This document shows positions 1 through 64,000 of a stretch of DNA of 64,000 nt, one piece after another. How positions within the stretch are numbered: position 1 is the stretch's first letter; the number at the start of each line of letters is the position of its first letter. The notes under the pieces are model-generated. The model was not told the origin of the DNA, searched no databases, and saw only the letters and a program-made list of their open reading frames with translations. The position numbers were made by a program, and so were the translations under genes. Origin of the DNA: a virus; IMG/VR virus record IMGVR_UViG_3300036791_000458, positions 1-64,000 of that record; one strand, written 5' to 3'.

Positions 1-42
1 TTCTTTTTGAATTTGCTCTGAGGTAACTTCCGGGTACGTCAT
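1..42 (-). CDS. 5' end of the next tail gene (partial, MTYPEVTSEQIQKE...), possibly NlpC/P60 by synteny
   Basis: ATG at 42 overlaps the hub stop (ATGA) and the frame is open to the window edge. In GTA-like tail modules the gene after the DUF2163 hub is usually an NlpC/P60 peptidase (synteny only). Confidence 0.35.
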   Translation of the reverse strand, partial: MTYPEVTSEQIQKE

Positions 43-1754
43 AGCACCGCCTGAGGTTGAGGAACGAACGGTTGACCACCAAAGTTTGGAGAGTTAGAGA
101 ACTTATTGAGACAAGTAGAACTTTGCTTGTCACATCCGGGATAGACATCGAAGGTATCCCCAACTTGAGGAACGTTAGGAAGCGACGCGGTCATGTAGAG
201 CACATGACTGGAATACGCTCGAACACAAACCTTTTGTCCCGCGTTTAGTCCTGACGTGAATTCTACCACACCCTGATCGAAGAAACCATCCGCTTGAGTC
301 AATCCGGTGACCAAAGAATTAACCGTAGAACCAGAAAGCACTATACTGTTTGACTTGAACGACAAACGATTTAAAGTGCAACCGAAATCGTAAAGAGTGT
401 AGGAACAAGCAGGAGTCAATGTACGTGGCGGGTTCGGTTGCTGTAACAAACCAACCACACTATTACAAGTAAGCGTAACCTGACTTCTACCTGCCGAGGT
501 GGTATCTCCAATCACTCCCATGAAGTCAATAATGGTTCCCGTAGACACATCTCCGGGAGTTGCCATAAAACAACTTTCAACTTTGATTAGGCAGTCTAAA
601 AACCCCTTCTGCAAAATGTATATCAGGAAAGGTAACCCGCTAATTAAGTCTATGGAACGAGCATTCACGGTGAGAGACATGGTTGAGACTTCAACACCGA
701 TCTTAGTCGTGATCGAACCACGAACGAAAGTAGGTGGGCCAGCTAAGAACGTATTTGCTGCCAAGTAGTAAACAAATATCTTGTCAAACTCTGCTGTCAT
801 CGTACCAGAAAAGCCACCGTTCCCGAGGTAAATTGAGACTGTCGCAGCGGTAGCAGGAACGGTTGTATTTCCAATTATTGAAGTCCAAGAGGAAGACGTG
901 GTAGACCCGATGGTAGGAGTACCGACTTGTGTATTTGAAGCATCGGAAAACACACAAAGTACATAGGCACCGTGAGTACCATCACTCTTCACCTGAGCAG
1001 AGACAGTGATGACTTGATTCGGAATAACTGGATAACTCCCGCTTATACCGTATCCACTTAAAGGCGCAGTTACAGCGAGACTTTGTCGTCCACTGAATTG
1101 AGCTGTAGTATCATAAGCGAGTGTCGCACCACCCGTAGGACTCCAACCCGGAACGGGTAGAAGATTGGATTCTTCGAAATCTGAGTTGCGAAGAAGTGGA
1201 AACTGCCCAATGGTCAAGTTCTTATTCCATGTCGTGTACCGAAGCACACTCAGTGGATTCTCTACCCCTTGTGTAAGAATGACGGATGAACCCGAAATAG
1301 TTGACCAACCAGAAAAATTTAAGCTAGTTACTAAGTTGATTCCGTCTGCGGCTTTACAGATAATTGGATTGAATGCTATTACATCTATAGAATCAGTTGC
1401 AACTGATCCACTAAATCTCAACTGAACAAAACCTACACCGTCCCCAACCCCGGAAAGAGAAACTGCTTGACTAGCACCGGGAGCAATACTAGTATTCTGA
1501 TTCACGCCAAAGTTCACATCAATACGAACCGGAGCAAGTCCAATATTTCTAACGATGACTTTAACTAAGTAAGTCACGCCACTCGCACCTACTCCAGCAG
1601 AGAAAAAGTACTTCAAGGCGGTTGTCCCACCTATACTCTGAATTCTTGTCCCGGTATTTTTTGCGGTATGGAGATTGATCGTGTATAGGTCAGCACGATA
1701 GAAATCTCTTCCGCTATTCAACAGAGAGATTAAAGCAGTAGATGCAGCTTTCAT
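39..1754 (-). CDS. Baseplate hub protein (DUF2163/BR0599, GTA-like) with inserted carbohydrate-binding-like domains
   Basis: N-term 'RADLYTI', 'LRYTTW'. C-term 'C.YTLYDFGC', 'FFDQGVVEFTSGLNAG', 'GDTFDVYPGCDK...C.NKFSN..NFGG.PFVP' are typical of BR0599. The 'LLRNSDFEE...GWS' insert is CBM4/9-like. Confidence 0.85.
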   Translation of the reverse strand: MKAASTALISLLNSGRDFYRADLYTINLHTAKNTGTRIQSIGGTTALKYFFSAGVGASGVTYLVKVIVRNIGLAPVRIDVNFGVNQNTSIAPGASQAVSLSGVGDGVGFVQLRFSGSVATDSIDVIAFNPIICKAADGINLVTSLNFSGWSTISGSSVILTQGVENPLSVLRYTTWNKNLTIGQFPLLRNSDFEESNLLPVPGWSPTGGATLAYDTTAQFSGRQSLAVTAPLSGYGISGSYPVIPNQVITVSAQVKSDGTHGAYVLCVFSDASNTQVGTPTIGSTTSSSWTSIIGNTTVPATAATVSIYLGNGGFSGTMTAEFDKIFVYYLAANTFLAGPPTFVRGSITTKIGVEVSTMSLTVNARSIDLISGLPFLIYILQKGFLDCLIKVESCFMATPGDVSTGTIIDFMGVIGDTTSAGRSQVTLTCNSVVGLLQQPNPPRTLTPACSYTLYDFGCTLNRLSFKSNSIVLSGSTVNSLVTGLTQADGFFDQGVVEFTSGLNAGQKVCVRAYSSHVLYMTASLPNVPQVGDTFDVYPGCDKQSSTCLNKFSNSPNFGGQPFVPQPQAVL

Positions 1755-1757
1755 AGC

Positions 1758-3476
1758 TTAGTTACTCGTTTGGATGAGAGTAATTTCCTTCATGTTCCAC
1801 AACTGATAGTAAAAATTATTGAACGCCGCACTCGTGTCATCGATGAAGCGAACACGGTAATACCAACCGTAGTCACCGGAAAGAACCGCACCAGTAGGAG
1901 GCGTAACGTTAAACTGAACAATCCCCGCCTGAGTCGAAAATATCGTGTAGTCAGTCACGGTAGCTGACGATGTAGTAGTCGAAATGTACCGTGTTGGAGT
2001 TGAACCCGCTTCTAACTGAGCACCCCAGACGATTGCTGATCCAGTAGTCGTCGCAAGGTCTGGGCCGGGGTTATTCCCACTGTTAGTTCCCGTGGCCGGC
2101 TGGATTGATACGGTAACAGTCGTGTTGGTTCCATTGTTAGCTAGTGTACCAGTAAATCGCCAGTAAATTCCACAACTAATAACAGCAAAACTAATTGTAC
2201 CACCACTAGTTGCTACACCACTGTTAGTATTCAACCTAGGCGTTGCAGATACAGCAGTACCACCTGCCATCGATAGATTAAATCCAAAAGTGTTCGTCGC
2301 GGCAGTTGTTTTCAGTACGTATATAGAAAACGTATATGGTGTTAAATCAGCCGGGACTGAATTCGACACAGCGACTGCTTGAAAGACGGTAGTACTTGAG
2401 TCATTCAACGTATCAGCAGATGTGGTTCCATCAGGAGCTAAATTCGTATTAGGAGTAACTGCTGCGGAAGCTGTCCAAGGAGACTGATCAAATCCTGCGC
2501 TCTGTGATAAGAAGTTTTTCCTCGCTTTACTACTCAAAGCACTCGGGCCAGTACCACCTTGACTCATTGTCTTCGCGTAGTTAGTCGCAGTAGCATTAGT
2601 TTCATACTGAAAACCCCAAGTATAAACACTAAAAGGCGCATTTGAAACATCCTGAAGTATCGCTATCAATGACAACGAACCATTACCGACTCCCGTCACT
2701 GAAAATCGTTGCCAAGTAGTTGTAACGTTACATAAGACTGAACTAATTGCGTTTCCATGAAGTCTTACAGTCTGAGGTGAATCACCACGCAACCACACCG
2801 AGAGAGTATAAGATTGCCCGTTAACACTGGTGCCACTTCCAAAGTATGAGAGATTTTGTTGCATACGATTTTGTGGAGACGAACGTGCGATGTCCGATCC
2901 ATCATACGTAACTAAATCAGCGGTAAGCGAACCATCCGGCGCAGCAGTAGCATTAGGTGTAACGGTCACTCCCGTACCTTTAATCCACACAGCTTGCGTG
3001 TAGTCTTCCGACCATGCAACTATGTTTAGAGGATTTTGCCAGTCAGAAATGTATATGACTGGATTCGGTTTAATCTCGTACAGTTCTTCTGCAAAGCTAC
3101 CGGAAGTTTGAATAAGCTGAAACTGGGTTGTAGCACCGTCCCCAACCCCGAACACCTGACCTGTCCTGCTAGAAGACCGTGGGTCTCTGGTAAGCGCAGA
3201 AGGATCAAGTAAGAACGAGCTAAAGGCACCGTTCATGTTGTTGTAAAAACCTTCTATCGCGCTTAGATCATAGTTGGGACTCAAGGCACCTGCATATGCC
3301 TGATTCTCCAGCATGACTTCGTATGCAAGTTTAAACTTGTACTGAGGCTGAGACATCCCAGAAACACGAACTTCCTTCCGTTTGTCGAACGGTATTTGCA
3401 CGATGGTGTTATACATGGGCGTCTTCTCAAAATCCCAAGATAAACCCGGAACGGTTGGAAATAAAAGATTGCTCAC
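1758..3476 (-). CDS. Distal tail protein (DUF2460-like) with two inserted lectin/CBM-like domains
   Basis: N-term 'FPTVPGLSWDFEKTPMYNT...GAFSSFLLD...GVGDGATTQFQL' and C-term 'FNVTPPTGAVLSGDYGWYYRVRF'. Inserts carry 'APDG..TAD' and 'WG(A/F)Q(L/Y)E' motifs. Directly downstream of the tape measure gene. Confidence 0.8.
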   Translation of the reverse strand: MSNLLFPTVPGLSWDFEKTPMYNTIVQIPFDKRKEVRVSGMSQPQYKFKLAYEVMLENQAYAGALSPNYDLSAIEGFYNNMNGAFSSFLLDPSALTRDPRSSSRTGQVFGVGDGATTQFQLIQTSGSFAEELYEIKPNPVIYISDWQNPLNIVAWSEDYTQAVWIKGTGVTVTPNATAAPDGSLTADLVTYDGSDIARSSPQNRMQQNLSYFGSGTSVNGQSYTLSVWLRGDSPQTVRLHGNAISSVLCNVTTTWQRFSVTGVGNGSLSLIAILQDVSNAPFSVYTWGFQYETNATATNYAKTMSQGGTGPSALSSKARKNFLSQSAGFDQSPWTASAAVTPNTNLAPDGTTSADTLNDSSTTVFQAVAVSNSVPADLTPYTFSIYVLKTTAATNTFGFNLSMAGGTAVSATPRLNTNSGVATSGGTISFAVISCGIYWRFTGTLANNGTNTTVTVSIQPATGTNSGNNPGPDLATTTGSAIVWGAQLEAGSTPTRYISTTTSSATVTDYTIFSTQAGIVQFNVTPPTGAVLSGDYGWYYRVRFIDDTSAAFNNFYYQLWNMKEITLIQTSN

Positions 3477-3482
3477 TTTAGT

Positions 3483-6422
3483 TTACCTCTTAAGTTTACC
3501 TCTTAGGCCACCTTGTGTGATTCTCCGTTGAATGTGTTTGTACACATAGTCGCCTATAACATCACCGTGAGTATCTAGCATACGACGAATACTTTGACTA
3601 TCAACCGCATTGATATTCAAGATAGGTTGAAAGGCGTTGCCTTCCCGACCACCACCACCAAACGTTTCGGAAAAGGTTCCACCTGACGCTGTCGCGAGTC
3701 CCGGAGTACCAGTCAACAAAGCCTGTAACGGTTGTGATATGTTTGCAGGTAGAACCATTTCATTCTGATGCACGAGCGCAAGTCCGGTTTTTGGTTGGAT
3801 ACCACCTTTTTCAAACGCGCCCACCGCCATTATAGCTGCGAAGGTTGCTGCCGCAGCAACTACGGCAAGTGGTGGAAACGCAGAAAGCGCGTCATAAGCT
3901 CTAGCTGCGCCAGACTTTGCAGACTTGAATACACTCTTCTCCGTGCTCTCAGTTTCGACTGCCTCTTTTTCTCCAGCAGCGACAGTGGTTGTAGTTACAC
4001 CTTCGCTCGCGGAAAAAGCATCCATAAAGGCAATACCTTGATTCTTAGCCGCGTTAGACGCGGTCTCAGTCGCGTCCGCTGTTTGTTTTGCAGTAACCAT
4101 CACACCTAAGTGTAGTTTTTGCGCTGCTTCCATGACGGTGTTAGAAGTCAAAAAACTCATGACCATTTTTTGAAGTGCTTTATCTATGATTGCGAGTAAG
4201 GTAGTACTCCACAAAGACGCGAGAGACTGCATGAACGTCTTTTGTCCGGTCAACCATTCGTTAGTTGCACTAGTAAACGAACTAGTTATAGCTTGCATCT
4301 GTTGATGCCACTTCATTGCCATTTGATTAGCTAACTGAGCAGATTCATTTACCCTACGACGCTCCATTACCGACATTTGATCTTGAGCTTTTTGGTACTG
4401 GGGACTGAATTCTCCATACACAGCCTTTATTTCATTGAGCTGAGCTTGTAAGGAAGCTTCCTCAGCAGCGTACCGTTCCTTAATGATAGCTACTTCCTCG
4501 TTGTACCATTGTAGTTGAGTTTCCCTTCCCATTGCTAACTTGAAAGTATTCTGTTGCTTATCGTAAGAAGCTGCTAAGTCAGCCATTTGCTTAGAAAAAG
4601 CCGCAGTCTCTTGTTCTATTACTTTACGATTTTGTTGACGAATCCTCTCGGCATTACTATCAATATCAGTTATTTCTTTCTGAGTTCTCATCTCCAGAAG
4701 TTTCTTATCAGAAGCAAACTTCTCATCAATCGCTGCTATTTTTTGCTGATCACCCGCAGCATTAGCTACCTCAAGGTTTCTAGTAGCTGTAAGAGCATCC
4801 AGTTCGACCTGTGCTCTGTCCTTCGCTTCAGCTTTAAGGTCTTCGGTCTCCTTTTCAAGAGTAATGTGATGAAGTTCGTAATCTTTTTTAGTCGCGTCTT
4901 CTGCTGCTGAAACCCGTGCTACCCCCTCTCTTTGAGCGTTACTAATTCTCTGCTTCTCCAATGCATCAGACGCATCAGATTCACGCTTTGCTTCCGCCGC
5001 ATCAAGAGCTTCGTTATCCGCAGCAGTCTTTTCTCTCGCTACCTTTTGTTGACTTTGTAATGAAGTTATAGCTGCTTTCCTATCGTTGTCACTAACACCC
5101 TGACGTTGTTTCTCTATACTAATCTTTTCATTTAAATACGTAATGTCAGCAGTCAACTTTTTGTTATTAATATCCTTTAGTTGAGTTACTTCCTGCTGAT
5201 TATTTGTATTGTGTAGAGCTAAAGATTGTTCCGCTTGCGCTTTCTCTCTAGCGAATTTCTCTTCATTTAAGGCATGAGACGCTGCCGCTGTCGCTTCATC
5301 TGATTTAAGTTTATCATTATTCTTAGTTATAAAGTTGGTAGTTGCTTCGTTTTCATCGTTCTTTACCGCGTTATGAGACTCGCCACTCAGCCTAGTTTCT
5401 TGTTGCCAAAGCCAGGCGCGCTTCTCAAAATGTCTATTATATTCATCTATCTCACCAGTCGGAAAACCTCTCCTAGCTATGTCATCCATTGCATCTTGTT
5501 CAAGAATTGTATTTCTGTGAATCTCTTGCCATGCCGCGTTATATCCAACAGCTGAATCTCTCATACGTATAATCGTACCGGACTCATCCTTCATAGGCTC
5601 ACCAGTCGGGCCAAGAACAGGTCTACCAGTCGGATGAGCTTCTTCAGCAGCGATTGCTTCTACCCGTGCTTTATTTGCCTCAGATTGAATGCGTTTAAAC
5701 ATTTCTTCTGGGCCTTCTTCTAAACCAAAATCCTGAAACGCCTTACTCACAGCAGTTTGATCATCGAGAAGTTGTTTCGTCGCCTCCTTTGAATAATTCA
5801 TTATCTTGTCAAAGCCCTCTTTAGAATTGTCACCAATATGTGCTAACTTATAATCCATCTCGGCGATTGGGCCTTTTGTAGCTCGGATCAGGGCTTCTTC
5901 TGTTTTTTCAGTTCCTTCTACTATTGAACGATCCAATTCAATAGCAGAAACTTTCAACGCATCCAAAGCTTCTTTATCAGCCTCGGCTTTATCTGCAAAC
6001 TCTTTTATTTTATCAATTGCTTTCCCTAATAGTTCGATTACTCCCAATATCGCAATAGGTGCAAACGCCGCAGCCATTAAAGGCGCGATACCTTCTATGC
6101 TACTAATAAAACGAGCGATCATTCTTGGAACATGAACACCCGTCATCTGTCCCAACTCACTGATCGCGTGAGTAGACTCAGTCATCTCAAGGCGAGTAGA
6201 CTTCAACTCACTTTCAAATTCCTTAGTAGCGTCACGACCCGAGTTCATTGCAGCCCTAGACTTTTGTCCCATGCTCTCTATTGCTGTAGTCAACTCTTTG
6301 ACGGACGCAGCCATTTGATTCATGGACGTTGCCATTATGGAAGGTGCGTCCGTACCAATAGCTTGCTTAAACTGAGATAAATCTGCGCCTAATGTAGTAG
6401 TAACTTTTAGATCGTCTGCCAT
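3483..6422 (-). CDS. Tape measure protein
   Basis: 979 aa, long Ala/Glu/Lys-rich helical sequence; C-term 'AFEKGG...LALVHQNEMVLPA'; follows the tail chaperones. Confidence 0.88.
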   Translation of the reverse strand: MADDLKVTTTLGADLSQFKQAIGTDAPSIMATSMNQMAASVKELTTAIESMGQKSRAAMNSGRDATKEFESELKSTRLEMTESTHAISELGQMTGVHVPRMIARFISSIEGIAPLMAAAFAPIAILGVIELLGKAIDKIKEFADKAEADKEALDALKVSAIELDRSIVEGTEKTEEALIRATKGPIAEMDYKLAHIGDNSKEGFDKIMNYSKEATKQLLDDQTAVSKAFQDFGLEEGPEEMFKRIQSEANKARVEAIAAEEAHPTGRPVLGPTGEPMKDESGTIIRMRDSAVGYNAAWQEIHRNTILEQDAMDDIARRGFPTGEIDEYNRHFEKRAWLWQQETRLSGESHNAVKNDENEATTNFITKNNDKLKSDEATAAASHALNEEKFAREKAQAEQSLALHNTNNQQEVTQLKDINNKKLTADITYLNEKISIEKQRQGVSDNDRKAAITSLQSQQKVAREKTAADNEALDAAEAKRESDASDALEKQRISNAQREGVARVSAAEDATKKDYELHHITLEKETEDLKAEAKDRAQVELDALTATRNLEVANAAGDQQKIAAIDEKFASDKKLLEMRTQKEITDIDSNAERIRQQNRKVIEQETAAFSKQMADLAASYDKQQNTFKLAMGRETQLQWYNEEVAIIKERYAAEEASLQAQLNEIKAVYGEFSPQYQKAQDQMSVMERRRVNESAQLANQMAMKWHQQMQAITSSFTSATNEWLTGQKTFMQSLASLWSTTLLAIIDKALQKMVMSFLTSNTVMEAAQKLHLGVMVTAKQTADATETASNAAKNQGIAFMDAFSASEGVTTTTVAAGEKEAVETESTEKSVFKSAKSGAARAYDALSAFPPLAVVAAAATFAAIMAVGAFEKGGIQPKTGLALVHQNEMVLPANISQPLQALLTGTPGLATASGGTFSETFGGGGREGNAFQPILNINAVDSQSIRRMLDTHGDVIGDYVYKHIQRRITQGGLRGKLKR

Positions 6423-6423
6423 A

Positions 6424-6693
6424 TCATGAGTCCGTTGGAAGTTTCATCTTCTTTTTCATTTCCTCAGCTATGTTAATAAGGTTTCTAACACGCTCAGGAA
6501 GTTGCTCGGAACCACGGAAAAAGCCTTGTTGGGTTAACATCATGGCACTTTCACGGTTGAAGGGAGTCTGTTGTTGCTCCGGAGTCGAAGGTTTCCAAGT
6601 GGTAAATACTTGAAGCAGCATCCGAATAGACATGTGTTCTGGAGGATGACTCAGCCAGTACTTGAGCAACTCAAGCACATCTGGCCAAAACAT
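6424..6693 (-). CDS. Tail assembly chaperone C-terminal (gpT-like) segment, probably reached by -1 frameshift
   Basis: The -1 frame is open from the slippery site at 6783 through 'IVTALHWSFDEVNSMFWPDV' into this ORF. Confidence 0.7.
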   Translation of the reverse strand: MFWPDVLELLKYWLSHPPEHMSIRMLLQVFTTWKPSTPEQQQTPFNRESAMMLTQQGFFRGSEQLPERVRNLINIAEEMKKKMKLPTDS

Positions 6694-6728
6694 AGAATTT
6701 ACTTCATCGAAAGACCAATGAAGTGCCG

Positions 6729-7088
6729 TTACGATTGAGCAGCGGATATCGGCGATTTGTCTTCGGCTGCTGGAGATTCCCCCGTCTTTGCAGCTACCTT
6801 TAGACCACTGAATTCCAAAATTTCTGACTGCAAATGTTGATACAGAACAAGGTCGAGTTCTTTTGAAATCCTGTCCGGAGTCCAGCGAACGATATCACCG
6901 TTACCGTTGGAAGTAACAGGTAGAGCATTGTTCAAACCATTACAAACCAGTTCATAGCTTCGAATCCGAAGTTCTTCTGGCTTCATATTGTCCACTTTAG
7001 TTTGAACAAAGTCATCTACCTGCGCGAGAGTCAACGGCGCGATGATAAATTCCGCGCCGTCCATATTTATTTTCTTTGTACGAGGCAA
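6729..7088 (-). CDS. Tail assembly chaperone (gpG-like)
   Basis: Between tail tube and tape measure. Likely start is TTG at 7088 after a purine-rich SD (the ORF track start at 7136 overlaps the tail tube gene). Confidence 0.7.
   Translation of the reverse strand: MPRTKKINMDGAEFIIAPLTLAQVDDFVQTKVDNMKPEELRIRSYELVCNGLNNALPVTSNGNGDIVRWTPDRISKELDLVLYQHLQSEILEFSGLKVAAKTGESPAAEDKSPISAAQS
6777..6783 (-). other. Putative programmed -1 ribosomal frameshift site G GGG GAA
   Basis: 'ACG GGG GAA TCT' near the end of the chaperone ORF; a -1 shift joins it in frame to 6424-6693 (checked by hand). Confidence 0.7.
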
Positions 7089-7110
7089 GGGGCACCCTCT
7101 CTTTCTCTGA

Positions 7111-7857
7111 TTAGAAGTCAGCGTAAATCTTTCCAAGGATTCCGGCCGCGTTCACGTTGCATGTCCAGTCGATATCCATGATCCAATAGTCTTCTTGCTT
7201 TGTCGGAAGAGAAATCTTTCCGAGCACACAAGAGAACATTTCAATTGCGAACAACTCATTGCGGAAACCGTTGTACAGAATCATCTGACAATAAGGCGCG
7301 TAGCCCATCAGTTGATTGTTAAGGGTGATCGTGGTTCCAGTAGTAACATCCGTCCACGTGTAAGAGATGAGCACAGATAGTTCTGTCTCAGCCGCAGCGA
7401 ATGTATAGGTTCCACCCGTGTTTTTGTACTGACCGGGAAGCGGTGTTGCAGCAGGAAGCACCTTGATGAACTGTCTGCCAGTTGTGCCACCGATGACACC
7501 GTAGTCAGTGTTGAAGGTAGCAAGATTGGTCACTGGCACCGTGGAAATGACCGACCCAAAGACGTGAGATTCGTTGTAGACAAAGCGATTTACACCCGTA
7601 CTTTGCGCCTGTCCAAAATAAATCTGATTGAGCATGCCTGGATCAAGTAGAGCTAATTTAGCTTTACCCGTAACCTTCAGCTTTCCACGGGCAGTTGAAA
7701 CTGGCATCTGACTCTGTCCAAACAATTCTTTTATGTCTCCAGCAAAGTCGATTTGAGCATCCTGTAGAATCCCTACATTTTGCGGAGACGGATTAGCGGC
7801 AAGATTACCGGCGTTGGGAATTGCAGATAAAACCCCAGTACCGAATTGCACATTCAT
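7111..7857 (-). CDS. Major tail tube protein
   Basis: 'FGTGVL', 'LQDAQIDF.GDIKELFGQ.Q.PV..ARGK.KVTGKAK', 'K.EDYWIMD.DW'; position before the chaperones. Confidence 0.8.
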   Translation of the reverse strand: MNVQFGTGVLSAIPNAGNLAANPSPQNVGILQDAQIDFAGDIKELFGQSQMPVSTARGKLKVTGKAKLALLDPGMLNQIYFGQAQSTGVNRFVYNESHVFGSVISTVPVTNLATFNTDYGVIGGTTGRQFIKVLPAATPLPGQYKNTGGTYTFAAAETELSVLISYTWTDVTTGTTITLNNQLMGYAPYCQMILYNGFRNELFAIEMFSCVLGKISLPTKQEDYWIMDIDWTCNVNAAGILGKIYADF

Positions 7858-7887
7858 GCGTAATTCTCCTTAATGCGGCATTGCCGC

Positions 7888-8370
7888 TTATGTTATTTTC
7901 TTCGTTCCGCCCCGTGGAAGAACCGAAATTGGAATCCATAAAGCACAAGTCTCAAATAGAATGGGAGAATCAATTTCTGTCCGCCCATCTATCCAACAGT
8001 TTTCAACTAGACCACCCAGCGTCTGTGGAAGTATTGGCCCACGTGGAACCGAAGCAGTGCCGGAGTGCATCACACCCTCAATCGCGTCTAGCATATCGTC
8101 CATCATAGATTCAATCGGTGTATCTTCCGGAGTACTATCTGCTCTAAGCACCACGAGAAGAACATAACGAAAATGATTCTTCGTCAGTCCAAATGTTGCT
8201 TGAGTAGTATCTTCATTCACTTTCGCAAGAAACATTGCAGGAAGTTCAAAACCAGTCAAGTCATCCGGAACCCTCAAACGAGGATCGGCAGTCCCCCAAT
8301 TCCATGAGGTTTTGATGAGAGCGAACAACGCGCTCGAAATTTGACTTCTCTTGACTGATGCAGTCGGCAT
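7888..8370 (-). CDS. Tail terminator / tail completion protein
   Basis: 'PAMFL', 'LDAIE', 'QTLGGLV..CWIDG' motif; directly upstream of the tail tube gene. Confidence 0.7.
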   Translation of the reverse strand: MPTASVKRSQISSALFALIKTSWNWGTADPRLRVPDDLTGFELPAMFLAKVNEDTTQATFGLTKNHFRYVLLVVLRADSTPEDTPIESMMDDMLDAIEGVMHSGTASVPRGPILPQTLGGLVENCWIDGRTEIDSPILFETCALWIPISVLPRGGTKKIT

Positions 8371-8376
8371 ATATAT

Positions 8377-8574
8377 TTACCTGACTAACGCAACTCTGTC
8401 TTTCTCTTTCGCTTTTCCCTCTACCTTAAGTGGAAGTTTCTTGATCACTATCAACAAGAGAGAACCAAACTGAGAAACATGCTCAATCACAAAATCATCG
8501 CTTTCTTCTTCAACCCATTTTTTGAAATCACGAACCGTGGAAAAATAGATAACAGTACGTGTCGGTTCACTCAT
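8377..8574 (-). CDS. Hypothetical protein
   Basis: 65-aa ORF filling the gap in a tightly packed operon. Confidence 0.5.
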   Translation of the reverse strand: MSEPTRTVIYFSTVRDFKKWVEEESDDFVIEHVSQFGSLLLIVIKKLPLKVEGKAKEKDRVALVR

Positions 8575-8576
8575 GT

Positions 8577-9164
8577 TTACTCCATTTCTTGAGCAACAAC
8601 TTGTCTAAATCTTTCTGCAATGTAGCTACTTCTTTCCGCGAGACTAGATCGCATATAAGACCGCATTGCGAGTGGTGGATGGTTGACACTCTTTACTACT
8701 ACACCACCTAAGCTAGCAAATCTCTCTCTACTAAGTCCCCTCAACCGTCCACCCGCCTTTCCTATGTTACGTAAAACCGTTCTAACCGTAGAGCGATCTA
8801 GCGAAACAGAAGTGAAAGTCGTGGGGAAAAAAGCAAGTGCGCGTTTATTTTTTGGCCTGATGGTATACCAACCTCTTCCACCGTACTCTTGGACTCCTGC
8901 ATAGGCAAGGCCACCACCTGCTTCAACTCCACCAGTAATCACATCAGCAGAGTTAGTAACCGGAAGTCGCTTAACGGAACGAGCAAGCGAACCAGACCTT
9001 CTAACTAGAACTTGGCCGGATAATTTCTCCGTAACTATGTAGGCCGCAAGTCTATCCGTCTCAGTCGCCATAGTCTCTTCTACTCTTGCAGTCACCCTGA
9101 GTAAACGCGCACGAAGTCTCGCGATAACTTCCTCGGAATTCGAACTGAAAGTAAGCGTTATCAA
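8577..9164 (-). CDS. Neck / tail completion protein (HK97 gp10-like)
   Basis: Basic protein with 'RSGSLARS', 'YAGVQEYGG', 'IRPKNKRALAF', 'V.HP....RSYMR'. Confidence 0.65.
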   Translation of the reverse strand: MITLTFSSNSEEVIARLRARLLRVTARVEETMATETDRLAAYIVTEKLSGQVLVRRSGSLARSVKRLPVTNSADVITGGVEAGGGLAYAGVQEYGGRGWYTIRPKNKRALAFFPTTFTSVSLDRSTVRTVLRNIGKAGGRLRGLSRERFASLGGVVVKSVNHPPLAMRSYMRSSLAERSSYIAERFRQVVAQEME

Positions 9165-9796
9165 ATCGGTATAATCGTTTTGTAGTTGTTAAGGATCGCT
9201 TCAACTACTGGTTCGCATTCATAATCCTGATAAGAAGTGGTTCCCGCGCCACCTGCCATTGTCTTGCTTTTCAAACCTATCCAGTCACGACGCTTATAGG
9301 TAAGTGCGACTTGAATTACACATGCTCGCTCAATGTCTGGTGGCGTATTCTTATAGCCTGCCGTGTAGACTATATTAATATTTTGAACACCTTCATCAAA
9401 TCCACCAGAACCATAGCCTACACCGGGGCCACCACGCATAATAAGCGCGTCTTTTGCGCTGTTGATCATGACTCCAGTATCACTATAGTTCGGAGCAAGT
9501 GGAATCGACCTACCGCTAACGTTCAACGATATGACGCTTTGAATTGGATTGTTGCGTAGAAACATTAGACCATGACCCGTACCGTCATACCACTCATTGA
9601 ATTCAACGGGTTCATTGAATGGGTTCACCTCTGGTACGTCACCATCTGCGCCCAGACCGACCTTCCACATAAAAATCCAACTCCACATCACTATGCAAGC
9701 TTGGATATTATCGTCGTCAGTAGACGCCGCGGGTGCCTTACCCGTACCCGACAACCAACTTTTGACCGCATCGACAGTAGTTAATTCAATTCCCAT
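9161..9796 (-). CDS. Head-tail adaptor (gp6-like)
   Basis: 'LTTVDAVKSWL', 'E.YDG.G', 'NINIVYTAGY...PPDIE.AC', 'ILNNYK'. Confidence 0.8.
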   Translation of the reverse strand: MGIELTTVDAVKSWLSGTGKAPAASTDDDNIQACIVMWSWIFMWKVGLGADGDVPEVNPFNEPVEFNEWYDGTGHGLMFLRNNPIQSVISLNVSGRSIPLAPNYSDTGVMINSAKDALIMRGGPGVGYGSGGFDEGVQNINIVYTAGYKNTPPDIERACVIQVALTYKRRDWIGLKSKTMAGGAGTTSYQDYECEPVVEAILNNYKTIIPI

Positions 9797-9798
9797 AA

Positions 9799-10629
9799 TT
9801 AACCTGCTAACGCCTCTATGTCGTAGAAGTCACGAACATGATTTTTGAGTTCTTCGGAATCACTAATAACTCTCTTTACGTATTCGTAGCGTTCTTCGAG
9901 AAGACCTACGGGACGAATGCTCTTTCTACGATGGTATCCGTACCAGCCGACATGTTGCGCATGAGCTGTTATGGGATAGACTGAGAAGCACCTGTTGAGT
10001 CCCATCACCCGAAGTATCAATCCATCCTGCTCACAGTACTCATTGTCGAAACCGAATCCAAATAGATGGCGACGAATGTAGTACTCCATGTGAGAAAAGT
10101 AATCAGGAATCGCGTGCCTAATAATATGACTAAGAATTCCACGCTCAAAACAAACTCCCCAAGAAGCGTAATCCATATAGTTTTTGTAGTAACCGTTTTC
10201 AACGTCTGCGTTTGGTGCCGAGTGACGCTGGTTCATCGTCCCGATAGAACAAAAGCAATCCGGGAACAACTTCTGAATGTAATAATGCCACTCAAAAAAG
10301 TCCTTTGAAACCATGATGTCATCCTCAACCATGAAGACGTATTTTGCATCAGTTTCATAAGCTTCCCGGTAGGCAGTCAGAACGTTGTAGCTGTTACCAC
10401 TGTAGTTGTGAGTTGGGCGAATGATTATGTCAATCTGCAAAGTAGGAAACTTCGCGACTACAGTCGCAATGTCCTGTATTGGTGACTGGAAACCTTCATG
10501 AGAATCTACGCAAACCCGAATATCTAACTTTGCCGCATCCGGACAACGAGCAATACGCTCAAGACAAATCCAGAGCATTTCCGGACGACTGTATGTCGGA
10601 ATAATCAGAATGTCTTTTTGATCGCTCAT
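9799..10629 (-). CDS. Glycosyltransferase (GT-A fold)
   Basis: 'IIPTYSRPEML', 'FMVEDDIMVSKDFF', 'SWGVCF', 'EQDG', 'QHVGWYG'. Confidence 0.75.
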   Translation of the reverse strand: MSDQKDILIIPTYSRPEMLWICLERIARCPDAAKLDIRVCVDSHEGFQSPIQDIATVVAKFPTLQIDIIIRPTHNYSGNSYNVLTAYREAYETDAKYVFMVEDDIMVSKDFFEWHYYIQKLFPDCFCSIGTMNQRHSAPNADVENGYYKNYMDYASWGVCFERGILSHIIRHAIPDYFSHMEYYIRRHLFGFGFDNEYCEQDGLILRVMGLNRCFSVYPITAHAQHVGWYGYHRRKSIRPVGLLEERYEYVKRVISDSEELKNHVRDFYDIEALAG

Positions 10630-11087
10630 AACTTCTCCAAAGTGTAACGAAGATCGTTAAATTCCCGTCTCACTTCTAGTTGCTTCCACCACTTGGAATA
10701 GTTCTCTCCAAAGTAGTAGCGACCAAAGTCCTGCCATACCGTCCCGGACTCTGGCCCCGGGCACCAGTAAAGAAAACTCTCCGGATGGAAAACCCGATAA
10801 TGAGTAGGATCACGGTACGAGTAATGATTGTCCCAAGCAGGAAGCCTCATGTTGAGAATCCCACCCTGTCTTAGTAGTCGATGACACTCATCTAGCCATA
10901 CCTGTACATCCATCTTCAAATGCTCAAACACATCTGTCGCAAGTATCTCATCAAGTGAACCGTCTTCTAAGGGCCACGGAATCTGCTGTAAGTCCCACGC
11001 GACATCCACAAAATAATCATGCTTCCACTTGTCGTGGTGAGTGTAACCTTCAGTCGGTTTGTTTCCACAACCTAGTTCAAGTTTCAT
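10626..11087 (-). CDS. SAM-dependent methyltransferase (class I)
   Basis: 'LELGCG', 'PWPLEDGSLDEI...DVFEHL', 'ECHRLLRQGG', 'DPTH'. Confidence 0.85.
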   Translation of the reverse strand: MKLELGCGNKPTEGYTHHDKWKHDYFVDVAWDLQQIPWPLEDGSLDEILATDVFEHLKMDVQVWLDECHRLLRQGGILNMRLPAWDNHYSYRDPTHYRVFHPESFLYWCPGPESGTVWQDFGRYYFGENYSKWWKQLEVRREFNDLRYTLEKL

Positions 11088-11632
11088 TGCTTCACCACTA
11101 TCGCGGTGTTTCTCCAATCAGCATTCTTCTCTTTGATCAGTCTCGCGTCAGAGTTATCTCGCAAAAAATCCGTAAAGACTTTATTGAGCTGCGGAAATAC
11201 ATGATGACCAACGTCATCAAATACCAGACACCCACCACGTTTCAACAAACGCCAAGAGTTAGTTAAGTCGGCATTCGCGCCCTCTGCACTATGATCACCG
11301 TCTACCGTAATCAAGTCGAACTCTTCGCTTAAGATAGGAACTAGAACTTTTGAGTCGCCATCTAAAAAAGTTACATGAGCATCAAACAAATCTAATACCG
11401 GAATTATATGCTCGTGATTCGACAATCCGTGGTCACAGTACTTTGGATTCCAGATGTCACACAAAACGATTCTAACCAAAGAAGCATTCACTAGAACCGT
11501 TCTCAGAGAACCACCACCATCTACACCAATTTCGAGGTAACTCTTCGGCCTGATCGATTTACACGCGAAGCACAGGGCATCGTGAAGGTCTTGCCCCGGA
11601 ATCCCCGACCATTCCCAAACCAGTTCCATCAA
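11084..11632 (-). CDS. SAM-dependent methyltransferase (Methyltransf_24-like)
   Basis: 'YLEIGVDGGGS', 'GDS', 'FDLITVDGDHS', 'LLKRGG.LVFDD'. Confidence 0.85.
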   Translation of the reverse strand: MMELVWEWSGIPGQDLHDALCFACKSIRPKSYLEIGVDGGGSLRTVLVNASLVRIVLCDIWNPKYCDHGLSNHEHIIPVLDLFDAHVTFLDGDSKVLVPILSEEFDLITVDGDHSAEGANADLTNSWRLLKRGGCLVFDDVGHHVFPQLNKVFTDFLRDNSDARLIKEKNADWRNTAIVVKQ

Positions 11633-12540
11633 GCAACCCCTGCCATCACATCAAGATTCTTTTCGAATACTTCCCTGTCCAAACGAAATTGTTCACGAGC
11701 ACGTTCCCGAAACAACTCTATCTGCATATCAGTCATATTGAGTGCTATTGAAACTCCGTCCATTATCGCGTCCGGTGACACGTAGTGAAGACTCGCGGAG
11801 TTATATGGTTTAGTTCGATCATAAGGAACCATGATTGCAGCCGAGCACTCATTCATAGGAGGCGCATCGGTAGTGATTACTATCGCGCCAACCCCTAAAC
11901 CTTCATGAAGCACATGACCGTAACCTTCATAGGCAGATGGCATGATATGAAACAAATGACTATTCATCAAAGGCACCATTTCTTCATCGGTGACTCTTTG
12001 TATCCAAGTAACGTTTTTCTGCTTAGGGCGATAATACTCAGATACTACAGTTAGCTGTGAATCGATATTTCGCCACGCTCTCAGTATAGAATCAGTGTTT
12101 TTGAACTGAGATTTCCCCGCAACATGAAGAAACTTTCTCTCCCGTTCAATTTCCGGAACGTAAAAGTCTAATGCCTTCCAACCGAGATAGTCGATACTGA
12201 ATCTCGTTTTTGATTGGTTCTGCCAATCCACACGTCTCTTCTCTCTAAAAATTTCAGCACAATCTTTAGTCTTTGCGAATACCTTGTCTATCTCTGGAAG
12301 AAGATTATCGAAGTACCACCACTCAGCATTAGGTATCACCCATTGTTCACGCGCACACTTGAATAGTTGTGGTGCGACTAGCTCAACAAAGATGTTGAAG
12401 TCTACTTCCGGACACTCAATATCATTCCACATGACCTTGGAGACTTCCACGCCGCGAGACGATAGCTCTCTACCGAGCATTTCACAGTCTCTCTGTAGTC
12501 CAACACCGTTGCTCAAATTGGATATGATGTTAACCCGCAC
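11629..12540 (-). CDS. Glycosyltransferase (GT-B, GT4-like)
   Basis: 'FLHVAGKS..KNT', 'PSAYEGYGHVLHEGL..G..VITTDAPPMNE'; likely GTG start at 12540. Confidence 0.82.
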   Translation of the reverse strand: MRVNIISNLSNGVGLQRDCEMLGRELSSRGVEVSKVMWNDIECPEVDFNIFVELVAPQLFKCAREQWVIPNAEWWYFDNLLPEIDKVFAKTKDCAEIFREKRRVDWQNQSKTRFSIDYLGWKALDFYVPEIERERKFLHVAGKSQFKNTDSILRAWRNIDSQLTVVSEYYRPKQKNVTWIQRVTDEEMVPLMNSHLFHIMPSAYEGYGHVLHEGLGVGAIVITTDAPPMNECSAAIMVPYDRTKPYNSASLHYVSPDAIMDGVSIALNMTDMQIELFRERAREQFRLDREVFEKNLDVMAGVA

Positions 12541-13219
12541 TTGTTGCCTTCGCCTCAAGAAATTCAACCGGAAGTTCTTCCAAAGGAAGTGTCTGCCACC
12601 AGTTACCATCCGTAAGTCTGTACTCGCTCGTATTGTTCCCATGAACACGAGCAACCATCGTCTTCTCTCCGTCCACACTGTGAATCTGATTATTAATCCG
12701 CGCCTTAACTACAAAGGCATTATCCTCGCCTATATTCTTACATTCGAAGTTGTGCTGTTCCCAAAACTCACGGGTATAGCAAAGACTAGAACCACATGAG
12801 TACTCAGTGCTGGGATGAGTGTACTTGTAGAGTTGTTTTTCTCTTGAATCAAAAAATAATAGCGAATAAAAACCAACTACACTTTTCCCAGAAGAATTCA
12901 TCGTTTTGACTTGCTTAGTAATACGATCACTGGCTGACCAATCATCGTCATCGAAGTGAATGAATACCGAACCTTTGCCAAGTCGGTTCGCGATATTACG
13001 CTTTGCACCTATTGACTGCCTAGTAGGATAAAACTCAGACATGACAGGACGGTAATAGGTCACTCCCGGTACACCTTCACACAAGTCTTTGACTATGTCG
13101 TAGCCGTCATCGACAACTATCAATTCCTTTTCCTGCCAGTCCTGTTTTTGATAGCACTTCAGCGCGGAGACTAAAAAGTCACGTCTGTCCGCCGTCGGCA
13201 TTATGCAAGTGACTAACAT
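12530..13219 (-). CDS. Glycosyltransferase family 2
   Basis: 'VTCIMPTADR', 'ELIVVDDG', 'IGAKRN', 'HFDDDDW', 'GED'. Confidence 0.88.
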   Translation of the reverse strand: MLVTCIMPTADRRDFLVSALKCYQKQDWQEKELIVVDDGYDIVKDLCEGVPGVTYYRPVMSEFYPTRQSIGAKRNIANRLGKGSVFIHFDDDDWSASDRITKQVKTMNSSGKSVVGFYSLLFFDSREKQLYKYTHPSTEYSCGSSLCYTREFWEQHNFECKNIGEDNAFVVKARINNQIHSVDGEKTMVARVHGNNTSEYRLTDGNWWQTLPLEELPVEFLEAKATSAG

Positions 13220-13268
13220 AAGAATTAAGAGATGCTTCCGGAGAAGCATCTCTCACAGCCGGCCTTTT

Positions 13269-13712
13269 TCATGCAACCGTAATCAACTGAAATGGAGCAG
13301 TTGATTGTGGGTTGTCTGGATCAGCAGTGGTAAGGGTGACATCATGACGTGCCATACCTTGCCCTGCGTATTTCAGTATGTTGACTTCGGGAACGGCAAC
13401 TTTCACCTCAGTGTCCGTCCAAGCTGGCGTGCTCTGGACAGGACTTTGCTCAGTGTCTTCATCCATCACCACGCTCGCCGCAAATCCGCCAACCGTAACC
13501 GAACCAATATCGGTGCCGAAGTTTGTTCCGGTGATAGTAATGGTATCTCCCACCTTTGCAACTTCGGGATCAATTGTTTCAATGGTAGGCGCAGTGGACG
13601 ACGCTTTTTCAGTAGCGGACGAAGACGACACTGACACCCGTTTTGCTGGCTTCAGCGGGGTTGGCGGTGGCGTCTTGTGTTCAGTTGAAGTTTTGTGCTC
13701 TTGATCAGTCAT
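13269..13712 (-). CDS. IPT/TIG (Ig-like) domain protein, probable capsid decoration protein
   Basis: 'PTIETIDP....GDTITITGTNFG...GSVTVGG......WTDTEV...VP'; directly downstream of the capsid gene. Confidence 0.65.
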   Translation of the reverse strand: MTDQEHKTSTEHKTPPPTPLKPAKRVSVSSSSATEKASSTAPTIETIDPEVAKVGDTITITGTNFGTDIGSVTVGGFAASVVMDEDTEQSPVQSTPAWTDTEVKVAVPEVNILKYAGQGMARHDVTLTTADPDNPQSTAPFQLITVA

Positions 13713-13752
13713 TTGAAAAATCCTTTCGAGATATGGTTATAACCATCTCTAA

Positions 13753-13782
13753 TCCTCATTGGCACTAATAGCACCAATGAGG
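13753..13782 (-). terminator. Stem-loop downstream of the capsid gene (terminator or mRNA stabiliser)
   Basis: Inverted repeat TCCTCATTGG...CCAATGAGGA; no strong U-tract. Confidence 0.35.
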
Positions 13783-13798
13783 AAAAGAGTTAAACGAA

Positions 13799-15388
13799 CT
13801 ACGGATTCACTACGTTCGCGGCGCCTGTTATCACGGCAATCCCGAATGGGATGTAGTGTTGAAGCGTCTCGAAGCAGTAAGTTCCAAGTTCATGCTGCAA
13901 TTTTCTGTAGGGCCACTTAATCGAGAAGTGATCTTCCAGTGACATGATCTGCCGTACAGTCGGAATAGTTCCGCCCGCGGCAGGATACGGGTTGTTAATC
14001 AGGTCAAAGTAGATGCAACCTTGGGGCATCCACGGGTGAGTAAGAACGGGAAGAACCTTGGGCGCGCCCGTGTTTGAATACTTGGAACGGTATTCAACCA
14101 GTTTGGTGCCACCGGACAAAGTTCCATCTGAATTGCGATCAAACACGATTCTTTGCGCAAGGGAGTGCCCAGTACTTGACTGAACAATGGCGCGGGAAAT
14201 CGCGGAAATCAAATTACCACCGACATAGATTTTGTCGAAGGTCAACTTGTAGTTAAGCCAGAAGAAGTCCATGACATCTTCAAACTCTTTGATCGTCCCG
14301 TCGCCGTTCGCAGTGAAGCCGGCCCCGGCCAAGTCCTTCCAATAAGAAGGTTGCGACGCATTCGCGTTGCTGAATCCCCACGTCATCAAGCCATCAAAGT
14401 CAAGAGTGTTGTAGGAATTGTCGGTTGACAGTCCTTTGGTGGTGACTGCATCAGTCGCGTTTGCTTTTTGGTTTGTTCCCGGAGGCGCCCCTGAAATGAC
14501 TACGGTTGAGGTTGACGAAAGTCCCCAGAACACAGCATTTGATGTCACAGGAGTCGTTGCATCAGTCGTGTCAACAAACCACGCGTAGGCAACGGCGCCA
14601 GCAATTGGATTCACCGTGAACTGAACGGACTGTTTACTTGTGCCTGAGCTTGACGCGACAACTGCTGACGCGGCGGAAACTACTGACGTGCCACCGTTGA
14701 TATCGTCAGTCGAAGAATCCGCGTTAACACGGCGGAATGGAAGCTTCACCCCGGTTGGAGTCGCGAGATACTGACCCCACGCGGTCAATGCGACACAAAA
14801 CGCCGAAACATTCACCGCATTTGGAAATCCGGTGCCACCTTTTGCATCAACCACCGTGGTCACACCGAGCGCGACTGGTGCGGAAACCGTTCCCAAAACG
14901 AATCCATAGGTTCCGCCCACTCCGGGAGTACCGGAGTTGCCAAAGAGAATCATTCTCTCTTCGCCCATGAGTAACGCGTTCAACTGGGAAAGTTGCGCGA
15001 GTGATACGTTGTCATCGAACCCCAAACCAGTTGCTTGCGCTTGGAAAGATACCTCAACATCCTTGCCCAAGAACTTGTAAGGCGCGTAGTAGTCTTTCTC
15101 AGTGAAGTTGAGATAGGCGTTGCGGTTTCCTTCTGACACGGCAGGATAGCCACCAGCATCGATACCAGTGATTGCTTTCCAGTTAATTCCCAGACCGCCA
15201 ACCCGTTGCCCATTGAACATCGGGTTTTTGCGAGGGATAGAAGCAAGGAGCGGATAGAACACCGGATAGATGTTCTTCGCTTGTGCTTCCAAGTTGTAGA
15301 AGTTAAGGCCTGTGCCAGTAGAGATGCCCGTGGTTGTAGCATCCTTTCTGAGACCTTTGATTAATTCCAATATAGATGGGTTAATCAT
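13799..15388 (-). CDS. Major capsid protein with a central beta-rich insertion
   Basis: Follows protease and scaffold; 'YNLEAQAK.IYP', 'SEGNR', 'FDGL', 'HPWMPQG'; 529 aa; C-ending codon bias typical of a highly expressed gene. Confidence 0.82.
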   Translation of the reverse strand: MINPSILELIKGLRKDATTTGISTGTGLNFYNLEAQAKNIYPVFYPLLASIPRKNPMFNGQRVGGLGINWKAITGIDAGGYPAVSEGNRNAYLNFTEKDYYAPYKFLGKDVEVSFQAQATGLGFDDNVSLAQLSQLNALLMGEERMILFGNSGTPGVGGTYGFVLGTVSAPVALGVTTVVDAKGGTGFPNAVNVSAFCVALTAWGQYLATPTGVKLPFRRVNADSSTDDINGGTSVVSAASAVVASSSGTSKQSVQFTVNPIAGAVAYAWFVDTTDATTPVTSNAVFWGLSSTSTVVISGAPPGTNQKANATDAVTTKGLSTDNSYNTLDFDGLMTWGFSNANASQPSYWKDLAGAGFTANGDGTIKEFEDVMDFFWLNYKLTFDKIYVGGNLISAISRAIVQSSTGHSLAQRIVFDRNSDGTLSGGTKLVEYRSKYSNTGAPKVLPVLTHPWMPQGCIYFDLINNPYPAAGGTIPTVRQIMSLEDHFSIKWPYRKLQHELGTYCFETLQHYIPFGIAVITGAANVVNP

Positions 15389-15509
15389 TTCTCTTGCTCC
15401 TATTGTATCGGCTCGTCAGACTCAAGCTATAACTAGCTTTCTGACCCGATTTTTGTTACAGTTCAACTTGACGGGACGGTCTAGTTTCGAACCGTCCCGC
15501 GCAATTGAA

Positions 15510-16307
15510 TCAGTGCAGCTTTGACATTGGCTCAATCAATGTAACGGGAAGCTCCTGTGATTTTGTCCCGCGCATAAGCTTGAGCGCCTCTTCCTGATCA
15601 CCACCAACCGCCTTTGCGATATCGACTGGCCCAGAGTTTACGGGCGGTTTGACATCAGTCGCGTCATTCACTTTCGTCACCGCGCCACCCCCGCCTGCAC
15701 GAACAACAGGACGAACATCTGAGCGATCACCAACGCCAGTCCCGTTCCCGTTTCCGCTCATGGCTTTTTCCACTGTGCCATTGCCACCGGAGTTTCCGCC
15801 CTGATTGCCGGCGTCATCGTTTCCCGCAAGTGCTTTGACAAACTCTTCCATGAAAGAAGTCATCGAAGAATCCACTGCTTTCTGGATCATCTGCTGAACG
15901 TCTTCCGCCTTCAAAACTTTCTCGGCATCGTTCTTCTTTCCGTTCCCATTGCCACCGTTGCCACCGTTACCGCCGTTCTCGCCAGTCGTTTCACCTTTAC
16001 CGCTGGTCGCAGTCGCGCCAGAACCCTTGCTCGAACCCGCAGCTTTGTTCGCGCCGAAGTCCTGAAGGTTCTTCGTCCCTTCGGCTTCAAGATCGATGGA
16101 CTTCAATTCTCCACTTTCATCACCGAGAATTTTGTGAACATTCCCGATTGCTGCGCTCATGTCATCTGCATGTGCCTTGTGAAGGGCATTAATTTTTGAC
16201 ATGTGCCCATTGTGAAGATCATTTGCTTTCTGGTAAAAATCCGCAACCGCCTTTGTCATACGCGCCAATTGGGTGGCTGCCGACTTCGTTTTCTCTAAGT
16301 AATTCAT
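15510..16307 (-). CDS. Capsid scaffold protein (putative)
   Basis: Between protease and capsid genes; helical and Gly/Asn low-complexity; many hydrophobic-x-K|A sites. Confidence 0.6.
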   Translation of the reverse strand: MNYLEKTKSAATQLARMTKAVADFYQKANDLHNGHMSKINALHKAHADDMSAAIGNVHKILGDESGELKSIDLEAEGTKNLQDFGANKAAGSSKGSGATATSGKGETTGENGGNGGNGGNGNGKKNDAEKVLKAEDVQQMIQKAVDSSMTSFMEEFVKALAGNDDAGNQGGNSGGNGTVEKAMSGNGNGTGVGDRSDVRPVVRAGGGGAVTKVNDATDVKPPVNSGPVDIAKAVGGDQEEALKLMRGTKSQELPVTLIEPMSKLH

Positions 16308-16355
16308 TTCGGACGTTACCTTTCCCCGCCAACTGGCGGTTGGGTTTTGTTTGGG

Positions 16356-18431
16356 TTAAGGTTGATAAGAGTTCGTTGCAGCGAGATACAAACCCTCACT
16401 GGGTTGCGATGCTTTGTACAAACTTTCTACAAGCTTCTCACAGTCATCTCCGTAAGGCGCCTTCCCGTCAGTCGCTTCATCGAAAACATCGTCAGTACCG
16501 TTCTTCTGTGACGCCTTGTAAATGGTAATATCCTTTTCAAACTCTGCCTTCTCAAGCTCGTTAGCTTGAATTACTTGCTTCTCAAGATCGGTGAGTTCTG
16601 ACGCACAGAACAACCCGACTGGACTACAGCTTGAGCTACAGTTAGGGTAACAAGAAGACGTACACTCATCGGGCGCCTTGTCAGTTTTTGTTTGCGCGAG
16701 TAGTTCATCGACTTCTTCCTTCGCCATTGACAGGAAGGTTTCAGCCATGCTTTCGATGTCAGATTGAAGATCAGCAGGAAGAGTAGACGCGGTGTCTTCT
16801 TCATACGTCTGCTCATTTTGAACTGACCATTTCAACCACGCCATTTGAAGAATCAAAGACGCGAGGCGGGCGACTTCGTTCAACCCTTTCCTGAGTCCAC
16901 CAGTAGTCGCGTCAACCGTCTTCCAAGTATCAGGGATAGCATCAGTCGCGCCCAAATCCTTCGCTCTACGTTTGATGTGCTGTTTGACTTTGTCCGGATT
17001 CTTCGCTCTACCTATTGCTTGAATCGCGTTGTGTAGGTCACTGGTATTCGCGATTGGATAGGAACCGTCAGCCATTGCGTGACCTTTGTCCGCCAGTTTT
17101 TCCCGTTCCTTGTCGGACACATCCCGCTTTGTCAGTTCATCGAGCGTAGTCTTGACTTCATCTTTCGACTTGCCCAGTCTCTTTCCCAGTGAAGTACGCA
17201 AGATGTCCATCACCTGCTCGTTTACCTTGTCCACATGGATGCCGACTGCAACCGCCCGAGTAAGAAGATTGTTCCACGCGGTTTCTTTCCCCTCATCATT
17301 TTCGAACTTGATTTTGTTGAAGGTTGCAAGTTCTTTTTTGACCATAGCGCGCTCTGCGAGTTTTGCGACCAATGGATCAACCTTCGCGACTTTCTTCGCT
17401 TTGCCTAGGCAGTGGTCATCGTCACAACCGGGACAATCTTCACAGTCATCGTTCTGACAGGACTCACAGTCACACTCACAACCATTCTTGTTGCCGTCTT
17501 CTTTCTTGAGTTCTTCGGTTGGCACAACTTTTTTGTTTAACGCCGCGAGCACCAACCGTCCAATTTCAAGGTGATGAGTCTTCAACATATCCCGAACTTC
17601 TGCCTTGGTGAAAACTGGTTCAATAGTTTTCGTCGCGAGTCCTTCCATGACTTTGTGCGCTTCATACCCTTCGTCATTCATCCAATTCGCGAGTGCCCAC
17701 GGGTTGTCAATCTCCGGATGATCTTTCATGGCTTCAACTGTGCCTTCCCAGCCTTCGGGTGACTTCTTTTCGACGGATGGTTTGTAGCCATCGTCAACCG
17801 CGTCTCTGTATTTCTTGATGACAGCGGGAAGTCCTGTCCACTCTTTGGATTGCTTTTCAACTTTTTGTTCAACCGACTTGAACTTACGAAGCTCAACCGT
17901 TCCATCGGTTTTGACGAATTCAAAGTGAGCATCCGGATTGCAAGGGTTGTCAACAAGAGAAACTTCTGACGGTTTCGCGGTGTAACGTTTGAATTCTCCG
18001 TCAGTGATTATCCCACCCATGTACTCGCCACCGTGGGAAAAGCCGGTGTAAACACCTTGAAGACATTTCTGCCACGCGGGTTCATCCACAACCTTTGCAG
18101 TACAGTAGATGACTTTAGCTTGATCATCATAGAGCAAGTTAGTCAACTTGCCTACTGCGATTAGTTTGTGCATCTCGCGAAGGTTACCGAGTGAGTTTCC
18201 ACTTGTCGCCTTCGCGAATTCCTGTGACCACGCTTGATAGTATGGTTTAGACTTCGCGTAGTCGCAAATCTCGCCCGTCTTATCCGGTGTTTCAGAGGTA
18301 ACGATTCCAGATACCTCACGCAACGCGGAATCAATTTTTGTGATCGGTACGATCTTCCGAAATGATCCCATTGAAATTGGAGTTCTTGCTGCCTTTTCCA
18401 TAGTATCCTCACCATTCATTGTTCCAACCAA
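16356..18431 (-). CDS. Prohead maturation protease with C-terminal accessory domains
   Basis: 'VSGIVTSETPDKTGE', 'LREMH..AVGK', 'VYTGFSHGG', 'EVSLVDNPCNPDA' (HK97/XkdF-like protease motifs); DUF6582-like 'GSYPIAN..DL.NAI.A.GRA'; Cys-rich stretches. Start may be ATG 18401. Confidence 0.85.
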   Translation of the reverse strand: MVGTMNGEDTMEKAARTPISMGSFRKIVPITKIDSALREVSGIVTSETPDKTGEICDYAKSKPYYQAWSQEFAKATSGNSLGNLREMHKLIAVGKLTNLLYDDQAKVIYCTAKVVDEPAWQKCLQGVYTGFSHGGEYMGGIITDGEFKRYTAKPSEVSLVDNPCNPDAHFEFVKTDGTVELRKFKSVEQKVEKQSKEWTGLPAVIKKYRDAVDDGYKPSVEKKSPEGWEGTVEAMKDHPEIDNPWALANWMNDEGYEAHKVMEGLATKTIEPVFTKAEVRDMLKTHHLEIGRLVLAALNKKVVPTEELKKEDGNKNGCECDCESCQNDDCEDCPGCDDDHCLGKAKKVAKVDPLVAKLAERAMVKKELATFNKIKFENDEGKETAWNNLLTRAVAVGIHVDKVNEQVMDILRTSLGKRLGKSKDEVKTTLDELTKRDVSDKEREKLADKGHAMADGSYPIANTSDLHNAIQAIGRAKNPDKVKQHIKRRAKDLGATDAIPDTWKTVDATTGGLRKGLNEVARLASLILQMAWLKWSVQNEQTYEEDTASTLPADLQSDIESMAETFLSMAKEEVDELLAQTKTDKAPDECTSSCYPNCSSSCSPVGLFCASELTDLEKQVIQANELEKAEFEKDITIYKASQKNGTDDVFDEATDGKAPYGDDCEKLVESLYKASQPSEGLYLAATNSYQP

Positions 18432-18786
18432 CCGGATAGCCGGTATTCCTGCCTATTTGAACCGCCCTATCGTCTTCCAGCGAAATCATCCACGGGTCTT
18501 TCTCGTTCGTGATAGGTAGTACTTCACCAAAAATCTCCAAACAAAAGGCGGAGATGACAGAATAGCCTATCATCACCGCCTTTAGTCTTTCCTCAGAACC
18601 ATCATTCCAGACTCGGCCAGTGAAGATTTTGACTATCTGTCCATCAGCTAGTCTTTGTCTCACCCTATAAATGGTAGGCCATATAGGCTCACCAATATAG
18701 CTTGGATCATCACGAATGTCTTTATCCGGAATCGTTACTAGAGTACCATCAAAATCGATTCCGTACCATCCTTCTTGGGCGGTCAT
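18409..18786 (-). CDS. HAD-superfamily phosphatase (phage PNKP-phosphatase-like)
   Basis: 'GIDFDGTL', 'IFTGR', 'ITNEKD', 'DDRA'. Confidence 0.75.
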   Translation of the reverse strand: MTAQEGWYGIDFDGTLVTIPDKDIRDDPSYIGEPIWPTIYRVRQRLADGQIVKIFTGRVWNDGSEERLKAVMIGYSVISAFCLEIFGEVLPITNEKDPWMISLEDDRAVQIGRNTGYPVGWNNEW

Positions 18787-18802
18787 AAAAGATTTTTTCT
18801 TT

Positions 18803-19144
18803 CTAATTATCCGTGTTCTTTCTTACTCCTACCGTAACTAGGTCTTCCCAGTGTCCATTTGCACCACCCGGAGTAACTATGTCACTAACTCTGACATAGG
18901 TTCCCGGATTAGGAACTGAGGTGCTTTCAATTGGAGTGGAGTACCAACCTGCGCCTAAGACACTGTCAGGACTAAGCTCTAAATCGCTAAGATTATCCAG
19001 TACTTCTCCCGGTTGCGAATCAGGATGTGCCCTGCTACGATTTTTATAGTAGCTAACCGTTACAGTAGCATCAAGAATAGGATTCCCTGTAACTAAGTCA
19101 GTAACCTTGACTGCAACTTTATTATCGTTATCCCAGTAAAGCAC
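18803..19144 (-). CDS. Hypothetical beta-rich (Ig-like) probable virion protein
   Basis: 113 aa with alternating beta-strand pattern inside the structural operon. Confidence 0.45.
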   Translation of the reverse strand: MLYWDNDNKVAVKVTDLVTGNPILDATVTVSYYKNRSRAHPDSQPGEVLDNLSDLELSPDSVLGAGWYSTPIESTSVPNPGTYVRVSDIVTPGGANGHWEDLVTVGVRKNTDN

Positions 19145-19154
19145 TTTAGTTACC

Positions 19155-19469
19155 TCATGTCTCCACCGTGTCTTGTTCTAACAAGGCAGCTTCTTCAACA
19201 TTGACACTGGCACTCAATTGTATATCTAGCGAAACTACCTGCTGGAGTAAGATATCCATTGGCTCCATCGTCATGCTCGGTGGTTCGATAAGCAAATCCA
19301 TTCTCAGTGTATTGAAATCAAGGAATAGAGCATCAAGAAGAATCTTCGGAACAACTGGTACAGTTCCGCCCCACGGGGTTAAACCCCATTCCTCAACACC
19401 CCAGCCCGTATCAGGCTGTGTTCCACCCCACGAAGAAGAATTCCACGGTGCTGATCCCCAAGGTGTCAT
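19155..19469 (-). CDS. Hypothetical protein with N-terminal WG repeats
   Basis: 'PWGSAPWNSSSWGG...WGVEEWGLTPWGG'; ATGA overlap with the upstream gene. Confidence 0.5.
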   Translation of the reverse strand: MTPWGSAPWNSSSWGGTQPDTGWGVEEWGLTPWGGTVPVVPKILLDALFLDFNTLRMDLLIEPPSMTMEPMDILLQQVVSLDIQLSASVNVEEAALLEQDTVET

Positions 19470-22447
19470 GAAATCAACTCAAATCCAAATTGCTCAGAGC
19501 GTTGTTTCAGTAGTTCCCTGTCTCGTTTAACCGACTCTTCGTTCCACGCGACCTTGTACACTTCATCCATTTGCCCGTCACCGTTGTGAAGAGGATGATC
19601 ATGATGTAGAATCGCGTCTTTGCACCAGAAGTATTTTCCTAGTTTCTTTGCGCGCCCAGTCAGTTCGTTGTCACAACCGACATGGTTGTAACCCGTGTGG
19701 AAAAACTCCCCGCCTATCAACGGAAGTAGCTTTTTACCAGCCAGCCAGTGAGTCGCGAGTTTGTCACCCCAGACACCGTCATTCAAACCTATCAGACCAT
19801 CAAGATTCGGGAAGTTCTCGAGCATTGAATCAACCGCGTGACGAAGGAAATCTTTTTGGGGAATTACATCGTCGCCCAAGAACAATATCAGTTCCCCATT
19901 AGCTTGCTCTACACCCTGCGCAACCATCACCGGACAACCCTTACGATCTTCAAGAGAATCCTGCATAGAGATTACTTCGTAGTTAGAATAGCCAACAGTT
20001 TCCGGTAACATGGTCAGCAGTCTAAGCCATTTCTCTTTTCTTTGTGGTTGGACGGTTGGAATTACGATTGAAACTTTTGGTTCTTGTGTATGCAGTTTAA
20101 CTCGAACCGGAACCTTTGGCGCTATACTCAACCCGTATAGTTTGTGTAGCACATCCTTGTCTGCTTGGTTTGTTCTACTTTGATACATGAAAATTGGATC
20201 AAAGCTACTACCTGCGTCGATGTAGGTTCCGGATGGATCGCCCTTCGCGAGTTCTGCAATCCATACCTTTGCCGCGAGTCCCGCACAGAAAATGAAAATC
20301 TTTCCTTCACACGAGTGTTTAAGCACTTCTGGCAGGATTCTTCTATGATCTTCGAACGCTTCAGTCGGACTTATACCTACATAATTTTTGATCTGTAGCA
20401 AGTCCATGACACCGGAGCGTAAATCACTGGGGCCGACAAACACTTTCTTGTCTGGCGGGTAGTCCTTTACCGCCATCCAAAACTCTTTGACCTTCTCAAG
20501 ATTGGAGTCAGTCCGATGAAGAAGCGTGTTGTATTCTTTTTGATTGTCAAAGTCTACAACATAGGCACGACCTTGAAGATAACGATATGCCTCCCGTAGC
20601 TTTTCTGCGAGTTCCACTGAGTAGGACTGGCCATCACAGTTTTTTCCCACGTCACCCCTCATGCACGCCATCTCACCATCACCACGCTTGACAAACGTAA
20701 AGGGAATTCTATTCCGAATCCTGCGAGTCAAGTCTTCGATAGTTACCGGAATCGGATTGAGCTTTTTGATCCAGATGGAATCAACAACTTCCACCTCACC
20801 AAGTTCATCCTTAACCGCATTCATTACTTCCGGCCACGTTGTAGTGTAGTCATGACCACAAAGAAGTTTCTTCGCCTTCGGTTTCCACAACTGGATATCG
20901 CGACGAACGGCGTCATAAGAGTGCTCCGCGTCAATGAATACCATGTCGAATGCACCATCAGGATAGTCGCCTGCTGCGAATTCCATGTTTCTCACATTGA
21001 CTTTCAGGTTCCGAAACGGTGCCATGTTCTTAAGGAAGTTACCGTACACATCGATATGTTTTGCTGCTTCCTTCGTCAAGTCCCGTACATCAGCAGAACC
21101 CTGAAAGTGATCGATTGCAGTCACTAGACCGTGAGGACACCCGGAACACAAAGCGTGGGTAGACTTTCCCTGCCAACTTCCCAGTTCTACAATTGACTGC
21201 ATGGTAGATGCCGTCTTGTATAGCCATAAAAGCTCAGGGTAGGTCATCCAACCTTCGATTGAAGGATCAGCGTAGGGAAAATAAAATTGTGTGTCACGAT
21301 GAAAATCCGGATTGAATGGTTCGAATTCAAGGGCTTTCATTAGATGCTCCTGCGCCTTGTCTATCTTACCCATCCAACCGTTTGCCCAGTAAAGTAAAGC
21401 GTGGGGTTCTGAGGTATAGTGACGGTGATCATTTGCGTAATATCCGTTCCAAGGTATCTCCAAAGATGCGGCAGCATAGCAGGCAGTAGCTTGATAGTTT
21501 TGGTTGTGTTTGTAGAAGTTGGCAAGTCGTAGTAAGGATTCTCTACGATTGCAATCGACATAGAACGCCTTGTTATAGACCTCAACCTGTTTTTCCGGTT
21601 GGTTAAGAATTCCATAAGCATCTCCCATAAAAATTAGACTCTGAGCACGTTCTGCGTCCCAACGGTTCATGGCTACATGACGAGTAAACTCGTGAATAGC
21701 GGACTTCGGATGACCTGTCCACAATAGCTCACGGCCTAAATAATGACTTTGGCGATCCTCATCCGGATTCATGAAGGCATCATAGGCGAGTCCCACAAGA
21801 TACCGTGAGCGATGATTACGGTTAGGTTCCTGCCAGTGTTCTAGGTAGAGAACGGTTTCCGGTAGCATAGACCGTGTCGCATACAGTGAAGCCTCACGAG
21901 GGGACAGAACCTCATGAACTACATTTCTCCACTGCAACAATCTCCGGTCATAGAACTTGCTTTGAATGAACTTCAATGCGGGATTACCGTACTGATCATG
22001 ACTGAAGCAGAAGTTATACTCGAACTGTCCGACACCATTTTGAATCAGACTATTAATGGCATCGATATCTAATGTAGTAAACTGCTCATCACAATCCGCG
22101 AAAGACACATGATCGGATGTCGCGCATGACGCGGCATAGTTACGTGACGCGGAAAAGTTGAATAGCTTATCCCCCGGATTCACTATCGGGGACTCACCGC
22201 CCACCACAAACTTATGGTTTATTTTTTGCGCGAGACTGGTGTTGATGGTAGTAACGAATTTTTCACCTGCCTCAAACACAACACAACCGAGTGAACGCGC
22301 AACATCTGTAGTTCCATCGGTTGACCCGGTATCAACAAGGACAATCTCACCCTGCCTAGACTGGAAATCCCTGAGTGAAGAAACCAGTCTAGGCAGAGTA
22401 TTCGCTTCGTTCTTCGCGATCAGCACTATACTAAAAAGGGGCTTCAA
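19466..22447 (-). CDS. Multidomain glycosylation enzyme: GT2 - TPR - methyltransferase - GT-D-like - GT2
   Basis: 'IAKNEA', 'VDTGSTDGT', 'FSASRN', 'DCDE', 'VHE'; TPR-like helices; 'ELGSWQGKST', 'FIDAEHSY', 'GHDY'; 'KRGDGE', 'AGLAAKV', 'IDAGS.FD'; final 'SIVIPT', 'LGDD', 'DNEL', 'HHDHP'. Confidence 0.85.
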   Translation of the reverse strand: MKPLFSIVLIAKNEANTLPRLVSSLRDFQSRQGEIVLVDTGSTDGTTDVARSLGCVVFEAGEKFVTTINTSLAQKINHKFVVGGESPIVNPGDKLFNFSASRNYAASCATSDHVSFADCDEQFTTLDIDAINSLIQNGVGQFEYNFCFSHDQYGNPALKFIQSKFYDRRLLQWRNVVHEVLSPREASLYATRSMLPETVLYLEHWQEPNRNHRSRYLVGLAYDAFMNPDEDRQSHYLGRELLWTGHPKSAIHEFTRHVAMNRWDAERAQSLIFMGDAYGILNQPEKQVEVYNKAFYVDCNRRESLLRLANFYKHNQNYQATACYAAASLEIPWNGYYANDHRHYTSEPHALLYWANGWMGKIDKAQEHLMKALEFEPFNPDFHRDTQFYFPYADPSIEGWMTYPELLWLYKTASTMQSIVELGSWQGKSTHALCSGCPHGLVTAIDHFQGSADVRDLTKEAAKHIDVYGNFLKNMAPFRNLKVNVRNMEFAAGDYPDGAFDMVFIDAEHSYDAVRRDIQLWKPKAKKLLCGHDYTTTWPEVMNAVKDELGEVEVVDSIWIKKLNPIPVTIEDLTRRIRNRIPFTFVKRGDGEMACMRGDVGKNCDGQSYSVELAEKLREAYRYLQGRAYVVDFDNQKEYNTLLHRTDSNLEKVKEFWMAVKDYPPDKKVFVGPSDLRSGVMDLLQIKNYVGISPTEAFEDHRRILPEVLKHSCEGKIFIFCAGLAAKVWIAELAKGDPSGTYIDAGSSFDPIFMYQSRTNQADKDVLHKLYGLSIAPKVPVRVKLHTQEPKVSIVIPTVQPQRKEKWLRLLTMLPETVGYSNYEVISMQDSLEDRKGCPVMVAQGVEQANGELILFLGDDVIPQKDFLRHAVDSMLENFPNLDGLIGLNDGVWGDKLATHWLAGKKLLPLIGGEFFHTGYNHVGCDNELTGRAKKLGKYFWCKDAILHHDHPLHNGDGQMDEVYKVAWNEESVKRDRELLKQRSEQFGFELIS

Positions 22448-22458
22448 TTGAACCTCAC

Positions 22459-24375
22459 TTAGTTGCCAAACTTTATCATCTCTCCACCATTCACGGTGAA
22501 TGAGTTATTACCAGAGGCAGTAGCGAAGGTGCCTATGAGCGTAATTGTTTGTGAAGCAGAAAAATCAACTGCCTTGGTAACAACCTGATTGACATCGATT
22601 TTTGGCGTACTGGTTGCTTGACCAAGTTTCAGATTGCCAGAGACCGAACAAACGCCTTTAGTCCCGGTTGTACGCCGAATGATAGTAAACTCAACTTCAA
22701 ACGGATAGTCAGTCGATTGAGATGGCACAGTCTGACTCGCGAAGCTGAGTAACGTCACGACATTCTTCACTGCTAGTCTAATCTGAAACGATGTTGAAAC
22801 CCCGATACGAACCGTTCCAAACGCATGAATCTTCAAACCCCTGCCAATCGCGTCTAAGTATCCCGCAGACATAGCTGGCCCAGTATACAAGTACTGATCT
22901 TTAGTGGTTGACGCGGAAGCAGTCGTGGTATCAACTTTCACATCCAAGACTGCCTTGCTAGAATCGGGCGGTTCGGGAGTTGGTTCTGGGGGTTCGGGAG
23001 TTGGGTCGGGGGGCTGAGAACCACCGCTGAGAGTAACATTCTCAAACGTTTCTGGTGCCATCTTATTCTCCAAACTAGGCATGCCCTGAACTTCAACATA
23101 CAACGTATAGCTACCAGCTACTGGTGCCGAGACTTTACTCAAATCAAACTGCTTCGTATCTCCGGGCATGACTGTAGCGAGAAGGTAAGCGGTTTCACCG
23201 TCAGTAGTTCCCCACAAGTTATACTGGCGAACTGTGTTTTCATTTCCGGTGACTGTAAAACTCAATAGGTTACCAGACAAACTTGCCTTTATTCCAAGTT
23301 TTGTTCTGACACCACCTTGGACGGCGGAACCTTCTTCAAAGTCATCAAGTATGATGGTAGCAAGAAAATCAATCCGCCCACCACCCTTGACATAGTCTGC
23401 ATTCGCCTTCCAAGTATCCAGCCACGTCTGTCCGCCATTTTGACTGATATACTTTCCTAGCGACCACCCGGTGCTACCTGTTAGTGTTCCGTTGAATCCC
23501 GGCCAACAAGACGTGACGTGAATTAGATCGGGATGAGAATTGCACGCGGGAAAGAAACTCTTCGTCAAGTAGTCAATACCGGATGGACTCGCGGAGCTAT
23601 CCGCGTTTGAATCTAGCCATGAAAGACTACCGTCGCTCCTCGCTATGTTGAATCCATTTGCCTGATATTGAATCAAGAGAGGATTGGAGTGTGATTTAAC
23701 CGCGTCACTCACTTTCGTCCAATTTACATTATTACCCGCAACTGAAGCTACGTTCCAAAGTAAGAGCATAGGGCGGGAGTCACCTTTAAACGTGCAGTGC
23801 TCATACTTCGGACTCGAAGCATAACGATCCATCACATGGTTTATCGCGTTGATGATATCAGATTGCATCGTAGAAGGTGTACTACCTTGGTTGCCGAAGT
23901 ACTGCTGATCAATCATGATCATGAAATTCAAACCCAGATTCTCACACTCAGTCACCCATAGATCAACTGTTGCATCGTTTGTGCACGTAGTCTTTGTCGG
24001 GTGATACCAATCTGGAATGAGAATGTCATAACCACGGTCAATCATATCTTGCACGATGGTTTTGATTGTAGCCGGGTCGGTGTCATTCACCCCAATATCA
24101 GGATGATTCGAACGTCCCCACCACAACATCGAATGCATCGCAATACGACCTGTCCAGTTTGCAGGCATCAGATTCCTGACAGACTCTTTACTGATAGTCA
24201 TCGGAGCGGCTGCGTTCTCAGAGTCATCAAACCAGTTTGAATCAACTGATAACCAATTCCCATCGTGGTTGGTTTTGCCAGTGAATAGGTCTGGATAGTT
24301 CGCCTTGTTGTAGTCAGGAGAAGATGTCACGTTGTGTGCTGTAAAGGACTCTACGGTTCTAGTTTTAAACGCCAT
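22459..24375 (-). CDS. Glycoside hydrolase-like (GH71/99-like barrel) protein with Pro-rich linker and fibre-type C-terminal domain
   Basis: Close paralog of 31240-32628 ('HSMLWWGR', 'IPDWY', 'WPGFN', 'DDFEEGS'); C-terminal domain shared with 28457-31234. Confidence 0.55.
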   Translation of the reverse strand: MAFKTRTVESFTAHNVTSSPDYNKANYPDLFTGKTNHDGNWLSVDSNWFDDSENAAAPMTISKESVRNLMPANWTGRIAMHSMLWWGRSNHPDIGVNDTDPATIKTIVQDMIDRGYDILIPDWYHPTKTTCTNDATVDLWVTECENLGLNFMIMIDQQYFGNQGSTPSTMQSDIINAINHVMDRYASSPKYEHCTFKGDSRPMLLLWNVASVAGNNVNWTKVSDAVKSHSNPLLIQYQANGFNIARSDGSLSWLDSNADSSASPSGIDYLTKSFFPACNSHPDLIHVTSCWPGFNGTLTGSTGWSLGKYISQNGGQTWLDTWKANADYVKGGGRIDFLATIILDDFEEGSAVQGGVRTKLGIKASLSGNLLSFTVTGNENTVRQYNLWGTTDGETAYLLATVMPGDTKQFDLSKVSAPVAGSYTLYVEVQGMPSLENKMAPETFENVTLSGGSQPPDPTPEPPEPTPEPPDSSKAVLDVKVDTTTASASTTKDQYLYTGPAMSAGYLDAIGRGLKIHAFGTVRIGVSTSFQIRLAVKNVVTLLSFASQTVPSQSTDYPFEVEFTIIRRTTGTKGVCSVSGNLKLGQATSTPKIDVNQVVTKAVDFSASQTITLIGTFATASGNNSFTVNGGEMIKFGN

Positions 24376-24404
24376 AATAAACCTACTTCCCGTTCGGAAT
24401 TCTC

Positions 24405-27400
24405 CTAGTTATTCACTACCTCTATGATTGCTTCACTAGCGGTAATTGTATTTGAAGCATTACCAGTTTTAATAGAAAATGATAAGATGCCATTCGCTAT
24501 TGTCGTGTCGAAGGCACTCATCGCTGGTTGAATAATCTGAATTGGGACAACGGATATACCAGTCAAAGCTGTACCGACTGCTGCGCCGCTTGTATTGAAC
24601 AATATGGCTATCGCCATTCCTGTGCCAGCAGCACCAACGCTTCTAACAGTGAACATGATTTGGATAGCCCAAGCTATGTTAGTTCCTGTTGTAGCTTGAG
24701 CGGCGAATGTAAAAGCACATATCGATGCATCTGCTGTCGTACCAGCAGTTCCCCAACGCATTGTAAACACTGGCGCGGAAGCATTACCACCAGTAGCAAC
24801 ACCCAACATATGACACTGAAAAACAGTACCTGCAACTAATCTATTTGCAGCAAGTGCAGCAGTTTTTACTGCAATTGTTTCCGTTTGACTGATTGCAGCT
24901 GTCGCAGAAAGTAGTGCAGCTCCGCCCGTACCAACACCAGCACCAGTGTAACCAGTCGCGCCTGTAGATGAGGCTGATCCTGCTACACCAGTATAACCAG
25001 TGTAACCAGTCGTACCTTGAGTTCCGGCAGGGCCAGTATATCCAGTCGGGCCAGTTACTGTACTTGGTGTTCCAGCAGACCCAGTGTAACCAGTTGGCCC
25101 GGTTACGGTAGATGAAGCTCCAGTGTATCCGGTGTAACCCGTATAACCAGTCGCACCTGCTTGAGCCATCAAAGCCCAGAACGAAGTATTGGTCGGAAGA
25201 TTTCCAGTAGACGGAGCAATACAAACGTAGCTTGAATTCTGGTAGCTAACTACATCATTGACTCCATACGTGGTGCCTGCATTGTAAGCACCTCTCCAAG
25301 TTAAAATCGGAATTGGAGTACTTGGCGCGACTACACCAGAACGAGTTGCGACAAGGTTAATACTTACATCTGCCATCGTGGCATCTTGAGTAGCAGGTGC
25401 AAGAATTGTTAATCTATCACCCGGATTAGCAGTTACCACTAAACCACTGGAAGAAAATGTTTCTACCCCTGATGTATTGAATGTGCAAGTTCCAATTTGC
25501 ACTCCATTCTTGTATATGGTGTAGACGGCAGTTGCAGTTGGATTAGTACCTACTGATGCCTGAGAAGTTGGAGTGTTGAAGTCAGCAGGAAATTGAGCAG
25601 GAGCAGCTACCGTACTAATACAAACTAGTTGACTGGCGGTAGGTTTTCCTGCAACAGCAGAAACAACATGCGTAAAATTATCAGTGCCTAATCCCGTATA
25701 ACCAGTCGGGCCGGTATAGCCAGTGAAATTCCCTGCTCCAGTGTAACCAGTTGGCCCGGTGTAACCAGTATAACCAGTGAAGTTTCCTGCTCCAGTGTAA
25801 CCTGTGTAGCCAGTCCTTCCGGTGTAACCAGTAGTACCAGTCGGGCCTATAAGTCCAGTGTAACCAGTTGGCCCGGTTACGGTAGAAGATGCTCCAGTGT
25901 AACCAGTTGGCCCAGTGACGGTAGAAGAAGCACCCGTGTAACCAGTGTATCCAGTGTATCCGGTAACGGTTGACGCAGCTCCCGCTGGCCCGGTATATCC
26001 CGTGTAACCAGTGAAGTTTCCTGCTCCAGTGTATCCAGTTGCACCTTGAGTTCCAACACTTCCGGTGTATCCGGTGTATCCAGTCGCTCCTACTACACCC
26101 TGAATTCCCTGAGCACCTGTATATCCGGTGTATCCGGTTGGGCCTTGAGTTCCAGCAGTACCTTGACTTCCGGTGTAACCTGTAAATCCAGTTGGCCCGG
26201 TTACTGTTGAAGCTGCGCCTACAGAACCCGTGTAACCAGTGTAGCCAGTAGTACCTTGAGTTCCGGCAGTTCCTTGGCTACCTGTATATCCGGTGTACCC
26301 GGTTGGGCCTTGACTTCCAACAGTACCTTGACTTCCGGTGTAACCTGTATAACCCGTGTAACCAGTAAAAGCACCCGTCCCAGTGTATCCGGTGTACCCA
26401 GTTGACCCCGTGGGGCCGGGATTCCCTGCGCTCCCCACAGAACCCTGAGCACCAGTGTATCCGGTGTATCCAGTGTAACCAGTCGAACCTTGAGTACCTT
26501 GAGTTCCGGTGTAACCAGTATAGCCAGTCGGCCCGGTAGAACCAATTCCAGCAATACCAGTGTATCCGGTGTAACCAGTTGAACCTTGAGTTCCGGGACT
26601 TCCGGTGTAACCTGTATAACCAGTTGAACCTTGAGTTCCCGGTGTTCCGGGAGTACCTTGTGCACCCGTGTATCCTGTATAACCTGTTACTCCTTGTGTG
26701 CCTTGAGTTCCGGTATATCCGGTGTAGCCAGTCGAACCAATAGTTCCAGCAGTGCCTTGACTACCAGTATACCCAGTGTAACCTGTAGCTCCCTGACTAC
26801 CTACATTCCCAGTGTATCCGGTGTATCCTGTCGAACCTTGAGCACCAGTGTAACCAGTTGGGCCTGTAGTTGCAGAACCGGAACCCGCAGGCCCGGTGTA
26901 ACCAGTAGGCCCGGTTGGGCCACCACCTGACGGCCCAGTAGGCCCAGTTGGGCCTGTAGATGACGCGGCACCCGCGCTTCCCGTATATCCGGTGTAACCA
27001 GTACTTCCAATCGCACCTTGAGTCCCGGTGTATCCGGTATATCCAGTTGCTCCGATAGTTCCAGCAGTACCTTGATTACCCTGAGCACCAGTATATCCAG
27101 TGTAACCTGTAGCTCCACTACCCGTATAACCAGTGTAACCTGTGGCTCCTTGTGTACCCGGAGTTCCGGTAGTTCCGGCAGTACCTTGACTTCCGGTGTA
27201 ACCAGTCGGCCCAGTGTAACCTGTAGTTCCCTGTACTCCTGAAGCACCCGTGTAACCAGTCGGGCCAATGGTTCCTGCTGTTCCCGTGTAACCAGTTGGC
27301 CCTATGGTTCCTATACCAGTGTAACCAGTGTAACCAGTATACCCGGTGTATCCTGTCCCACCAACCCCCGGTGTACCTTGAGCACCAGTATAACCAGTTG

Positions 27401-27794
27401 GGCCTGTGAAGTTTCCTGCGCCAGTATAACCAGTGTATCCAGTCGTACCAGTCCCAGAAGCACCTGTATATCCAGTTGGGCCGATAGAACCCGGAGCACC
27501 ACCCGATCCCGTATAACCAGTAGGCCCGGTGTAACCAGTCCTTCCGGTGTAACCAGTAGCACCCGTAGAAGATGCACTACCTGCGCCTCCAGTATACCCA
27601 GTGTATCCGGTGTATCCTGTAGCACCAGTGTATCCAGTCGCACCATTCCCACCACCACCAGTGCCGCCACCTTGATTATTTTCTGCAAAGGTATCGATCT
27701 TATCAAAGTTTTGGTTGACGGCCGAGTCCCAACCAACTTCACCGCGAAGAGGTTTATAGAGACTTAGAAACGGAGTTGTTGTACCAGATGCCAT
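24405..27794 (-). CDS. Collagen-like fibre protein (G-Y-T / G-x-T triplets) with carbohydrate-binding-like module
   Basis: Hundreds of Gly-X-Y triplets; '[22 protein letters not shown].....GN.P....FW' CBM5/12-like motif. Start ATG 27794 matches the paralog N-terminus. Confidence 0.85.
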
Positions 27795-27801
27795 AAACCT
27801 C

Positions 27802-28467
27802 TTAGCTTGATATGTAGAATAAAATCGGTGATGGTGTTGCGACAACAGCTTGTTTGAATGCAGCTACAAACGCCATCACTTGATAGTCTGTAGTTGTTGG
27901 TGTAAAAGTACCAGTCGCAGCAATTCCAGTAGTGCTTGCATAAGCTAACATTTCTTCCATGTAGGCAAGTCCATCAGAAGTAGTAACGACTGAACTAAAA
28001 CCGGAACCGGGCGTGAATGTTCTACCACCTTGTCTAACCTCTGATGCGAAACCCAAAACTAAATCGCCAGACTGGGCAAGAACAGCAGTAGCACTCGAAG
28101 TCCAGTTTGGTGAACCCGGATCAAAACCATTATCTAGACCTGTTGCTTTATCCAACGGAGATGCGAGAGTACCAGAGTATTCTGCCACGATTAGTTCTGC
28201 CTGATTAAATGTAAACGTTGCTACAATACTAGTCACACCAGCGGGTGACGCCGGAAGAAAGTAAACACCAGCCAGAAACGGCGTTGTTAAATTTTTTGCA
28301 ATCGTTAAGCTGGTGCCTGAATTAGTTTTAACTGTAATTGCACCCGATGTTCCAAGAACAGTTAGATAAGCAACAATCAGACTATTTGCCTGCGAAGCAG
28401 TAATTGTTACAGTCAAGCTAGTTGCACCAGACGTAACTCCTGCCTTTTGTTGAACTCTAGTTGCCAA
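27802..28467 (-). CDS. Putative virion fibre-associated beta-sandwich protein
   Basis: Thr/Ser/Ala-rich, 'AEYSG...PLD', located between the two collagen genes. Confidence 0.5.
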
Positions 28468-31234
28468 ACCGTACTACCTCTCCACCATTCACGGTGTATA
28501 TATTGCTTGCTGATGCAACACTAAATGTACCTAGAAGAATTGGCGTTTGTTGAACTGTCATGTCAACCGCATTACTTACAACTTGCTCAATATCAAACTT
28601 CGGTGTATTCGCTGTACCAGTCGCAGCCTGAGCAACCATCAATTTACCGACACAACCGAAAATACCTGTCGTACCAATTGAACGACGAATGATAGTAAAT
28701 TCAACTTCCCAAGCATAACTGACTCCAGCAGTCGGAATCGTCTGAGCTGGAAACATAAGCAAGGTAGTAACACCTTGAATAGCTAACCTAATCTGGAAGG
28801 TTGTTGTAGAAGCTGCGAGATTAACTGTCCCGAAGGCGTGAATCTTCAAAAATCTTCCTGCAACGTCTAGGTATCCTGCTGGAATCACAATACTATACAA
28901 AGTTTGGTCACCAGTTGTATTTGCAGAAAGAGTTGAAGTCGTAATCTTTGCATCACGAACGTAAAGTGCTTGCGCGGAATCCAGTAGATCAGCATTTGTA
29001 TCTAAACCCGCGTAACCGCTGGGTTGATTTTTGTTAGCAGTTAATTCTGCGCCCGTTGTACCACCTGAACCCGAAGGCCCAGTATATCCGGTGTATCCAG
29101 TCGCGCCTTGACTTCCAGAACTTCCGGGAGCACCTTGGGCACCAGTGTAACCAGTAGCACCAGTTGCTGTCGCAGCTCCCGCTGATCCTGTATACCCGGT
29201 GTACCCAGTCGCGCCACCCTGTGCCATAACATTCCAGAACGATACGTTCGTCGGAACGTTACCAGTCGATGGAGCAATACAAATGTAACTACCATTTTGA
29301 TAGCTAACCGCGTCATTCACTCCATAGGTAGTACCACTAGCGTAAGCACCTCTCCAAGTTACAATTGGAATTGGACTACTCGGTGAGACAACCCCTGATC
29401 TTGTTGCAGCTAAAGTGATACTCACGTCTGATAGTGTGGTATCTTGAGTTGCGGGCGCAGTCACCGTCAATCTGTCACCCGGATTTAGCGTTACAGTTGT
29501 ACCACCCGTTGTGGTGAACGTGAAAACACCAGCAGTAGAAATTGCAATCGAACCTACTTGAGTACCATTTTTTTGAACAGTATAGGTTGCAGTAGCCGTG
29601 GGATTAGTTCCAACCGAACCTTTTGAGTTTGGAGTCGCGAAGTTCGCAGGAAACTGCATAGAAGTCGCGGCGGTATAGATCATCACCGACTGACTTGCAC
29701 TCGGTTTTCCTATGACTGCGGAAACCAAGTTACTAAAATTATCAGCCCCTAAACCAGTGAATCCGGTGTAACCTGTTGCACCAGCTATACCTTGAGGGCC
29801 AGTTGAACCCGTCGCTCCCGCTGGGCCTTGACTTCCCTGTGGGCCTTGAATACCTTGACTTCCCTGTGGGCCAGTAGAACCTTGTATACCTTGCGCGCCT
29901 TGTGGGCCTTGAATACCTTGACTTCCCTGTGGGCCAGTAGAACCTACAGAACCCGGTGCTCCCGGTGTTCCTTGAGCACCAGTGTAACCAGTATAGCCAG
30001 TGTATCCAGTCGGCCCCACAACGCCTTGTGTACCTTGAGCACCAGTGAAACCAGTGTACCCAGTGAAACCAGTTGCACCTATAGTTCCGGGAGTACCTTG
30101 AATACCAGTGTAGCCAGTGTAACCAGTGAAACCAGTGTATCCAGTCGCGCCCAAATTACCAGTTGTACCTTGAACACCCTGAGCACCAGTGTAACCAGTA
30201 GGCCCAGTTGAACCTTGAATACCAGAATTACCCGTGTATCCGGTGTAACCAGTATAGCCAGTTGAACCTATAGTTCCCGCGACTCCTGTATACCCGGTTG
30301 GCCCGGTAATTGCAGATGCGGGGCCAGTATAGCCGGTGTAACCAGTATAGCCAGTTGAACCTGTAGAAGACGCGCCACCCTGTGGCCCGGTGTATCCTGT
30401 CGCACCAGTTGCTGACGCGTTTCCTGCTGGGCCAGTTGTACCAGTATATCCGGTGTAGCCAGTCGAACCAGTCGCAGAAGCTGAACCTGCTGGCCCGGTA
30501 GTTCCGGGAGTACCTTGAATACCAGTGTAGCCAGTGTAACCAGTGAAACCAGTGTATCCAGTGAAACCCGTGTAACCAGTTACACCCGGAATACCTTGAG
30601 CACCAGTATATCCGGTGTAACCCGTGTAACCAGTTACACCCGGAATACCTTGTATTCCTTGGCTTCCGGTATACCCGGTGTAGCCAGTATATCCTGTAAC
30701 TCCCTGATTACCTTGAGCACCCTGTATTCCTTGACTTCCGGTATAACCAGTGTATCCAGTGAATCCCGTGTAACCTGTTACGCCTTGTGGCCCTTGTATT
30801 CCTTGACTTCCAGTGTAGCCAGTATATCCTGTAACTCCCTGATTACCTTGTGGCCCTTGTACTCCTTGACTACCTTGACTTCCGGTGTAACCTGTCGCGC
30901 CTTGTGGGCCTACCGGGCCTTGATTTCCCTGTACACCTTGAACACCTTGAACACCCTGATTGCCTTGAGCACCTTGTGAGCCTACCAAACCTTGTGGCCC
31001 TTGACTACCTTGTGGCCCTTGAGTGCCTTGAGCACCTACTGGGCCTTGTGGCCCTGTAGTTCCGGTAGTTCCGGCAGGGCCGGTGTACCCGGTATAACCT
31101 GTCGCACCAGTCGCACCACCCGAGTACGCTCCATCCAGAATATCCCAGTTCGCGTTAACCTGATCACCCCAGTCAAACGAATCGTTTGCAGGTTTGAAAA
31201 GGTTTAGATTAGGAGTTGTCGAACCTGTAGCCAT
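28457..31234 (-). CDS. Collagen-like fibre protein (paralog of 24405-27794)
   Basis: GYT/GPQ/GxQ triplets; same N-term ('TTPNL.L.KP') and internal domains; '[12 protein letters not shown]'. Confidence 0.85.
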
Positions 31235-31239
31235 ATCAA

Positions 31240-39800: not shown

Positions 39801-42504
39801 CAAATCCTCTGTAGAAATTTTCAAGCTGAGCCTTCTTAGGAGTAAAACCTTCGTTAGCACCTTGTCCGGGTAAAGGACGTGCCCATAGACTGACATATAT
39901 CCCATGTTTATCTGCTAGCTCAGTTACTCTATCCATCGCGGCTCTACCCGAACCACGCTCTTGAGCAGTCAACCAATGAATCTCCACTCCGGGTTTACTG
40001 GAGCTATACAAGTTATGAATATCTAACCCCGCTTGTCCTTTCGGTGTATCAAGATACATCCACGAGGTACTAGGACTCAACTTAAGCTCTTTTACATCCA
40101 ACTCTTTTTCAAAGGCATCAACGTCACCTTTAGGTGTAGATGTCTCACCACCACTTGTAAACCTGCCATGGTCATCTCTTGCTTGATCTTCTGAGTATTT
40201 TTTGATCTTCTTGATTCCGGGATTCCGCTCAAACATAGACGGAAGATAGCTTGTGACGTTAGGATGTAAAGCACCAGCGGGTGGTTCTGTGCCTTCGCGG
40301 AGTGCATTACGAATTGCAGTTGAACTAAACCCACCCGTTGTGGGACGGGGGGCATTGAAGTAATAGTGCCCTTCATGACTCGTTCCCTTGTCACCGGAAT
40401 AGATCGCTGGTGCCTTGGGTGGATTCGCACCCGGTGCTGAATCTTCTCCCGTGATAGTGACTATGGAAGTGTCTGGGTATTTCGATTGCAGGAAGTCTGC
40501 GGTATGTGTCCGCTTCAGTTTTCCTTCTATCTTGTCTGCCGCCTCCGATGGTTCCCCAGTCACTGTGACGTTTGGATGATTGACCGTATCCGAAGTAAAT
40601 GTACGACGAGCGAGTTCAACACGTTCATTCAGCGGATATGCTTTATCGCCCAGCTTCTTATCCACTAGTCTTTGTGGCGCGGGAACTACAACCACATTTT
40701 TGACATCATAGCCATTGTCTTTCATATGATTGAGCGCGTCGGTAACCGCTTGAACGTGTCCCATGTGAGGCGGATTGAAAGTACCACTGAATACTAGCGT
40801 GACTGGTTTGTCTGTCGATGGCGCGTCTTCACTCTCAAACCTACCATGATAATCTCGTGCTTGGTCTTCTGAGTATTTAGTGAGATTAGGCGAACTAGAA
40901 CCAATCTCAACTACCAATGGGCATGCCCAGTCTGAATTCTTCGATGGAGAAAAAGCAGTGATTCTTCCAGTAGTCACTTCGAATGGTTCAATCGACGCGA
41001 GATAGTCTCGCAAATCAGATATGTCAGCACCGGGTAGAATTCCATAGCGAACTGTGATATGTGGTTCGTCTTCTTTCCCCTCACCCATTACGTCGCTATC
41101 CGGAATCAAGTCCTGAATCGTTCGCAGTCCAAGTGCTACATTTGAATCTTGAGGAATGATCACCTGAACAAGTCCATAAGAGTGTGTTACCTCTCCGGTA
41201 ACAGGATCAACCGACTTGGAAACTTTGCCTTCTTTGTCGCCTTTGTCTTTTTTGTTTTTTTCTTCTTTCAGTCGCTGTCTTTCCTTTTCGATATAACGCT
41301 TTAAGTCCTCTACGTCTTCCGGTTCAGAGAATATATCGTGCTCGTCTCTGTACTTGTACTTCTTATCATCAGTCGCTTTCTTCATCCCCGATGTCTTTTT
41401 GACGAACTCATCCCATAGCTTCTGATCATGAATAGTCTCTTTGCCATTTTCTTTGGTGTAGACTAAAGTCCGGGGACGATTGATATTGCTATATAGAGTC
41501 GCGCCACTGACTTCATTCATGTCTTTCAGTCTCATGAAGTTTTCCGCGGCACCTTGATTGCTCGATCTGACTAATTCGAGCGGAACGAGACGACCATAAT
41601 CCTCATCTTTGGGATTCGCTGCTCTACTAAACATCCTTTCAATAGCAGTATCTACCGGAATATCAACGTAGGCGACATTGACTTTGTATCCTTCACCATT
41701 GAGATTCTTCACCATCGCTAGAGTAGTAGGTTTTGAACCCACTCCGTTGTAGATCAAATCTAGGTTCCGAGCAACTGAGCGTCCAAGTAAATCTTTGGAC
41801 ACGACTTTAGCTTCATCATACAAACGTGGTGCTGCGTTCTGAGGATCAACCATCCTGAGCTTTTCCCACTCTGGCAGTTGCTTTATCACGTTATCAGAAT
41901 CGATGTGAACTACATTCGGGTTTTTGCTCATCTCTCTAAACAAACTAGACTTGCCCGATGCAGTTCCACCACCTAAAATCGTCGCGACTGGCGGATCGCT
42001 TATAGGTACTTTTCCGGTCAAGTCGCTATTGATTATCTTTTCATGAAACTCTGCGCGAGATGGAACCCAACCCGATTCTTTCTTGTAGGTTTCCTTGGTA
42101 GTTTTATCTGATTTTGCGTCGAATCCTTCTCCACTCTCACCACCTGCGAACTGTCCACCTTCTGGTGAACCCGCTGGAACCCTTGCTTGGTCTTCTGAGT
42201 ATTTTTCAAAGAAGACTATCGCCTTACCAAACTTTTCTACCGCGTGAGTAGTTACAATACGCGCTCGTAGATATGAACCATTGAACACACTGGGTAGTGC
42301 TCGGAACCATTTCTCCGGAGTACCTTTCGCAGTTAGACTCTGGCCTTTGAACTTGATAGGATCATTCAAAAGGTTCGCCATCAAAACATGATAGTCCGGA
42401 GCGACGTTATCTGTTGAAACCTCTCCACCGTCCAGCAGAACTTTACCCGCGAGTAACTGGGCGTTGGGTTTAGTCACCAAGATTTCACAAGTCATTAACG
42501 CCAT
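36871..42504 (-). CDS. Polyvalent effector polyprotein (~1880 aa): zeta-like kinase, split 2H phosphoesterase, NMNAT-like, GNAT, unknown domain, inorganic pyrophosphatase-like, GNAT-like, ART-like
   Basis: Motifs: GGGTASGKSS/IDSD; PHITV...PHMTI; FSGTFNPPHMGH/SSTAIR; GSGRAAM...FYRGFGF; ETDKGSTR...YGYI..T.G.DGD.VD...DEDK; LDCFD..LP..Y...GF; LFH...ATS...E. Six KYSEDQAR tags. Confidence 0.85.
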   Translation of the reverse strand: MALMTCEILVTKPNAQLLAGKVLLDGGEVSTDNVAPDYHVLMANLLNDPIKFKGQSLTAKGTPEKWFRALPSVFNGSYLRARIVTTHAVEKFGKAIVFFEKYSEDQARVPAGSPEGGQFAGGESGEGFDAKSDKTTKETYKKESGWVPSRAEFHEKIINSDLTGKVPISDPPVATILGGGTASGKSSLFREMSKNPNVVHIDSDNVIKQLPEWEKLRMVDPQNAAPRLYDEAKVVSKDLLGRSVARNLDLIYNGVGSKPTTLAMVKNLNGEGYKVNVAYVDIPVDTAIERMFSRAANPKDEDYGRLVPLELVRSSNQGAAENFMRLKDMNEVSGATLYSNINRPRTLVYTKENGKETIHDQKLWDEFVKKTSGMKKATDDKKYKYRDEHDIFSEPEDVEDLKRYIEKERQRLKEEKNKKDKGDKEGKVSKSVDPVTGEVTHSYGLVQVIIPQDSNVALGLRTIQDLIPDSDVMGEGKEDEPHITVRYGILPGADISDLRDYLASIEPFEVTTGRITAFSPSKNSDWACPLVVEIGSSSPNLTKYSEDQARDYHGRFESEDAPSTDKPVTLVFSGTFNPPHMGHVQAVTDALNHMKDNGYDVKNVVVVPAPQRLVDKKLGDKAYPLNERVELARRTFTSDTVNHPNVTVTGEPSEAADKIEGKLKRTHTADFLQSKYPDTSIVTITGEDSAPGANPPKAPAIYSGDKGTSHEGHYYFNAPRPTTGGFSSTAIRNALREGTEPPAGALHPNVTSYLPSMFERNPGIKKIKKYSEDQARDDHGRFTSGGETSTPKGDVDAFEKELDVKELKLSPSTSWMYLDTPKGQAGLDIHNLYSSSKPGVEIHWLTAQERGSGRAAMDRVTELADKHGIYVSLWARPLPGQGANEGFTPKKAQLENFYRGFGFEVDRRDNGKYAYMIRAPKTNKVFKYSEDQARDDHGRFASEDETPAGFYPGEEGHGEKGTVKLSSIGILPEGWITKDGEFIVNRDNGGFHARSALQNGLLDSTQSRRVAVNAGETSNIVGYAIDNGNIRVTSENGIAGMQGAKDDPRTIEHMRDGLAHVTSKHIIIELWPKSSTATIISERSLQQGVIRGNFRGDDASENADRWLASGASHSIIKLKKQRPLEDRLDFQGMKISIETDKGSTREGVGKDGKHWSITMTYPYGYIRGTEGVDGDHVDCFIGPSKDAAFAYVIHTKEPSTGDYDEDKVMLGWDSAADAKKAFLDNYTSPDFFQSMDVMPMEEFKEKAFATAEEPAMIKDATTSGITTETGLNTYNLETDGKKKKRDDLEKDLTPLEQINQEVADYADFKPATFDFHPHMTIAYVKPDCGSLKLVGNQILSGQTVFIDSLTITKADGTSEVIKLGTAVKKYSEDQARDYHGRFEAEGGTSAGQSTTEDTRASGADTGRDKSGSEEGISNAYGRNVRGIRTVNVAGQNVAAIPWETNKQAHEDFSSKGITPTNYLELQGDNRAVAFTAAIQASKAVNPASASVYVYPPEDYEHMRLFVTENGKGGVAIKDDGDIVSLFNTPGSGNKGVAYSALSLAVQNGGNKLDCFDTVLPKLYAKAGFVETSRSKWDDTYAPHDWNKTAFKEFNHGEPDIVFMAYAPKGRHLAAFKKYLNDEKTLEYCKNKFTDQIVFKGDLFIPQPPINKYSEDQARVAAGEPGGGQFTSSSGSGYTAEDYDADTHTRVGRGYWGSSHGTSFRMSGYSAQEMGIPGFKYDGLASDPEKKDVGLMLDNISNDHGGSNEKLFHAFDDGAKIQWKVGDTFKLPLTATSGGDVGEVQIYAYHDPENQKGIPTVFEFPKGTRMSGYNPWSKEDAQEFGYKWSEAIVSGEYEVTGTRQVPNPYFHVADIPTTVVTLKPIGYYDTSTKTWKKS

Positions 42505-44483
42505 GTGTGTGCTAGCTTTTCCCACTTATCGGTGTTCGCAAGTGTAAGAATTCTGTCTTCTACTCCCGCAATAGATTTTTCCGGTAGTCCAACTGCTCTT
42601 AGTCTTTCCTGAATCTTTGGCCATGCTTCCTGATAGGGTTCTGCGAAGTCTGCGGGAACGAATTTCTGAGCGCGGGGAGAATCGAAACGTTCGAATGCTT
42701 CATCAATGAACATTCCATTGCCACCCGAATCATACGGCAATCTATCGGGAAACGATAAACCATGATCGATCAGCTTTAGTTTTCCATTGTCAGAAACTAT
42801 CCAATTACCATTATGGCGATCTTCGTTACCGATGACGTAGTCAAAAGCCGCCGCTCTCGCTAAGTCTTCATTACCATCATATGCTTTGACATCCGGAAGA
42901 CTTCTTGCAACCTCACCATTCTGCCAATCGAGCACTACACCTTTCTCGCCATCAATAGTACGAATAGTAGCGGGAGCAACCATATCTGTCATACCTGCGG
43001 CTTTCGCGACTTCCCATGCGCCCGCCTCACGTGCTGACTGCTTACCGTCTGTAATCGCGTAACGCATTCCTTTCGCTTCACCACTGTCTGGTTTGAATAC
43101 GCCCTTGGTGCCATCGTCAAAGTAGACCACACGAGTATCACTGACACCGCCACCTAATTTCGACATACCTTCAATTGGAGTAGACACTAGATGCTTGTCA
43201 TAGTCTTCGGGAGTCGCGCCTACAAACGGTTTTGCTGCGTGTTCTAGGTCAGCGTCAGAACGAACAACAGGCATGAATTCGAGATTAACATCACCCCAAG
43301 ATTCGCCTCCCCCGCTCACAAATTGTCCACCACCCGGACTACCTGCTGGTACTCGTGCTTGATCTTCGGAATACTTGACTAGTTCAATTAACTTCGCCTT
43401 TGTCACCCGACCTACATACTTGACTGCTTTTCCACTATAAGTTCGCCATTCACCTAAACCACCCGCTGACAGACTGACACCCATAGCACCGGGTACTTTT
43501 TTGAACTCCAAGAGTTGAATCTGATCTTTGGGAGTCGATGCGAATGCCTTTAGGTCTGAGGAAAAGAAAAGTGGATTGAGTCTGCCACCCGCGTCTTCTC
43601 TCACTGCGGAAAACGTTTTGTAGAAGTCGAATGTGCGATTACGTAATTCATCTGCGCTCATTGGGCGTTCGAACGTATTGTAGCGCATCTTATCATCGCC
43701 GCCCATCCAACTGTAACTGTCTGAGCGCGGAGTCCAACCGGGCATGTCTTCTTCTGTCGCGCCACCAAACTTAGATGGACTCAACTCCTTACCATGAATC
43801 AAAGCGTCTAAACCCATTGGATATGGATCACCCGGATTCCAGTTAGGACTAGGCGCGACCTCAGAACTACCCCAACGAATCACATTCGTTAGATATGGAC
43901 TGGGCGCGCCTTCACCTTTTGTAGCTTGATCTAACATATCTTGAACGGAGATTTTCCCATTCGCGACATCATGTGCTTCTAACATCGCGTCCCGAATATC
44001 GCCACCAATTTTTGGATCAGCAGCAAAACTTATGCTCTTGTCATCACCACCACCTAATCCGGTTCCTTGTCCCATGTTTAGTTCGAAGCGAGACTTTAGT
44101 CCATTCGCGATTACAGCATCTGCGGCAGTAGTAACGTGATACAAAGGCACATCAGGAAGTGGTTGAAAAACTTTCCCGGATACATTGAGACCTGCACCAC
44201 GCGCCTCTGCCATTGCCGGGTCTAGTTTCCCTTCTGAAACTGCGGCAAGTGTTTTTTGTTCCCAGACTTGTTCTTTATCGCGCCTTTCCTGCCTCTGATC
44301 ATCCGTCTCATCGGGTTTCCATCCACCCGTGTATTGATCACGACTCATTGAAGCCGCGTCACCTTCACCAGAAAAGCGTCCATGATAGTCACGTGCTTGA
44401 TCTTCTGAATATTTCTTTAGACCATCATGCAGAATTACTGCGAACGGTATAGCTTTACTTCCGATGTTGGGAAACGAACTCAT
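42495..44483 (-). CDS. Two-domain effector protein: ART-like domain + HipA/PI3-PI4K-like kinase
   Basis: 'LYHVTTA...GLKSR...SISFA...GEWR'; 'GVFKP', 'REAGA', 'DYVIGNEDRHNGNW', 'LIDHGLSFP'; two KYSEDQAR tags. Confidence 0.8.
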   Translation of the reverse strand: MSSFPNIGSKAIPFAVILHDGLKKYSEDQARDYHGRFSGEGDAASMSRDQYTGGWKPDETDDQRQERRDKEQVWEQKTLAAVSEGKLDPAMAEARGAGLNVSGKVFQPLPDVPLYHVTTAADAVIANGLKSRFELNMGQGTGLGGGDDKSISFAADPKIGGDIRDAMLEAHDVANGKISVQDMLDQATKGEGAPSPYLTNVIRWGSSEVAPSPNWNPGDPYPMGLDALIHGKELSPSKFGGATEEDMPGWTPRSDSYSWMGGDDKMRYNTFERPMSADELRNRTFDFYKTFSAVREDAGGRLNPLFFSSDLKAFASTPKDQIQLLEFKKVPGAMGVSLSAGGLGEWRTYSGKAVKYVGRVTKAKLIELVKYSEDQARVPAGSPGGGQFVSGGGESWGDVNLEFMPVVRSDADLEHAAKPFVGATPEDYDKHLVSTPIEGMSKLGGGVSDTRVVYFDDGTKGVFKPDSGEAKGMRYAITDGKQSAREAGAWEVAKAAGMTDMVAPATIRTIDGEKGVVLDWQNGEVARSLPDVKAYDGNEDLARAAAFDYVIGNEDRHNGNWIVSDNGKLKLIDHGLSFPDRLPYDSGGNGMFIDEAFERFDSPRAQKFVPADFAEPYQEAWPKIQERLRAVGLPEKSIAGVEDRILTLANTDKWEKLAHTWR

Positions 44484-47410
44484 AGAACCTGTCTCAACTG
44501 AGGATAAGCAGTTTTCAATTGCAGGAAGGCAGCTTTCTCATCCACATCCCCGCGAATGTAAACCGTATCTGAATCCGGATCGTATGCACAGAATTTTTCG
44601 AAGCTGGAAAGGTCGCCTAGTTCCGGATGAACGAATTTGCCTTTCTCTATTTCCTTACTCATCCAAATAATTTTGGTCATTGAACGACCAAAGTTTTCAA
44701 CTAGAACTGAACCATCACTCTGTAACACGTAACGCTTCATCACGTGTCCCATAGTAACGCCCTTCGGCGCGATTCCCCATTTATTCTGGAAGTCAACTGC
44801 CTTTGTCAGAGCAGTACCTATATCAACGTTCAAACGATGAACTGGCATCGTAGTAGTTCCGTACTTTGACCTCACGTCATTCACGATAGTCGCAGCCCAC
44901 CTGTGGTGACCATCAAGCACGTAATTGTCTTTAGTCACAAATATAGGTGCTTCTGTTAACTTACCACTTTGAAGACTTGCAGCCATTCCGCTGACCTTCC
45001 AACCGTCTAACTCTCCTTGTGACGCTCGTAGATGTGACGCAAGAACGGTTTCATCTGTAGACGTGATTCCTTCGTCTTCAAGCGACCTGATAAATTGGGG
45101 GGCTAAATCAACGTATGCAGTCTTTAAATCCGCGCTCTTGGGCAGAAGTGCTGCGGCAAGTGAACCGGGCGCGGGTGAACCCGACAACTGTGGCATGTCT
45201 ACTCTTGGAATACCCAAGTTATCTTGGGCGAATAGGTTGGTTCCCGGAACCGATACTGCCGCGAGATTCCAGTTGGGAACTGTCTTACCTGCGGCCTTTG
45301 CCGCATCACCTTCTGCCTTCATCTTCTCAACTAGTGTCGCGATTTCATCCGGTTGATCTAGGGTGACATGCTTACCTTCGCCTATTAGTCTCTGTGCTTT
45401 TTCTAAGTCCTTTCCACACGCAATGGGATTCGAACGGGAACCGGGTTCGTGCGATGGCGCGTCATGAGATGCTGTGTAGTCTGGTACGCCACCTTTACCA
45501 TTTGAACTTGAACTACTCTTACTTTCGCTTCCGCCTCCGCCGTTACTGGTGAACTGTCCGCCACCTGATTCTCCTGCTGGTACTCGCGCTTGATCCTCTG
45601 AGTACTTCAACAGTTCATAGCCACCAGAGAAAGCAGAGTATAGTTCTAGTCCGCCTTCTACTTTCTCCTGCTTGTGTTTCACGTTGACGTTTACATTGAC
45701 GTTTGCACCGGGTTGCTTCTGTTTATTTCCCTGCTGTAACTGAGGTGGTTGCTTACCAGTCTTACCATTGTTCTGCTGATTTTTAGGGGAAGAGCCGCTA
45801 GCGCCGGATATCGCATCCTGATTCTTCCCCTTATCCGAGCCAGCCCCTTGTTGGTTTGGCCCAGAACTTGACTTACCGTTTCCTTTTCCGTCTTTGCCCT
45901 GTCCCGGTTCACCGGGTTTACCGAAACCACCACCACCAAACGGTGACGCGCCCGGTTGTGGAGGCGGTGTGTCCAACGGGATAAAGCCAGAAACTCCAAA
46001 CACTCCGAGCTTATCTGCATTTGGGTCGGGATATGGATCATCACCACGTCTTTTTCTAGTTTCGTTTATAGTGTTGATTTTTCCGGTAAGCAATCCATCG
46101 ATCTGTGCTTGCTTCAATGGATCAGTTTCTCTTTTGTCCTTGTGCGCGAATTCGTAGTCATCGCTTAACCCCATCTTCTTGATGATTTCGTTGTTGATGT
46201 CAACAACGAAGTTAAGCATTGGTTCTAGTCCTTCTTCATCAGCACTGTCTGACGCGACTTGAGCAGTCGCTCTATTCATCATTTTCTGGAACGCTTGAGA
46301 CGATACACTAAACGCGTAACAAACTATCTGAGCAAGCCATTCATCGATAGGGTCTTTGAGTAGTGCTTCTTTTGAGAAGACTACATTTGGGCGCGCATCA
46401 GTTGTACTCCCGCCATATCCGGGAAGGAAAGTTAAGCGACGACGCTTCGCGATATCGCCCACCATGATAGAATCGAACCACTCTTGAATCTCACGAATAC
46501 GATTCGGTTGCAGAGACGCGGGTAGAAAACATAGTGCTTCCGGTATGTTTCCGTCCGAATAGTATTTGCTTATGAACTCCTGCCTTTTTAGTCCGATACC
46601 AATCGTGATTAGTATCTGCTCAACTGGCGGATATCCGTAACGCCTATGTGTTCTTTCGTTCCTCATGACGTACAACATATCGTCGGTAGTCAAGTTACAA
46701 GCAGGGATTCCATAGACAACCTGTTGATACGCGACATCTGGTGAAGGCGGGGTCAAACCTTGATCGGTAATCACGCGTGAAACAGTTCCGCCATCGAGCG
46801 GATGGACTGACGCGATTTTCTTCTTTTTATCGCGCTCAAGATATAACGCTATCGCGTCAAGCACGAAGCAATCTTCCATCCATAGTCTTTGCCACTGTCT
46901 GTAGTTATGATAGCCATCTGGGCACGCGAAAAAAGCAGTAAGTGCTTTTATGTTCTTGTCTTCTGCTGCAGCCTTTTCTCTAGTTGCGTTTGAGTCACCT
47001 GCCTTGGTCTTCAAACGAATTTCCCAAGGGACACGAGCTATTTGATCTTTGCGCGTCTCAATAACTAAGCGAAGTATGTCCCAAGAGTCTGCAAGTGTTC
47101 TGAGAATGTCGAAGTCAATCCCGCCCTTATCATCACCGGGAGTCCAAAGCATGTTCTCACCGGGTATGAACGCTCTCTGTCTTGGGCGATAGGTAGGAGG
47201 CGCAACGGGCCTCATGGGTTGAAGCGCGGAGAACCAATAGTTGTTCGCGATATCTTCAACTGTCTGACTACCGCCTGGCGCAAGTATCTCACCTAAACCA
47301 AGCATTTGAACGCTCTGAGGAACTTGAGTAGAAGGCGATGCTCCCAGTGCTCGCACCTGCGGGGTCAACCGCTGTTTGACAGCGTCTTTAAAATTACTCT
47401 TGCCTGCCAT
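44480..47410 (-). CDS. Portal protein with C-terminal linker and tagged ParB/Srx-like domain
   Basis: 'LRLVIETRKDQI', 'YGYPPVEQI', 'YYSDGNIP', 'CYAFSVS', 'TINE.R...G.DP'; after the tag, 'IPRVDMPQ', 'LRASQ.EL', 'PIFVT.DNYVLDGHHRWAA'. Likely start ATG 47410. Confidence 0.88.
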   Translation of the reverse strand: MAGKSNFKDAVKQRLTPQVRALGASPSTQVPQSVQMLGLGEILAPGGSQTVEDIANNYWFSALQPMRPVAPPTYRPRQRAFIPGENMLWTPGDDKGGIDFDILRTLADSWDILRLVIETRKDQIARVPWEIRLKTKAGDSNATREKAAAEDKNIKALTAFFACPDGYHNYRQWQRLWMEDCFVLDAIALYLERDKKKKIASVHPLDGGTVSRVITDQGLTPPSPDVAYQQVVYGIPACNLTTDDMLYVMRNERTHRRYGYPPVEQILITIGIGLKRQEFISKYYSDGNIPEALCFLPASLQPNRIREIQEWFDSIMVGDIAKRRRLTFLPGYGGSTTDARPNVVFSKEALLKDPIDEWLAQIVCYAFSVSSQAFQKMMNRATAQVASDSADEEGLEPMLNFVVDINNEIIKKMGLSDDYEFAHKDKRETDPLKQAQIDGLLTGKINTINETRKRRGDDPYPDPNADKLGVFGVSGFIPLDTPPPQPGASPFGGGGFGKPGEPGQGKDGKGNGKSSSGPNQQGAGSDKGKNQDAISGASGSSPKNQQNNGKTGKQPPQLQQGNKQKQPGANVNVNVNVKHKQEKVEGGLELYSAFSGGYELLKYSEDQARVPAGESGGGQFTSNGGGGSESKSSSSSNGKGGVPDYTASHDAPSHEPGSRSNPIACGKDLEKAQRLIGEGKHVTLDQPDEIATLVEKMKAEGDAAKAAGKTVPNWNLAAVSVPGTNLFAQDNLGIPRVDMPQLSGSPAPGSLAAALLPKSADLKTAYVDLAPQFIRSLEDEGITSTDETVLASHLRASQGELDGWKVSGMAASLQSGKLTEAPIFVTKDNYVLDGHHRWAATIVNDVRSKYGTTTMPVHRLNVDIGTALTKAVDFQNKWGIAPKGVTMGHVMKRYVLQSDGSVLVENFGRSMTKIIWMSKEIEKGKFVHPELGDLSSFEKFCAYDPDSDTVYIRGDVDEKAAFLQLKTAYPQLRQVL

Positions 47411-47502
47411 ACTGTATCTCAATTCTTTTTTTGAAAGGGGTGAAAAGATCATGCCACCGAATCTTTCACCCCTCATTCGATGCTACGTAAGGCAACCAAC
47501 TC

Positions 47503-47748
47503 CTACACGGGAGAAAGACGTAGCACGCGAAAGGTATCACCCGCGAATTTCAGTCCACTACCACCACCCACCAGTTGTAGCAGGAAGATGATAACACAAA
47601 TTCCAGCGACGACCAGCAATACCACCTTGCCAATTTTTTGGAATTCCGGTGGCAGCAGGGTGAGGATGTAAAACGCGACTGCAATCGCAATCACAAAAAC
47701 CAGAAAGTAAATCAACATCGTTACTATAGGCATCATAAGCAAAAGCAT
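47503..47748 (-). CDS. Small two-TM membrane protein (holin candidate)
   Basis: Two hydrophobic helices; close to the amidase gene. Confidence 0.5.
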   Translation of the reverse strand: MLLLMMPIVTMLIYFLVFVIAIAVAFYILTLLPPEFQKIGKVVLLVVAGICVIIFLLQLVGGGSGLKFAGDTFRVLRLSPV

Positions 47749-47770
47749 AATTTAGCTCCTTTTCTCCAAA

Positions 47771-48250
47771 TCAGTTAACCTTGATTTCTACCTTCGGCAC
47801 TGGTTTTGTACCGTTGACAGTAGTCAAGGAAACTTGTTCTGGGGAACTTGTTGCCCAAGGTACATCTGGTACTTCAGGCCTTTGGACTGCCATAGGTTCG
47901 TGGAACACCTTCCACTTGTCAGTTGAAACAACTGGTGCTTCGGGCCAATTTGCGTGACATCTAGCACACGTGTGTAACAGTCGCTCAAAGATTGCGTCAT
48001 ATACTACTTCATGTTTCTTGCGACACCCACACGCGGGACACATCGCCTTATTCGACACTTTACGTATCGCAAAAAAGCGAATGTAGATTCGTATGTATAC
48101 CGACAAGAACAAACGAGCGAACCATAAGAACGGACTGAGCAAGAAAAGTAATACGGGCCACACGTATTCCCACACCTTCGCCCAGAATTCTTTTACGCGA
48201 AGCGTAAAAGGTATTGGCACTACGTAGTCATATCTTGAAGGGGGAATCAT
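47771..48250 (-). CDS. Membrane-anchored Zn-ribbon protein
   Basis: One TM segment followed by CPAC...CARC. Confidence 0.5.
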   Translation of the reverse strand: MIPPSRYDYVVPIPFTLRVKEFWAKVWEYVWPVLLFLLSPFLWFARLFLSVYIRIYIRFFAIRKVSNKAMCPACGCRKKHEVVYDAIFERLLHTCARCHANWPEAPVVSTDKWKVFHEPMAVQRPEVPDVPWATSSPEQVSLTTVNGTKPVPKVEIKVN

Positions 48251-48259
48251 CTAGTTATT

Positions 48260-48511
48260 TTATCCTCGTCTCATGACCGGAACCATTTGTAGTACTGCGA
48301 TTCCAGTCTGATCTACTACCTTCGCCCACTGATAGAAATTGGAATCAAACAAAACGATTGCAGACTTCCCTGTAACGGGAAACGCGTCATTGCTCTTTAC
48401 CATCGTCTCTGCTTCAGTCCGGCTACAATGATGGTGGTGAAGGCAATTAGGAAAGTCACCCGTCTCATTCCAACGTCGAACATCACGATGCCTTAGTTTA
48501 CAGACTGACAT
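48260..48511 (-). CDS. Hypothetical protein
   Basis: 83-aa ORF, co-oriented and packed with its neighbours. Confidence 0.5.
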   Translation of the reverse strand: MSVCKLRHRDVRRWNETGDFPNCLHHHHCSRTEAETMVKSNDAFPVTGKSAIVLFDSNFYQWAKVVDQTGIAVLQMVPVMRRG

Positions 48512-48726
48512 TTTGGTTCTTCTGCGTCAACCAATTGTAGAAGTCGCCTACCTTCGTCTATAAGCTGTCGCATCTCCCCAATGGTAAGGTCATCGATTGG
48601 TTTGTGCGCGGCTTTTAGTTCTTTTGGAAACTCAAACTCAAAACCAAACTTGCGCTCTTGTTTGATGTATGCAAGAACAAGCATTAGCTCTGTTTTGACT
48701 TTCTGCCTTAGGTCAACATGCTTCAT
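48493..48726 (-). CDS. Hypothetical protein
   Basis: 77-aa ORF with ATGA coupling. Confidence 0.5.
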   Translation of the reverse strand: MKHVDLRQKVKTELMLVLAYIKQERKFGFEFEFPKELKAAHKPIDDLTIGEMRQLIDEGRRLLQLVDAEEPKCQSVN

Positions 48727-48911
48727 TTTATTTCAAGATAACCAGTATGCCCAATCGTTCCGGGTACGTACTCATCTTTGAACGTTTGATTGAGCAATTC
48801 TTTCAGTTCGTGTACCCACTCAAGAGGTGGAACTGTGGCACAGGTGATAGACATCTCTATCGCGTCAAATAGAACCGAAATTCTTTCTGCGCGTACTGGA
48901 TCATTTGCCAT
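48723..48911 (-). CDS. Hypothetical protein
   Basis: 62-aa ORF, coupled to its neighbours. Confidence 0.45.
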   Translation of the reverse strand: MANDPVRAERISVLFDAIEMSITCATVPPLEWVHELKELLNQTFKDEYVPGTIGHTGYLEIK

Positions 48912-48914
48912 GCT

Positions 48915-49559
48915 TCACTTCTTTAACGTGACACGTGAGGGTGTAACCGCGACTTTTGGTTTCTCTTCTTGTTCTTGTTCTTGTTCTTGTTGTTTAGTCG
49001 CGTTGACAATCTGATCGATGAAATACTGCTTGTCTACGTTCACACCGGGACATCTACTATCCCCGTACCCGACTCCCTGTCCTGCCTTTGGGTCATCCTT
49101 GTGGAGTCGCAAAGACTTTGGGTCAAGTTTAGAGTGACGTGTTAGAGATATTAGCGCGGAGATTGTATTGTCTCTGACAATGTCGCTTAATGGTTCAACG
49201 TTGTAGTCGCCTACCATCTCAACGCCATAGCTAATATCGTTCCCTGTCATAGTGTGTGAACCGGGACAAGTCAAAGGGGTGAACACCCAAATGCGATCAG
49301 CGATAAACAGATGTGGCCCACCATTTAAGCGAAGCTGATCACGATAGTATTTCTCCATGTTCATCAACCGTTGCTCGACTGTCACCTCACCCGATGACCA
49401 ATGGTCAATACCGGGATGAGATTCGGTGAAGCGCGGGATGAACGTATTGTGTAGCACAATAAACTCAGGTTTCCATCTGTAGTCTTCGAGACGAAGACTG
49501 CTGACGTATGCATCAAACTCTTCTGCATCAAATGAGCGATTAACTATTCCATACCACAT
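48915..49559 (-). CDS. N-acetylmuramoyl-L-alanine amidase (endolysin, Amidase_2-like)
   Basis: Zn-ligand motifs 'IVLHNT', 'PHLFI', 'GVEMVG', 'LHKD', 'CPG'. Confidence 0.82.
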   Translation of the reverse strand: MWYGIVNRSFDAEEFDAYVSSLRLEDYRWKPEFIVLHNTFIPRFTESHPGIDHWSSGEVTVEQRLMNMEKYYRDQLRLNGGPHLFIADRIWVFTPLTCPGSHTMTGNDISYGVEMVGDYNVEPLSDIVRDNTISALISLTRHSKLDPKSLRLHKDDPKAGQGVGYGDSRCPGVNVDKQYFIDQIVNATKQQEQEQEQEEKPKVAVTPSRVTLKK

Positions 49560-49699
49560 GTTTTTATCCGGCTTTCTTAGACACGAATTCTTACATCGGC
49601 AACTTGCCAGTAGACTCTAAGAGTAGCTGGTTTACATCTGCTACATAGACGATTGCTTAAGTCACTAGTTAAGAGTCAAGAACTCGCAACTTATTGTTT

Positions 49700-51571
49700 T
49701 TAGTCTAGTGGCATTAGATCGCTTCCGACATAGACCGCGTTTCCAATACCAGTCGCGCCACACGCATTACACTTCCAACTGTTGTCTGCATACTGAGACA
49801 AGAATTTGTTCGGACATCTTGGGCAAACATCCGGCTGTTGCTTCGATGTCATGACCTTTCCCAAAGACTTGATACCAGTTTTACTTTGCAATTCTTCTTT
49901 GTTGGTTGCCATCTTCTCAATCCATCCCCCGCTATCTTTCTGTAGATCAGATAGCTCTTTCTCACGATCTACTGAATTGATTATTTCGGTAGGGGTGAGA
50001 CCGGACTTCCGCTCTTTCTCTTCTCTTGCTTTTTTGATCTTTTCCGCGTCCTGTCCCCACATCTCAATCAAGCCATGTAATCCACTTTTCGCGAAAGCGA
50101 GCATGATACCTTCTGCTCTATCTGGCGATTTAATGCCACGCGCTTTCGCGTCCGCCTTTGATTCGATCACTGTCTGGCCACGGGGATTCGGTTTCCAGCG
50201 AATAGTAGTCAACTGACCTTTTGCGACATCGTCATCTAGTCCATTGACATCTCCTGCTTCGAACCTCAAACGAAGTCCCCAGTACAATTCCGCTTTGAGT
50301 AAAAAGAAATGCTCTTTGTCTTCTGGCGACTCACCTACATTGACATCTGACACCGGATAACCTTCGTCCTCAAGATGACGCGCTAGGTAATAACCAATTC
50401 CTGCGGAATCCACATTGACGTTTTCAAGATAGTCTTTGTAGGGCATCAATCGCTGTATCAGTTCCCCTCGTGGGTCGGGATCGGGCCACGCTTCAAGTAG
50501 CATGATGTCGCTTTCCACTCGAATACACAAAGTGGTTTCGTCCTCACCCGGCCCTGCAACGTCTATACCTGCTGATGCTTTCGCTTTTCCATCTCGTAGT
50601 TTTGCCCAGACTTTTTCCCTGTCTACTTCGCGATTCGATGCTTGATCTAGCCATGACAAGAATAAAAGCGAGTCTTCTGCTTGTTCCGGGAACTCGCCAA
50701 ACACTCTTGACTGGACAAATGGATTATTGATTCCAAGCGATCTAATCATCTGGTACACCCAGCGACGGGATATCAGATGAGGCACGGGTGAGATGTCCAA
50801 CTCATCCGGGGTCATCTTGATTAGTTGCGTAGGAGTCAAACCTTGTAGATTGGGCGTGTCAAAGGCAGAGATGGTAATCTTCGCATCCCAGAATTCACGA
50901 TCAGAGTGAAACGCGTTGTAGAAGTCACCGCCTACGATTGTAGGGTTACCTATAGCTAGCAATCGAACGTTACCGGATGCCATCAATCCTTCAATCGCTT
51001 TCCATATCTTCGGAACTACTCCGGGTGCTTCATCTAGGATGACTAAAATGTTCTTTGCGTGGAATCCTTGGAACTTAACGCCTTCGTCCTGATGTTCAAT
51101 GTTAGTGGTAAATCCTAAGGCGTAGCGTTTTGGCCCTATCTTTAGCTGAGTCAGAATCGGTTTGGGAAACGGATACTTGCTTCTACCAACTGCTGCATGT
51201 ATCTCTGCCCAAAGTAGTTTTTCTACTTGGTTCTTCGTAGGCGCAGTAGTGATTACTATTGCTTCTTCCCATCTCGCGAGAAAATGTAGGGTAGCTAATG
51301 CAGCGATGAAAGTCTTCCCGGATGAATGGCATGCCTTGACTGCGGTCTTTCGCTTAGTGTCGATAGAACGAAGTATCTCTTCTTGCTTTTCCCACGGGAT
51401 TGAATCTAACCAGACTTTGCTAAACTGGACTGGATCAATAAGCGTTTCTCTGACCTTCTGAGATTGCTCTGCTGTAAGTTTGCTGGGATCAATCGTGGGC
51501 GTATTCAGGGAAGAAGGGGGCGGGTTGGTTGGGGTTAGTCTCGCTCTGACGTTCTCACTAGTGAAAGGCAA
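49700..51571 (-). CDS. terL: Terminase large subunit
   Basis: 'WEKQEEI', Walker A 'CHSSGKT', Walker B 'VILDEA', 'IGNP', nuclease 'GIDVA..G.D', 'KSPDRAE'; C-terminal Zn ribbon. Confidence 0.93.
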   Translation of the reverse strand: MPFTSENVRARLTPTNPPPSSLNTPTIDPSKLTAEQSQKVRETLIDPVQFSKVWLDSIPWEKQEEILRSIDTKRKTAVKACHSSGKTFIAALATLHFLARWEEAIVITTAPTKNQVEKLLWAEIHAAVGRSKYPFPKPILTQLKIGPKRYALGFTTNIEHQDEGVKFQGFHAKNILVILDEAPGVVPKIWKAIEGLMASGNVRLLAIGNPTIVGGDFYNAFHSDREFWDAKITISAFDTPNLQGLTPTQLIKMTPDELDISPVPHLISRRWVYQMIRSLGINNPFVQSRVFGEFPEQAEDSLLFLSWLDQASNREVDREKVWAKLRDGKAKASAGIDVAGPGEDETTLCIRVESDIMLLEAWPDPDPRGELIQRLMPYKDYLENVNVDSAGIGYYLARHLEDEGYPVSDVNVGESPEDKEHFFLLKAELYWGLRLRFEAGDVNGLDDDVAKGQLTTIRWKPNPRGQTVIESKADAKARGIKSPDRAEGIMLAFAKSGLHGLIEMWGQDAEKIKKAREEKERKSGLTPTEIINSVDREKELSDLQKDSGGWIEKMATNKEELQSKTGIKSLGKVMTSKQQPDVCPRCPNKFLSQYADNSWKCNACGATGIGNAVYVGSDLMPLD

Positions 51572-51577
51572 TTTATT

Positions 51578-51790
51578 TTAATCTCTCGCTAAGTCTTCCA
51601 ATCTGACTTCACGTGAATATCCGAACTTGTCTTTTAATATTATTGTGCCACCATCGTGAACGTGGGCGGCTAGAATTCCCCATGTGTTCATCGCCTTAAA
51701 CGCCATGGCATCAAGCGCGCTCATCTTCTCAAAGAGACGCGCATTGAAGTTGATCTTATCCGGGTCTGCTATAGTAACTACTGCTCTCAT
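51578..51790 (-). CDS. Hypothetical protein
   Basis: 70-aa ORF between 51799-53466 and terL. Confidence 0.5.
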   Translation of the reverse strand: MRAVVTIADPDKINFNARLFEKMSALDAMAFKAMNTWGILAAHVHDGGTIILKDKFGYSREVRLEDLARD

Positions 51791-51798
51791 GACTTCAC

Positions 51799-53466
51799 CT
51801 ATTCTTCCTGCTTGTGAGCATTCCTTGATGCTTGTTGAGCAACATATGATGCTCTTCTTTTCTCGCCCATCGATGAATCATCATTCGCGTGAATTTTTGC
51901 AGCATTCGCGTGAGCTTCTCCGGCAGATGCATGATTTTCCCAGTCTGCGCTTCTTCCAGCAGCATCATGTTCTCCACCTCTTGCATAGTGGTAGGCACTT
52001 GCTGCTTCGTGCTCCTTTTTAGTAGACGCGTTTTCTGCTTTACCACCACTTCCAGCAGGATATCTACCAGAACCCGGCCCACCTTTGAAGACTACTTCTT
52101 CCCTACCAGTCGATGCTTTGTAGAGAGTAGTCGCGTCTTGTGCTTTAAGCGAAGATTGTTCTTTGTCGCGAGCATCCCATGACGAATCATGCGCGACTCT
52201 TGACGCGACACGTGCCTTCTCACTCATCGAACCAAGTTCATCTTTTGAAGGCGTGTCCGCTCCAGTTTTCAAATGTGCCTTGTAGGCAGCGGCATGAAGA
52301 TCGGCTGCATTTTGATGAGCATCAGCCGCGTCATTGTATGCTTTCATCCCAGTACGTTCTGCGATTTGCCGCGAACCACGTGCCATGATCTGATGGTGTT
52401 GCGCGGCATCAGCATGTGCTTTGGCGCTATCTGCGCCCAAGGCATTATGAATCACTCGTTCTCTCGCAGCTTCTCCCGCTGACGAACTACCACCACTTCC
52501 TGCGGGATACCTGCCGGAACCCGGCCCGCCCTTGGTCATTCCAGTCCCCAAGTTTTCAACCGGGATTCCGGCAGGAATGTTGTCTGCTCTCACGAATCGC
52601 TCAACATCGGACTTATATGGAATCGATGGATTCGTCCTCATGCCGTTGACGAAGTCTTTCACCAGACTACATTCTGACGCGTCCGGTGTTGACTGTGACA
52701 TCTGTTGAATGAATGATCGCTCAGGTACTTTCCCATGCGCGAGCATACTTGCTTGACGAGCAAGAGATGAAGGCGGCTGGACTCCTTCTGAACCAAGTGA
52801 TACCGCGTGCTCGTGCGCGTATGCCGCGTTAAAGTGCTTTTGCGCGTCCGAGTCTCTTCCTTCTGTTTGAAGTGTCGCGCCTACTCTTCGATGATACTTT
52901 CCTGCGCGTTTATGAGCATCAGTAGTTTGCGCGTTCTCTGATGCAATTTGATCTGCAAGGAAACTACCATTCTCCAAACGGGGCTGATCGGGCGCGTACT
53001 TGTTTACTTTGCCACCTGTTTGTTTAACGAATTGCTCAACGAAACTCATGTTACTCTCCCTTTTTCCCACCTCTCCGGGTTTAAGTTGCGTCGGTTCTTT
53101 TCTTGGCTTAACTAGAAAAGCATGAACTCCTATAGAAGAATTGTTTGCGTCAGTAGAAAGTCCCTCTCTGGTATGAGGATACTTTCCACCTTCTGTAATT
53201 ACTCGCCTATGAAGTTCCGCTGCGTGCTCATGAGCGTTCTGTCTCTGTCTTTCCGCGGCGACCAAGTTAGGACGATTCGCGTACATGTTCGCTTCTCTAT
53301 CATGATAGTTCGCAGCTTCCTCGTGTTCTGCATCAGTACTCGCGCTCGAACACTGCTTCATCTTCTCTTCGGTATCTTGCTCACACTCATCGAAGTGTTC
53401 ATGATCAGGTCTCGCGTTACCCGTATCGCCTCCGTACTGGTAAATGTAATTCTCAAGTAAGCTCAT
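51799..53466 (-). CDS. His/Ala-rich repeat protein carrying cargo-like tags (putative internal head protein)
   Basis: Four helical blocks with H..AA..H periodicity; KYAPDQPRLENGSF and two KGGPGSGRYPAGSGG motifs. Confidence 0.65.
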   Translation of the reverse strand: MSLLENYIYQYGGDTGNARPDHEHFDECEQDTEEKMKQCSSASTDAEHEEAANYHDREANMYANRPNLVAAERQRQNAHEHAAELHRRVITEGGKYPHTREGLSTDANNSSIGVHAFLVKPRKEPTQLKPGEVGKRESNMSFVEQFVKQTGGKVNKYAPDQPRLENGSFLADQIASENAQTTDAHKRAGKYHRRVGATLQTEGRDSDAQKHFNAAYAHEHAVSLGSEGVQPPSSLARQASMLAHGKVPERSFIQQMSQSTPDASECSLVKDFVNGMRTNPSIPYKSDVERFVRADNIPAGIPVENLGTGMTKGGPGSGRYPAGSGGSSSAGEAARERVIHNALGADSAKAHADAAQHHQIMARGSRQIAERTGMKAYNDAADAHQNAADLHAAAYKAHLKTGADTPSKDELGSMSEKARVASRVAHDSSWDARDKEQSSLKAQDATTLYKASTGREEVVFKGGPGSGRYPAGSGGKAENASTKKEHEAASAYHYARGGEHDAAGRSADWENHASAGEAHANAAKIHANDDSSMGEKRRASYVAQQASRNAHKQEE

Positions 53467-53479
53467 CTACTTTTCTTTC

Positions 53480-53716
53480 TAAGCACGAACAAAATTTGAT
53501 TTCTGAACCTAATTTTCTCCCCGGTGGAGATTTTCCAGTCGAAGACTACTTTTGACTAGTGCTTAGTGCAAAAAACAAAGTGCTTACTTACTTTTTGGAC
53601 TAAGCACTAGTCTTTTTTCATTATTCAACTACCCTGAATATGACTTTTCCCGTCCCCCGATAAACACATAAAATTTCCGAAAACTGACTAAGCACACTCG
53701 AAAATGGCATAAGCAC
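53480..53716. repeat. Six TAAGCAC boxes and a 14-bp inverted repeat in an AT-rich intergenic region
   Basis: TAAGCAC at 53480, 53601, 53689, 53710; GTGCTTA at 53559, 53580; IR GACTAGTGCTTAGT (53554-53567) / ACTAAGCACTAGTC (53599-53612). Confidence 0.75.
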
Positions 53717-53742
53717 ATTTAAAAATAGGAAAGCTAAGTGAT

Positions 53743-54093
53743 TTAAGTGATTTTCGACTGAGATTCATGATCGAATCCATTCGGTTTGGTGATACGAATT
53801 TCACCACTAGTTAAACGCTCATCGTTTTCTGTCACCTGCCTACTCAAACTCTTCAGAAAATCACTCGAACTCGTTTTTCCCCCCGACGAAGATTGATCGG
53901 AAGTAGAATTCGAATTGTGCTTTGGGGTTTTCAGTAGTTCGAGTGATAGCTTAAACGCGATTCGAATCGCGTCTAATATGCTATTTCCATATGTCCGGAA
54001 ACAATGGTACTGCATCCAAAAGTGTCTGGGCAGGGAAAGGATACGCTTCCATAGTGGTCGCCTTTTCAGGATTACTTCTTTACCAGTATCCAT
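53743..54093 (-). CDS. Hypothetical protein
   Basis: 116-aa ORF with GAGG upstream. Confidence 0.45.
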   Translation of the reverse strand: MDTGKEVILKRRPLWKRILSLPRHFWMQYHCFRTYGNSILDAIRIAFKLSLELLKTPKHNSNSTSDQSSSGGKTSSSDFLKSLSRQVTENDERLTSGEIRITKPNGFDHESQSKIT

Positions 54094-54183
54094 TTAAGCA
54101 TCCTCTGAGACAGTTTCCCACGTATCCCAGTGTCAAAAACGTCTACGAACTCGTTAGAAGGGCAAGCAATTAGGTTTAAACTA

Positions 54184-55071
54184 CTATCCTATGGTTCCCT
54201 CTATAGTGTTCGGGTGATTCCCATTCCTACCTGTCCCGCCATTCCTCGTGGGATAGGTCTCATGTGGCACATTTCCATCAGTCAACTGGTGCACATTCAT
54301 CTGTCCGACATCACCATTGATAATCGCGTCTAGTACGTTGATAGTTACATTAGTTGGCTCCTGCTCTTCCTTAGGCATGAGTCTCTGCCACTTAGTCAAA
54401 AGAGTAAGCGCTTGAAGTTTGTCATGTAGTTTGAACTTAGTCCGCCTTACTTTGGTAAAAACTTTAACTCCATTGTTTACAATAGGTTCCCTCAACACTT
54501 CTTCCTCGCAGATAAGTTCTCCAATCGCAGCTGCTTGATTACGTGTGATATTTTGTAAATCAAATGACCATGATCCATCGGGATTGATCTGAATGTAATC
54601 GTACACATTGGAATAAGCGAGATTAGCGAGCTCTGATAGAGTCTTCTCAGCAGAAATTTCGAGGTGCCTAGACGCAACTTTAAGTACTCGATCTATCTCT
54701 TCTTTCACTCTGGGATTTTTCAGTAAGATAACCGAAACCTGCATAGGGTTCGAGTATCCTGCCTTCTGTGCCGCGGCTGTACCATTTAACTTGGGGTCTT
54801 CAACAAAGAACCGTACAAAAAGTGCTTGCCTAACGGTCAACTTACTTCCGGTAGCTCCACGTTTACCAAGCTTGATGAACTGATTGGAAATTTCCTGCTT
54901 TTTCTTGGTAGCTTTCGCAGTGGAATTCTGACGGGACTTCTTGGACTTCTCTCTTTTTTGGGGGGAGATAGGTTTTCCAGTCGAAAAGACTAAAGGTACA
55001 CGCGGGGGGACAGTCCTAACTTCTTGAGGCGTATTATCCATATAAACATTGGGGTGCCCATAACTAAACAT
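54184..55071 (-). CDS. terS: Terminase small subunit
   Basis: 'LT.RQ..FV..F....NGT.AA.KAGYS', 'LLKNP.V...I', 'L.EL..LA.SN', 'K.KLHDK..AL'. Confidence 0.88.
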   Translation of the reverse strand: MFSYGHPNVYMDNTPQEVRTVPPRVPLVFSTGKPISPQKREKSKKSRQNSTAKATKKKQEISNQFIKLGKRGATGSKLTVRQALFVRFFVEDPKLNGTAAAQKAGYSNPMQVSVILLKNPRVKEEIDRVLKVASRHLEISAEKTLSELANLAYSNVYDYIQINPDGSWSFDLQNITRNQAAAIGELICEEEVLREPIVNNGVKVFTKVRRTKFKLHDKLQALTLLTKWQRLMPKEEQEPTNVTINVLDAIINGDVGQMNVHQLTDGNVPHETYPTRNGGTGRNGNHPNTIEGTIG

Positions 55072-55131
55072 GTCCGAAAATGTCTATTTGAGCAAGACAC
55101 ACTTAGGTACAAGACACAAATCCGGATGAAG

Positions 55132-55162
55132 ATTATGGTACTCGTATTGAGGGGGTTGTCAA
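55132..55162 (-). promoter_or_regulatory. Possible sigma70-type promoter upstream of terS
   Basis: TTGACA (55162-55157) with TACCAT at 16-nt or CATAAT at 19-nt spacing. Confidence 0.4.
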
Positions 55163-55232
55163 GGGCGAGGGAAGTTATTAGGTAAATAAATTACCTTAGA
55201 CAGCATGAATGGATTCTAACTTTTTAAAATAT

Positions 55233-56493
55233 AGCTCAGACTCAGACTGTGACTATGACTTAAACTTTGACTGTAGCCGTCTTTGACTCCGACTTAGACC
55301 TTGTCCATGACTTCGACTGTAGCTTACGAACGTCTTTGGAACTCTATGACTTTGACCACGACCTTGCCTTCGACTGTGGCTACTGAGACTTTGGCATTGA
55401 AAAGGACTCGGCCTTTGACTGCGACTACGATTACGACTTCTTCAACTTCGACTTAGGCATCAACCGTGACTTTAACCTTGACTCCGGCTTCTAAGACTAT
55501 GCCTAAACAGGGACTCAAGCTATGACTGAGACTCCGTCTTCTTTGACTTCAACTACGACACCGACTTCGACACCAGCTATGGCCAAGTCCTTGACTTTAA
55601 CCTTGACTCCGGCCTCTGTGACTTAAACACTGCCTGGGACTACGACTTCAACTGTAGCTTCTACGACTTCGACATAGATATCGCCTTCGACTCTGCCTAG
55701 AACGTTGACTATGGCCTCTTTGACTAGAACATTGACCTCGTCTGTAACTCTGACTTCGGCACTCTTCGTCTACGGCAATGACCGGGTCTATAGCTGCGAC
55801 TCCAACTTCGGCTTCTTCGTCTTCAACCTAGACTGGGACTACGACTTCAACTGCGACTTCTTAGACTCAAACTTAAACATCGGCTATAACTCAAACTTTG
55901 ACACGGACTCAAGCGATTATGACTATGGCCGTGACTTGGACTCAGACTCCTGAGACTGCGACTTCGTCTACGGCAATGACTATAACTGTGCCTTGGACTT
56001 CGACTTCAGCTTCTGTGACTACGACACCGACTTTGTCCATAACTTTGACCGTGATTTATAACTAGACTACAACTCCGACTTTGACATTGCCCATGACCTT
56101 GACTACGACAGAAGACTACAGCTTCTGAGACTCGGACTGGGACTTCGTCTAAAACTCAAACTCTGACAGCGGCTGTGACCATGACTTTAACTGAGACTGT
56201 AGCTTCTCGGACTTAGACACAAACTTAGACCTCGCCCATGACAATAACCATGACTTCAACTGCGACTGTGACTCCAGCTTCTGCGACTAGGACATAAACC
56301 ACGACTTCATCTTAGACCGGGACTGCGGCTAGCTTCGACACGAGCTTTGACTTAGCCCACGACTATGCTTCAACTTTTTACGCGTAGACTTTGACTTGGC
56401 TTCAACTTAGTCATTGACTATGGCTTCTGTGACTAGGACTGTGACTGAATCATTGACACCGACTACGGCTTCTGAGACTATGACGTAAACTTC
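55233..56493 (-). repeat. Main hexamer-periodic array (+ strand consensus GACTNN; - strand AGTC-NN) punctuated into 6n+3-nt units; candidate guide-RNA array
   Basis: About 200 hexamers with near-invariant C at position 3 and free positions 5-6; recurrent 9-nt punctuation RGC TTC TNN; stop codons in all frames. Confidence 0.85.
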
Positions 56494-56644
56494 ACTTCGA
56501 TTCTACTTGCCTATTGTCTGCAAGAAGTAATAACGCTTCAAGTTCAAACTGCAATTTTAGTGTATCCGTGCCATCAACATCCTCACCATTCTTCTTACGA
56601 AGCAATTCCAAAAGATGTCGGGTTGCAGTAAAATCCATGATCAT
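56492..56644 (-). CDS. 50-aa hypothetical protein embedded between array segments (not in the ORF track)
   Basis: MIMDFTATRHLLELLRKKNGEDVDGTDTLKLQFELEALLLLADNRQVESK*, with SD GGAG upstream. Confidence 0.6.
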   Translation of the reverse strand: MIMDFTATRHLLELLRKKNGEDVDGTDTLKLQFELEALLLLADNRQVESK

Positions 56645-56657
56645 TTAGCTACTCCAA

Positions 56658-56840
56658 TACTTTGACAGTGACTTAATCATAAGCACCGACATGGACTACG
56701 ACTGTGGCTTCTATGACTCAGTCATGGACTCGAACTAGGACTGTGGCAGCAACTTCAACCTTGACTATGACTCCGGCTTCTTCGACTTTGATCAAGGCTA
56801 TAACTTCAACCTAGACTGCGGCATCGGCTTCTTTGACTTC
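56658..56840 (-). repeat. Second hexamer-periodic array segment
   Basis: Same grammar; GGC TTC T punctuation at 56706, 56775, 56826 (spacing 69, 51). Confidence 0.8.
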
Positions 56841-57077
56841 GGGTTCATCAGGTTCATCGGTGAGAGTGACCTTGAAATATTCGCCACCTATCGAAAACAC
56901 ACGAGCGATATGTGATTCTTCTTCTGAAAGTGGTCTCCCAACTTCAATGCTAATGACAGGAGAAAAACCCTCGCTATAATCCGTTGCTTCCTTCACAAAA
57001 ACATCAAAATCGTTTTCCTCAAGATCATTACCTTCGAGCGGTATTTCAATCAAAAGTTTTTTCAAGTTTGCCTCCAT
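56811..57077 (-). CDS. Acidic hypothetical protein (88 aa); C-terminus runs into the array
   Basis: Clean ORF, D/E-rich. Confidence 0.6.
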   Translation of the reverse strand: MEANLKKLLIEIPLEGNDLEENDFDVFVKEATDYSEGFSPVISIEVGRPLSEEESHIARVFSIGGEYFKVTLTDEPDEPEVKEADAAV

Positions 57078-57084
57078 TTTCTTT

Positions 57085-57205
57085 ATCTTTGACTAAAACT
57101 GCGACTGAAACTGTGACTTAGACTCCGGCTTCTTCGACTGAAACTCGAACTCTGACACGAACCGTGACTTTGACTCAGGCTTCTTCGACTTTGGCTATGA
57201 CTTAG
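57085..57205 (-). repeat. Third hexamer-periodic array segment
   Basis: GACTNN/AACTNN hexamers; GGC TTC TTC punctuation at 57127 and 57178 (spacing 51). Confidence 0.8.
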
Positions 57206-57214
57206 CTAAGGCGG

Positions 57215-58291
57215 TTACTGAATTTCTAAAATGGTCAAGTGCACCATCTGTCCGCTCATCTCCACCACTTCACCAACGTATTGCTTCGAGGTTAGTCCGA
57301 AGATTGCGACATGTGGCTCACCATTTGATGGTTTGTGCTCATAGATGAGATTGGTTTTAAAATCCATCGTCAGAACTTTTTTGACGGCCTCAACCGCGTG
57401 CTCGGGTTTGTACTCGAACACATTGGTTTTGTCTTCCCCTCTCAATAGTTCTGTGCCCATACGTTTGACCGCGTCTTTGTGGAGTGCTTCCCATGACAAC
57501 GGCACATCGAACAATTCGATAGTCTTGCACCCGGTGTAGGTAATCAGTGACAACCCACACTGGTTTTCATGCAGGCGTGCCTTGGAAAGAATGTCATCGA
57601 AGTTCTGCGAGAAAGCATCGAAGTTATCCTTGAGATTATCCTGTCTAAAAGAAGAAAGAGGCGGCTGTTCCTCGGGAATTGATACTGACGAACCGAATAT
57701 TCCGCTAGAACGAGATGTGAATGTACGACGAACACCCGGAACACGTCCGGAGATATCCGCGCTCACTCTTTCACCACCCATCATGGCGTTCATGGTTGTA
57801 GTGGTTTTGGTTACGTTCTCCCAAACCGTATGTTGATCTGCTGGAGTGAACCCCGCTGTGTAGCTCGCGTTCTCAACCGCAATTGGAACGGTGCCACCGT
57901 ACTTGAAATTGCTTCCAGTACGAATACCATGACTCGCGTGAACACACCGAGCATCAAGCGCAACCTCAGAGTTAGGAAACAACACCGCGCTTCTGGTAAT
58001 GATTCTGGACTGGGTTCCCTTGCCTTCGAAGATGGTTCCGGAGCGAAGGAAGACGTTTTCTTTCCCAGTGTTTTTGATATTGATTTTGTTGATCATGCCA
58101 CTGTCCGTAACAATGACGTTTTCTGTCTCTGGCATGGTGACATACTGACGGACAAAAGTGGTTTCCCGAAGGATTGGAAGGATACAAGCTAAGGATTTCT
58201 CGGATGGACGATCTGGTTTTCCGAATGAGAAACCCAACTTCTCTTCTGCTACTGCAAGAAGAACTGCCTCTTTGCTAAGAGTTTTAGCCAT
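57215..58291 (-). CDS. ARPP-1 (DUF6569)-like domain protein
   Basis: 'I.IKNTG...VFL..G.IF.G...Q.R', 'CV', 'Q..VW..V', 'NQCG', 'IELFD' pattern; SD AGGAG before ATG 58291. Confidence 0.65.
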   Translation of the reverse strand: MAKTLSKEAVLLAVAEEKLGFSFGKPDRPSEKSLACILPILRETTFVRQYVTMPETENVIVTDSGMINKINIKNTGKENVFLRSGTIFEGKGTQSRIITRSAVLFPNSEVALDARCVHASHGIRTGSNFKYGGTVPIAVENASYTAGFTPADQHTVWENVTKTTTTMNAMMGGERVSADISGRVPGVRRTFTSRSSGIFGSSVSIPEEQPPLSSFRQDNLKDNFDAFSQNFDDILSKARLHENQCGLSLITYTGCKTIELFDVPLSWEALHKDAVKRMGTELLRGEDKTNVFEYKPEHAVEAVKKVLTMDFKTNLIYEHKPSNGEPHVAIFGLTSKQYVGEVVEMSGQMVHLTILEIQ

Positions 58292-58347
58292 GTGGTACTC
58301 CTTTTGTTCACGGATTCTTCCGTGTATACACATGTGTACTACCTAAC

Positions 58348-58674
58348 TCAGAAAAATGTCAAATCTTCACGGACTCGCAGAACTAGCTTTTCAGCCATTC
58401 CTATAGCTGCGTCCGGTGACTCATACTGTGGTTTTGAGGTGACCAAATCACGTATGCGTATAGAACCGGATGGTGTCCTGTCCAGCATCCCGATATAGAG
58501 ACCAAACTTCCCAGTCTCTTTATCAGGCCCGAAGTAAGAACAAAAAACTTCGTCTTCATCGGCTGCACGAATCACAATAAAGGTAAGCTGCGAGATACTT
58601 CCCAGCATTCTATCGACTTCATCGATTGGCATGTATTCTCTTTCTCTCGCGTGCTTTAAAGTCGTACAGTCCAC
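58348..58674 (-). CDS. Hypothetical protein
   Basis: Co-oriented ORF; start may be the internal ATG (MPIDEV...). Confidence 0.5.
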   Translation of the reverse strand: MDCTTLKHAREREYMPIDEVDRMLGSISQLTFIVIRAADEDEVFCSYFGPDKETGKFGLYIGMLDRTPSGSIRIRDLVTSKPQYESPDAAIGMAEKLVLRVREDLTFF

Positions 58675-58816
58675 CCCAGTGACCTAGTGAGCGAAGTTCA
58701 TTACGAAGCCTTCTACTCATGGTACTTCTACAACCGTACTTATTGTTTGCCCAAGCGAGTACATCAAGAAGACTACTGACTTTCACTTTACGACTAACTT
58801 TACGATCAATTAGCAT
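58619..58816 (-). CDS. Small basic hypothetical protein
   Basis: 65 aa, SD AGGAG upstream. Confidence 0.5.
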   Translation of the reverse strand: MLIDRKVSRKVKVSSLLDVLAWANNKYGCRSTMSRRLRNELRSLGHWGGLYDFKARERKRIHANR

Positions 58817-59028
58817 ACTACTCTCCTGTCAATCAGTCAAAACATCGTCATAGTCGGAGCGTTCTCTAAGCTCCATTTCCTCTGCTGGTACTGACGGTAA
58901 ACGTCAGATGGCGAAGGTCGTCAAGCGCGGGAAGGTGTACGGGTTCCGGGACGGTATTGTCCACCCACACGAACTAGCTTAGTATAGCTCATAATTTTCC
59001 CCCTTTGGAATTACGTTCTGAATAAATA

Positions 59029-59076
59029 TACTTCGACTTAGGCGGCGTCGTAGTCTGAGCCTGTGACCGTGACTTA
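59029..59076 (-). repeat. Isolated 8-hexamer unit of the periodic array next to the RAMP-gene terminator
   Basis: TACTTC GACTTA GGCGGC GTCGTA GTCTGA GCCTGT GACCGT GACTTA: C at position 3 in all eight hexamers. Confidence 0.65.
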
Positions 59077-59114
59077 AAAAAATGGACTACTCCCCAACGA
59101 CAGAGAGTAGTCCC
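59076..59114 (-). terminator. Rho-independent terminator downstream of the RAMP-like gene
   Basis: 9-bp stem GGACTACTC/GAGTAGTCC (59084-59092 / 59105-59113) followed on the - strand by ATTTTTTT. Confidence 0.75.
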
Positions 59115-59172
59115 GAGTTTATCCGTACCCGGAAGGATTTCGGATAAGCAGCCTCAACCATGAGCAAACCTG

Positions 59173-59886
59173 TTATTCTGCTTCTGCTTTTTCTTCGCCT
59201 TCAACTTCTTCGTCGTCTTCTGGAACGGTGACCTTTGCTTTCTTGGGCGCGGGAGTCAGATAGTCCCAACCCGCGACTTGGAACCGTCCATACCCTTGAG
59301 GACGAGCAGAACCGATACCAATCTGTTTCCCGCCCCATTCGATCAGCTTCTTCAAATCGTCGGGCAGGATGATTTCCTCATCAACAGAGAACACGCCCCG
59401 GGCAATGAAGTCATCGATGTAGAAACTGGAGCACCAGTTCCGCTGGTTGGACGTTTCCATTTTGACGAAACGTTCAAAGAGCTTCGCGTCAGCGACAGTC
59501 TTCTCGGTGACCATCATTTTGTCCGCTATCTTGACACCGATGAACGTCAAACCCTTGTCAGACACACGCGGAATCGCTTTCGGCGCTTGCATCGACGCAT
59601 TGTTGATGAAACTCTGAATGATTCGTTCCGGGATTGCGATCAGACCTTCACGCGTGCCGTCCACGGTGTAGAAGGGACGTTCTGCTTTTTTCTGCATGTC
59701 TTCGTAGTTCTCTTTGGTGAGACCACGTTTTTCGAGCGCAGCGAGCAGAGCCTGCTCTTTTTTGCTCGCGCCCAGTTTGGGGTGAACGTCTTTGCTGATG
59801 TCGATGATTGTATTACGCTCGGGCCAGTAAGGCAATCCGATGTAACCGGAACCATTGAAGTTAAACGCGACTTGAACTTTAACCAT
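59173..59886 (-). CDS. Stand-alone Cas7/RAMP-superfamily-like protein
   Basis: 'IAIPERIIQSFI' (cf. RAMP 'IPGSS.KG'), helix 'LKKLIEWGG', then G-rich loop 'GIGSARPQGYGRFQV', acidic tail; SD GGAG; no other cas genes in the window. Confidence 0.72.
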   Translation of the reverse strand: MVKVQVAFNFNGSGYIGLPYWPERNTIIDISKDVHPKLGASKKEQALLAALEKRGLTKENYEDMQKKAERPFYTVDGTREGLIAIPERIIQSFINNASMQAPKAIPRVSDKGLTFIGVKIADKMMVTEKTVADAKLFERFVKMETSNQRNWCSSFYIDDFIARGVFSVDEEIILPDDLKKLIEWGGKQIGIGSARPQGYGRFQVAGWDYLTPAPKKAKVTVPEDDEEVEGEEKAEAE

Positions 59887-59954
59887 AAGGTACTCCTTCT
59901 GTTGATTGTTTTACTAAACAACTTGACTTTGGCACAGACTGAACTAAAGCTGCA

Positions 59955-60419
59955 CTACGGGAGTCGGTCTAGTAGCTCAGGACGATTTCTCTTAAGCCAC
60001 CTTTTCAATGCTTTAAGTTTGTACAAAGTCCGTCTACCAGACCGTTCAACGGGGAATGATGAGTTCAACAGTCTCCATCCGGAAACTGTTGCTGGAGGCA
60101 CATCCAACATTCTCAATAACATGTCCAACGTAACCAAGTCAACACTCCGCCGAGAAAACACGTTTTCAATTTTCTGATCGGCAACCTCATTGTGAGTTAT
60201 CCAACCCGTCTTAGTTCCATACGGGCGCCGGAATTCAATCCAAATGCGGTAGCTATTTAAAACTTCGACCATCCCATAAATCGGATGCTTGATCTGGCCG
60301 AGTTCATCACAGCGAATCCAATCCTTCTTTCCATCCGGGCGTAAAAATTGAATCCAGAGATAACCTCGCTTCAAAACTTTTACCATTCCAAAATCGGGGT
60401 GCTTAATCTGATCACTCAT
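59955..60419 (-). CDS. DNA-binding protein: duplicated N-terminal SH3-like repeat + MerR/excisionase-like HTH
   Basis: Two copies of 'QIKHP.(F/Y)GMV.VL....WI.F.RP.G.K..WI'; C-term 'L..MLDVPPATV..WR....FP......R.LY....L..WL'. Confidence 0.65.
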   Translation of the reverse strand: MSDQIKHPDFGMVKVLKRGYLWIQFLRPDGKKDWIRCDELGQIKHPIYGMVEVLNSYRIWIEFRRPYGTKTGWITHNEVADQKIENVFSRRSVDLVTLDMLLRMLDVPPATVSGWRLLNSSFPVERSGRRTLYKLKALKRWLKRNRPELLDRLP

Positions 60420-60522
60420 AGTTTCCTCTCATCACTTTTCTGACTTCCTTACCACGCCCACAACCTGATGCTATCACATCAACAAGGGAGAAAATGCAAG
60501 CTGAACATAAAGCTGTAGGCGC

Positions 60523-61117
60523 GGAAAGTAAACCAGAACTATGACTTCTCTCCATAACATTTAGGATTTTTATTACCCCTGCCCTGCCCTGCCACGTTTA
60601 GACTAGTCTTTTGACTAATGTACCTTATCCTTATCCTTAGCTTCTATGGGTACGTACTCCGGCCCACCTAAATCTGGATATCCCGGAATTTCTATCATTG
60701 TTTTCATGCCTAAATTCATCCTAGCTAATTCATCTTCACTCGGAAACTTTTGACCTGAATCAATGTAGGAATCAGCTAAGGCTGAGAATATAGTTATGTT
60801 GTTGTTCCGGATGGTTACTGCGGAGATATACCAAGTATGAGCAGCAGAACTAAGACTCTGCCATACTTGTTCATCCACATCGTTGATTGCTTCAATTAGT
60901 TTATTAATGACTTCCGCTTTGTCATCACCAAAAACAGGTTCCACAAACTCTGGTAAAGTTTTTGCTGCGTCGATTACCTCTTGGTATACGGTAAGTTCTT
61001 TTGGCATTAGTTTTCCTCTAATCCCGTATACCACACCCGAATTATTTTGTAAAGAAAATTTACAAAACTTTACAAAAGACGTTTAAGGAAAGCAAACCAG
61101 AACTATGACTTCTCTCC
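60523..61117. repeat. 31-bp direct repeat (1 mismatch) flanking ORF 60615-61034
   Basis: GGAAAG(T/C)AAACCAGAACTATGACTTCTCTCC at 60523-60553 and 61087-61117. Confidence 0.8.
60615..61034 (-). CDS. Hypothetical protein
   Basis: 139 aa (likely start MPKELT); lower GC than its neighbours. Confidence 0.55.
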   Translation of the reverse strand: MVYGIRGKLMPKELTVYQEVIDAAKTLPEFVEPVFGDDKAEVINKLIEAINDVDEQVWQSLSSAAHTWYISAVTIRNNNITIFSALADSYIDSGQKFPSEDELARMNLGMKTMIEIPGYPDLGGPEYVPIEAKDKDKVH

Positions 61118-61450
61118 CATACCAATAACAGTAGTACGTCTCTCCCACGTTACGTCTTCAAACCATTCATTCACCAGAAACACGACAGCCGCTTCCTTGT
61201 GTTGGTGCTTAGGTTCAAAACTGCCCATGATACACCGGATGTGACGAAACGCTTTCTCCGGGTCAACACCGGGTCTCGGTTTCATCTCAAGTTTGCTCAG
61301 CCCATGATAAAAAGAATCATGGAAGAACTGCGCATACCTATGACTAGAAAGTTTGAACTCATCCGGGATATCTTTCCACTCCGGCATGAACTTAACCACA
61401 CTCGCGGGAAACGCGACATCAACATCGTTGAAGTCATGGACAGGAAACAT
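61103..61450 (-). CDS. Conserved phage hypothetical protein
   Basis: Pattern 'VAFP...MP...DIP.EF', 'GVD...A.RH...I..SF.PKH.HKEA' recognised from phage proteins of unknown function. Confidence 0.6.
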   Translation of the reverse strand: MFPVHDFNDVDVAFPASVVKFMPEWKDIPDEFKLSSHRYAQFFHDSFYHGLSKLEMKPRPGVDPEKAFRHIRCIMGSFEPKHQHKEAAVVFLVNEWFEDVTWERRTTVIGMGEKS

Positions 61451-61756
61451 TTAGACCTCTTTTGCGCGACGATCACGATCACGATCCCAAAGCAAATCGA
61501 TCATCTGATCAACCGCACTTCCTAAGCGATCATGTTGCTGCGTCTTCTCTTCTTTAGAGCGAAGAACATAATGAACTTCTTGTTTCTGGCGGTCACTCAG
61601 TTTGTCGTAATCCCGCTTGTACATTTTCTGCGCCTGAGTGTTCGCATCTAAGAGCTGACGAATAGCAATACCTGTTGGAGCAGGGTTCGCATCAATTGAA
61701 CCACCCTTTTTGAATAGCACTTTCCCATACCGTTTAGTAGACTTAGACATATTCAC
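61451..61756 (-). CDS. Hypothetical basic protein
   Basis: 101-aa ORF downstream of a TTGACA-N18-TAAAAT element (61789-61760). Confidence 0.5.
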   Translation of the reverse strand: MNMSKSTKRYGKVLFKKGGSIDANPAPTGIAIRQLLDANTQAQKMYKRDYDKLSDRQKQEVHYVLRSKEEKTQQHDRLGSAVDQMIDLLWDRDRDRRAKEV

Positions 61757-61846
61757 GACATTTTAAAAACAAAATTTCAAATCTGTCAAGACTTAATTTC
61801 AACCTCTACTCTTACTCTGACAGGTTGGACTAGACCTTCTTCTTCA

Positions 61847-62221
61847 CTAGGTAGCGGGGCATTCAACGACCTCAATCTCGTTCGGATAGAGTTTGATCAC
61901 CGATGTCTTCTTATACTTTGGGCGGCTGACATGATACTGATAGCCATCGAAACTCAGGACACGTCCAAAATGCTCACCGTACTGATTCCCGTTTTTGTCC
62001 GATGAATCATAGTAATGAACAAGAGAATTCACGGGGATGTCCGGATGTTCAACCACGTATTCTTTTTTCTTCTTCTTGCGTGGCTTCTTCACCGGGGGGT
62101 TCACCACAACCGGGGGCACTGGTGGAATCAATAGCTTCACTCTCTCGGGCACCGTCACCAGTTTGACACGTGGTGGAACGGGCGGGATAATCAACAACTT
62201 CACTCGTTTAGGAACTTCCAT
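61847..62221 (-). CDS. Hypothetical protein with Pro/Val repeats and SH3-like C-terminus
   Basis: 'RVKLL.IPPVPP' repeats, poly-K; SD GGAG. Confidence 0.5.
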   Translation of the reverse strand: MEVPKRVKLLIIPPVPPRVKLVTVPERVKLLIPPVPPVVVNPPVKKPRKKKKKEYVVEHPDIPVNSLVHYYDSSDKNGNQYGEHFGRVLSFDGYQYHVSRPKYKKTSVIKLYPNEIEVVECPAT

Positions 62222-62223
62222 AG

Positions 62224-62658
62224 CTACTCCGTTTCCTTAACAAAATATCCGTAGACACACCGGGTTCCTGCGCGACTGCAATCGTGGGTATCGTGAATGA
62301 CTCCATCGATCACTGCGGTTAGATGTCCTGATACTCTCACGACAAGTCGGCCCTTGGGTAATTCCTCTGCTCTCAGATGAACTTTGCAACCGGAACCAAC
62401 CTGCATTGTCGGTATCCACTTCCAGCCCATCTTTGCCAGATACTTCTGATAAGTCTGTCTGTAAACACCGGAGCGAGAACTGGACACCCGGCGCTTTCGT
62501 ATCCCTCGGCGTTCGGACACCGCGAGTACATTGAGCGCGTCATAAACTGTCTGGTAGGATTCACCAGTTGCGATAGCGATGGCACGGGTCACACAATCAC
62601 CCGTGACACCCTTATAGCCATATGTTAACCTGCCACCATCATTCATCACAAACGTCAT
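62224..62658 (-). CDS. Conserved phage protein with papain-like Cys/His/Asp motif
   Basis: 'GDCVTRAIAIATG', 'HLTAVIDG.IHDT.D'. Confidence 0.65.
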   Translation of the reverse strand: MTFVMNDGGRLTYGYKGVTGDCVTRAIAIATGESYQTVYDALNVLAVSERRGIRKRRVSSSRSGVYRQTYQKYLAKMGWKWIPTMQVGSGCKVHLRAEELPKGRLVVRVSGHLTAVIDGVIHDTHDCSRAGTRCVYGYFVKETE

Positions 62659-62667
62659 TCACCGCTC

Positions 62668-62970
62668 CTACTTTGCAAGTTCAAATGCCCGGTCATACCA
62701 CTTCGCCCAGAGCAAGTCCAACTGGGGGGTAACCGAAGTGATATCCACCATTCCCATGCCCAGTCCGAACTCACCGATTCTCGGAGCAGTACTCATGAGT
62801 TTGTTGACCTCACGGGACAGTTTTGTCAACTCTGGGTCAGTCTTATACAGTTTAACAATGGCCCTGCGTCTTTCCATCGGAAGTGTGCGGTACTTCGCTT
62901 TGGACTCATCTCTCTTCTGGGCACATTCTTTCGGAGTCAGTTTTACTTTCTTCAATGTGGTCAATGTCAT
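62668..62970 (-). CDS. Hypothetical protein (first gene of the leftward early operon)
   Basis: SD AGGAG; directly downstream of the promoter at 62988-63016. Confidence 0.6.
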   Translation of the reverse strand: MTLTTLKKVKLTPKECAQKRDESKAKYRTLPMERRRAIVKLYKTDPELTKLSREVNKLMSTAPRIGEFGLGMGMVDITSVTPQLDLLWAKWYDRAFELAK

Positions 62971-62987
62971 CTCCTAGTTACACCACC

Positions 62988-63016
62988 ATCATATATAAAA
63001 TTTTGGGAAATGTCAA
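62988..63016 (-). promoter_or_regulatory. sigma70-type promoter (leftward)
   Basis: TTGACA-N17-TATGAT. Confidence 0.8.
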
Positions 63017-63097
63017 TACCTATTTTTCTCTTTTATTATCAATGGTTTACCGGGACAGCATTGGACGCGAAAATCAGGATTATATATAAAAAGACTA

Positions 63098-63126
63098 TTG
63101 ACAATCTTTTCTGCTTCGCTTACTAT
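63098..63126 (+). promoter_or_regulatory. sigma70-type promoter (rightward)
   Basis: TTGACA-N17-TACTAT, then SD AAGGAG and ATG 63148. Confidence 0.8.
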
Positions 63127-63147
63127 TGAAACATAAAGGAGATACAA

Positions 63148-63384
63148 ATGAGAACGTTGCCGGAAGTGGTCGCAGAAGTAAGGAAAGATTGGAAAAACAT
63201 GAGTCCGTATGCTCGCCCGTATTTCGAAGCGATGTCGCAAATGAACTCGGTGAGCGAACCCTACTACGCCGACTCCGGTACATCTGTGGTTCTGTACTTC
63301 CTGTGCAACGCTTCACAGTGGAAGGGTGAAGTCGCGAGACGAGTGAAATTGGAACTGAAAGCGATGGTAAAGGCCTCAAACTAA
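63148..63384 (+). CDS. Conserved phage early hypothetical protein
   Basis: Pattern 'EVRKDW....YA.PY..AM', 'DSG.SVV.YFL.NA..W.GE.A..VK.ELK'; has its own promoter, SD and terminator. Confidence 0.75.
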   Translation: MRTLPEVVAEVRKDWKNMSPYARPYFEAMSQMNSVSEPYYADSGTSVVLYFLCNASQWKGEVARRVKLELKAMVKASN

Positions 63385-63424
63385 AGAGGTTATCGCTAAA
63401 TTTTAAAGACTCGGGAAACCGAGC

Positions 63425-63460
63425 GGGGACGGAATCCGGGTTCCGTTCCTTTTCTTTTTT
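63425..63460 (+). terminator. Rho-independent terminator
   Basis: GGGACGGAA...TTCCGTTCC stem followed by TTTTCTTTTTT. Confidence 0.75.
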
Positions 63461-63472
63461 ATTCTTTTTTAC

Positions 63473-63500
63473 TTGACATTAGCCACGGTTTATATATAAT
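63473..63500 (+). promoter_or_regulatory. sigma70-type promoter, probably giving a leaderless mRNA
   Basis: TTGACA-N16-TATAAT with ATG 63507 only 6 nt downstream. Confidence 0.7.
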
Positions 63501-63506
63501 TGAGAC

Positions 63507-63713
63507 ATGACAAAGGGAATGAACAAAAAAGGGAAAAACAAAACGGCGGTTAAAGCTGGGCAAAGATGGGTCACTCCCAGCGGAGCAGAATTAACAGTGA
63601 CCGCGGCAGGCCCAGACTACTGTGCCGTGACGTTCGAAGACGGTTCAAAAACGCTTTTGAAGAAAGAAGAATTCTCAAATTTCAAAGTGTCGTGGGCGGA
63701 GAAAGTTGGTTGA
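63507..63713 (+). CDS. Small SH3/KOW-like hypothetical protein
   Basis: 'VKAGQRWVTPSG..LTV.......AVTFEDG'. Confidence 0.6.
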   Translation: MTKGMNKKGKNKTAVKAGQRWVTPSGAELTVTAAGPDYCAVTFEDGSKTLLKKEEFSNFKVSWAEKVG

Positions 63714-63723
63714 ATGTTTTGAC

Positions 63724-64000
63724 GGGGGCGAATGGCCACTGACAGACTGGAAGTCATGACTCCAGTTTTCGATGGTTTGCTACATCGCCCGCATCAAAGG
63801 ATTCAACTTAGTGACTCGGCACAATCAATCCCTCAACCTGCAACCTTCGGGACGCGGGGAACTGAGGCGGACAGGGACTCACCGGGAAATGCCCCTGTCC
63901 TTAGACTTTTCGAGAGCTTTCAAGTCAGTGTTAGGCGTTTGCCACATGGACTGCATCCACGTAAGTCCGAGCGCGGTGGAACGTGTGGCCGGATGAAAAT
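63724..64000 (+). ncRNA. Candidate structured non-coding RNA (may extend past the window)
   Basis: Consecutive hairpins, a C(UUCG)G tetraloop and a nested pseudoknot at 63941-63989. Confidence 0.45.

What the first reader, a model, noticed from the sequence alone, without database searches (positions are those of the whole stretch)
55233..59886. Stand-alone phage Cas7/RAMP-like protein with 6-nt-periodic non-coding arrays: candidate non-CRISPR RNA-guided system
Seen: ORF 59173-59886 has RAMP-like features (IAIPERIIQSFI; helix followed by GIGSARPQGYGRFQV). No cas1/3/5/6 or canonical CRISPR array is in the window. Downstream on the same strand lie four blocks (59029-59076, 57085-57205, 56658-56840, 55233-56493) of a hexamer reading AGUC-NN in RNA sense: G near-invariant every 6 nt, two freely variable positions. 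Established: Cas7 backbone subunits polymerise along guide RNA with a 6-nt footprint. Inference: each hexamer seats one RAMP protomer through the fixed bases and the variable bases spell a discontinuous targeting code, e.g. for silencing host defence genes or rival phages. From memory (unverified), a recent report describes phage 'VIPR' systems with a RAMP protein and RNAs alternating fixed GGY and variable NN. This locus could be a relative, but its register is 6 nt rather than 5, so it may be a distinct type.
Basis: partly seen in the sequence, partly recalled or inferred. Interest (0 to 1): 0.95.

Follow-up and report, generated by a model that had tools for sequence, protein, structure and literature searches.

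The report
Six-base VIPR-like phage guide arrays
An uncultured soil phage carries a lone CRISPR-type (Cas7/Vipr-like) RNA-binding protein and about 25 compact guide-like units built from six-base repeats (four constrained letters, two free), most likely a six-base relative of the RNA-guided VIPR gene silencers first described in 2026, which are reported only with five-base repeats.

Summary
On the minus strand, three non-coding blocks (57205-57085, 56840-56658, 56493-55233) hold about 240 hexamers N-N-A-G-Y-C. G is 94% fixed and the first two bases are free.

The 237-aa ORF 59886-59173 folds as a Cas7-type RAMP (Csm3, Z 11.5). It is a distant sequence relative of the characterised SUSP1 Vipr protein: both hit phrog_4652, hhalign gives 95%, and the only significant PDB sequence hit is 36pp.

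The gene-array pairing is conserved:
- All 26 close homologue loci with downstream sequence carry period-6 arrays.
- So do 23-24 of 25 distant ones.
- Only one locus also gives a short period-5 call.
- True Vipr relatives show period 5 under the same scan.

The fixed bases co-vary with the protein's glycine loop, which is one residue longer than in five-base Viprs. A 9-mer (NNA-GAA-GCC) cuts the arrays into units of about 7-11 repeats. Between two sister phages, units are either kept whole or replaced.

No RNA data exist and no convincing target was found. One exact in-frame match to a terminase-small-subunit-like HTH gene is only a lead.

Verdict: a new six-base variant of VIPR. This scan has already noted the same kind on other phage DNA.

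The parts
59173..59886 (-). vipr-like gene: 237-aa stand-alone Cas7-type RAMP. It has an RRM core, a three-helix insertion (res 22-68), a thumb-like beta-hairpin (res 135-157) and a glycine loop GIGSARPQGYGRF (res 190-202).
   Evidence: AF2 pLDDT 84.8. Csm3 9g9a_D Z 11.5, and 32 of the top 35 fold hits are CRISPR RAMPs. phrog_4652 E 2.6e-6. hhalign to SUSP1 Vipr 95%, E 3.8e-8. Profile hit to PDB 36pp_D E 5.8e-5.
59084..59113 (-). Intrinsic-terminator-like hairpin (13-bp stem plus T run) directly after the gene.
   Evidence: Similar hairpin plus U-tract between gene and array is visible in L007 and L014 (sequence printed).
59029..59076 (-). Possible single unit of 7-8 hexamers (NNxGxC) just past the terminator; statistically marginal.
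   Evidence: Run of 7 in-phase G.Y; 1 of 20 shuffled genomes reaches 7.
57085..57205 (-). Array block 1: 19 hexamers and 3 punctuation marks, starting at the stop of the ARPP-1 gene.
   Evidence: The orthologous block in sister phage L001 keeps positions 3-5 but not N1N2.
56658..56840 (-). Array block 2: 29 hexamers and 4 punctuation marks. Its first unit (56784-56831) has all 16 NN bases identical in L001. Its second unit (56715-56774, ten hexamers) gave the one exact database match.
55233..56493 (-). Array block 3 (main array): 194 hexamers and 18 three-nt punctuation marks, giving about 19 units. The RNA is not more structured than shuffles.
   Evidence: Fold z = +0.69. No collinear match to the L001 array although the flanking genes are 81-88% identical.
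57215..58333 (-). ARPP-1-domain gene lying between the RAMP gene and the arrays. It is local cargo, not a conserved partner.
   Evidence: Pfam PF20208 E 6.9e-21. Shared only with L001. No gene other than the RAMP is conserved across loci.
56811..57077 (-). 88-aa acidic ORF inserted between blocks 1 and 2. It is absent from L001, and its last codons overlap the start of block 2.
56492..56644 (-). 50-aa ORF between blocks 2 and 3, partly conserved in L001.

Best explanation
This is a phage-borne, CRISPR-independent RNA-guided system of the VIPR kind that works in a six-base register.

Proposed mechanism:
- The arrays are transcribed on the gene's strand.
- One RAMP protomer binds each hexamer through the constrained A-G-Y-C bases, mainly via the glycine loop and thumb, and polymerises into a filament.
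- The filament presents the two free bases of successive repeats as a gapped guide.
- The 9-mer NNA-GAA-GCC (a hexamer with a 3-nt insertion) interrupts the filament register. It delimits guide units of about 7-11 repeats, i.e. 14-22 informative bases, either by processing or by filament breaks.
- By analogy with VIPR, each unit recognises double-stranded DNA of a competing mobile element, probably reading codon positions 1-2 and skipping the wobble base, and silences it.

Shown here: the fold, the homology to Vipr, the conserved gene-array pairing, the co-variation of repeat motif with protein, and the unit-wise conservation or replacement of NN.

Inferred: transcription, binding stoichiometry, processing, DNA targeting and the skip rule.
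For: Fold. Cas7-type RAMP model, pLDDT 84.8; Csm3 Z 11.5; nearly all top hits are RAMPs.

Homology to a characterised Vipr. Ours hits phrog_4652 at 2.6e-6, SUSP1 Vipr at 1.4e-96. hhalign gives 95%. PDB 36pp 'SUSP1 Vipr protein' is the only significant sequence hit of the family profile.

Pairing of gene and array.
- All 26 close-homologue loci with downstream sequence carry a period-6 array right after the gene. One of them (L013) also gave a short period-5 call.
- 23-24 of 25 distant relatives (27-40% identity) in viral contigs also have flanking period-6 arrays.
- True Vipr relatives (L066-L089) give period 5 with a similar scan.

Co-variation of fixed bases with the glycine loop:
- ARPQG[YF]GRF goes with NNAGYC
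- SCRPQGYGRF with NNTGCC
- RKMG[WK]GRF with NNCGCC
- RKMGFGRG with NNTGGC
- RKMGCGRF with NNCGGC
The hexamer clades have a 13-residue loop without the Asp-aromatic pair that reads G1 and G2 in SUSP1 (10.64898/2026.04.26.720927). They keep the Arg that holds the pyrimidine.

Grammar. Punctuation marks are spaced 45, 51, 57, 63 or 69 nt across 172 sites.

Information in NN (window versus sister phage).
- Block 1: N1N2 12/34 identical, against 64-71% at four-fold sites (Fisher p 4e-4).
- First unit of block 2: 16/16 NN identical, while I count about 7 of 28 constrained-position bases changed by hand on the alignment.

Codon-like NN. NN composition correlates only with sense codon positions 1-2 (r 0.63-0.66; other phases -0.48 to 0.26).

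Structure. The array RNA is unstructured.
Against: - No RNA run holds the locus, so transcription, strand and processing are unproven.
- A strong terminator separates the gene from the arrays.
- Sequence homology to Vipr covers only the C-terminal ~60-75 residues.
- No target was found in the phage itself, its sister phage, about 470 kb of related loci, 401 genomes of the Terracidiphilus MAG's family, or 31 relatives of an array-bearing MAG.
- The single exact IMG/VR match has a chance expectation of about 0.03-0.05 per pattern, and four patterns were tried. It lies in a 65% GC phage while this one is 46.5% GC, and no other unit matches that contig.
- The purine-rich NN bias could be a structural constraint and not a codon imprint.
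Confidence: 0.78

Rival explanations
1. The protein coats the repeat RNA, but the ribonucleoprotein is not a guide. It acts instead as a scaffold, sponge, decoy or regulatory RNP, and the NN positions are simply unconstrained.
For: No secure target was found. NN in block 1 are randomised between sister phages.
Against: One unit keeps 16/16 NN while its 'fixed' positions drift. Units have a regular length. The homologous VIPR system is a proven guide system (10.64898/2026.04.26.720920). NN composition is codon-like and strand-specific.
Confidence: 0.1
2. It is an RNA-guided system that targets RNA (as type III Csm3/Cmr4 backbones do) and not DNA.
For: The closest solved folds are Csm3 and Cmr4, which are RNA-targeting backbones.
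Against: NN resemble the sense strand of codons, and the one exact hit has mRNA sense. Such a guide would pair with the template DNA strand, not with the mRNA. The sequence homologue Vipr binds dsDNA.
Confidence: 0.05
3. The repeats act as DNA: binding sites for a DNA-binding protein, or a packaging or replication region next to the small terminase gene.
For: In this phage and in L001 the main array abuts terS.
Against: Across about 50 loci the array follows the RAMP gene, not terS. Neighbours differ, for example a D5 primase in L007 and L009. Orientation relative to the gene is constant: x-G-x-C-N-N on the gene strand.
Confidence: 0.04
4. The arrays are degenerate or unusual coding sequence, a Ser-X repeat protein read in the AGY-CNN frame.
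For: That frame is intrinsically stop-free and the 3-nt punctuation preserves it. In L003 it stays open for 266 aa.
Against: In the window no frame exceeds 62 aa. Slips of 4, 5, 7 and 8 nt break the frame, and there is no start codon. The variable bases would fall in one codon only.
Confidence: 0.02

Closest known systems
VIPR systems (Vipr RAMP plus vrRNA). The type II exemplar is Escherichia phage SUSP1 (KT454805.2 28474-29061; PDB 36pp). Sources: bioRxiv 10.64898/2026.04.26.720920 and 10.64898/2026.04.26.720927.
   Same: Phage-borne and CRISPR-independent. Stand-alone RAMP with RRM core, helical insertion, thumb and a G-loop ending GRF. Adjacent non-coding tandem repeats that alternate constrained bases (with an invariant G and a pyrimidine) with two hypervariable bases. 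Repeat tracts of comparable length. Sequence homology detectable.
   Different: Repeat period is 6, not 5: NN plus four constrained bases against NN plus GGY. The G-loop is one residue longer and lacks the Asp-aromatic pair. Many units are packed head to tail, separated only by a 9-mer, where SUSP1 has separately promoted ~100-nt vrRNAs with a structured 3' tail or pseudoknot. No conserved vap accessory gene. The target rule is unknown.
Non-canonical 5-mer VIPR arrays (GAC/NN, CAC/NN, WGT/NN and others) reported from entropy periodicity (bioRxiv 10.64898/2026.10.21.760802).
   Same: Vipr-like fold next to arrays whose fixed bases depart from GGY. The motif differs by clade.
   Different: All of those are period 5. 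That survey lists periods 5, 18 and 60-79 (plus 7, 8 and 10) and does not mention a period-6 class with a RAMP partner.
Class 1 CRISPR Cas7 backbone subunits (Csm3, Cmr4, type VII Cas7).
   Same: Best structural matches (Z 9-11.5). Cas7 filaments bind crRNA with a 6-nt footprint, the same step as these repeats.
   Different: No cas operon, no repeat-spacer array, no Cas5, Cas6 or large subunit. Only 2 of 6 bases vary here, whereas Cas7 leaves 5 of 6 free to pair. No hit to PADLOC cas models.

Membership tests
VIPR | Vipr protein: minimal RAMP with RRM core, glycine-rich loop and thumb (plus alpha-bundle) | tested here: met
   AF2 model and fold searches. The secondary-structure order matches the domain description in 10.64898/2026.04.26.720927.
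VIPR | Sequence relationship to characterised Vipr proteins | tested here: met
   phrog_4652 is shared; hhalign 95%; PDB 36pp E 5.8e-5. The homology is weak and covers only the C-terminal third. The authors' own PSI-BLAST from X1U2U4 could not be run.
VIPR | Minimal non-CRISPR locus on a virus or provirus | tested here: met
   76.5-kb virus record with terS and structural genes. No CRISPR-type array by TRF, and no PADLOC cas hit for the five ORFs tested.
VIPR | Adjacent non-coding tandem repeats alternating conserved bases with a hypervariable NN | tested here: met
VIPR | Pentanucleotide repeat unit (YNNGG, or NNNGG, YNNNG, NNNNG) | tested here: not met
   Period 6 in the window and in about 50 homologous loci. 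One locus (L013) also gave a short period-5 call. A similar scan finds period 5 at SUSP1 and its relatives.
VIPR | vrRNA of 9-16 repeats capped by a conserved structured 3' tail | tested here: not met
   Units hold about 7-13 repeats and are bounded by the 9-mer NNAGAAGCC. No tail and no excess structure (z +0.69). No Rfam ribozyme.
VIPR | Associated vap accessory gene | tested here: not met
   Only the RAMP gene is conserved across loci. The paper notes that loci 'typically' have a vap gene, so this is not strictly required.
VIPR | Repeat RNA is expressed and co-purifies with the protein | not testable with these tools
   No RNA run holds the locus.
VIPR | dsDNA recognition by NN with a 1-nt skip | tested here: inconclusive
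   NN composition fits sense codon positions 1-2. One exact in-frame 10/10 match, at chance level of about 0.03-0.05 per pattern. All other searches were blank.
Class 1 CRISPR-Cas (Cas7 subunit) | Cas7-type RAMP fold | tested here: met
Class 1 CRISPR-Cas (Cas7 subunit) | Encoded in a cas operon next to a repeat-spacer CRISPR array | tested here: not met
   No such array, and none of the five ORFs tested around the RAMP gene is a cas gene.

The most novel reading that the evidence does not exclude
The six-base systems form a large, separate branch of Vipr-like RAMPs whose footprint equals that of CRISPR Cas7. Their compact multi-guide arrays are matured at a 3-nt-insertion punctuation, much like a pre-crRNA. 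On this reading they sit closer than five-base VIPR to the ancestor of class 1 CRISPR backbones, and they may read targets by a rule different from the published 1-nt skip, which would give a second programmable gapped code.
Probability: 0.25. Interest if true: 0.9.

Novelty: new variant of a known kind. Interest (0 to 1): 0.72.

Why it matters
VIPR was described only in 2026 as a pre-CRISPR, RNA-guided DNA silencer with a gapped five-base code.

A broad clade uses six-base repeats instead. It has at least 118 protein clusters at 50% identity, found in soil phages and Acidobacteriota contigs. It shows lineage-specific fixed bases, a longer glycine loop and CRISPR-like packed arrays.

This shows that the repeat-to-protomer register is evolvable. 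It gives natural protein-motif pairs for learning how RAMPs read fixed bases. It also offers more programmable scaffolds. The 6-nt step matches Cas7, which bears on how CRISPR backbones arose.

Tried and rejected
Tools and data that gave nothing:
- No RNA holder is listed for the locus, and read laying was not used.
- TRF does not see the array, because only 4 of 6 bases match. There were no Rfam hits and no PADLOC cas hits.

Target searches with NN at target periods 2-6 against NN-shuffled controls:
- 300 kb and 473 kb of related loci: no signal.
- Window guides against the sister phage, sister guides against the window, and each against itself: no signal. A 12-nt perfect match there did not extend.
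- IMG/VR exact scans under the 1-nt skip rule for three long units: 0 hits.
- 401 genomes of the Terracidiphilus MAG's family: one 2-mismatch hit, which is the chance level.
- Two long units of the L003 array in 31 relatives of its MAG: 0 hits.

The one exact hit (L090, peptide GINEATLRHW in an HTH ORF upstream of terL) is kept only as a lead. All 13 hits of the 8/10 core pattern were also in frame on the sense strand, so being 'in frame' adds no independent weight.

Rejected readings:
- A coding reading of the array.
- The period-6 signal at 34151-34500, which is a coding linker.
- ARPP-1 as a conserved accessory gene.
Full report
OBSERVATION

The minus strand of 55233-57205 carries three non-coding blocks with a strong 6-nt period. 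Autocorrelation in the main block is 0.495 at lag 6, against 0.17-0.23 at lags 1-5 and 7-8. GTC occurs 103 times against 16.7 +/- 3.6 in shuffles.

A dynamic-programming segmentation gives 194, 29 and 19 hexamers in the three blocks. Their consensus is N-N-A-G-U-C. Position 4 is G in 94%, position 6 is a pyrimidine in 97%, position 3 is A in 71% and position 5 is U in 73%. Positions 1 and 2 are free.

No frame on the array strand stays open beyond 62 aa, and register slips of 4, 5, 7 and 8 nt occur, so the blocks do not code. The small block at 59029-59076 is only marginally above chance. A further period-6 signal at 34151-34500 is a coding Pro/Thr/Ser linker in a 742-aa protein. TRF does not detect the arrays because only four of six bases repeat.

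THE PROTEIN

ORF 59886-59173 (237 aa) has no Pfam or PADLOC hit. Its AlphaFold2 model (pLDDT 84.8, pTM 0.74) matches Cas7-type RAMPs almost exclusively: Csm3 9g9a_D at Z 11.5, Cmr4, type VII Cas7 and gRAMP.

It is also a distant sequence relative of the experimentally characterised Vipr of Escherichia phage SUSP1.
- SUSP1 Vipr (KT454805.2 28474-29061, located through its flanking 5-nt arrays) hits phrog_4652 at 1.4e-96. The window protein hits the same family at 2.6e-6.
- hhalign of the family alignment against SUSP1 Vipr gives 95% probability over the C-terminal 57 residues.
- The only significant hit of the family profile in the PDB sequence set is 36pp, 'SUSP1 Vipr protein' (E 5.8e-5).

THE PAIRING IS CONSERVED

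The protein has 97 close homologues (E up to 1e-133) and 118 clusters at 50% identity.
- Of 33 fetched loci, all 26 that hold sequence downstream of the gene carry a period-6 array directly after it. One (L013) also gave a short period-5 call. They include Terracidiphilus and other Acidobacteriota contigs.
- A second, distant clade (27-40% identity) in 25 IMG/VR viral contigs shows period-6 arrays flanking the gene in 23-24 cases and period 5 in none.
- As a positive control, a similar scan finds period-5 arrays beside SUSP1 Vipr and its 37-40% relatives.
- No other gene is conserved across the loci. The ARPP-1 gene and the small ORFs between gene and arrays are shared only with the sister phage L001.

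REPEAT MOTIF AND PROTEIN CO-VARY

On the gene strand every array reads x-G-x-C-N-N, but the two x positions differ by clade together with the glycine loop:
- ARPQG[YF]GRF goes with NNAGYC.
- A single A-to-C loop variant (L017) goes with NNTGCC.
- RKMG[WK]GRF goes with NNCGCC.
- RKMGFGRG goes with NNTGGC.
- RKMGCGRF goes with NNCGGC.

Five-base Viprs have a 12-residue loop, G.[GC]D[WFY]RP[RK].GRF. The six-base clades have 13 residues and lack the Asp-aromatic pair. According to 10.64898/2026.04.26.720927, that pair reads G1 and G2 in SUSP1 (D177, W178). The six-base clades keep the Arg that holds the pyrimidine. This co-variation is confounded with phylogeny, but it is what a cognate RNA-protein pair predicts.

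GRAMMAR

In this clade the arrays are punctuated by a 9-mer, NNA-GAA-GCC, which is a hexamer with a 3-nt insertion. Across 172 instances the spacing peaks at 45, 51, 57, 63 and 69 nt, i.e. one 9-mer plus 6-10 hexamers. The window has 18 + 4 + 3 such marks, giving about 25 units. Distant clades use 5-nt slips instead.

The array RNA is no more structured than shuffles (z +0.69), and no Rfam family matches. A strong terminator follows the gene. Comparable hairpins lie between gene and array in L007 and L014.

VARIATION

The sister phage L001 (91% protein identity, flanking genes 81-88% nt identity) has no collinear match to the main array.
- In orthologous block 1, identity is 5/17 and 7/17 at N1 and N2, but 14/17, 17/17 and 15/17 at positions 3-5. 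Four-fold degenerate sites of the flanking genes are 64-71% identical. Fisher p is 4e-4.
- The first unit of block 2 keeps all 16 NN bases, while I count about 7 of 28 constrained-position bases differing by hand on the alignment.

So units are either kept whole or replaced whole, as informative cassettes would be. The sample is small.

TARGETS

NN composition correlates with sense codon positions 1-2 (r 0.63-0.66) and with no other phase or strand. This fits the published wobble-skipping rule, but it could also reflect a purine preference.

Most searches were blank. These covered periods 2-6 against shuffled controls in related loci, the phage itself and the sister phage, and patterns in several hundred Acidobacteriota genomes. 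Of four exact IMG/VR scans under the 1-nt skip rule, three found nothing.

The fourth gave one hit. The ten-hexamer unit at 56715-56774 matches a 47.6-kb phage contig exactly (L090 6751-6779). The match is in frame on the sense strand and spells GINEATLRHW, in the HTH of a 149-aa ORF just upstream of terL.

This hit is a lead, not a finding.
- The 8/10 core pattern gave 13 hits, all in frame on the sense strand. I estimate the chance expectation of a full hit at about 0.03-0.05, from typical Gly and Cys/Trp codon frequencies.
- No other window unit matches that contig.
- That contig is 65% GC against 46.5% for this phage.

MECHANISM

The best-supported reading has four steps.
- The arrays are transcribed on the gene strand.
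- One protomer binds each hexamer through A-G-Y-C.
- The filament presents NN as a gapped guide.
- The 9-mer breaks the register and sets unit ends.

By analogy with VIPR, the complex then binds DNA of competing elements. The fold, the homology, the pairing, the co-variation and the cassette-like NN behaviour are shown. Expression, stoichiometry, processing, target type and skip rule are inferred.

COMPARISON AND NOVELTY

The four held VIPR papers describe only 5-nt repeats. Their figures and supplements are not held, so I cannot exclude that this clade sits unremarked among the 667 published systems.

The locus fails three VIPR features as published: the pentamer period, the structured tail and the vap gene. 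It meets the others. It is not a CRISPR-Cas member.

I class it as a new variant of a known kind. This scan has already reached the same reading on other phage DNA. I treat that as a lead and not as support, although my loci L035-L059 confirm independently that such arrays are widespread.

Noticed in passing
window 57215-58333 (-): A 372-aa ARPP-1-domain protein (PF20208, E 6.9e-21) sits between the RAMP gene and the arrays. It is conserved at 86% identity in sister phage L001 and absent from all other loci. Its role is unknown; it may be conflict-system cargo.
   Followed up: partly
L035-L059 (e.g. L040 4614-5832, L055, L057): Distant six-base clades place arrays on both sides of the gene. 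They use 5-nt register slips (15 in L040) where the window's clade uses the 9-mer punctuation.
   Followed up: partly
L003 10001-10629 (G002:C11:225566-226200): The RAMP gene of this Acidobacteriota MAG matches in two pieces in different frames. This could be a frameshift, a pseudogene or a long-read error. Its array frame AGY-CNN stays open for 266 aa, a by-product of the fixed bases.
   Followed up: no
L027-L029: Three short contigs encode only the N-terminal ~100 residues of the RAMP (64% identity) in a ~150-aa ORF, with no period-6 array detected. They may be truncated or domesticated forms.
   Followed up: no
window 55467-55980 (-): Runs of several hexamers recur within the main array (for example GG-AA-AA... 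in two units, and AT-GT-GA in two units). This suggests that units arise by duplication and then diverge at NN.
   Followed up: no
window 25700-31060 and 32628-34856: There are long coding 9-nt repeats (collagen-like Gly-X-Y on the minus strand) and a 742-aa protein with a Pro/Thr/Ser linker. These are probably tail-fibre or host-recognition proteins of the phage.
   Followed up: no
L007 11851-14448, L009 1837-4434: A D5-type primase-helicase (PF08706, PF19263, PF03288) lies directly after the array in two loci, which places those systems on mobile elements.
   Followed up: partly

What the first reader, a model, noticed from the sequence alone, without database searches (positions are those of the whole stretch)
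55233..57205. Hidden grammar in the hexamer array: 3-nt punctuation divides it into non-identical 6n+3-nt units
Seen: the 6-nt phase is reset by a recurring 9-nt element, + strand RGC TTC TNN (RNA sense NNAGAAGCY), or a degenerate version. Positions: 55378, 55435, 55486, 55536, 55611, 55656, 55713, 55758, 55810, 55855, 55912, 55945, 56008, 56120, 56201, 56276, 56327, 56422, 56467, 56706, 56775, 56826, 57127, 57178. Most spacings are 45, 51, 57, 63, 69, 75 or 81 nt, i.e. 6n+3; a few are off by 1 or skip a unit. No two units looked identical, and hexamers next to the punctuation are closer to GACTNN than those mid-unit. Inference: this is not a homogenised satellite. It looks like an array of about 25 distinct guides of roughly 7-13 hexamers, with AGAAGC marking a processing site or filament cap, analogous to a CRISPR repeat.
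Basis: partly seen in the sequence, partly recalled or inferred. Interest (0 to 1): 0.88.

Follow-up and report, generated by a model that had tools for sequence, protein, structure and literature searches.

The report
Six-base VIPR-like guide RNA array
A 2-kb non-coding stretch of an uncultured soil phage consists of about 25 different guide-like units of six-base repeats (four fixed letters, two free) and belongs with a nearby Cas7/Vipr-type gene, so it is most likely a six-base version of the VIPR RNA-guided silencers, which have been published only with five-base repeats.

Summary
On the RNA-sense (minus) strand, 55226-57215 is a tract of about 250 NNAGYC hexamers. A 9-nt boundary, NNA-GAAGCC, shifts the 6-nt phase by 3 nt about 30 times, giving roughly 25 non-identical units (median 8 hexamers).

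The grammar is not peculiar to this phage. Six other lineages carry the same non-coding array directly downstream of a homologue of the window's 237-aa protein (59173-59886, minus strand). That gene is the only one these loci share.

The protein has a predicted Cas7/Csm3 fold. A profile of its family hits one chain in the whole PDB: the SUSP1 Vipr protein (E 6e-5).

In five units shared with a sister phage, the two free bases are identical at 62 of 62 positions, while the four scaffold bases match at only 94 of 124. This is what guides would show.

Best reading: a vrRNA array of a VIPR-type system (2026 preprints), but with a hexanucleotide unit and no structured tails. The 3-nt punctuation marks unit boundaries.

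No RNA data exist, and no target could be shown. The role of AGAAGC as a processing site or filament end is therefore inferred.

Earlier reports of this scan reached the same reading on other phage DNA.

Verdict: new variant of a known kind.

The parts
59173..59886 (-). vipr-like gene: 237-aa minimal RAMP (Cas7/Csm3-like fold, helical bundle, thumb hairpin, C-terminal glycine-rich loop GIGSARPQGYGRF)
   Evidence: AF2 model, pLDDT 84. The top Foldseek PDB hits listed are Csm3, Cmr4, type VII Cas7 or Cas7-11. The family profile's single PDB hit is SUSP1 Vipr 36pp_D, E 6e-5. 97 clusters at 90% identity and 259 clusters at 50% identity.
59084..59113 (-). intrinsic-terminator-like hairpin (13-bp stem plus T run) just after the vipr-like gene
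   Evidence: Similar hairpins sit between gene and array in L318 and L338.
59029..59076 (-). single degenerate unit of 8 hexamers directly after that terminator
   Evidence: Read. The sister phage has a different 7-hexamer block right after its gene's stop.
57078..57215 (-). array segment A: about 3 units, starting at the stop of the ARPP-1-like gene
   Evidence: It is syntenic and in register with the start of the sister phage's array. The scaffold matches at 10-16 of 16 hexamers per position, the NN bases at only 5 and 7 of 16.
56811..57077 (-). 88-aa acidic ORF embedded in the array; absent from the sister phage; no family found
56645..56850 (-). array segment B: about 3 units, overlapping the last codons of the 88-aa ORF
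56492..56644 (-). 50-aa ORF embedded in the array; kept in the sister phage as 54 aa; no family found
55226..56495 (-). array segment C: the main tract of about 20 units, each [NNA] GAAGCY (NNAGYC)n, ending about 150 nt upstream of terS

Best explanation
The tract is the guide-RNA (vrRNA-like) array of a VIPR-type system with a six-base repeat unit.

Shown: the array always lies downstream of, and on the same strand as, a Vipr/Cas7-type RAMP gene. It is built of NNAGYC units with two hypervariable bases. It is cut into units of about 7-13 hexamers by NNA-GAAGCC.

Inferred, by analogy with the solved SUSP1 Vipr-vrRNA filament: the array is transcribed on the minus strand. One protomer of the 237-aa protein binds each hexamer and sequesters the fixed AGYC. 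The NN dinucleotides are presented and together read a gapped DNA target in a competing phage or other mobile element, silencing it.

The 3-nt half-unit step with GAAGCC breaks the register of protomer binding. It therefore delimits one filament, or one processed RNA, from the next, playing the part of the structured 3' tail of published vrRNAs.
For: 1. Linkage. A pattern scan of metagenome contigs found the same non-coding grammar in L318/L258, L296, L262, L293 and L338. A protein-based scan found it in the sister phage L126/G001. In every one, a homologue of the 237-aa protein (54-91% identical) sits immediately upstream on the same strand. It is the only gene these loci share.
2. The protein is a RAMP. 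The AF2 model gives Csm3/Cas7 hits at E 1e-6 to 1e-4. A profile of 38 family members hits only 'SUSP1 Vipr protein' among 177,635 PDB sequences (E 6e-5), aligned over the beta-alpha-G-loop-beta region.
3. The G-loop differs from SUSP1. SUSP1's base-reading D177 and W178 (10.64898/2026.04.26.720927) are S and A here, and the loop is one residue longer. 43 of 44 relatives where the motif was found have the longer loop. This fits a different, longer fixed motif.
4. Fixed and variable positions. NN carry 0.06-0.4 bits; A, G, Y and C carry 0.3-2.0 bits, across seven lineages.
5. Selection on NN. Five units are shared with the sister phage, scattered out of order. Their NN match at 62 of 62 positions, the scaffold at 94 of 124 (Fisher p 2e-6; shuffled-order null reaches an excess of at most 5, observed 6-8). 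In a syntenic block the reverse is seen: scaffold kept, NN replaced.
6. The RNA tract is no more structured than shuffles (z 0 to +0.7), as expected for a repeat tract held by protein.
7. Published VIPR systems work this way with 5-nt units (10.64898/2026.04.26.720920).
Against: No expression or RNA-end data: no RNA run holds the locus.

No target was found. There is no enrichment over shuffled guides in either phage genome for skips of 0-4 nt, nor in Vipr-family proteins. Two exact-seed scans of IMG/VR gave one hit, which is about the number expected by chance, and zero hits.

The unit is 6 nt, whereas every published VIPR type is described as pentanucleotide. There is no conserved structured tail and no conserved accessory (vap) gene.

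In this phage the main array lies 2 kb from the gene, behind a strong terminator and three other genes. Its transcription therefore depends on another promoter or on read-through.

The NN-conservation test chose unit pairs by their NN match, which biases it upward, although the pairs exceed the shuffled null.
Confidence: 0.75

Rival explanations
1. The array RNA is a decoy or sponge rather than a set of guides. It would soak up a competitor's Vipr-type protein or a host Cas7-family protein, or redirect it, as the solo vrRNAs of SUSP1 satellites do.
For: Satellite-encoded solo vrRNAs that redirect a phage's VIPR are described in 10.64898/2026.10.15.759431. No target was found here. The array is very large, and in this phage it is separated from the gene.
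Against: The array is linked to its own cognate gene in all seven lineages. Perfect conservation of NN in shared units while the scaffold drifts is the opposite of what a sponge needs, since a sponge only requires the protein-binding scaffold.
Confidence: 0.1
2. The array acts as DNA: a protein-binding array such as an extended pac or packaging-initiation site for the small terminase, or a centromere-like site of short direct repeats.
For: In this phage and its sister the array ends about 150 nt upstream of terS. All repeats point one way. Terminator-like hairpins flank arrays in relatives.
Against: In L318, L296, L262 and L338 the array is not next to a terminase gene but is always next to the RAMP gene. 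A 6-bp period with 3-bp phase steps does not match the DNA helical repeat. The partner protein has an RNA-binding RAMP fold homologous to Vipr.
Confidence: 0.05
3. The array is a decayed or recoded ORF of a low-complexity repeat protein (Val-X, or Ser-Arg/Ser-Pro type).
For: 89 of 98 GACT spacings are multiples of 3. In L262 the AGT-CNN frame is open for 339 aa. An unrelated phage, L108, truly encodes (SPSL)n from AGTC-rich hexamers. Scaffold variation is highest at hexamer positions 3, 5 and 6; positions 3 and 6 would be wobble sites in the NNA-GTC frame.
Against: No ORF over 40 aa on the gene strand and stops in all six frames here. My own reading of the L296 tract finds stops in all three sense frames, and no long sense-strand ORF spans the arrays of L126 or L318. 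All three stop codons occur in the main frame. TA/TG-starting hexamers make up 14% against 12.5% expected, so they are not avoided. Position 3 is A in 59-100% of hexamers, which no codon usage gives. The non-coding grammar persists across lineages whose linked proteins are only 54-61% identical to the window's.
Confidence: 0.03

Closest known systems
VIPR systems, type II exemplar of Escherichia phage SUSP1 (Vipr plus vrRNA; bioRxiv 10.64898/2026.04.26.720920 and 10.64898/2026.04.26.720927; PDB 36pp)
   Same: Phage-borne. A single small RAMP protein of about 200 aa with RRM core, helical bundle, thumb and G-loop, detectably homologous by sequence (E 6e-5). Non-coding tandem repeats in which a fixed motif alternates with a hypervariable NN. 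About 7-16 repeats per unit. Several units in an array downstream of the gene. No cas genes and no CRISPR repeats.
   Different: The unit is 6 nt (NN plus AGYC, four fixed bases), not 5 nt (NN plus GGY). There is no roughly 40-nt structured tail or pseudoknot: units abut, separated only by NNA-GAAGCC. About 25 units in 2 kb, against 4 vrRNAs in SUSP1. No conserved vap gene. The G-loop is one residue longer, and SUSP1's D177 and W178 are S and A here. Expression, binding and the target rule are untested.
[quoted passage not shown] S18 of 10.64898/2026.04.26.720920)
   Same: Contiguous units without intervening tails or ribozymes. Boundaries are defined by register rather than by a long conserved element.
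   Different: They are described for pentanucleotide repeats with 1-nt overlaps. Only the legend is held, so the details could not be compared. Here the boundary is a 3-nt half-unit step plus a conserved GAAGCC head.
Non-canonical VIPR arrays (GAC/NN, CAC/NN, WGT/NN, TGH/NN; NNNGG, YNNNG, NNNNG), from 10.64898/2026.10.21.760802 and 10.64898/2026.04.26.720920
   Same: They show that the fixed motif of vrRNAs varies between Vipr clades while the NN logic stays.
   Different: All are 5-mers. [quoted passage not shown] That filter would tend to drop an array like this one.
Class 1 CRISPR backbone filaments (Csm3, Cmr4, Cas7 on crRNA)
   Same: Best structural matches of the protein. One protomer per 6 nt of RNA is the hallmark of Cas7 filaments, and 6 nt is the period seen here.
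   Different: crRNA spacers are contiguous guides with no fixed bases. Cas7 works with Cas5, Cas6, Cas10 or Cas8 and a CRISPR array of 23-50-nt repeats. None of these is present.

Membership tests
VIPR (Viral Interference Programmable Repeat) | Vipr protein: a minimal RAMP (RRM core, G-loop, thumb, helical bundle) related to known Vipr proteins | tested here: met
   AF2 model with Csm3/Cas7 Foldseek hits. The family profile's only PDB hit is the SUSP1 Vipr protein, E 6e-5, over the G-loop region. Viral RAMP-like hits in BFVD.
VIPR (Viral Interference Programmable Repeat) | Virus-borne minimal locus without a CRISPR array or cas genes | tested here: met
   The window is a phage record with terS and terL. 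Only the RAMP gene is shared among the seven lineages. No defence-family hits for the RAMP protein or the neighbouring proteins scanned, apart from one weak mad1 match (E 0.0013) for the 154-aa upstream ORF.
VIPR (Viral Interference Programmable Repeat) | Adjacent non-coding tandem repeats in which a fixed motif alternates with a hypervariable NN dinucleotide | tested here: met
   NN 0.06-0.4 bits against 0.3-2.0 bits at the four scaffold positions, in seven lineages. NN replaced in a syntenic block and perfectly kept in shared units.
VIPR (Viral Interference Programmable Repeat) | Pentanucleotide repeat unit (YNNGG or a related 5-mer), stated for all seven published types | tested here: not met
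   The period is 6 nt: 66 of 98 GACT spacings are multiples of 6, and the unit is NNAGYC.
VIPR (Viral Interference Programmable Repeat) | 9-16 repeats per vrRNA | tested here: inconclusive
   Units hold 3-16 hexamers, with medians of 7-10 in the better-kept arrays. True RNA ends are unknown.
VIPR (Viral Interference Programmable Repeat) | Conserved structured 3' tail capping each vrRNA (type II), or ribozymes between vrRNAs (types I and V) | tested here: not met
   Units are separated only by NNA-GAAGCC. Folding is no better than shuffles. No Rfam family in or next to the arrays.
VIPR (Viral Interference Programmable Repeat) | vrRNAs are expressed and bound by the Vipr protein | not testable with these tools
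VIPR (Viral Interference Programmable Repeat) | NN strings match gapped targets (1-nt skip) in competing mobile elements, with no self-targets | tested here: inconclusive
   No self or cross hits above shuffles for skips of 0-4 nt. One IMG/VR seed hit (L391, 23 of 26 nt, in a Cro/CI-type HTH gene, skip on the wobble base), but at the chance rate and unsupported by other guides.
VIPR (Viral Interference Programmable Repeat) | Accessory vap gene next to vipr | tested here: inconclusive
   No neighbour is conserved at BLASTP level. Weak HTH_17-like small genes lie near the locus in the window and in L318.
CRISPR-Cas | Direct repeats of about 23-50 nt alternating with contiguous spacers, plus cas1/cas2 or effector cas genes | tested here: not met
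   Only 6-nt units with a 9-nt boundary. No cas gene besides the lone RAMP.

The most novel reading that the evidence does not exclude
This is a distinct class of VIPR-like systems with its own code. The protomer footprint would be six bases (four sequestered, two read), the same 6-nt footprint as Cas7 on crRNA. Guides would have no tails and would be delimited only by a half-unit phase step. Arrays hold dozens of guides. If so, it could be an intermediate geometry between pentanucleotide VIPR and Class 1 CRISPR backbones, and its target-spacing rule may differ from the 1-nt skip.
Probability: 0.55. Interest if true: 0.78.

Novelty: new variant of a known kind. Interest (0 to 1): 0.68.

Why it matters
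VIPR was described only in 2026. It is presented as a pentanucleotide code read by a minimal RAMP that may pre-date CRISPR.

A clade that reads a hexanucleotide unit would show that the repeat length of the code can evolve along with the G-loop. It has a correspondingly longer G-loop and different residues at the base-reading positions.

It would also give a second geometry for structural and engineering work. It would put a VIPR-type protein on the same 6-nt footprint as Cas7, which bears on the proposed VIPR-to-CRISPR transition.

The tail-less, phase-punctuated array packs about 25 guides into 2 kb and shows how such arrays can be compacted.

At least one published periodicity screen discarded periods that are multiples of 3, so this class may be systematically under-counted.

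Tried and rejected
- Rfam on the array and on relatives' arrays: nothing in the arrays.
- GenBank phages: no DNA match and no tblastn match.
- IMG/VR scans with loose hexamer patterns mostly returned coding low-complexity repeats. L108 is (SPSL)n, L072 is (SQ)n and L067 is GDGL-type; all are unrelated look-alikes.
- The ARPP-1-like gene as partner: rejected. A 61%-identical homologue (L128) has no array.
- terS or pac-site reading: rejected on context in the relatives.
- Target search. Skips of 0-4 nt against G000 and G001 with shuffled controls showed no signal. A degenerate-peptide search of Vipr-family proteins showed no signal. Two exact 9-dinucleotide seeds (1-nt skip) against IMG/VR gave one hit, at the chance rate, and none. 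No other guide converges on the L391 contig.
- NN composition resembles codon positions 1-2 of the sense strand (r 0.81). This is explained by base composition alone: the residual correlation is r 0.23 and not significant. It was not used as evidence.
- Sequencing runs: no RNA holder listed; the only holder is the probable source soil metagenome.
The computation was redone from stored data.
- The accession tables of the VIPR paper are not held, so I could not tell whether this clade is among its 667 loci.

Full report
**What is there**

The window is the first 64 kb of a 76.5-kb IMG/VR phage record. Its probable source is a soil metagenome. All long genes lie on the minus strand.

Between an ARPP-1-like gene (57215-58333, Pfam PF20208) and the small terminase gene (54184-55071, PF03592) lie 2 kb with no ORF over 40 aa on the gene strand apart from two small embedded ORFs.

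The + strand carries 99 exact GACT in this stretch, against 1-10 per kb elsewhere. Of 98 spacings, 66 are multiples of 6 and 23 are 3 mod 6.

Read in RNA sense (minus strand), the tract parses into 251 NNAGYC hexamers, 30 three-base steps and 13 small slips.

14 are exact RGCTTCT, and 17 of 23 spacings are 3 mod 6. The motif occurs 14 times in the 2-kb array and 16 times in the other 74.5 kb.

In RNA sense each boundary reads NNA-GAAGCC. A unit is therefore [NNA] GAAGCY (NNAGYC)n, with 3-16 hexamers and a median of 8.

No two units are alike; the best copy identity is about 75%. The hexamers flanking a boundary are more canonical than those mid-unit: 61-65% perfect AGTC against 31%.

**The grammar is shared and is tied to one gene**

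A sister phage (G001, reached as L126; flanking genes 83-88% identical in DNA) has the same kind of array in the same place.

A scan of metagenome contigs with a boundary pattern found further non-coding arrays with the same unit and the same GAAGCC head (GAGGCC in L262). They are in L318/L258, L296, L262, L293 and L338.

In each, the array starts at or just after the stop of a 190-219-aa gene. That gene's product is 54-61% identical to the window's 237-aa protein at 59173-59886. It is the only gene these loci share.

In the window, a terminator follows the gene, then a lone degenerate 8-hexamer unit (59029-59076). Four ORFs of 40 aa or more, among them the 108-aa ORF and the ARPP-1-like gene, then separate the gene from the main array.

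The ARPP-1-like gene is not a partner. A 61%-identical homologue elsewhere (L128) has no array.

**The gene is a Vipr/Cas7-type RAMP**

The family has 97 clusters at 90% identity and 259 at 50% identity. It has no Pfam, PHROG-function or PADLOC assignment.

An AlphaFold2 model built on a 38-sequence alignment has pLDDT 84. All its top Foldseek hits in the PDB are Csm3, Cmr4, type VII Cas7 or Cas7-11 (E 1e-6 to 1e-4).

A profile of the alignment, searched against all PDB sequences, finds one chain only: 36pp_D, 'SUSP1 Vipr protein', E 6e-5. The alignment covers the last helix, the glycine-rich loop and the last strand.

**What is known about VIPR**

Vipr is the protein of VIPR systems, described in 2026 preprints that I found by full-text search.

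- Phage-borne Vipr polymerises on a vrRNA made of 9-16 YNNGG pentamers, one protomer per repeat.
- It sequesters GGY and presents the NN dinucleotides.
- The NN together read double-stranded DNA with a one-base skip and silence competing phages or satellites.

The published descriptions say 'pentanucleotide' for all seven types. A later periodicity screen reports only 5-nt VIPR arrays. [quoted passage not shown]

**Why I read the array as guides**

- The two free positions carry 0.06-0.4 bits. The four scaffold positions carry 0.3-2.0 bits, across seven lineages.
- Five units are shared between the window and the sister phage, scattered out of order. With head hexamers left out, NN is identical at 62 of 62 positions while the scaffold matches at 94 of 124. 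Position 3 matches at 21 of 31, position 4 at 30 of 31, position 5 at 19 of 31 and position 6 at 24 of 31 (Fisher p 2e-6).
- The pairs were chosen by NN match, which biases that test. But they exceed a shuffled-order null (excess 6-8, null maximum 5).
- In the syntenic first block next to the ARPP-1-like gene the opposite holds. The scaffold and heads are kept (10-16 of 16 per position) while NN is near random (5 and 7 of 16).

So information sits in NN, and it is either kept or replaced wholesale. This is how spacers behave.

The G-loop fits a changed fixed motif. SUSP1's base-reading D177 and W178 align with S and A here, and the loop has one extra residue. 43 of 44 relatives where the motif was found share the longer loop. 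The link between loop length and unit length is my inference.

The array RNA is no more structured than shuffles.

**What the punctuation does**

It marks unit boundaries; that much is shown by its conservation across lineages. Whether it is a cleavage site, a filament stop or both is inference.

A 3-nt half-unit step would break the register in which neighbouring protomers jointly hold each fixed motif. It could thereby end a filament without the structured tail that published vrRNAs carry.

The published 'staggered' arrays, where one vrRNA ends as the next starts, are the nearest known layout. Only their legend is available.

**What failed**

- No RNA run holds the locus.
- No target was found. 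There was no signal over shuffles in either phage genome at skips of 0-4 nt, and none in Vipr proteins.
- One exact-seed scan of IMG/VR under the 1-nt skip rule gave a single hit, L391:4345-4373. It matches 23 of 26 bases, lies antisense in a 67-aa Cro/CI-type HTH gene (HTH_3, E 3e-19), and has the skipped base on the wobble position. One hit is about what chance gives for a 36-bit pattern. No other guide converges on that contig, and a second guide gave nothing. I treat it as a lead only.
- NN composition mirrors codon positions 1-2, but base composition alone explains this.

**Rivals**

- A decayed repeat-protein ORF is excluded. There are stops in all frames in this phage, and no long sense-strand ORF spans the arrays of L126, L318 or L296. 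TA/TG-starting hexamers are not avoided. The third position is A in 59-100% of hexamers. The 339-aa open frame in L262 is a by-product of a well-kept AGT-CNN register.
- A DNA-level pac or centromere array is unlikely, because the array follows the RAMP gene, not terS, in the relatives.
- A decoy or sponge role cannot be excluded, but it fits poorly with NN conservation.

**Verdict**

This is a real and rare feature. It is best filed as a new hexanucleotide variant of the recently described VIPR systems.

Earlier reports of this scan (e1-6028717, e1-6028725, e1-6077715) reached the same reading on other phage DNA. I saw them only after reaching mine.

Noticed in passing
L391:4345-4373 (IMGVR_UViG_3300029305_004042): One window guide (a 13-hexamer unit in segment C) matches 23 of 26 NN bases under a 1-nt skip. 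The match lies antisense inside a 67-aa Cro/CI-type HTH gene (4308-4511, minus strand), with the skipped base on the wobble position. That is the class of gene that published VIPR systems target. Statistically it cannot be told from a chance seed hit.
   Followed up: partly
L296:6841-6901 and L296:5941-6037: A Hammerhead_II-like match (35.8 bits, gathering score 37) and a twister-P5-like match (29.6 bits) lie in intergenic gaps 1.2-2.2 kb upstream of the vipr-like gene of this relative. They are not next to its hexamer array.
   Followed up: no
window 56811-57077 and 56492-56644 (minus strand): Two small ORFs sit inside the array. The acidic 88-aa ORF is absent from the sister phage. The 50-aa ORF is kept there as 54 aa. 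Neither has a family match, and their relation to the system is unknown.
   Followed up: partly
L126:13068-13751 (minus strand of the locus): The sister phage has an extra opposite-strand 227-aa ORF with a CxxCxxCC zinc/iron-chelating domain (PF03692, E 1.6e-4) between its array and terS. This window has no such ORF.
   Followed up: no
L262:673-1692: In this relative the array is so regular that the AGT-CNN frame stays open for 339 aa (Ser/Arg-rich). Gene callers would report a spurious protein here.
   Followed up: partly
L108:6284-8776: An unrelated 140-kb phage contig encodes a real 830-aa protein with a long (SPSL/SPSI)n tract from AGTC-rich hexamers. It is a coding look-alike of the array that pattern searches pick up.
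   Followed up: partly
proteins P0103-P0248: Across the wider family (259 clusters at 50% identity) the G-loop is nearly always GxG-(A/S)(S/A/C)R(K/P)(M/Q)G(W/Y/F)-GRF, with 7 residues between the glycine pairs. One member has the 6-residue RPR-FGRF form seen in SUSP1 Vipr. Whether loop length tracks repeat period could not be tested.
   Followed up: partly
window 57215-58333 (minus strand): An ARPP-1-domain gene (PF20208, E 7e-21) is inserted between the vipr-like gene and the main array in this phage and its sister. A 61%-identical homologue in another phage (L128) has neither the gene nor the array nearby.
   Followed up: partly
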